This document shows, in pieces, positions 1 to 28,272 of a DNA stretch of 28,272 nt (within the stretch, counting starts at the first letter, position 1; every line of letters begins with the position of its first letter). The position numbers and the translations under genes were made by a program. The DNA is taken from contig JBBDYC010000003.1 of the NCBI GenBank assembly GCA_040901985.1, positions 1 to 28,272 of the forward strand, in the 5' to 3' direction. Under the pieces are notes generated by a model. The model saw nothing but the letters and a program-made list of their open reading frames with translations, did not search any database and was not told the DNA's origin. This DNA comes from Gemmatimonadaceae bacterium. GTDB taxonomy: Bacteria > Gemmatimonadota > Gemmatimonadetes > Gemmatimonadales > Gemmatimonadaceae.

Positions 1-14
1 AGGATGTCGCCGCT

Positions 15-302
15 TTGATCGGCTGGCCATCCTCCTTCCAGATGTACTACGGGACCGAGTTCCACTCCTATAAGAAGCTCGAGGCATTGGTGCCCACGAA
101 GTGCTACTTCGCGACACCCCACCACTCTTGGGAGCGCGGCAGCAACGAGAACGTGAATGGGCTCTTTCGGCAGTACGCGCCGAAGCGCACCTCGATGGAG
201 CACCTGACGCAGCGGGACTGCCAGCGTATCGCCGACAAACTCAACCGCCGGCCGCGCAAGCGACTCGGCTTCAGAACCCCGGAGGAAGTCTATGCCGCGT
301 AG
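15..302 (+). pseudogene. IS30-family DDE transposase, C-terminal fragment
   Basis: Motifs GTEF...YFATPHHSWERGSNENVNGLFRQYAPK...LNRRPRKRLGFRTPEE are typical of IS30 transposases; the expected DNG before TEF reads YYG, so the second catalytic Asp is absent. Confidence 0.8.
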
Positions 303-309
303 CGATCAG

Positions 310-335
310 TGTTGCGCTTCAAAGTTGACTTTACA
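310..335. repeat. IS30-type right terminal inverted repeat
   Basis: tgttgcgcttcaaagttgactttaca; reverse complement TGTAAAGTCAACTTTGAAGCGCAACA has the IS30 IR pattern TGTA..TCAA...CGCAACA. Confidence 0.8.
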
Positions 336-360
336 ACGCCGCTCGCGACCACGTGTCTAT

Positions 361-723
361 CTAGTCTGGGAACAGGTCCTGCAGTTCTGGAGGAATGTCA
401 TCCAAGGCGCCACGCCACGGCCCATTCGAGCGCGCGAGACGCTCGCGGTACGCCGCGTCCAGCGTCTCAAAGTCAAAGTCCAGTCCAGCGTCGTCCGGTA
501 CGCGCAAGCCATGGTGTAACCGTCGATGCACCCAATCCTTCTCGCCACGCGACAGATCCCGACCGAGCAGAAACTCAATGCGGTCAATTTCGTCGTGTGT
601 GCGCCGATGTTGCTCTTTAACGCGATCCGCGAATGCACGAAGCGCCGGCGAGTCGCGCCTTTGCATTTCGTCCATCAAGCGCGAAATCCGAGCTACAAGA
701 TCGTCCGATTCGTCAAGTGGCAG
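361..723 (-). CDS. Integron cassette 3 hypothetical protein (start uncertain: CTG at 723 with GGAG upstream, or TTG 678/ATG 675)
   Basis: ORF begins just after the attC1 crossover; frame is open from 723 (LPLDESDDLVARISRLMDEMQRR...); no recognisable family. Confidence 0.65.
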   Translation of the reverse strand: MPLDESDDLVARISRLMDEMQRRDSPALRAFADRVKEQHRRTHDEIDRIEFLLGRDLSRGEKDWVHRRLHHGLRVPDDAGLDFDFETLDAAYRERLARSNGPWRGALDDIPPELQDLFPD

Positions 724-739
724 GAACTGTCTCCGGTCG

Positions 740-873
740 TCCTAACGTGGGCTTGTGCTGTGGCCGTTCCAATGATTGCGGCGGCGGGGCCGCCGCGTCG
801 TCCCTGAAAATAGAGCGGTGGCCCCGCCGCCGCTTCCTTCGCCACGGCCATCAGTCACCAAGCGTCGTTAGAC
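740..873 (-). other. attC site 1 (134 bp)
   Basis: Minus strand R'' GTCTAAC-GACGC-L'' TTG[G]TG[A]CTG ... CAGCACAA-GCCCAC-R' GTTAGGA; two extrahelical bases; long internal GC stem (gcggcggcggggccgccgc / gcggtggccccgccgccgc). Confidence 0.93.
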
Positions 874-882
874 AGCCCCGAG

Positions 883-1359
883 CTAGGAAGCGAAGAGCCA
901 TGGCCGGATCAGTTCCACCTGGATCGCGTCGTTGTGCGGGTCGAAGAAGTCCTGGTAGGCGGTGCCGAGCGCAAGCACCCACTCTACGGTCTCTATGCTT
1001 CCCTCAAGTGCGTGGATTCGCTTCTCTTCGAGATCTGCTTGGAAGTGAAACACTGTGTGGCGGTATCGCTTCAGAGTTTCAACGTGATCCGCGGTGAGTA
1101 ACTCGTCAATCTTTGGGTCAGCGAGCTTCAACTCGCGCCACCCCTCAGTGAGCACGTGCAGGCTGGCGACCCAGTACGAAATGAAGGTGCCAGCCCGGAA
1201 GTAGTCGTGAGCCGCGTGCTCGATCCCAGCACGTCGCTCCGCGTAGTACGGAGCGGCCGCCTCACTCATCGTGCGAGAGTGTCGGTAGTACTTCCAAAGC
1301 GCAAGGAAACGGCGTGCCCGGCGCTGAACGTGTGGGGGCCAACTCGTTGGGATCGGCAC
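883..1359 (-). CDS. Integron cassette 2 protein with HEPN-like RxxxxH motif (putative RNase/defence protein)
   Basis: Fills the cassette between attC2 and attC1; helical-looking 158 aa with LKRYRHTVFH (R-H-T-V-F-H) preceded by SYWVASLHVLTEGW. Confidence 0.75.
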   Translation of the reverse strand: MPIPTSWPPHVQRRARRFLALWKYYRHSRTMSEAAAPYYAERRAGIEHAAHDYFRAGTFISYWVASLHVLTEGWRELKLADPKIDELLTADHVETLKRYRHTVFHFQADLEEKRIHALEGSIETVEWVLALGTAYQDFFDPHNDAIQVELIRPWLFAS

Positions 1360-1377
1360 TCGATCGTCTGTGGGTCT

Positions 1378-1474
1378 GTCTAACGTGGGCTTGTGCTGCG
1401 GACACTCTAATAGAATGCGGCGGCGAAGCCGCCGCCATCAATAGCGTGGCCGTCTGCACCAAGCATCGTTATGC
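1378..1474 (-). other. attC site 2 (97 bp)
   Basis: Minus strand R'' GCATAAC-GATGC-TTG[G]TGCAG[A]CGG ... CCGCAGCACAA-GCCCAC-R' GTTAGAC; internal hairpin gcggcggc-gaa-gccgccgc; higA stop TAA lies inside R''; 19 bp identical to attC1 (1380-1398 = 742-760). Confidence 0.93.
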
Positions 1475-1768
1475 AACGCGGGCGCGCCGCTTCGTCTTCA
1501 GCGTTACCGCGACGCCCAACCGGCTGAGCATGTCCACCAGCGTGTCGATGCTGAACAGCTCGATGCGTCCCCGGACCAGATCGCTGATGCGCGGCTGCGT
1601 GACCCCGAGGGCCTTGGCGGCCTGCTTCTGCGTAAGACCGCGCTCCGCGATGAGCCCGGTCAGCTGGATCATCAGATCCGTGCGGATGAGCAGGTGGGCC
1701 GCCTCCTCGCGGGGGAAGCCCATATCCCTGAAAACGTTGCCGGACGAGCGCTGCATACGAATGGCCAT
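1469..1768 (-). CDS. higA: HigA-family antitoxin (XRE/HTH)
   Basis: ATG at 1768 with AGGAGGG upstream; SSGNVFRDMGF N-terminal motif and HTH GLTQKQAAKALGVTQPRISDL; downstream of toxin. Confidence 0.9.
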   Translation of the reverse strand: MAIRMQRSSGNVFRDMGFPREEAAHLLIRTDLMIQLTGLIAERGLTQKQAAKALGVTQPRISDLVRGRIELFSIDTLVDMLSRLGVAVTLKTKRRARVA

Positions 1769-1772
1769 GGAA

Positions 1773-2108
1773 CTATCCCTCCTGACGCGCCCGGCGCACC
1801 GCCGCAAAGCGGGCGCGCGCGAGCGCAAGATCGAGTGGCGATGTCTTCTGCGACTTCTTCTGGAACACGTGCAAGACGTACACTGCCTCGGCGAACTTCG
1901 CCACGTACACGAGCCGGAAGGCACCGCCAGCCCGCACGCGAATTTCAGCCACTCCCGGGCCGATGGACGGCATCGGCTTCCAGTCGCGCGGCACGTGCCC
2001 CAGCTGCACCAGACGTAGGTCGAAGCCCAACTGCCGCTGGGCCTCGGGTGGGAGCGATTGAATGTCGGCGCGCGCCGACCCGACCCAAGTGAGGCTTTTC
2101 GCGGTCAC
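1773..2108 (-). CDS. higB: HigB/RelE-superfamily (Gp49-like) toxin
   Basis: DWKPMPSIGPGVAEIRV...FRLVYVAKFAEAVYVLHVFQKKSQKT; toxin-before-antitoxin order. Confidence 0.9.
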   Translation of the reverse strand: MTAKSLTWVGSARADIQSLPPEAQRQLGFDLRLVQLGHVPRDWKPMPSIGPGVAEIRVRAGGAFRLVYVAKFAEAVYVLHVFQKKSQKTSPLDLALARARFAAVRRARQEG

Positions 2109-2113
2109 GAGGA

Positions 2114-2142
2114 AGTATACAATATTTCGTATATATGCGCAA
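2114..2142 (-). promoter_or_regulatory. higBA sigma70 promoter with overlapping palindromic operator
   Basis: TTGCGC-17 bp-TATACT, 5 nt before the GTG start; inverted repeat TATAC-N8-GTATA at 2116-2133. Confidence 0.8.
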
Positions 2143-2177
2143 GGGCGACTCTCGGATCACACGGAGGTCGGGCGCTT

Positions 2178-2228
2178 GCATAACGTGGATTAGACAGCAT
2201 CTACTTGGGCCCACGAACTCACAGCCCT
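2178..2228 (-). other. attI site (crossover G/TT at 2184/2183)
   Basis: Minus strand TGTCTAATCCAC-GTTATGC; GTTATGCAA is the exact complement of the TA cassette's R'' region TTGCATAAC, which defines the cassette boundary; upstream DNA does not fold as an attC. Confidence 0.75.
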
Positions 2229-2233
2229 CGAAG

Positions 2234-2262
2234 AGTATCAACCCACCCCCGCGACCCCGCAA
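2234..2262 (-). promoter_or_regulatory. Putative cassette promoter Pc
   Basis: TTGCGG (2262-2257)-17 bp-GATACT (2239-2234), pointing at attI about 50 bp downstream. Confidence 0.65.
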
Positions 2263-2281
2263 CTCCCCGCCGCGCCCGTCG

Positions 2282-3304
2282 TTAGCCCTCCGGCCGCCGC
2301 CGACCCCTCCCCGCGTTATGCTGCAACGAACGCGAGGATTGCGGGGCGGGGTCGAGTGGACTCCGCACGCCAAGCCCCCCGCGGTTCAGGACGTGCGTGT
2401 AGATCATCGTCGTGCTCACGTCACGGTGGCCGAGTAGTTCCTGCACAGTGCGTATGTCATAGCCAGCTTCCAATAGGTGCGTCGCAAACGAGTGCCTAAA
2501 TGTGTGACAGGTCACCCGCTGCGTAATGCCCGCCGCCCGCGCGGCGTCGGTCACGGCGCGCTGAAGGACGGTCGGGTGAAGGTGGTGGCGCCTGATCGTC
2601 CCGGTCCCGCCTTCTACGTACCGGCGCGCCGCCGGAAAGACCCACTGCCACGCGAACTCAGTCGCCGCGGAGGGGAGCTTTCGGCCTAGGGCATCGGGGA
2701 GGACGACCGCCCCGCTCCCGGCCCGCAGGTCGCGCGCGTGCAGTCGCTTGACGCGCGCCAGCTGCGCGCGGAGGGCGGGCTCGAGGCTGGCGGGGAGCGT
2801 CGTTCGTCGGTCGTGGCCGCCCTTGCCCGCCCGGACCAAGACCTCCCCCCGCACGAGGTCCACGTCCTTCACCCGTAGCGAGCAGCATTCGTTGAGGCGA
2901 AGGCCGGCCCCGTAAAGCAGCGACGCCATCAGCCGGCATTGACCCTCCACCAGCGCCAGGACCTCGGCGACCTGCTCGTGGCTGAGGACCGTCGGGACGT
3001 GCCGAGTCCGCCTCGCCGGCTCGATCCCCTGCGGCGGGCCCATCGGGATCCCGAGGACTTCGCGATAGAGGAAAAGGATCGCGGCCATCGCCTGGTTCTG
3101 CGTTGACGCGCTCACCTGCGCGCGCGTGGCGAGATGGCTGAGAAACGCGCGGACGTGCGTCGCCTCGAGCTGCGTCGGATGCCGCGCGCCGTGGAACCGG
3201 ACGTAGCGCTTCACCCACGTGATGTAGGTGGCGATCGTGCGCGGGCTGTAGCGCCGCGTGCGCAGGATCTCGGTGACCTGGTCGAGCAGACGGGGCGGGG
3301 ACAC
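2282..3304 (-). CDS. intI: Integron integrase (tyrosine recombinase IntI)
   Basis: [53 protein letters not shown]; IntI-specific insertion [26 protein letters not shown]; catalytic R-H-R-H-Y intact. Confidence 0.97.
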
Positions 3305-3338
3305 GGGAAGAATTCCGCAGTCCGCGGCCCGCGGGCGG

Positions 3339-3689
3339 TCACCGAATCGTGTCTCCCGGCATCATCGCGTCCCCCGTCCTGACCGTGCCACTTGGCTCGA
3401 ACAGCACGACCTCGGCCCACTCCTCCACCACCGGCCGGTGCTCGACGCCGCGCGGGACGATGATGAACTCGCCCGCCCGGACCTCCACGCTTCGGTCGCG
3501 GAACTCCATCCGGAATCGCCCGCGATGCACGAGAAAGCACTCGTCCTCGGCGGTGTGCCGATGCCAGATGAACGCGCCGCGGAACTTCGCGGCCTTGACT
3601 TGCTGACCGTTCAGCTCGCCGATCACCACGGGCTGCCACGCGTCGGTGATCGCGGCAAAAACGGCGTCGAGCGTGACCTTGTCGATCAT
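3339..3689 (-). CDS. Cupin domain protein
   Basis: ATG at 3689 overlapping upstream stop (ATGA); [13 protein letters not shown] and [10 protein letters not shown] cupin motifs. Confidence 0.9.
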
Positions 3690-4348
3690 CGGAAGCTCGG
3701 GGCGTGACGGGTCTGGACGTTCGCGCCGGCGAGCAGTGGCGCAAGGAAGGTCGCGATCAGACCGGACGGATTGGGAACTGCCGCGACCTCGGCGTGCGGA
3801 CCGGCGCTGGTCGGCGAAACTCCGTCGAGCAGTTCCCGATGCGTGATGATCCGCGGGCGCTCGGCTCCGGGCGCGTACACCACCACGCACTCCTCGTCGC
3901 GTCCCAGCGCGGTCGCATCGCCGACGAGGTCGAGCCCGAAGTGGGAGCCAAGGTCCACGCGCGTGCGCGCACCATCGGCCGTCGCGACCGTCGCCGAGAC
4001 GGGTGCATCGTCGAGCAGCACCCGGACCGGAAACTGCGCCAAGTCGTACGCCTTCATCGTGAAGACCGCACCGACACGCGCTCGCTCCAGTAGCGCAGTG
4101 ATCTCGCCCGGCGGCGCGCCGCTTGCCGGCGGTTCAATGATCACCGCGCCGCGCCCATCACTCGCCGCCAGCGCCACGAGCAGCTGCGGCGACGCCGGGA
4201 GCAGCAACGCCGAGCGCCGGCCCGCCAGCGCGCGCACCAGCGGCACACTCCGCTGGAGCAGCGTAAACCCGGCGGCCACCAACTTCGTGACGGCGATTCC
4301 GTCTATCGAACCACCAGCCGCCGCCACCCGGAGAGGAAAGAGGTCCAC
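3686..4348 (-). CDS. Short AMP-binding (acyl-CoA synthetase N-terminal)-like protein
   Basis: GTG at 4348; SALLLPASPQLLVALAASDGRGAV and EECVVVYAPGAERPRIITHRELL resemble a degenerate ANL-family N-domain/YTSG loop; 220 aa. Confidence 0.6.
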   Translation of the reverse strand: MDLFPLRVAAAGGSIDGIAVTKLVAAGFTLLQRSVPLVRALAGRRSALLLPASPQLLVALAASDGRGAVIIEPPASGAPPGEITALLERARVGAVFTMKAYDLAQFPVRVLLDDAPVSATVATADGARTRVDLGSHFGLDLVGDATALGRDEECVVVYAPGAERPRIITHRELLDGVSPTSAGPHAEVAAVPNPSGLIATFLAPLLAGANVQTRHAPSFR

Positions 4349-4498
4349 GTGCGCCGAGGAGAAGGGGAGAAGTGAGGGTGAGGGTGAGGAAGGGGATGAC
4401 GAGAAAATGGGCGAGGGAGAGGCGAGGCAACGCCGGAAACCTAGCCGCCCGCACGGGTCGTCCACCTCCCGGCTCCCATCCCGCATCTCCCCCCTCCC

Positions 4499-4504
4499 TA
4501 TATT
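4499..4504 (+). promoter_or_regulatory. -10 element of probable leaderless glmM transcript
   Basis: TATATT 6 nt before the ATG at 4511, no Shine-Dalgarno. Confidence 0.55.
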
Positions 4505-4510
4505 TCCCCG

Positions 4511-5950
4511 ATGCCCGACCCTCGCTTGATGATCTCCGTCTCCGGCATCCGTGGCCGCGTGGGCTTCGGGCTGACGCCGGAAGTCGTGGCACGCTACGCG
4601 GCGGCATTCGGGGCGTGGGCGGTTGGGCGCGCGGGAAGGCCCGGCACCTCGTCCGCGGCCAAGCCAGGCACCTCGTCCTCGGGGAACGCCGACCCCTCGC
4701 GCGCAGTCGTGCTCGGCCGCGATTCGCGCGTCACCGGGCCGCTCTTCCACACGGTCACCCGCGCGGCGCTCGAAAGCGTCGGTGCCGACGTCATTGACGT
4801 CGGCCTGACGACGACGCCGACACTCCAACTCGCGGTCGAGCATCACCACGCAGCGGGCGGGATCTGCATCACGGCAAGCCACAATCCAATCGAGTGGAAT
4901 GCGCTCAAGTTCATCGGGCCCGACGGCCTGTTCCTGAGCGCGGAGCTGGGCGCCGAGATGCGCGCGCTGGTCGAGGCGGGAATCCCGTACGCCACCTGGG
5001 ATGCGCTCGGCTCCACCCGATTCGACGGCGATGCGATTTCGCGGCACCTCGATGCCGTGTTGGCGTTGTCGGTCATAGATGTGGACGGAATCCGGTCGCG
5101 GACGTTCAAGGTCGCCTACGACGCCTGCCGCGGCGCGGGCGGGGCAATCATTCCCCGACTGCTCGAACTCCTCGGCTGTGAGGTGCACGCGATCGAGCTG
5201 GAGACGGATGGCCGCTTTCCCCGTCCGCCGGAGCCGATCGCCGAGAACCTCGCCGCGCTCGAGGAGCTGGTGAAGAAGACGGGCGCCGATGTCGGCTTTG
5301 CCACGGATCCGGACGTGGACCGGCTCGCCCTGGTCGCGAATGACGGCAAGGCGATCGGCGAGGACTACACGCTGGCGTTGGCGACACGTGTCGTGCTGCG
5401 ACACCGGAAGGGTCCGGTGGTCACGAACCTCTCGACGAGCCGGATCGTGGACGATATGGCGGCGGAGCACGGCGTCGCGGTGACGCGGGCGCCGGTGGGC
5501 GAGGTGCACGTCGCGCTCAGGATGCGCGAGGCACAGGCGGTCATCGGCGGCGAGGGAAATGGCGGGGTGATCCTCCCCGAACTCCACCTCGGCCGCGACG
5601 CGCCGCTCGCCGTGGCACTCGTCTTGCAGTTGTTGCACGAGGATGGGGAGAAGCTCACGAAGATCGTAAAGCGATTCCCTCGGTACGCAATCATCAAGGA
5701 GAAGCTGGATCGCCCCGACAAACCACTGACCGCGGTCTACGGGGCGCTGCGAAAGGCCTTCCCGGACGCCGTGGCGGACACGCAGGACGGCTTGCGACTG
5801 GCCTGGCCGGACCGCTGGGTGCATATCAGGCCATCCGGCACCGAACCAATCATCCGGGTCATCGCCGAGGCCCCAACCCGCGCCGACGCCGAGTCCCTGG
5901 TCGAGCGCGGCCGAAGCTTATTGAAGGAGCTGGCCACCTTTCACCTTTGA
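4511..5950 (+). CDS. glmM: Phosphoglucosamine mutase
   Basis: SVSGIRG, catalytic TASHNP, metal loop DPDVDR, GEGNGG, IRPSGTEP; directly upstream of glmS. Confidence 0.9.
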   Translation: MPDPRLMISVSGIRGRVGFGLTPEVVARYAAAFGAWAVGRAGRPGTSSAAKPGTSSSGNADPSRAVVLGRDSRVTGPLFHTVTRAALESVGADVIDVGLTTTPTLQLAVEHHHAAGGICITASHNPIEWNALKFIGPDGLFLSAELGAEMRALVEAGIPYATWDALGSTRFDGDAISRHLDAVLALSVIDVDGIRSRTFKVAYDACRGAGGAIIPRLLELLGCEVHAIELETDGRFPRPPEPIAENLAALEELVKKTGADVGFATDPDVDRLALVANDGKAIGEDYTLALATRVVLRHRKGPVVTNLSTSRIVDDMAAEHGVAVTRAPVGEVHVALRMREAQAVIGGEGNGGVILPELHLGRDAPLAVALVLQLLHEDGEKLTKIVKRFPRYAIIKEKLDRPDKPLTAVYGALRKAFPDAVADTQDGLRLAWPDRWVHIRPSGTEPIIRVIAEAPTRADAESLVERGRSLLKELATFHL

Positions 5951-5966
5951 CCTCTCACCTGACGTT

Positions 5967-7793
<1,827 letters not shown>

Positions 7794-7814
7794 GCGCGGC
7801 GAGCTACGGGGAGA

Positions 7815-9506
7815 TCAGGGTAGCGGCGCGGAGGTGTGGGCATCGCCCGCCGCGTGCTGCGTCTCCGGAAGCTGCGCCGCCGCGAGCGCGCCTGCGATGT
7901 CGTCAAAGATGTTCTCCTTTCCCAGCGCCTCGAAAAGCCCCGACTGCCGCATCGCACGGAGCGGCTGCTCGTGGAGCTCGACGAGGTAGAGCGTCACGCC
8001 GTCCTTCCGGCTGCGGCGGACGATCTCATCAATCACCCGCAGGCCCGTCGAATCAATCACTGGCACCGCGCCGAGGCGGATGATCAGGACACGGGGCTTC
8101 GCGCCGACCAGCGCGAGGGTGTCGCGGAAGCGCTCGGCGGCGCCGAAAAAGAGCGGGCCCGAGACCTGGAAGACCTGTACGCCCGGCGGGATCGCCCCGA
8201 GGCTCTCGCTGTAGGCCACCTCCTCCGACGCCGCCTCGGAGAGCTCGTGCGAGACCATCCGCACGTCGGTGGACTCGGCCATCCGCCGGACGAAGAGGAA
8301 CGACGCCAGCACCATCCCGACGCCGATCGCCACGGTGAGGTCCACGAGAATCGTCAGCCCGAAGGTGACGAGGAGGACGAGAACGTCGCTCCGCGGGCCG
8401 CGCAGCTCGGAGCGGAAGACGCGCCACTCGCTCATATGGTAGGCGACGACGACGAGAATCGCCGCCAGCGTCGCCATCGGGATGTACGCCGCCCAGCGGC
8501 CCGCGACGAGCGTGATCACCAGCAGCACCGCCGCGTGGACGATCCCCGCCACCGGCGTGCGGCCGCCGTTCTTGATGTTGGTCGCCGTGCGGGCGATGGC
8601 GCCGGTGGCGGGGATCCCGCCGATCAGCGCCGAGCCGATGTTCGCCACGCCTTGCGCGACCAACTCCATGTTCGAGCGGTGACGGCCGCCGATCATCCCG
8701 TCAGCGACGACCGCCGAGAGGAGCGATTCGACGGCCGCGAGCATCGCAATGGTGAGGGCCGGCCCGACGAGCGAGGCGAGCTGCGCGAGCGAAAGCGCCG
8801 GCACGGCGATCGTCGGCAGCCGCGCGCTGATCTCGCCGAAGCGGCTCCCGATCGTCTCCACCGGGAGCTCGAACCCCACCGCGAGCAGCGTCGTGACGAT
8901 GAGCGCGACGAAGGTCCCCGGGATCCGCTGCGAGACCCGCGGCCAGATGAAGATGATTGCCAGCGCGAGCGCGGCGAGTGCCATCGCGTAGGGGTCCACC
9001 GACCCGAGGTGCGACGCGTACGCCTCGACCTTCCCGATGAACTCGGCCGGGATGTTGGTCATCCGCAAGCCGAGGAGGTCGTTGATCTGGGCGATGAAGA
9101 TGATCATCGCAATCCCGCTGGTGAAGCCGATCACCAGCGGATAGGGGATGAACTTGATCGCGACGCCGAGCCGCATCACGCCCATCGCGACGAGGATCAC
9201 GCCGGCCAACAGCGTCGCGACGAGGAGGCCGTCGAGTCCGTGCTGGAGGACGATGCCGTAGACGATGACGACAAAGGCGCCGGTCGGGCCGCCAATCTGG
9301 ACGCGCGAGCCGCCAAGCGCCGAGATGAGGAAGCCGGCGACAATCGCCGTCCAGAGGCCGCGCTCCGGGGTGACGCCGCTGGCGATGGCAAAGGCGATGG
9401 CCAGCGGGAGAGCGACGATGCCGACGATTGTCCCGGCTGCGAGGTCGGCGGTGAACTGTGGCCGGGTGTAGCCACGCAGCGTTGTGACGAGCTTCGGGAC
9501 GAACAC
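7815..9506 (-). CDS. SulP/SLC26 anion permease with STAS domain
   Basis: IVALPLAIAFAIASG, GGSRVQIGGPTG, ATGAIART, STAS GPLFFGAA and IDSTG. Confidence 0.95.
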   Translation of the reverse strand: MFVPKLVTTLRGYTRPQFTADLAAGTIVGIVALPLAIAFAIASGVTPERGLWTAIVAGFLISALGGSRVQIGGPTGAFVVIVYGIVLQHGLDGLLVATLLAGVILVAMGVMRLGVAIKFIPYPLVIGFTSGIAMIIFIAQINDLLGLRMTNIPAEFIGKVEAYASHLGSVDPYAMALAALALAIIFIWPRVSQRIPGTFVALIVTTLLAVGFELPVETIGSRFGEISARLPTIAVPALSLAQLASLVGPALTIAMLAAVESLLSAVVADGMIGGRHRSNMELVAQGVANIGSALIGGIPATGAIARTATNIKNGGRTPVAGIVHAAVLLVITLVAGRWAAYIPMATLAAILVVVAYHMSEWRVFRSELRGPRSDVLVLLVTFGLTILVDLTVAIGVGMVLASFLFVRRMAESTDVRMVSHELSEAASEEVAYSESLGAIPPGVQVFQVSGPLFFGAAERFRDTLALVGAKPRVLIIRLGAVPVIDSTGLRVIDEIVRRSRKDGVTLYLVELHEQPLRAMRQSGLFEALGKENIFDDIAGALAAAQLPETQHAAGDAHTSAPLP

Positions 9507-9637
9507 GGGCGCTCTCAGGCGTGGGCAGCGCCCCGGGTGCGTGGCGCGTTATCAGGAAGCTAGCGCGGTATTATCCTTCCCGCACGACGGCGCGTTGTCG
9601 CCTGTCCTCTTCGTCCCGACCTGGAGTGAGCCCAGTG

Positions 9638-12145
9638 ATGGTTCGTCACGCCCTTGTCCCGCTTGCGCTGATCGCCTGTGTTGGCGGTACGGCGGTTGCC
9701 CAGCAGCGTCCCGCCGCCCCGGCGCGCCCCGCCGCCGCCGCGCAGCCGATGACCACCGCCGAGCGCTACGACCACGCGCGGTACGGCTGGGAGGTCGGTG
9801 CGTACGATTCGGTCCTCGTCCAGCTACAACGCATCCTCCACTCGTCCGACGGCGACGCCTACCACGACCGCATTGCCGAACTGACCGGTGAGATCTGGCA
9901 GACCGTCGAGGTCGCCAAGGACGCGCGGGCGCCGATCTGGTCGAATGACGGCCGCCACCTCGCCTACCTGACCGGCACCGGCGCCGCCCAGCGGGTGCAC
10001 GTCGTCCGCGCCGAGGCGGGGTTCCGCGCGGTTGCCGGCGGCGAGGGGGGCGAGCCGTCGTTCGCGCCCGACGGCCGTAGCATCGCCTGGCAGCGCAGCG
10101 GCCCGGGCGGCCGCCCGATTCTCCACTGGGTGTCGCTCGACGGCGCGGCGCCGCAGGAGATTGCACTCGACGCCGCGGCGGCAGCGGGCCTCACGCTCTT
10201 CGGGCGCGCGCCGCTGCGGGCGGCGGTGATTGTCGGGACGGCGGGGGACTCAACCGCCACGCTGCTCGTGCGCGACCTCACGGGGCAGGACGGCACCTGG
10301 CGGCGGGTCGCGGTGAGTGGCGCCCAACCGGTGGACCTCGTGCGTTCGCCCGACGGGTCGCGCCTGGTGGTGCTGGTCGGCGAGCGGGGCGCCTTTGCCC
10401 GCCCGACGCCGGGCGCGGGCTTCCGCGCGCGCACGACTGCCTTTGCCGAACTGGGCGGCGCGGGACTCGGCGCGCCGATTGCCGGCGTGTCGCCGACCTT
10501 CTCGCGCGACGGACGCACGTTGGCTTGGATCGAGCCGGCCGGCGCCACGGCGCGCTACCGCGTCCGGCGCGGCGACGGCGAGGTCACGACGGCGGCGGCG
10601 CCCGACCGTCCGGCGCAGTCCCTCGCCGTCTCGCCCGACGGCCGGACGATTGCCTTCTCGCAGATGCTGCGCGAGGACTGGGAGATCTTCACCGCGCCCG
10701 CTGACGGAGGCGCCGCGCCGACGCGAATCACGCGCGAGATCCAGCACGACCTCTTTCCCCAGTTCCTCGCCAACGATCGCCTGCTCGCAGTGATCGGCGA
10801 GGAGCGCCATCGCCGCTCGCACCTGTACGACCTCAGCAGCGGGACGCAGACGCGGCTCTTCCACAACAACACCGTGCGCACCGTGGCGCCGGAGTACGAG
10901 TGGGCGGCGTCGCCCGACGGCTCGCGCGTGGCCGTCGTGGCCGAGCGCGACGGCGACACGGTCACGCCGCACCGCCACCTCTGGCTGATGGACCTCGGCG
11001 CGAAGGTCACGCGCGAGCTGCTCCACGAGCGGCTGGCGACCAACCTCGCCGCCGAGCAGCGGCTGGGGGTGAACGGCCGCGCGATGTTCACGCGGATCGC
11101 CCCGCAGGTGCGCGCGGCGGTGGACGAGGTGAGCACCGCGCGCATCTACGATTATCAGAAGGCGCTCTTCGCCTTCGACTCCAAGCACATCACCCAGCCC
11201 GGAAATTGGAAGGCCACCGAGTGGCTGCTCGAGAAGTACCGGAGCTTCGGGCTCGACACGCACCTGCAGCGCTTCACCACCGTGCAGGAGCGCGAGCTCG
11301 CGGTGGCCAACGTCGTCGCGGTGGTGAAGGGGACCGTGGACCCGCATCTCGTCTACGTGGTGGGCGCGCACTTCGACTCGCGAGCCGAGGGACCCGGCGC
11401 CGACGACAACACGTCGGGCACCGCGATGATCCTCGAGGCGGCGCGCGTCATCGCGCGGCACCCACAGCCGGCCACGGTGATGTTCGTCTCCTTCACCGGC
11501 GAGGAGTCGGGCCTCCGTGGCGCGCGGGAGTTCGGCCGCCGGATGAAGGACTCGATCCAGGTCATCGGCGCGCTGAACAACGATATGATGGGGTGGTCCA
11601 ACGACCACCGGATGGACAACACCATCCGCTACTCCAACGCCGGGTTGCGCGACGTGCAGCATGCCGCGGCGCTCCAGTTCTCGCGGCTGATCACCTACGA
11701 CGCGTACTACTACAAGAGCACCGACGCGCACGCGCTTTACGACGCCTGGGGCGACATCGTCGCCGGCATCGGCTCCTACCCGATCCTCGGCAACCCGCAT
11801 TACCATATGCCGCACGACGTGCTGGAGACAATCAACCATCAGCAGCTGGCCGAGACGTCCAAGATGACCGTCGCGACGATCATGCTGATGGCGTCGAGCC
11901 CGTCGCGGCTGACCGGTCTCAGCGCGCAGGGGAAGATTGCGACCTGGAACGCGGCGGTGGAGACCGGGGCGGGGCAGTACCTGATCCGCTACGGCCCGCC
12001 GACCGACCCGATGCAGCACACGCTGACCGTGACGGCGCCTCGGGCGACGATCAACGCGCTCGCGCCGGGCTGGCACGTGGCGGTGAAGGCGGTGAACGCG
12101 CGCGGCCTCCAGGGGTGGGACTGGGCGCGGACCGTGGTGCGCTGA
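9638..12145 (+). CDS. Secreted M28-family peptidase with TolB/PD40-like beta-propeller and C-terminal Fn3-like segment
   Basis: Signal peptide MVRHALVPLALIACVGGTAVA; repeated SPDG motifs; GAHFDS, GADDNTSG, GEESGL, NNDM, YH zinc-peptidase motifs; GGAG upstream. Confidence 0.88.
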   Translation: MVRHALVPLALIACVGGTAVAQQRPAAPARPAAAAQPMTTAERYDHARYGWEVGAYDSVLVQLQRILHSSDGDAYHDRIAELTGEIWQTVEVAKDARAPIWSNDGRHLAYLTGTGAAQRVHVVRAEAGFRAVAGGEGGEPSFAPDGRSIAWQRSGPGGRPILHWVSLDGAAPQEIALDAAAAAGLTLFGRAPLRAAVIVGTAGDSTATLLVRDLTGQDGTWRRVAVSGAQPVDLVRSPDGSRLVVLVGERGAFARPTPGAGFRARTTAFAELGGAGLGAPIAGVSPTFSRDGRTLAWIEPAGATARYRVRRGDGEVTTAAAPDRPAQSLAVSPDGRTIAFSQMLREDWEIFTAPADGGAAPTRITREIQHDLFPQFLANDRLLAVIGEERHRRSHLYDLSSGTQTRLFHNNTVRTVAPEYEWAASPDGSRVAVVAERDGDTVTPHRHLWLMDLGAKVTRELLHERLATNLAAEQRLGVNGRAMFTRIAPQVRAAVDEVSTARIYDYQKALFAFDSKHITQPGNWKATEWLLEKYRSFGLDTHLQRFTTVQERELAVANVVAVVKGTVDPHLVYVVGAHFDSRAEGPGADDNTSGTAMILEAARVIARHPQPATVMFVSFTGEESGLRGAREFGRRMKDSIQVIGALNNDMMGWSNDHRMDNTIRYSNAGLRDVQHAAALQFSRLITYDAYYYKSTDAHALYDAWGDIVAGIGSYPILGNPHYHMPHDVLETINHQQLAETSKMTVATIMLMASSPSRLTGLSAQGKIATWNAAVETGAGQYLIRYGPPTDPMQHTLTVTAPRATINALAPGWHVAVKAVNARGLQGWDWARTVVR

Positions 12146-12175
12146 GTGGCGCGCGCGATGCGGGCGCGGGGCTAG

Positions 12176-12613
12176 GTGCGCGTCCTCCTGCAACGCGTCG
12201 CGCGCGCCGAGGTGCGGATCGGCGGTGGCGCGGCCGGCGCCATCGGACGCGGCTTCTGCCTCCTCGTCGGCTTCACGCACTCGGACACCGACGCGCAGGT
12301 GGTGTGGATGGCCGACAAGGTCGCCGGGCTCCGCCTCTTTGGCGATGGCGAGGGGAAGATGAACCTCGGCCTCGAGGAGGTCGGCGGCGCGGTGCTCGTG
12401 GTGAGCCAGTTCACGCTCTACGGCAACGCCGAGAAGGGGCGGCGGCCGAGCTTCATTGACGCCGCGCGTCCGGAGGTGGCGATCCCGCTCTACGAACGGT
12501 TCGTGGCACTGCTCCGCGAGCGTGGCCTCACCGTCGCCACCGGCGAGTTCGGCGCGATGATGGAGGTGGAACTCGTGAACGACGGGCCAGTCACGCTTTG
12601 GCTCGAGCGATGA
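12176..12613 (+). CDS. dtd: D-aminoacyl-tRNA deacylase
   Basis: MRVLLQRV, SQFTL, FGAMMEVELVNDGPVT. Confidence 0.96.
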   Translation: MRVLLQRVARAEVRIGGGAAGAIGRGFCLLVGFTHSDTDAQVVWMADKVAGLRLFGDGEGKMNLGLEEVGGAVLVVSQFTLYGNAEKGRRPSFIDAARPEVAIPLYERFVALLRERGLTVATGEFGAMMEVELVNDGPVTLWLER

Positions 12614-13236
12614 GCGCGGTGCGAACGAACGCCGCGGTGCAGCCGCTGCGCGTGATCCTCGCCTCACGGTCGCCGCGGCGGCGCGAGCTCCTCCAGCTGA
12701 TCGGGATCGCCCACGAGGTGTTGCCGGCCGACATTGACGAGACCGTCCCCGCCGATGAATCTCCGGTGCCGCACTGCGAGCGGCTGGCGCGCGAGAAGGC
12801 GCAGGCACTCGGCGCGCGACACCCCGACGCCGTGGTCATCGCCGCCGACACCATCGTCGTTCTCGACGGCGAGATCCTCGGCAAGCCGGTGGACGCCGCC
12901 GACGCCCGCGCCATCATCCGGCGCCTCGCCGGCCGCGAACACACCGTGCACACCGCCGTCGCCGTCGCGCGCGGCGCGCGCACCGAGAGCGCCGTCGAGT
13001 CGGTCGCGGTAGCCTTCCGCGCGCTCACCGATGCGGAGATCGCCGCCTACGTCGCCACCGGCGAGCCGATGGACAAGGCGGGCGCCTACGGCATCCAGGG
13101 ATGGGGCGCGACGATCGTCGAGCGCGTGGACGGCGACTACTTCAGCGTGATGGGGCTCGGCCTGCGGCGGCTGGTGGAACTGCTCGGGCGCGTCGGCGTG
13201 GAGTATCGGTTCGCCGACGGGCTGCGGGCCGACTGA
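12610..13236 (+). CDS. maf: Maf-family nucleoside triphosphate pyrophosphatase
   Basis: ILASRSPRRRELL, ADTIV, LGKP, DKAGAYGIQG, VMGL; ATGA overlap with dtd. Confidence 0.95.
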   Translation: MSAVRTNAAVQPLRVILASRSPRRRELLQLIGIAHEVLPADIDETVPADESPVPHCERLAREKAQALGARHPDAVVIAADTIVVLDGEILGKPVDAADARAIIRRLAGREHTVHTAVAVARGARTESAVESVAVAFRALTDAEIAAYVATGEPMDKAGAYGIQGWGATIVERVDGDYFSVMGLGLRRLVELLGRVGVEYRFADGLRAD

Positions 13237-13261
13237 TTGGCTCGTGGAAGGCGGGAAGGCG

Positions 13262-13723
13262 CTAGTGCGCGTCCTCCTGAGGCAGAGTCGGCAACGGCCG
13301 CCCGCCGCGCGCGCGCACCGCCGCCATCGGACTCGCATCAATCGTCCGCCAGAGGTTCACCACGAAGCATCCCGCCCCCGCCGCAGTGAGCAGCCCCCCG
13401 GCCGCCAGCAACGCCGGCGCCACGGCCAGCGCGTGCACCCGCAACGCGAACCCCGACGCGAGGAGCGCCAACCCCGACTGCGCGAACCAAAACTGGAACT
13501 CGGCCATCCGCTGATGCACCAGCGGCTGGCCGAAGAAGCGCGGGACCACGTGCAGCGCGACGCCGTAGATCATCTGCGTCACGAAGCCGAGGAAGGCGAG
13601 GTGCAGGTGCGCGGTGCGATAGACCGTCAGTGACGGGACGAGCGCCATCGCGACGCCGAGCAGGATCGCCGAGGAGAACCAGAGAAGGCTGGCCTTGATG
13701 AACGCGCGGACAAACCAATCCAT
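13262..13723 (-). CDS. 4-TM His-containing membrane protein, single-unit heme-copper oxidase subunit I / NnrS-like
   Basis: Four hydrophobic segments; AHLHLAFLGFVTQMIYGVALHVVPRFFG motif; starts 2 nt after the regulator stop. Confidence 0.7.
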   Translation of the reverse strand: MDWFVRAFIKASLLWFSSAILLGVAMALVPSLTVYRTAHLHLAFLGFVTQMIYGVALHVVPRFFGQPLVHQRMAEFQFWFAQSGLALLASGFALRVHALAVAPALLAAGGLLTAAGAGCFVVNLWRTIDASPMAAVRARGGRPLPTLPQEDAH

Positions 13724-13725
13724 CG

Positions 13726-14160
13726 TCAGGCCACCATCAGGCGCGTGAGGCTCCGCGGGCGCGCGGTGAGGTCGGCGACGCTATACCCGTCGAGCACGCC
13801 GAGGAAGGCGGTGAGCGCGGCGTCGAGGGCCGGTGCCAGCGCGCAGGCGGGCGCAATCGGGCACTGGTTGGTGGCGGGGTCAAAGCACTCGACCAGCGCC
13901 ATGTTGTCCTCCATCGCGCGGACGACCTCGCCGACGCTGATCGCCTCGGCCGGCCGGGCGAGGCGCACCCCGCCGATGCGGCCGCGGACCGTCTCCACAT
14001 AGCCGCACTGGGCAAGTCGGGCGACAACCTTGGCGAGGTGATCCGCGCTCATTCCCATCCGGCGCGCGATGTCGGCGATGCGCGCCGGCGCGTCGCCGCC
14101 GTGGATGCCGAGGAAGATGAGGGCGCGGAGCGCGTTGTCGGTGTGCCGGGTAAGGCGCAT
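13726..14160 (-). CDS. nsrR: Rrf2-family Fe-S regulator, NsrR-type
   Basis: ATG at 14160: MRLTRHTDNALRALIFL, HLAKVV, RGRIGG, three Cys in ECFDPATNQCPIAPAC. Confidence 0.85.
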   Translation of the reverse strand: MRLTRHTDNALRALIFLGIHGGDAPARIADIARRMGMSADHLAKVVARLAQCGYVETVRGRIGGVRLARPAEAISVGEVVRAMEDNMALVECFDPATNQCPIAPACALAPALDAALTAFLGVLDGYSVADLTARPRSLTRLMVA

Positions 14161-14223
14161 GGCAGGTCCGGTGCGGTTCCGGTGCGGGAATGGGCCGAAC
14201 GGGACGGTACGGGAGGCGAGGTG

Positions 14224-14259
14224 CGGGGATTCCTGACACGAAATCCGGGGAATTCTGAC
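14224..14259. repeat. 14-bp imperfect direct repeat with 22-bp period in the nsrR-nosZ intergenic region
   Basis: cggggattcctgac (14224-14237) and cggggaattctgac (14246-14259), 12/14 identical. Confidence 0.6.
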
Positions 14260-14266
14260 TGTATAA

Positions 14267-14289
14267 AAGATGCATAGAATCTGCACCTT
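14267..14289. promoter_or_regulatory. NsrR-type operator (11-1-11 inverted repeat)
   Basis: AAGATGCATAG-A-ATCTGCACCTT resembles the NsrR consensus AAGATGYATTT-N-AAATRCATCTT; contains -10-like TAGAAT (14275-14280); AT-rich patch in GC-rich DNA. Confidence 0.82.
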
Positions 14290-14360
14290 TAACACATCCG
14301 GGGCAAGCCCGGATCGGCCGGCCGTTCCGCCGGTGCATCACCTCACCCCACGAGGTCCGT

Positions 14361-16343
14361 ATGTCCTTCGTCTCCCGTCCCCGCCTGCTCGTCGCCGCCG
14401 CCGTCCTCGGCGCCCTCGGCGTCGGGTACGCCTGCAGTGGTGGTCGCTCCGGTTCCCTCGTCAGCAACGCGAGCAATGCTCAACGCGTCTATGTGGCGCC
14501 GGGCGAGCACGACGAGCTCTACGCCTTCCTCTCCGGCGGCTTCAACGGTCAGGTCGGCGTCTATGGGCTTCCTTCCGGCCGCCTCCTCCGCCTCCTCCCC
14601 GTCTTCGCGCAACACGCCGAGAACGGCTGGGGCTACTCCGAGGAGACGAAGCCGATGCTCGAGACCTCGTACGGCTTCATCCCGTGGGACGACCTGCATC
14701 ACACCGCCCTGTCCCAGACCAATGGCGAGGACGATGGCCGCTGGCTCTTCGTGAACGGGAACAACACGCCGCGCGTGGCGCGCATTGACCTCACGCACTT
14801 CGAGACGACGGAGATCCTCGAGATCCCCAACGCCGCCGGGAATCACGCGTCGCCGTTCGTCACCGAGAACACCGAGTACATCGTGTCCTCGACGCGCTTC
14901 AGCATCCCGGTGCCGAACCGCGACGTGCCGATTGACCAGTACAAGCAGCACTTCCGCGGCCAGGTCTCCTTCATCACCGCCGACCAGCCCGGGAAGATGG
15001 ACATCGCGTTCCAGCTGATCGTGCCGGGCTTCAACTACGACCTGGCCCGGGCCGGCAAGGGGCCGTCGGCGGGGTGGATGTTCTTCTCGTCGTACAACAC
15101 CGAGCAGGCCAACACGCTGCTCGAGGTGAACGCGTCGCAGGCGGACAAGGACTACATCGCCGCGGTGAACTATCGCGCGGCCGAAGCCTGCGTGAAGGGC
15201 GGCAAGGGCCGTCGCGTCGCGGTGGACTACCGCCACAACTATATGGACGAGTTCAGCCGCGTCGCGCGCTCCAACCGGCGCACCAGCGTGCTGCAGATGA
15301 CGCCGGCCGACTGCCCGGGGGTGATGTACTTCCTGCCGACGCCCAAGTCGCCGCACGGCGCCGACGTGGATCCGACCGGCGAGTACATCGTCGCCGGCGG
15401 CAAGCTCGCCGCGGTCATCCCGGTGCACTCGGCCACCAAGATGCTGAAGGCGATCGCCGACCGTGAGTTCGAGGGGGAGCTCGAGGGGATCCCGGTGCTC
15501 CGCTATGCCTCGACGCTCGCCGGTGAGGTGCAGGAGTCCGGCCTCGGACCGCTCCATACCGAGTTCGACGGCAAGGGCTACGCCTACACGTCCATGTTCA
15601 TCTCGTCCGAGATCGTGAAGTGGAAGCTTGGCACCTGGGAGGTCGTGGACCGCGCGCCGACTTACTATGCGGTCGGTCACCTGATGATTCCTGGCGGCGG
15701 GACGCGGAAGCCCTACGGTCGGTACGCCCTGGCGATGAACAAGATCACCAAGGACCGCTACCTCCCGACCGGTCCCGAGCTCGCCCACTCGGCCCAGCTC
15801 TTCGACATCTCCGGCGAGCGGATGCAGCTTCTGCTCGACTTCCCGACGATCGGTGAACCGCACTATGCGAACGCCATCGAGGCCCGGTTGGTGAAAGACC
15901 GCCAGATCCGCTTCTACCAGCTCACCGAGAACCGGCATCCGCAAGTCACGCGCACGGCGCGGGAGGCGGGGATCGAGCGCCGGGGGAACGTCGTGCGCGT
16001 CCGGATGACGTCCATCCGCTCGCACTTCACGCCCGACAACATCGAAGGCATCCGGCTCGGCGACACCGTGTACTTCCACCTGACGAACCTCGAGCAGGAC
16101 TGGGACGTGCCGCACGGTTTCGCGATCCTCGGGGCGACGAACGCCGAGTTGCTCGTGATGCCCGGCGAGACGCGCACGCTGATGTGGGTGCCGAATCGCG
16201 TCGGCGTCTACCCCTTCTACTGCACCGACTTCTGCTCGGCGCTGCACCAGGAGATGCAGGGGTATGTGCGGGTCTCGCCGGCGAACGCCACCGTGGCGCT
16301 CACCGCGACGACCGGGCGTCCGCCACCGCGGCCGGGGAACTGA
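14361..16343 (+). CDS. nosZ: Nitrous oxide reductase, clade II (Sec-type)
   Basis: CuZ His motifs DLHH, GNHAS, SPHG, PLHTEF, VGHL, EPHY; CuA PHGF and CTDFCSALHQEM; no twin-arginine motif; followed by nosB. Confidence 0.97.
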   Translation: MSFVSRPRLLVAAAVLGALGVGYACSGGRSGSLVSNASNAQRVYVAPGEHDELYAFLSGGFNGQVGVYGLPSGRLLRLLPVFAQHAENGWGYSEETKPMLETSYGFIPWDDLHHTALSQTNGEDDGRWLFVNGNNTPRVARIDLTHFETTEILEIPNAAGNHASPFVTENTEYIVSSTRFSIPVPNRDVPIDQYKQHFRGQVSFITADQPGKMDIAFQLIVPGFNYDLARAGKGPSAGWMFFSSYNTEQANTLLEVNASQADKDYIAAVNYRAAEACVKGGKGRRVAVDYRHNYMDEFSRVARSNRRTSVLQMTPADCPGVMYFLPTPKSPHGADVDPTGEYIVAGGKLAAVIPVHSATKMLKAIADREFEGELEGIPVLRYASTLAGEVQESGLGPLHTEFDGKGYAYTSMFISSEIVKWKLGTWEVVDRAPTYYAVGHLMIPGGGTRKPYGRYALAMNKITKDRYLPTGPELAHSAQLFDISGERMQLLLDFPTIGEPHYANAIEARLVKDRQIRFYQLTENRHPQVTRTAREAGIERRGNVVRVRMTSIRSHFTPDNIEGIRLGDTVYFHLTNLEQDWDVPHGFAILGATNAELLVMPGETRTLMWVPNRVGVYPFYCTDFCSALHQEMQGYVRVSPANATVALTATTGRPPPRPGN

Positions 16344-16346
16344 CCG

Positions 16347-16934
16347 ATGACGTCCCGGGCCCGCTGGGTCGTGCTCGTCGCCACCGCGCTGATGGCAACG
16401 GTGTACGTGCTCCCGCTGTGGCGCGTCGGGCTGGTCGCGCCGCAGTACCCGGAGGGCCTTGGGATGCTCATTCGCGTGAACGGGGTGGACGGCTTCAAGC
16501 CCAACGACCTCGGCAACATCAACAACCTCAACCATTACATCGGGATGAAGGCGATCGAGCCCGACGCGATCCCGGAGCTGCGTTGGATGCCGTGGATCGT
16601 CGCCGGGCTCATCGCCGGCGGCCTGACCGTGGCCGCGCTGGGCCGGCGTGTTCCCCTCTACGTCTGGGGGGGGACGTTGGCGCTCCTCCTCGTCGCCGGC
16701 CTCTACGACTACTGGCGATGGGGGTACGACTACGGCCACAACCTCGACTACGAAAACGCAATCATCAAAATTCCGGGAATGACGTATCAGCCTCCGCTGA
16801 TCGGCTCCAAGACACTGCTCAACTTCCGCGCGACGTCGTGGCCGGCGTCGGGGGGCATCGCGCTCTCTCTCGCGGCGGCACTCGTGGCATTTGCGGCGGT
16901 GGATTCGCGCGCCCGCGGAAAGGCGAAGGGCTGA
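16347..16934 (+). CDS. nosB: NosB membrane protein of clade II nos clusters
   Basis: PLWRVGLVAPQYPEGL, INNLNHYIGM, WGYDYGHNLD, YQPPLIGSKTLLNF. Confidence 0.9.
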   Translation: MTSRARWVVLVATALMATVYVLPLWRVGLVAPQYPEGLGMLIRVNGVDGFKPNDLGNINNLNHYIGMKAIEPDAIPELRWMPWIVAGLIAGGLTVAALGRRVPLYVWGGTLALLLVAGLYDYWRWGYDYGHNLDYENAIIKIPGMTYQPPLIGSKTLLNFRATSWPASGGIALSLAAALVAFAAVDSRARGKAKG

Positions 16935-16937
16935 GCG

Positions 16938-17405
16938 GTGCGGATCACTCCCCGCGTCCTCGCCCCCGCCTTGGCCCTCGCGCTCGGCATCGTTGCGGCG
17001 TGCGGCACTCCGCGGCCGCGCGCACTCCTCCTCGGCGAGGATCAGTGCGCCTACTGCCGGATGGAAATCACCGACCCGCGCTTCGGGGCGCAGGTCATCA
17101 TGCGCACGGGGCGGATCTACGTCTTTGACGCAGTGGAGTGCCTCGTCGGATTCGTGCGCGGGCACGACGCGGAGCTGATCGGGTCCGTCTGGGTGGCCGA
17201 CGCGGCGACCGGCGGCGCGTTCATCCGCGCCGAGGAGGCGGGGTTCCTGCTCGACGGCTCGCTCCGCGCCCCGATGGGGCGCGCGGTAGCCTTCGCAACG
17301 CCGGCAGCCGCGGACTCCCAGCGCCTACGCCTCGGCGGTGTCTCGGTGACGTGGACCGCGCTCGTCACCGACAGCGCGGGAATCGTCACGTCCGGCGGGC
17401 ACTGA
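16938..17405 (+). CDS. nosL: NosL copper chaperone lipoprotein
   Basis: Lipobox VAAC, CAYCRMEI, FDAVEC, APMG. Confidence 0.92.
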   Translation: MRITPRVLAPALALALGIVAACGTPRPRALLLGEDQCAYCRMEITDPRFGAQVIMRTGRIYVFDAVECLVGFVRGHDAELIGSVWVADAATGGAFIRAEEAGFLLDGSLRAPMGRAVAFATPAAADSQRLRLGGVSVTWTALVTDSAGIVTSGGH

Positions 17406-17406
17406 G

Positions 17407-18657
17407 ATGCGCGCCGGCGCCGGGTCCTTGCTGCCGCTCCTGCTGTTCCTCGCCCTCGCCGCCGCGCCCGGCGCCCGAGCGCAGGAACTCGCCGTTGGCC
17501 CCGGCGCACGCTTCGCGACCATCACCGCCGCGCTTGCGGCGGCGACGCCGGGAGCGGTGATCCGCGTCCACGCGGGGACCTACCGCGAGCCGACGCTCCA
17601 GGTGCGCACGCCCGGCGTCACGATCGTCGGCGAGGGGTGGCCGGTGCTCGACGGCGAAGGCCAGCGGGAACTGCTGGTCATCAGTGCGCCCGACGTCACC
17701 GTCCGCGGCCTGGTCTTCGGCAATACCGGCGTCGCGCATATGGAGGACCGCGCCGCGTTGCGCGTCGTCGAGACCGCACGCTGCGTGGTCGAGGGGAATC
17801 GCTTCCGCGACGCACTCTTCGCGATCTACCTCCAGCGCGCCGACGGCTGCCTGATCCACGACAACGACATCCAGTCGAGCGGCGCCGGGGAGTCCACCAA
17901 CGGCAACGGCGTGCACCTCTGGCACTCGCCGCGCACGCGAGTCACCGGCAACCGCATCCGCGGCCAGCGCGACGGCATCTACTTCGAGTTTTCCGCCGGC
18001 GCGGTGGCGGTCGGCAACACGAGCGAGGAGAACAGCCGCTACGGGCTGCACTTCATGTTCTCCGACTCCTGTCGGTACGAGGACAACACCTTCCGGCGCA
18101 ACGGGGCCGGCGTCGCCGTGATGTACAGCAAGGGCATCACGATGCACCGCAACCAGTTTCTCGACGCGCGGGGGAGCGCCGCCTACGCGCTCCTCCTCAA
18201 GGAGATCACCGACGGGTCACTGGTCGGGAATCGGTTCGTCGGGAGCTCGACCGGCCTCTACCTCGAGGGCGCCTCGCGGCTCGAGATCCGCGACAACGAC
18301 TTCCAGGCCAACGGCTGGGCGGTGCGCCTGATGGGCGATGCGCTCGACAACCGGTTCACCGGGAACCGCTTCGTCGGCAACGCGTTCGACGTGACGACCA
18401 ACAGCCGCACCGTGCGCAGCACGTTCGACGGCAACTGGTGGGACAGCTATCGCGGCTACGACCTCGACCGGGATGGTCGCGGCGACGTGCCATTCCACCC
18501 GGTCCGATTCTTCGCGCTTGTCGTCGAGCGGCACCCGGCGGCACTGCTCCTCCTCCGGAGCCCGGTGACACTCGTCCTCGACGCCGCGGAACGCGTCTTT
18601 CCGGTGCTCACGCCCGCGTTGGCCGATCCGGCACCGCTGATGAGGTCCCCACGATGA
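17407..18657 (+). CDS. nosD: NosD periplasmic maturation protein (beta-helix)
   Basis: Signal peptide, GNGVHLW, RDGIYFEFS, RYGLHFMFS, GNWWDSYRGYDLDRDGRGDVP. Confidence 0.95.
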   Translation: MRAGAGSLLPLLLFLALAAAPGARAQELAVGPGARFATITAALAAATPGAVIRVHAGTYREPTLQVRTPGVTIVGEGWPVLDGEGQRELLVISAPDVTVRGLVFGNTGVAHMEDRAALRVVETARCVVEGNRFRDALFAIYLQRADGCLIHDNDIQSSGAGESTNGNGVHLWHSPRTRVTGNRIRGQRDGIYFEFSAGAVAVGNTSEENSRYGLHFMFSDSCRYEDNTFRRNGAGVAVMYSKGITMHRNQFLDARGSAAYALLLKEITDGSLVGNRFVGSSTGLYLEGASRLEIRDNDFQANGWAVRLMGDALDNRFTGNRFVGNAFDVTTNSRTVRSTFDGNWWDSYRGYDLDRDGRGDVPFHPVRFFALVVERHPAALLLLRSPVTLVLDAAERVFPVLTPALADPAPLMRSPR

Positions 18658-19388
18658 TCACACTTGACGGACTGCGGAAGGCGTACGGCCCGCGGTCGGT
18701 GCTCGACGGTGTCTCGCTCGCGCTCGCGCCGGGGCGCATCACCGCGCTGGTCGGCCCGAATGGATCGGGCAAGACGACGCTGATCAAGTGCCTGCTTGGA
18801 CTCGCGCGTCCCGACGCCGGCCGGATCCTCCTCGACGGCGTCGCCATTGACGCCGCCGGTGCGTACCGCGCGCGTATCGGTTACGCGCCGCAGGCCCCGC
18901 ACTTTCCGGCGAATCTCGCGGTGGGCGAGGTCTTCGCGATGCTGCGGGCGCTGCGCCCCGGCGCCACCATTGATGAAGGGTTACTGGAGTCGTTCGGCCT
19001 CCGCGCCGAGTGGGGCACGCCCGTCGGCACGCTGTCCGGCGGGTGGCGACAGAAGGTCAGCCTCGCCGCAGCCTGGCTCTTCCGCCCCGACGTCCTGATC
19101 CTCGACGAGCCAACCGCCGGCCTCGATCCGATTGCCGCCGGACTGTTCAAGCACGCCCTTCGCGGCGCGCGCAGCGACGGGCGCACCGTGTGCATCACCT
19201 CGCACATCCTCAGCGAGCTCGAGGAGTTTGCCGACGACGTGGCCTTCCTCAACGAGGGGCGGCTGCGCTTTGCCGGGCCGGTGCACGCCTTGCTGGAGGA
19301 GACGGGGATGCGTCGGCTCGAACCGGCGATCGCCGCGCTCCTGCGCGGGCTGCGGGTGGAGCAGGGCGGCGTGGGAGCGGTGGCGTGA
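18654..19388 (+). CDS. nosF: NosF ABC ATPase
   Basis: ATGA overlap with nosD; Walker A GPNGSGKT, LSGG signature, ILDEPTAGLD, SH switch. Confidence 0.92.
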   Translation: MITLDGLRKAYGPRSVLDGVSLALAPGRITALVGPNGSGKTTLIKCLLGLARPDAGRILLDGVAIDAAGAYRARIGYAPQAPHFPANLAVGEVFAMLRALRPGATIDEGLLESFGLRAEWGTPVGTLSGGWRQKVSLAAAWLFRPDVLILDEPTAGLDPIAAGLFKHALRGARSDGRTVCITSHILSELEEFADDVAFLNEGRLRFAGPVHALLEETGMRRLEPAIAALLRGLRVEQGGVGAVA

Positions 19389-20176
19389 GCGCCGTCGCCC
19401 TCGTCCTCCGCGCCGGCGCGCGTGACCTCGCGCGGAATCGCTGGCTCCTCGCCTATGGCCTCGGCCTCGCCGGTGTCGCCGAACTCCTCTTCCTCTTTGG
19501 GGGGGCGGGGAATCAGGTGGTGTTGAGCCTGCTCAACGCGACGTTGCTGCTGGTCCCGCTCGTCGCGCTCGTCTTCGGCACGATGCACGTCTATGCCTCG
19601 CGCGAGTTCATCGAGCTGCTGCTCGCGCAACCCCTCGCGCGGCCGGCCGTCTTCACCGGGCTCTACCTCGGGCTCGCGCTTCCGCTCACCGCCGCCTTCC
19701 TGCTCGGCATCGGGGTGCCGCTCCTGCTCCACGGCGCGGCCGCGGAGGCGCCAAGGGCCGCGCTCGTCGCACTCGCGGCGGGCGGCGTATTCCTCACCGC
19801 CACGTTCAGCGCGCTCGCGATGGCGATCGCCCTCGGCACCGACGACCGCCTCAAGGGGATGTCGCTCTCGCTCGCCGCTTGGTTCCTCCTCACGATCGGC
19901 TACGATGGTGGCGTGCTGGCCGTCGTCTCGCTCTTCGGAAACTGGCCGCTCGAGCGCCCCCTCCTCGGGCTGATGCTCGGCAACCCCGTGGACCTCGCGC
20001 GCGTGCTGGTGCTGACCTCGCTCGACGCCTCCGCCCTGCTCGGCTACACGGGGGCGCTCTTCCGTCGCGCCTTCGGTTCGGCGGTCGGGCCGCTGATTGC
20101 CCTCGCCGCCCTGTCACTCTGGTGCGCGCTCCCCGTCTCTCTCGCCCGTCGGCGCTTCGTTCGGCGCGACTTCTGA
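19385..20176 (+). CDS. nosY: NosY ABC permease
   Basis: GTGA overlap with nosF; multi-TM; REFIELLLAQPL and NPVDLAR motifs. Confidence 0.92.
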   Translation: MSAVALVLRAGARDLARNRWLLAYGLGLAGVAELLFLFGGAGNQVVLSLLNATLLLVPLVALVFGTMHVYASREFIELLLAQPLARPAVFTGLYLGLALPLTAAFLLGIGVPLLLHGAAAEAPRAALVALAAGGVFLTATFSALAMAIALGTDDRLKGMSLSLAAWFLLTIGYDGGVLAVVSLFGNWPLERPLLGLMLGNPVDLARVLVLTSLDASALLGYTGALFRRAFGSAVGPLIALAALSLWCALPVSLARRRFVRRDF

Positions 20177-20208
20177 CCACCCTTCGTCATCCCATCCGGA
20201 GACGTCCT

Positions 20209-20646
20209 ATGCCCGCGCCATCGTCCCTCCGCCGTGCGGCGGTTATCCTCATCCTCGGGACCGCGACCGCCTGCGGCGGCGATGCCGCACCGCGCGACAC
20301 GGCCGCCTCGGCCCCGGCCGCCCCGGCAATCTCCTTCGACACCGCCCGCATCACGCCGGCGATGGTCGCCCTCGGTGACAGCCTCTTCCACGGCAGGATT
20401 GGCGCCACGTCCTGCCAGGCCTGCCACGGCGTGGCTGGCCGCAACGGCGTCGCCGCCCCCGACCTCGCCGACGGCCGATGGCTCCACGGCGACGGCTCCT
20501 TTGAGTTCATCTTCCGCACGATCAAGAGCGGCGTGATGGCGCCCAAGGAGTTCAGCAGCGTGATGCCGCCGTACGGTGGCGTGACGATGACCGACGACCG
20601 CACGCTCGCCGTGGCCGCGTACGTCTACCGACTCAACAATCCGTAG
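20209..20646 (+). CDS. Monoheme c-type cytochrome lipoprotein
   Basis: ATG at 20209 with GGAG upstream; lipobox-like ATAC; CQACH heme motif; distal Met in MPPYGG. Confidence 0.9.
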   Translation: MPAPSSLRRAAVILILGTATACGGDAAPRDTAASAPAAPAISFDTARITPAMVALGDSLFHGRIGATSCQACHGVAGRNGVAAPDLADGRWLHGDGSFEFIFRTIKSGVMAPKEFSSVMPPYGGVTMTDDRTLAVAAYVYRLNNP

Positions 20647-21704
20647 GCCGTCCGCCACCGCTCGACCTTCTCCAGCACCTGCCGGACGGTGATCCGCGGC
20701 ATCCGGTCGCGCCGCGTCTCCATCGTCACCGGGTACTCCTCCCCCGGCTCGCCGTAGGCATCAATCGTCAGGTCGCCGAACTTCCGGTATGGCCCGACGC
20801 GCCGGGGATTCGCGTAGCCGAGCAGCGAGATCACCGGCGTGTCGAGCGCCACGCTGAGGTGCAGCGGGCCGGTGTCCGGCGAGAGCACGAGCGCCGCGCC
20901 GTCAATGATCGCCGCGAGGCCGCGCAGGCCGCCGTTGCCGAGCGCGCTCACCGGCGTGCTGCGCGCGCGCTCGAGGATGGTCCGTTCGGCGGCGCGTTCG
21001 CGCGACGAGTTCCCGCCGACCAGCACCGGCTGCAGCGCGAAGTCGTGGTGGAGTGCGTCGCAGACCTCCGCCCACCGCTCGGGGAGCCAGTCCTTCTGCG
21101 GCTTGCTGGTCGCGACGACAATCGGCGCGATCGGGCGCTCGAGGCGCGTGAGGAAGTCGCGTTGCCACGCGCGCTCGGCGTCGCTCCAGGGGCCGATCCG
21201 CCACTCCAGCGCGCCGCGCGGCACGCCCAGCCAGTCGAGGAACTCGAGGTACTGGTCCTGCATATGCTGCAGCGGACGCGCAGGGAGCCGCGTGTTGGTG
21301 AAGAGCCAGCTCAAGTCACGGGCCCGCGCGCGGTCGAACCCGAGCCGCACCGGCGCCGGCGCAAACGAGGCCACGATCCCTGACTTGAGGTAGGGCTGCA
21401 GCACCAGCACGACGTCGAATGCGCGCCGCCGCAGTTCGCGTCGCACCGCGGCGAAGCCGCGCCAGCCACTGGCGCGCTGGAAGGGGATGATCTCGTGGAT
21501 CGCCGGATGCCCGTCGAGCAGGCCCACCAGGCCGGGCTGCATCACCCACGTGATTCGCGAGCGCGGGTGGGCGCGCACGATGGCGTTGATCACCGGGAGC
21601 GCGTGGATTGCGTCGCCGACGGCGGCGAGCATCACCACGCAGACGCGGTCGAGCGGGACGCGCGGGCTCGGCGCGGCGGCGTCGGCCGCAGCCCGCTCAC
21701 CCAC
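20625..21704 (-). CDS. Glycosyltransferase family 9 (LPS heptosyltransferase-like)
   Basis: GTG at 21704 with GAGG upstream; MLAAVGDAIH, KDWLPERW, SPDTGPLHL. Confidence 0.9.
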   Translation of the reverse strand: MGERAAADAAAPSPRVPLDRVCVVMLAAVGDAIHALPVINAIVRAHPRSRITWVMQPGLVGLLDGHPAIHEIIPFQRASGWRGFAAVRRELRRRAFDVVLVLQPYLKSGIVASFAPAPVRLGFDRARARDLSWLFTNTRLPARPLQHMQDQYLEFLDWLGVPRGALEWRIGPWSDAERAWQRDFLTRLERPIAPIVVATSKPQKDWLPERWAEVCDALHHDFALQPVLVGGNSSRERAAERTILERARSTPVSALGNGGLRGLAAIIDGAALVLSPDTGPLHLSVALDTPVISLLGYANPRRVGPYRKFGDLTIDAYGEPGEEYPVTMETRRDRMPRITVRQVLEKVERWRTAYGLLSR

Positions 21705-22770
21705 GCGGCGCCTCGAACGATGACCCGCTCGAGCGGAACTGCACGCGCCGCCACTGCTCGACCTTGGCCAGTACCTGCTCGACCGTGATCCGTCCCATCC
21801 GGCCGCGCCGTCGCACCCAGAGCACCTCGTCCGGCGGGTCATCCGGCTCGGCGAAGGCATTCACGACGAGGTCCTGGTCCCGTCCGTAGGGTCCGGTGCG
21901 CTTGGGGTCGGCCTGCGCCATCAGGGCGATCACCGGTGTGTCCACCGCCACGCTCAGGTGGAGCGGTGCCGTGTCGAGTGAGATCGTCAGCGCCGCCCCG
22001 TCGAGGATCCCCACCAGCCCGCGCAGCCCGCCGACGCCGAGCGCGTCGGTCGGCGCGCTGACCTTGGCGAGCGCGCGCACGGCGGCAGCGGTCGCCCGTT
22101 CGCGCGCGCTCGTCCCCCCGACGAGCACCGGCTGGAGGCCGTACCCGGCGTAGAGCGCGTCGCAGACCGCCGCCCACCGCTCGCTGCGCCAGTCACGGTC
22201 GGGGTCGCTCGTCCCGCAGACGATTGCCGCCACCGGGCGGTCGAAGCGCGCGAAGAAGTCGCGGTGCGCCGCGCGCTCCGACTCCCACGGCCCGATTCCC
22301 CACGTCACCGGCGTCTGCGGGATGCCGAGATGCGCCAGGAACTCGAAGTACTGGTCCTGCACGTGCCGTCGCGGGCCGGCGGGGATGCGGTGCGTGGTGA
22401 AGAGCCAGTTCCCGTCGCGCGCCCGTGCACGGTCGAACCCCAGCTTCACCGGCGCGCGCGTGAACGCGGTGACGATCCCCGCCTTGAGCGACACCTGGAG
22501 GTCGAGCACGAGGTCGAACTCGCGCGCGGCGAGGACGCGCCGCAGCTCGAGGAATCCGCGCGCGCCGCGCGCGTAGTCGAACGGGATGATCTCGTCGAGC
22601 GCGGGATGGCCGTGGACGAGCGAGGCCGGCCCAGGTTGCAGCACCCAGCTCACCCGCATCGCCGGGTGGTGCCGCTTGAGCGCCGTCAGCACCGGGAGCA
22701 CGTGCACGGTGTCGCCGATCGCCGACATCATCACGATGCAGACGCGCTCCATCGGCACGCGGAGCGTCAT
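21697..22770 (-). CDS. Glycosyltransferase family 9 (LPS heptosyltransferase-like), paralog
   Basis: ATG at 22770; MMSAIGDTVH, RDWRSERW, SLDTAPLHL. Confidence 0.9.
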   Translation of the reverse strand: MTLRVPMERVCIVMMSAIGDTVHVLPVLTALKRHHPAMRVSWVLQPGPASLVHGHPALDEIIPFDYARGARGFLELRRVLAAREFDLVLDLQVSLKAGIVTAFTRAPVKLGFDRARARDGNWLFTTHRIPAGPRRHVQDQYFEFLAHLGIPQTPVTWGIGPWESERAAHRDFFARFDRPVAAIVCGTSDPDRDWRSERWAAVCDALYAGYGLQPVLVGGTSARERATAAAVRALAKVSAPTDALGVGGLRGLVGILDGAALTISLDTAPLHLSVAVDTPVIALMAQADPKRTGPYGRDQDLVVNAFAEPDDPPDEVLWVRRRGRMGRITVEQVLAKVEQWRRVQFRSSGSSFEAPRG

Positions 22771-22771
22771 C

Positions 22772-23545
22772 TCAGGCGAGTCCGGCGTAGCCGGCGAGGT
22801 GCGCGATCGCCTCCTCCGGCATCGCCAGGCCGCGGTGGTCGCGGAGCTTGCGGAGCGAGCGTCGCAGGCGCGCGAAGTTGAGCCCGCCGACCCGCGCGTC
22901 GCCCGGCGCGAGGAAGCGCACGCGGTCCACGTCGAGCGCATAGGCACGCCAGGCGCTCCCCTCGCGGGCGACATAGATGTTGGTCGCGTTGAGGTCGGCG
23001 TGATGCGCGCCGATGTTCTGCAGCGCCCGCAACAGGGCGCCGGTGGCGACGAGGAGCGCGTCGCGCGACGCGGCGTCGGACGTCGCCCAGCGCGTCGGCA
23101 GGTCGGCGCCGTCGGGCAATCGGCGCGTCGCCACGTCGCAGCGACAGAGGCCGGGGCCCGCCGGATACAGCACGTACGCCACCATCTCCGGCGTCGGCAC
23201 GCCCGCCCCGCGCAGCCGCTGCGACACCGCAAGCTCCCACGGCGCGCGCCCCGGATGCACGAACCGGTCGCCGGTCAGCGACGCGAAGAGGCCGCCGTGC
23301 TGCGCGTGGCGCACCACGACGTCAATGCCGGTCCGCGGCAGCCGTGCGCCCCACGCCGTCGCGCGTCCCTCGTACGCCTTGGCGCCGGGAATCGTCGAGG
23401 CCCAGGCGTGCAGCGTCCGGCAGATCTGGAGTGCCTCGCGGATCCCCGCCTTGGCGTCGTCGCGGGCGACCACCGTCGCCTCGTCCACCGCGAAGCGTGC
23501 GTATCCCGTCGGGGCCGTGAGCGGGGATCCGCCGGCGTCGGTCAC
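22772..23545 (-). CDS. Kdo kinase / LPS kinase-like protein
   Basis: GTG at 23545 (GTGA overlap); GRATAW, VVRHAQHGG, HADLNATNI, ALDVDR, NFARLRRSLRK. Confidence 0.85.
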   Translation of the reverse strand: MTDAGGSPLTAPTGYARFAVDEATVVARDDAKAGIREALQICRTLHAWASTIPGAKAYEGRATAWGARLPRTGIDVVVRHAQHGGLFASLTGDRFVHPGRAPWELAVSQRLRGAGVPTPEMVAYVLYPAGPGLCRCDVATRRLPDGADLPTRWATSDAASRDALLVATGALLRALQNIGAHHADLNATNIYVAREGSAWRAYALDVDRVRFLAPGDARVGGLNFARLRRSLRKLRDHRGLAMPEEAIAHLAGYAGLA

Positions 23546-25116
23546 CGCTTGACGCGGAAGACGGGGAGCTTCTGGCTCTTTCCCTTGAGTTCCATCGGCG
23601 GGAGCGGCTCCAGCGGCGGCGGCGACCCGAGCGCGGCGCGGAATGGTTCGGAGAGAAGGATTTCCCCCGGCCCCGCAGCGCCGCAGAGCCGGCTCGACAC
23701 GTTCACCGGGTCGCCGATCACCGTGTACTCGAGCCGGCGGTCGCTGCCGATGTTGCCGGCAAAGACGTCGCCCACGTTGAGCCCGATCCCGATCTCGAGG
23801 ATCGGGCGTCCCTCGGTCTTCCAGCGTGCGTTGAGCCGGTCGAGCTCGGTCATCATGTCGAGCGCGGCGTTCATCGCCCGGTCGCAGTCGTCGTGCTCGC
23901 CGATCGGCGCGCCCCACTGCGCCATCACCGAGTCGCCGATGAACTTGTCGAGCGTGCCGCCGTGGCGGAACACGCACTCCACCATCTCGGTGAAGTACTC
24001 GGTGAGCAACGTCGCCATCGTGTCCGGATTCATCGTCTCCGAGAGGGCGGTGAAGCCGCGGATGTCGCTGAAGAGCACCGCGACGCGCCGCTTGTCGCCG
24101 CCGAGCTTCACCGCGTCCGGGCTCGACGCGATCCGCGCCGCGAGGTGCGGCGTGAAGAAGCGCTCAAAGTTGCTCCGCGCCACCAGCTCCACCCGGATCC
24201 GCTCGGCGAACTGCCCGTTCTCGAGCGCCACGGCGGCGATCCCCGAGAACGCGATCAAGAAGTCGAGGTCGGTCTCGCCGAACCGCTTGAGCGAGAAGTT
24301 GTCCACGTAGATCACGCCGAGCACCTTGTTCTCGCTCCCGAGGAGCGGCACACACATCGCCGAGCGGACCTTCTGGAGCACCACCGACTGGCCGGTGAAC
24401 CGCTGGTCCTCGCCGGCATCGTCGGAGAGCACCGCGACCTTGTCGGTCACCGCGGTCAGCGTGATGGACTGCGGAATCTCGTCTGACGCCGCCTCGCCGC
24501 GCCGGTCGCGCGAGATCTGCAGCTGCAGGTGCCCGTCGCGGTCCATCAGGAGAATCGCGCAGCGGTCCGCTTCGAGCGTCTGGAACGCGTACTCGGCGAT
24601 CTTCACGAGCAGCCCGTGCACGTCGGTCGCGCGGGTGAGGCCCTTCGAGACCTCAAGCAGGATTGCCAGTTTGCGGCGGTCCTTCTCCACCTGGCTGGCG
24701 TCGCCGGCGAGCTGCTGCTTGACGCTCCCGCTGTCGCGGGCGAGCGCGCCCACCTCGCCCGAGTTCGGGATCTTGCGGACGATCGTCGCCCCTGCCATCG
24801 CCTTGCCGCCGCCCGGCGGCGGCTTCGGTGCCGCCACCTTCTCGAGCCGGAAGACGACCTTGCCGAAGATCACCTCGTCGCCCGCCTTGGCGATCGCGCG
24901 GTCAATTTTCGAGCCGTTCACGAACGTGCCGTTGCTCGACCCGGCGTCAATGATCTCGACGCCCCCGTCGCTGACCACGAGGTCGGCGTGCTTGCGCGAC
25001 ATCGTCGGGTCCACGATCGGGCAGTCGTTCGTGACCGCGCGCCCGACGCTCAGCGGCTTCGGGCCGCTGAGCTCGAACTTGAATTCGTTGTCAATCCCGA
25101 CGAGGCGAAAGTGCAT
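23542..25116 (-). CDS. Class III adenylate cyclase with FHA and GAF domains
   Basis: FHA VGR..MSRKHA..GSSNGTFVNG; GAF SAMCVPL..GVIYVDN; cyclase LFSDIRGFT, DKFIGD, EYTVIGDPVNVSSRL (ATP-specifying K/T). Confidence 0.93.
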   Translation of the reverse strand: MHFRLVGIDNEFKFELSGPKPLSVGRAVTNDCPIVDPTMSRKHADLVVSDGGVEIIDAGSSNGTFVNGSKIDRAIAKAGDEVIFGKVVFRLEKVAAPKPPPGGGKAMAGATIVRKIPNSGEVGALARDSGSVKQQLAGDASQVEKDRRKLAILLEVSKGLTRATDVHGLLVKIAEYAFQTLEADRCAILLMDRDGHLQLQISRDRRGEAASDEIPQSITLTAVTDKVAVLSDDAGEDQRFTGQSVVLQKVRSAMCVPLLGSENKVLGVIYVDNFSLKRFGETDLDFLIAFSGIAAVALENGQFAERIRVELVARSNFERFFTPHLAARIASSPDAVKLGGDKRRVAVLFSDIRGFTALSETMNPDTMATLLTEYFTEMVECVFRHGGTLDKFIGDSVMAQWGAPIGEHDDCDRAMNAALDMMTELDRLNARWKTEGRPILEIGIGLNVGDVFAGNIGSDRRLEYTVIGDPVNVSSRLCGAAGPGEILLSEPFRAALGSPPPLEPLPPMELKGKSQKLPVFRVKR

Positions 25117-26644
25117 CGGATGGAATATACGGCGCGTCCGCGGCTTGCACCCGGCCGATTGCGGTCAGCATCGCCCGCGCCTTGGACTCCGTCTCGTCCC
25201 ACTCGCGCGCCGGGTCGGAGTCGGCCACGATCCCCGCCCCCGCCTGCACCGAGGCCTCGTCGCCGGCGAGGACGCACGTCCGGATGGTGATCGCGAGGTC
25301 CATCCGGCGATCCCCCCAGCCGATGTGGCCCACCGCCCCCGCGTAGGGACCGCGACGCTCCGGCTCCAACTCGTCAATCAGCTCCATCGCCCGGACCTTC
25401 GGCGCGCCGGTCATCGTCCCCGCCGGGAACACCGCCCGAAACACCTCCAGCGACGACGCGTCGGCTTCCAGCGCGCCCTCCACCTCGCTCACTAGGTGGA
25501 GCACGTGCGAGTACCGCTCCACCGCCATCAGCTCGGTGACGTGCACGCTGCCGTAGCGCGCCACGCGCCCGACGTCGTTGCGGCCGAGGTCCACGAGCAT
25601 GATGTGCTCGGCGCGCTCCTTGGGGTCGGCGAGCAGCTCGGCGCCGCGGGACGCGTCCTCGTCCGGCGTGTCGCCGCGCGGCCGCGTGCCGGCGATCGGC
25701 CGCACGACGACCCGGCCGTCGCTGACGCGCACGAGCAGCTCGGGCGAGCTCCCGACCAGCTCGACGCCGTCGAGGACGAGGTGGAACATATACGGCGAGG
25801 GATTCAGCGCGCGGATGGCCCGGTAGAGTGCCGCGCCGTCGAAGTCGCGGCGGACGACGATTCGCCGGGCGAGCAGCGCCTGGAAGACGTCCCCGGCGAC
25901 GATGTGTTCCTTGATCCGCGCGACGTGCGCCAGGAAATCGGCGCGCATATACGTCGAGCGACCGGTCGCCGGTGGCGCTGCGGGGTCGAGGTCGAGCGCC
26001 GGCAGCGCCGGCCCGCCCCGGAGGCGCGCAATCGTCGCGTCGAGCTCCCCCTCGGCCGCCTCGAAGGCCCGCCGCATCGCCGGCCCGTCGCCCTGCTCCG
26101 GCGCGACGACGCAGGCGACCACTCGCGCCCGCGCGCGCAGGTTGTCCACGATCACCACGGTGCCGGTGAGCAGAAACAGCGCGTCGGGGCACGGGATGGT
26201 GCGCGGCGGGGCCGACGGTAGCCGCTCGATATGACGCACCACATCGTAGCCGAAGTACCCGACCGCCCCGCCCCAGAACGGGCCAAGCTCGGGCACGTTC
26301 ACCGGTTCGTGCTCAGTGAGCCGACCGCGGAGGTCGGCCAGCGGGTCGGCGGGTGTGCGCGCACCGTGCCAACCGCGTCCGGGCGTCCAATCCTCGACCG
26401 TGCCGTCCACGAGCCGCCACGCCGCGCGGGGCGCCGTCCCGAGGAAGGTGTAGCGGCCCCAGGTCTCGCTCCCCGCCGGCGCCGACTCGAGGAGAAAGCC
26501 GAAGGGCGGCTGCCGCAGCCGATGGAACGCCGCCACCGGCGTCTCGGCGTCGAGCTGCACGTCGCGCCAGACGGGCACCAGCGCGCCTGTCCCGGCGCCG
26601 GTGCGTGCGCGCGCGGCGAAGGCCTCGAACGCCCGATCGCTCAC
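25091..26644 (-). CDS. trpE: Anthranilate synthase component I
   Basis: GTG at 26644; FLLESA, NPSPYM Trp-feedback motifs, PIAGTRPRG, EHIMLVDLGRND, PAGTMTGAPK, QAGAGIVADS. Confidence 0.92.
   Translation of the reverse strand: MSDRAFEAFAARARTGAGTGALVPVWRDVQLDAETPVAAFHRLRQPPFGFLLESAPAGSETWGRYTFLGTAPRAAWRLVDGTVEDWTPGRGWHGARTPADPLADLRGRLTEHEPVNVPELGPFWGGAVGYFGYDVVRHIERLPSAPPRTIPCPDALFLLTGTVVIVDNLRARARVVACVVAPEQGDGPAMRRAFEAAEGELDATIARLRGGPALPALDLDPAAPPATGRSTYMRADFLAHVARIKEHIVAGDVFQALLARRIVVRRDFDGAALYRAIRALNPSPYMFHLVLDGVELVGSSPELLVRVSDGRVVVRPIAGTRPRGDTPDEDASRGAELLADPKERAEHIMLVDLGRNDVGRVARYGSVHVTELMAVERYSHVLHLVSEVEGALEADASSLEVFRAVFPAGTMTGAPKVRAMELIDELEPERRGPYAGAVGHIGWGDRRMDLAITIRTCVLAGDEASVQAGAGIVADSDPAREWDETESKARAMLTAIGRVQAADAPYIPSDALSPRRD
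25124..25129 (-). promoter_or_regulatory. -10 element of probable leaderless cyclase transcript (inside trpE 3' end)
   Basis: TATATT 7 nt before the ATG at 25116; no SD. Confidence 0.5.
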
Positions 26645-26716
26645 GCGGCCGCCCCGGCCGCCCAAGCCGCCCCAGCCACCCCGGCCGCCCCAGCCACCGC
26701 GGCCGCTGCGGCCAGC
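26645..26716. repeat. Eight imperfect 9-bp tandem units (consensus ccggccgcc) immediately upstream of trpE
   Basis: gcggccgcc ccggccgcc caagccgcc ccagccacc ccggccgcc ccagccacc gcggccgct gcggccagc. Confidence 0.8.
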
Positions 26717-26735
26717 GTCGCCCTCGCCGGAGAAG

Positions 26736-26764
26736 TTGTCACGCCCGCCACCTGCCGCGATCTT
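26736..26764 (+). promoter_or_regulatory. Putative sigma70 promoter, leaderless, for the final gene
   Basis: TTGTCA-17 bp-GATCTT, 6 nt before ATG 26771. Confidence 0.5.
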
Positions 26765-26770
26765 GCGACC

Positions 26771-28272
26771 ATGCTCCTGAGTCCCCTGCGTGCGGCGACC
26801 GCCGCGTTCGGTGTGATGGGCCTTCTCGTCCTCGCGCTGGGCGCCGCGCCGGCCGCCGCGCAGGAGGGCTGGAACGACGAGCGGACAATGGAACTCGTGC
26901 GGGAGGCCACCCGGCGCCGCGCGCGGCAGCTCGCCGACACCGGACTGCGCGACTACACGGCGCGCGCGACCGGCTACGTCACGTTCCTTGCCCAGCTCGG
27001 CGTCGGATTCCCGCACCCGCCCGCGCTCATCAAGTCCGACCAGCTCGCGGTCGAAGTCTATTGGGCCGTGCCCGACCAGAGCAAGCAACGCATCGTCGGC
27101 CGACGCGATACGCTGCTCTTTCCGACCGACCAGGCGTATCACCGCGACCATCTCGGGATCATCCAGAACGACTTCCCCGAGACGATTCGCCTCGGCGACG
27201 GCGACGAGGTGCTCGACGTTCCGCATCCGCTGTCGGCGCTCGGGCACGCCACCTACGACTACCGGATTGCCGACTCGCTCGCCATCCGCGCTGGCGCCCT
27301 GGCGATTGACGTGATGATGGTCCGGGTGCGCCCAAAGGACGACCGCGCGCCCGCGGCCGTCGGTGCCGTGTACCTCGACCGTGGCAGCGCGAGCGTCGTC
27401 CGGATGACCTTCTCATTCACCCGCGCGGCGCTCCGCGACCGCCAGCTCGAGGACGTCTCGGTGATCCTCGAGAACGGGCTGGTGGACGGCCGGTTCTGGC
27501 TGCCGCGCCGCCAGGAAATCGAGATCCGGCGCTCGGCGAGCTGGATGGAGTTTCCGGTGCGTGGTATCATCCGCGGCCGCTGGGAGATCTGCTGCATCCG
27601 CACCAACCAGTCGCTCCCGCCGCAGCTCTTCGTGGGGCCCGAGATCGTCGAGGTGCCGCCCGCCGAACAGCGGCGCTACCCGTTCGAGGGGGCGCTTCTC
27701 GATTCGCTCCCAGAGGAGGTGCGCGCGCTCGACGCGGCGGAGGTGCGCGCCGTCCAGGAGGAGGCGCGTGCGCTCGTGCGAGCCGGCGCGCTGGCCCGGG
27801 CGCGCACCTCGAGTCTCGCCGCGCGCGGACTCTCCGACATCGTCCGCAGCGACCGCGTGGAGGGCCTCGCCGTCGGCGCCGGACTCTCCCAGCGCCTCGG
27901 CTGGGGGCTCTCGGTGGGAGTGATTGGCCGCTATGGCACCGCCGACGAGGTGTTCAAGGGCGCGGGGCGCGTGACCTGGAATGACGCGCGGGGGCGCGAG
28001 CTCACCCTCTCGCTCCTCGACGATTTTCACCAGGTCGGCGAGACGTCCGAGGGCAGCGGGATCCGCAACTCCATCGCCGCGCAGGAGTTCGGCTCCGACT
28101 GGACCAACCCGATCGGCGTCCGCGGCTTCGGGGCGCGCTACCAACGCTCGTATCCGGGCGGCGGGCGGCTCCACGTCGAGTACCTGCGCCGCCGCGAGCG
28201 GCCGCTCGTGGTGCACGCCGTGCCGGCCAGCGGGCGCGTTGCGCCCGCGGTACCCCCCCCCGCCGCCCCCCC
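26771..28272 (+). CDS. Secreted/outer-membrane hypothetical protein, runs off window (missing from ORF track)
   Basis: Own translation: MLLSPLRAATAAFGVMGLLVLALGAAPAAA|QEGWNDERTMELVREATRRRARQLADTGLRDY...FWLPRRQEIEIRR...; signal peptide; later part has beta-strand-like alternation; no stop seen in the window. Confidence 0.8.
   Translation, partial: MLLSPLRAATAAFGVMGLLVLALGAAPAAAQEGWNDERTMELVREATRRRARQLADTGLRDYTARATGYVTFLAQLGVGFPHPPALIKSDQLAVEVYWAVPDQSKQRIVGRRDTLLFPTDQAYHRDHLGIIQNDFPETIRLGDGDEVLDVPHPLSALGHATYDYRIADSLAIRAGALAIDVMMVRVRPKDDRAPAAVGAVYLDRGSASVVRMTFSFTRAALRDRQLEDVSVILENGLVDGRFWLPRRQEIEIRRSASWMEFPVRGIIRGRWEICCIRTNQSLPPQLFVGPEIVEVPPAEQRRYPFEGALLDSLPEEVRALDAAEVRAVQEEARALVRAGALARARTSSLAARGLSDIVRSDRVEGLAVGAGLSQRLGWGLSVGVIGRYGTADEVFKGAGRVTWNDARGRELTLSLLDDFHQVGETSEGSGIRNSIAAQEFGSDWTNPIGVRGFGARYQRSYPGGGRLHVEYLRRRERPLVVHAVPASGRVAPAVPPPAAP

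Follow-up and report, generated by a model that had tools for sequence, protein, structure and literature searches.

The window, the whole 28,272-nucleotide stretch of DNA analysed here, carries an integron integrase gene (intI) followed on the same strand by a candidate cassette promoter (Pc), a docking site (attI) and three gene cassettes, with part of an insertion sequence at the array end (Table 1).

Table 1. Features of the integron locus, listed from the array end towards and past intI
Feature	Position	Strand	Basis or detail
IS30-family element, right part	46..335	plus	26-bp inverted repeat 335-310; transposase C-terminus ends at 302
Cassette 3	336..745	minus	ORF 678-361; predicted attC beyond IS30, outside contig
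attC2, 134 bp	740..873	minus	R'' GTCTAAC ... R' GTTAGGA; crossover G 746
Cassette 2	746..1383	minus	one ORF (ATG 1269-883, 128 aa; 158 aa from GTG 1359)
attC1, 97 bp	1378..1474	minus	R'' GCATAAC, L'' with extrahelical base, L', R' GTTAGAC; crossover G 1384
Cassette 1, toxin-antitoxin-type pair	1384..2183	minus	
HTH antitoxin-like gene (HigA-like), 99 aa	1469..1768	minus	PF13744, E 2e-22
Gp49/DUF891 toxin gene, 111 aa	1773..2108	minus	PF05973, E 5e-24
attI simple site	2178..2196	minus	L box TGTCTAA (2196-2190), TCCAC, crossover G/TT 2184/2183, R box GTTATGC
Pc candidate	2234..2262	minus	TTGCGG (2262-2257), 17 nt, GATACT (2239-2234); between intI stop and attI
intI, integron integrase, 340 aa, open frame	2282..3304	minus	TIGR02249 profile and VchIntIA alignment
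TGCAGCATAAC in intI tail, IntI half-site-like, opposite facing	2315..2325	minus	orthologue alignment: partly conserved block
Cupin gene, chromosomal neighbour rather than cassette	3339..3686	minus	PF07883

The intI frame is intact and has the strand and end point given for it by the first-pass annotation. Its product scores 440.5 bits against the TIGR02249 profile (cut-off 265), covering positions 1-313 of 315, and residues 7-318 form a near-gapless match to VchIntIA (2A3V; E 1.1e-87) which includes the IntI-specific insertion region. The catalytic R-K-H-R-H-Y residues are intact (GLR(136), KGG, HTFR(267-270), H293 and Y302), and the C-terminal tail extends approximately 20 aa past the usual SPLD end. 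Orthologues were taken from a 17-member genus clade defined by the IntI tree (SH-aLRT 99), 16 members of which have downstream sequence. The cupin gene, which stops 34 nt before the intI start, also lies upstream of intI at four other loci (L107, L108, L116 and L193); the other housekeeping neighbours of the platform are phosphoglucosamine-mutase-like and GlmS-like genes. At least one upstream gene is shared with 6 of the 16 orthologues, the other ten having different or short flanks (flanks of 0.7-4 kb). The platform occupies a fixed locus with no mobilising element around it, and these neighbours support its earlier description as sedentary. A Gemmatimonadota host, also suggested earlier, agrees with the identity of GlmS to that of three named Gemmatimonadota (65-75%), compared with 54-56% to that of one Acidobacteriota and one Myxococcota.

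Both attC sites that separate the three cassettes have their top strand on the minus strand and present the R''/L''/L'/R' architecture, an extrahelical base and a folding bottom strand (z -4.90 for attC1 and -8.35 for attC2; 0/200 shuffles as good), in agreement with the array as first annotated. The proposal that the cassette boundaries validate themselves is borne out, as both 9-bp self-complements are exact (GTTATGCAA/TTGCATAAC and GTTAGACAG/CTGTCTAAC); each 9-mer is confined to its two places on both strands of the 2.64-Mb assembly. A third genome match of the 9-mer of cassette 3 lies in a tRNA gene and was set aside as chance. A sequence-only attC covariance model (without base pairs, and trained partly on attC1 and attC2) gave no other match in the window below E 0.1 besides opposite-strand echoes of these two sites; an Rfam scan of positions 1-5000 returned nothing near the gathering score. 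Orientation calls were made with our own hairpin finder, which gives around 0.05 false calls per 10 kb, misses many sites, and made a few doubtful upstream calls (L080, L083, L101 and L102).

The toxin of cassette 1 we take to be RelE/HigB-like; the stop codon of the antitoxin-like gene is located inside R'' of attC1, and its match to TIGR02607 is weak and under the cut-off. A likely promoter, TTGCGC-17-TATACT (2142-2114), lies within the cassette, 5 nt ahead of the GTG start. The proteins of cassettes 2 and 3 matched no family in Pfam, NCBIfam or PADLOC; their Atlas leads were unnamed or under the bar, those of the cassette 2 ORF being unnamed clusters only. Cassette 3 has no attC in the window because it runs into the IS30 end at 335 and the contig stops at position 1, and the term ‘complete’ used for this integron is valid only in the IntegronFinder sense.

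The crossover G of the putative attI, at 2184, lies within TGTCTAATCCAC-GTTATGCAA. The motif AAT(C/A)(C/A)AC/GTTA is kept in all 16 orthologues with downstream sequence, 150-176 nt beyond the IntI core, with positions -7 to +4 conserved at 94-100%, and the sequences diverge after it: the median pair score among orthologues is 25 on the platform side and 14 on the cassette side, and zero pairs of first cassettes align at E<=1e-4. YAA(T/C)-N4/5-GTTA occurs once in the whole window, at 2192-2181. In a motif-free test of 31 loci that have an attC downstream, a GTT box after intI complemented the R'' of that attC at 8-9 of 9 positions in 22, AA being present at -7/-6 in 17 of the 22; this self-validation failed at the remaining nine loci. 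Together with an alternative continuation in a sediment run (see below), these results uphold the crossover position first annotated. The region 2175-2290 does not fold as a hairpin (z +0.66), and the platform has what is expected of an integron, namely a non-hairpin attI next to intI with cassette turnover at G/TT.

Upstream of intI, neither the motif search, the hairpin finder nor the sequence-only attC model found an attI or attC in the window. The reverse layout reported by the first-pass annotation is thus upheld: intI, attI and the three cassettes share one strand, with attI at the 3′ side of intI and none at its 5′ side. The locus is very probably a ‘reverse’ chromosomal integron, in which intI and array are co-oriented; its IntI likely inserts cassettes at the attI at 2184 through the usual integron reaction. 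In the IntI phylogeny, which the first-pass annotation had proposed as a check, the window IntI falls on the Treponema-type side of a split (SH-aLRT 98) between 22 rows, chosen as co-oriented or as having the downstream motif, and 12 divergent-side plus two Xer rows, the tree holding no Vibrio or class 2 rows. One could instead read the 2184 junction as a secondary site arisen by chance or as a degenerated attC, with intI brought to face the array by a local inversion or insertion: Cury et al. 2016 report an inverted integrase in one class 1 integron, and the L-box side of the junction is R''-like. We regard this as extremely improbable; it is largely refuted by the non-folding of the site, the occurrence of the motif at the same distance in 16/16 orthologues, and the position of the co-oriented IntIs on one side of the well supported split, and the window has no att site upstream of intI.

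Co-oriented integrons were earlier described as a minority. They are a known minority kind overall, but the layout is the norm within this genus and its rarity had been overrated; the available text of PMC2426708 and PMC3108266 holds no statement on intI orientation. A notion that the reverse layout is ancestral was abandoned: with these long outgroups the root position is unstable between two IntI trees, one suggesting it and the other contradicting it.

The Pc candidate agrees with the consensus at 7/12 bases. Among the 16 orthologues, an A2/T6 hexamer is found exactly 17 nt past a conserved TTG block in 13; other spacings were 16 nt (one) and 19 nt (three), with no others within 13-21 nt, and Pc is absent or shifted in three. 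A Pc at this place, as proposed by the first-pass annotation, is likely, with TTGCGG-17-GATACT as the candidate, in view of this kept spacing, although its consensus match is partial and a standard sigma-70 promoter and terminator scan of 1900-3500 reported nothing, the candidate included. Placed after the intI stop, and not inside intI, Pc would not collide with the intI promoter, and cassette expression could also gain from intI read-through.

In the public sediment run X1, whose sample may be the one that the assembly came from, a second contig is identical to the window over 2181-2210 and then continues into other sequence. The contig with the window's cassette is 776 nt long (depth 20.6) and the other 448 nt (depth 24.4), with 0 differences over this interval; since these 30/30 bases fall in a stretch that varies freely between species, the swap would be recent on that scale. 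The alternative continuation was not found among the GTTAGCG contexts of the assembly. Runs X2 and X3 gave short pieces only, and two X1 joints (sides 20 and 34), most plausibly the product of cross-matching between attC sites of similar sequence, were left unused. As the cassettes at this position differ in relatives and in a co-occurring population, the integron is likely still in use; of the earlier claim that it is active, cassette turnover between near-identical populations stands, and the support extends to turnover only. X1 also contains two platform alleles, at depths of 13.4 and 20.3 and with 5 differences across 60 nt; the pair of first cassettes may therefore belong to two strains that separated a while back, and would then not reflect present activity. 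Were the platform genuine but dormant, with intI unexpressed or inert and the first-cassette differences reflecting past turnover in separated lineages, these alleles would be accounted for, and the IS30 within the array, the many decayed attC sites elsewhere in the genome and the lack, by eye, of a promoter motif common to orthologues upstream of intI would fit as well. Dormancy is nonetheless unlikely given the open intI frame with all its catalytic motifs, the two R''/R' pairs that still match at 9 of 9, and the apparently recent swap in X1.

The genome contains a second reverse integron, on contig C17, with a full-length IntI (60.6% identical to that of the window) and its own co-oriented array, and the same attC family is spread across at least eight contigs. 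Both observations would suit a situation in which the C17 integrase serves what is a genuine array and the window intI is a passenger. We consider this very unlikely, as the attI type at C17 is different (GTGAAT-N5-GTT, common to its own clade), that of the window follows the window IntI clade in 16/16 cases, and cognate IntI-attI recognition is stated in PMC4792948. The genome further contains an integrase-free attI-like site, at C16, which heads a 2.7-kb mercury-resistance cassette.

The element at the array end belongs to the IS30 family. Its transposase scores 91.7 bits against NF033563 (cut-off 80), and it has the terminal repeats of ~26 bp and 2-3 bp duplication of that family; the window holds its right end only, the duplication being inferred from relatives. 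It is interrupted near 45 by another repeated element. Membership of the IS1111-attC group was rejected, as the protein is of the IS30 family and the repeats are terminal and not subterminal; the start of C19, the one free left part, was rejected as the missing portion, its CGG flank being mismatched. The element is 80-87% identical to att-inserted copies at L173, L172 and L157, and copies of the lineage are inserted exactly 9 nt from att GTT boxes in 18/23 genome and 32/39 metagenome cases. Positions 336-338 are identical to the final three bases of the first 9-mer of cassette 3, GTTAGGACG, as would be expected from a 3-bp target duplication at R''. An attC-homing IS30 probably arrived later at the R'' box of cassette 3, whose attC would stay intact beyond the contig gap; there, the left IS end is predicted, followed by CGTCCTAAC and a full attC.

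Within its family, the element resembles IS30 of E. coli in its terminal inverted repeats, short target duplication and hot-spot targeting; as described in PMC9333248, where the word ‘integron’ is absent, the latter produces a 2-bp duplication and is directed to its own repeats as well as to near-palindromic hot spots. Elements of the IS1111-attC group and group IIC-attC introns also select attC sites, in one orientation. The present element, in contrast, belongs to the IS30 family (NF033563), has repeats of 26 bp at its termini and a duplication of 3 bp, and lands just outside the R box so that, unlike with those elements, attC would remain whole. A literature search which left most subscription journals outside its scope found no paper on att-homing by IS30; the element here hints at a group of integron-homing elements for which that search gave no published account.

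Reverse integrons with a putative downstream attI have already been published from Treponema and Archaea; the locus adds one member, and the finding as posed is ordinary. According to PMC3607928 and PMC7691350, Treponema denticola-type integrons also have intI directed towards attI and cassettes, a putative attI and Pc placed after the end of intI and ahead of the first cassette, and a cassette gene stop codon inside R''. In the tree, the split leaves Treponema-family IntIs together with that of the window. They belong to another phylum, the window IntI being ~48-54% identical to its spirochaete matches. In contrast to the Treponema type, the array here is short with cassettes scattered over many loci, and the attI position is backed by 16 orthologues and a co-occurring variant. 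The archaeal integrons of Ghaly et al. 2022 (PMC9668308) likewise carry attI directly after the end of intI; it was located by comparison and has the canonical insertion point, but two putative attI sites are given there.

As an assay substrate, the attI at 2184 is ready for recombination experiments on a reverse integron, and the locus would serve as a model for the uncoupling of Pc from intI. Class 1 integrons have a divergent layout with Pc inside intI, and are, in a further difference from the window, mobile. Their IntI1 and attI1 (locus L219) are nonetheless comparable: IntI is 50% identical, the crossover is G/TT, and attC has the same geometry, with an extrahelical base nine after AAC. 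By analogy with class 1 work, IntI would bring together attI in double-stranded form and the bottom strand of attC in its folded form, one strand would be exchanged at G/TT with the junction resolved by replication, and each new cassette would take the first place in the row. The attI L box (TGTCTAA/T) would mirror the R box from 6 bp away, the spacing at which the top-strand cut of attI1 has been mapped; the distance between R-box and mapped L-box cuts is the same in both according to PMC4792948. A suggestion that the reverse attI core is shorter than attI1 was dropped, the attI1 top-strand cut also lying 6 bp from the G/T cut.

A broader, joint reading, to which we give slightly less than an even chance, is that the platform serves as the hub of a distributed integron, with two IS30 lineages reading IntI boxes and an attI searchable across phyla. 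Under it, the window IntI would also act on attI copies that lack an integrase at other chromosomal sites. One such copy would have taken up all four genes of a mercury-resistance module in a single cassette of 2.7 kb; a mer module so bounded would show that chromosomal systems can acquire whole operons. The IS30 lineages would insert 9 nt from GTT, one at R'' and one at R', and so leave attC intact and travel as cassette cargo, and the near-symmetric YAAT-N4-GTT attI would have been retained by reverse integrons.

The L box of attI1, CCCTAAA, mirrors its own R box less well than TGTCTAAT of the window does, and the window attI, unlike attI1, has no clear adjoining DR1/DR2. The half-site-like TGCAGCATAAC in the intI tail is a weak candidate for an accessory IntI binding site.

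The reverse integron reported in the first-pass annotation is real and was interpreted correctly: intI is followed on the same strand by its attI, the cassettes and both attC sites (table below), and no att-like site was found upstream of intI in the window by attI motif scan and attC searches. Residues 7–318 of IntI align with the solved Vibrio integrase 2A3V, and its catalytic motifs are complete, as judged by motif location in the protein. The bottom strands of attC1 and attC2 fold (z −4.90 and −8.35), and no hairpin was detected around 2184 (z +0.66). The 9-bp complements are exact for both attC sites, each 9-mer occurring at only two places assembly-wide (2.64 Mb, 19 contigs, with the window as C3 bases 1–28,272), and GC falls from about 70% to 60–66% over the array. 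An attI-like motif occurs once in the whole window, at 2192–2181; attC searches beyond attC1 and attC2 gave nothing convincing, with one marginal finder call at 19,692. The integron had been described as complete, but the array is not, because cassette 3 runs only up to the IS30, and position 1 is the end of the contig. At 3689–4348 (minus) lies a 220-aa ORF lacking a Pfam or NCBIfam family match, conserved beside a mutase gene in three comparison loci (L106, L108, L118).

Coordinates of the integron features in the window and of the mer stretch on contig C16
Feature	Position	Strand	Remarks
intI ORF, 340 aa	3304-2282	minus	TIGR02249, 440.5 bits (cut-off 265)
attI, TGTCTAATCCAC-GTTATGCAA	crossover G at 2184	minus	3' of intI
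Toxin-antitoxin-type pair, Gp49/DUF891 and HTH_37		minus	between attI and attC1
attC1	1474-1378	minus	
Orphan ORF		minus	between attC1 and attC2
attC2	873-740	minus	
Second orphan ORF		minus	after attC2
IS30 right end	335		beyond second orphan ORF
mer stretch, 2.7 kb (L002)	C16:3789-1072	minus	merA-, merP-, merT- and merR-like genes

This kind of integron is already known, since reverse integrons with a putative attI downstream of intI are described for Treponema (with a putative Pc; PMC3607928, PMC7691350) and Archaea (PMC9668308), and it is common in the genus. Gemmatimonadota have likewise been placed among integron hosts (PMC8618304), and Cury et al. describe an inverted-integrase group and give attI as unknown for most integrons (PMC4889954). 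The points of note are the base-precise attI and what look like a natural cassette swap, attC-homing by an IS30 and a mer cassette.

By sequence criteria attI is at 2184, on which orthologue, self-validation and natural-variant tests concur. IntI scored above the family cut-off in 40 of 61 relatives' genomes searched, and 32 of 55 genus genomes matched it at E<=1e-100; in a 126-row tree it falls within a 17-member genus clade (SH-aLRT 99). In all 16 clade members whose downstream sequence is available, AAT(C/A)(C/A)AC-GTTA occurs 150–176 nt beyond the IntI core. Across these 16 orthologues attI positions −7 to +4 are 94–100% conserved and conservation declines past +11; no pair of their first cassettes aligned at E<=1e-4. 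A motif-free test began from 139 distinct intI loci, 31 of which are followed by an attC on the same strand. In 22 of the 31 the complement of that attC's R'' agrees with a GTT box past intI at 8–9 of 9 positions, with AA at −7/−6 (17 loci), at −8/−7 (three) or at neither (two). In X1, a public sediment run containing 94% of sampled words and perhaps the assembly's source sample, two contigs meet at 2181–2210 with zero differences: one, of 776 nt at depth 20.6, carries the cassette seen in the window, and the other, of 448 nt at depth 24.4, continues into unrelated sequence directly after GTTA. The platform upstream has two alleles (depth 13.4 and 20.3), which the contigs do not connect with either cassette. 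On the sequence, this is the footprint that a first cassette other than the window's, joined to the same attI, would be expected to leave.

By analogy with class 1 integrons (PMC4792948), IntI would pair attI, as duplex DNA, with the folded bottom strand of attC and exchange one strand at G/TT, with replication then resolving the product. That paper maps the top-strand cut of attI1 between the adenines bordering the L box, and in attI1 this is 6 bp away from the G/T cut; the same spacing in the window would place the cut at TGTCTAA/T, a mirror of the R box, so that the site resembles the symmetric core of a tyrosine recombinase. The candidate Pc, placed after the intI stop, would not face the intI promoter, and read-through from intI could reach the cassettes, as a scan around intI–attI found no terminator.

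A candidate Pc, TTGCGG-17-GATACT, likely lies between the intI stop and attI. In 13 of 16 orthologues a conserved TTG block is followed, after exactly 17 nt, by a hexamer whose second base is A and sixth base T (one at 16 nt, three at 19 nt and none at other spacings in the same search), across a spacer free to vary. The candidate matches consensus at 7 of 12 positions, and a standard promoter scan reports none. The intI start is 34 nt from the cupin gene end, and no upstream motif common to the orthologues was seen. Pc-like variants lie just 5' of the toxin-antitoxin start codon in the window (TTGCGC-17-TATACT, 2142–2114) and of a toxin-antitoxin cassette start on C16 (TTGACT-17-TATACT). In both cassettes (window 2142–2108; C16:970–928) the −10 box stops 5–6 nt before GTG, which suggests leaderless transcripts; the A/T-rich palindrome that separates the boxes is a possible operator.

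Assignment to Gemmatimonadota is borne out by GlmS, 75%, 75% and 65% identical in three named genomes of that phylum, whereas identity is 56% in Acidobacteriota and 54% in Myxococcota (one genome each). The locus had also been called sedentary, in agreement with at least one recurring upstream neighbour (the cupin gene, the one preceding it, or the mutase gene) in 6 of 16 orthologues, the others having different neighbours or short flanks. In a 36-row IntI tree, a branch with support 98 separates 22 rows, which we chose as co-oriented or bearing the downstream motif and which include Treponema, Chlorobiaceae and the window, from class 1, cyanobacterial and Blastocatellia rows; the suggested clustering with inverted integrases is recovered. 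The Xer root falls on opposite sides in the 126-row and 36-row trees. At the genus and order loci where attC was called convincingly, as in Gemmatirosa kalamazoonensis (L218), the array is downstream of intI and co-oriented. Six cyanobacterial loci (L050, L064, L070, L073, L074, L085) are divergent with an upstream YAA-N6-GTT attI-like box, unlike most other IntI hits, which have YAA-N5-GTT downstream.

A second reverse integron lies on C17 (2005–1022 and 950–46; L001), its IntI 60.6% identical to the window's. Its attI, GTGAAT-N5-GTT, is of a type common to its own clade and unlike the window's; the first cassette there (9/9 match) comprises two genes and includes DUF2283. At least eight contigs bear attC-like sites. 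Attachment boxes of attI type with a 9-mer that fits the following R'' numbered four in a strict scan of the genome (0 and 0 in two resampled genomes): both attI sites, one ordinary attC junction and C16:3789. This last site, CAATCCACC-GTTAGCCAG, has a TTGCGG block 5' of it and is similar to the attI and Pc region in the window; no intI lies alongside, and the 2.7-kb mer stretch follows it. The merR stop lies inside an attC R'' matching it 9/9. The whole mer module looks like a single captured cassette, an arrangement for which we found no paper. Two further attI-like starts without intI, C11:99812 (L005) and C8:74511 (L006), were missed by the strict scan and match the next R'' at 8–9 of 9 by eye.

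Each of three IS30 right ends in the assembly (C3, C16, C9) comes after a cassette gene, and the three bases just before it are the first three of the R'' 9-mer predicted for that cassette. Two left ends, on C19 and C11, are free and adjoin R''-like boxes. The C2 copy, the sole one with both ends on a contig, has a 3-bp duplication and no att site. NF033563 matches occur in 62 of 301 order genomes, and part of these copies were compared (53 distinct with a recognisable left repeat, two further dropped). GTT(A/G) starts exactly 9 nt before the left repeat in 18 of 23 copies of group A, the window's (at R'', 3-bp duplication), in 10 of 14 of the distant group B (at R', 2-bp duplication) and in 0 of 15 scorable copies of the remaining lineages. 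The register recurs in 32 of 39 scorable metagenome loci, from 80 of which 37 had no repeat by the anchor used, three were too short and one was a duplicate; all these counts include kin and hence are not independent. The register points to IS30 copies that home to attC, on which we found no paper; the attC-seeking elements on record are the IS1111-attC group and group II introns. In several copies the duplications do not match, perhaps because copies have recombined with one another.

The second IS30 lineage (transposase 32–38% identical; L125, L149, L166, L168, L170, L172, L174, L178, L223) lands 9 nt past the R'-box G and duplicates 2 bp, and another genome, G251, holds two such copies with exchanged duplications, as after inter-copy recombination. 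In the IS30 copies on C3 (window 1–45) and C16 (1–45) a further repeated element cuts in at an identical base; it is also at the C19 start, and the assembly breaks at its ends. Short subterminal inverted repeats, CTATGACTGGGC / GCCCAGTCATAA, lie beside attC R' boxes at both ends of C11, the C14 start and the C7 end, and suggest an unassembled IS1111-type element. An element bounded by GAGGCTGTAG / CTACAGCCTC may be another att-seeking insertion sequence; it lies directly on an attC GTT box at C9:322006–320210 (L003), and on an attI GTT box in L013 and L237.
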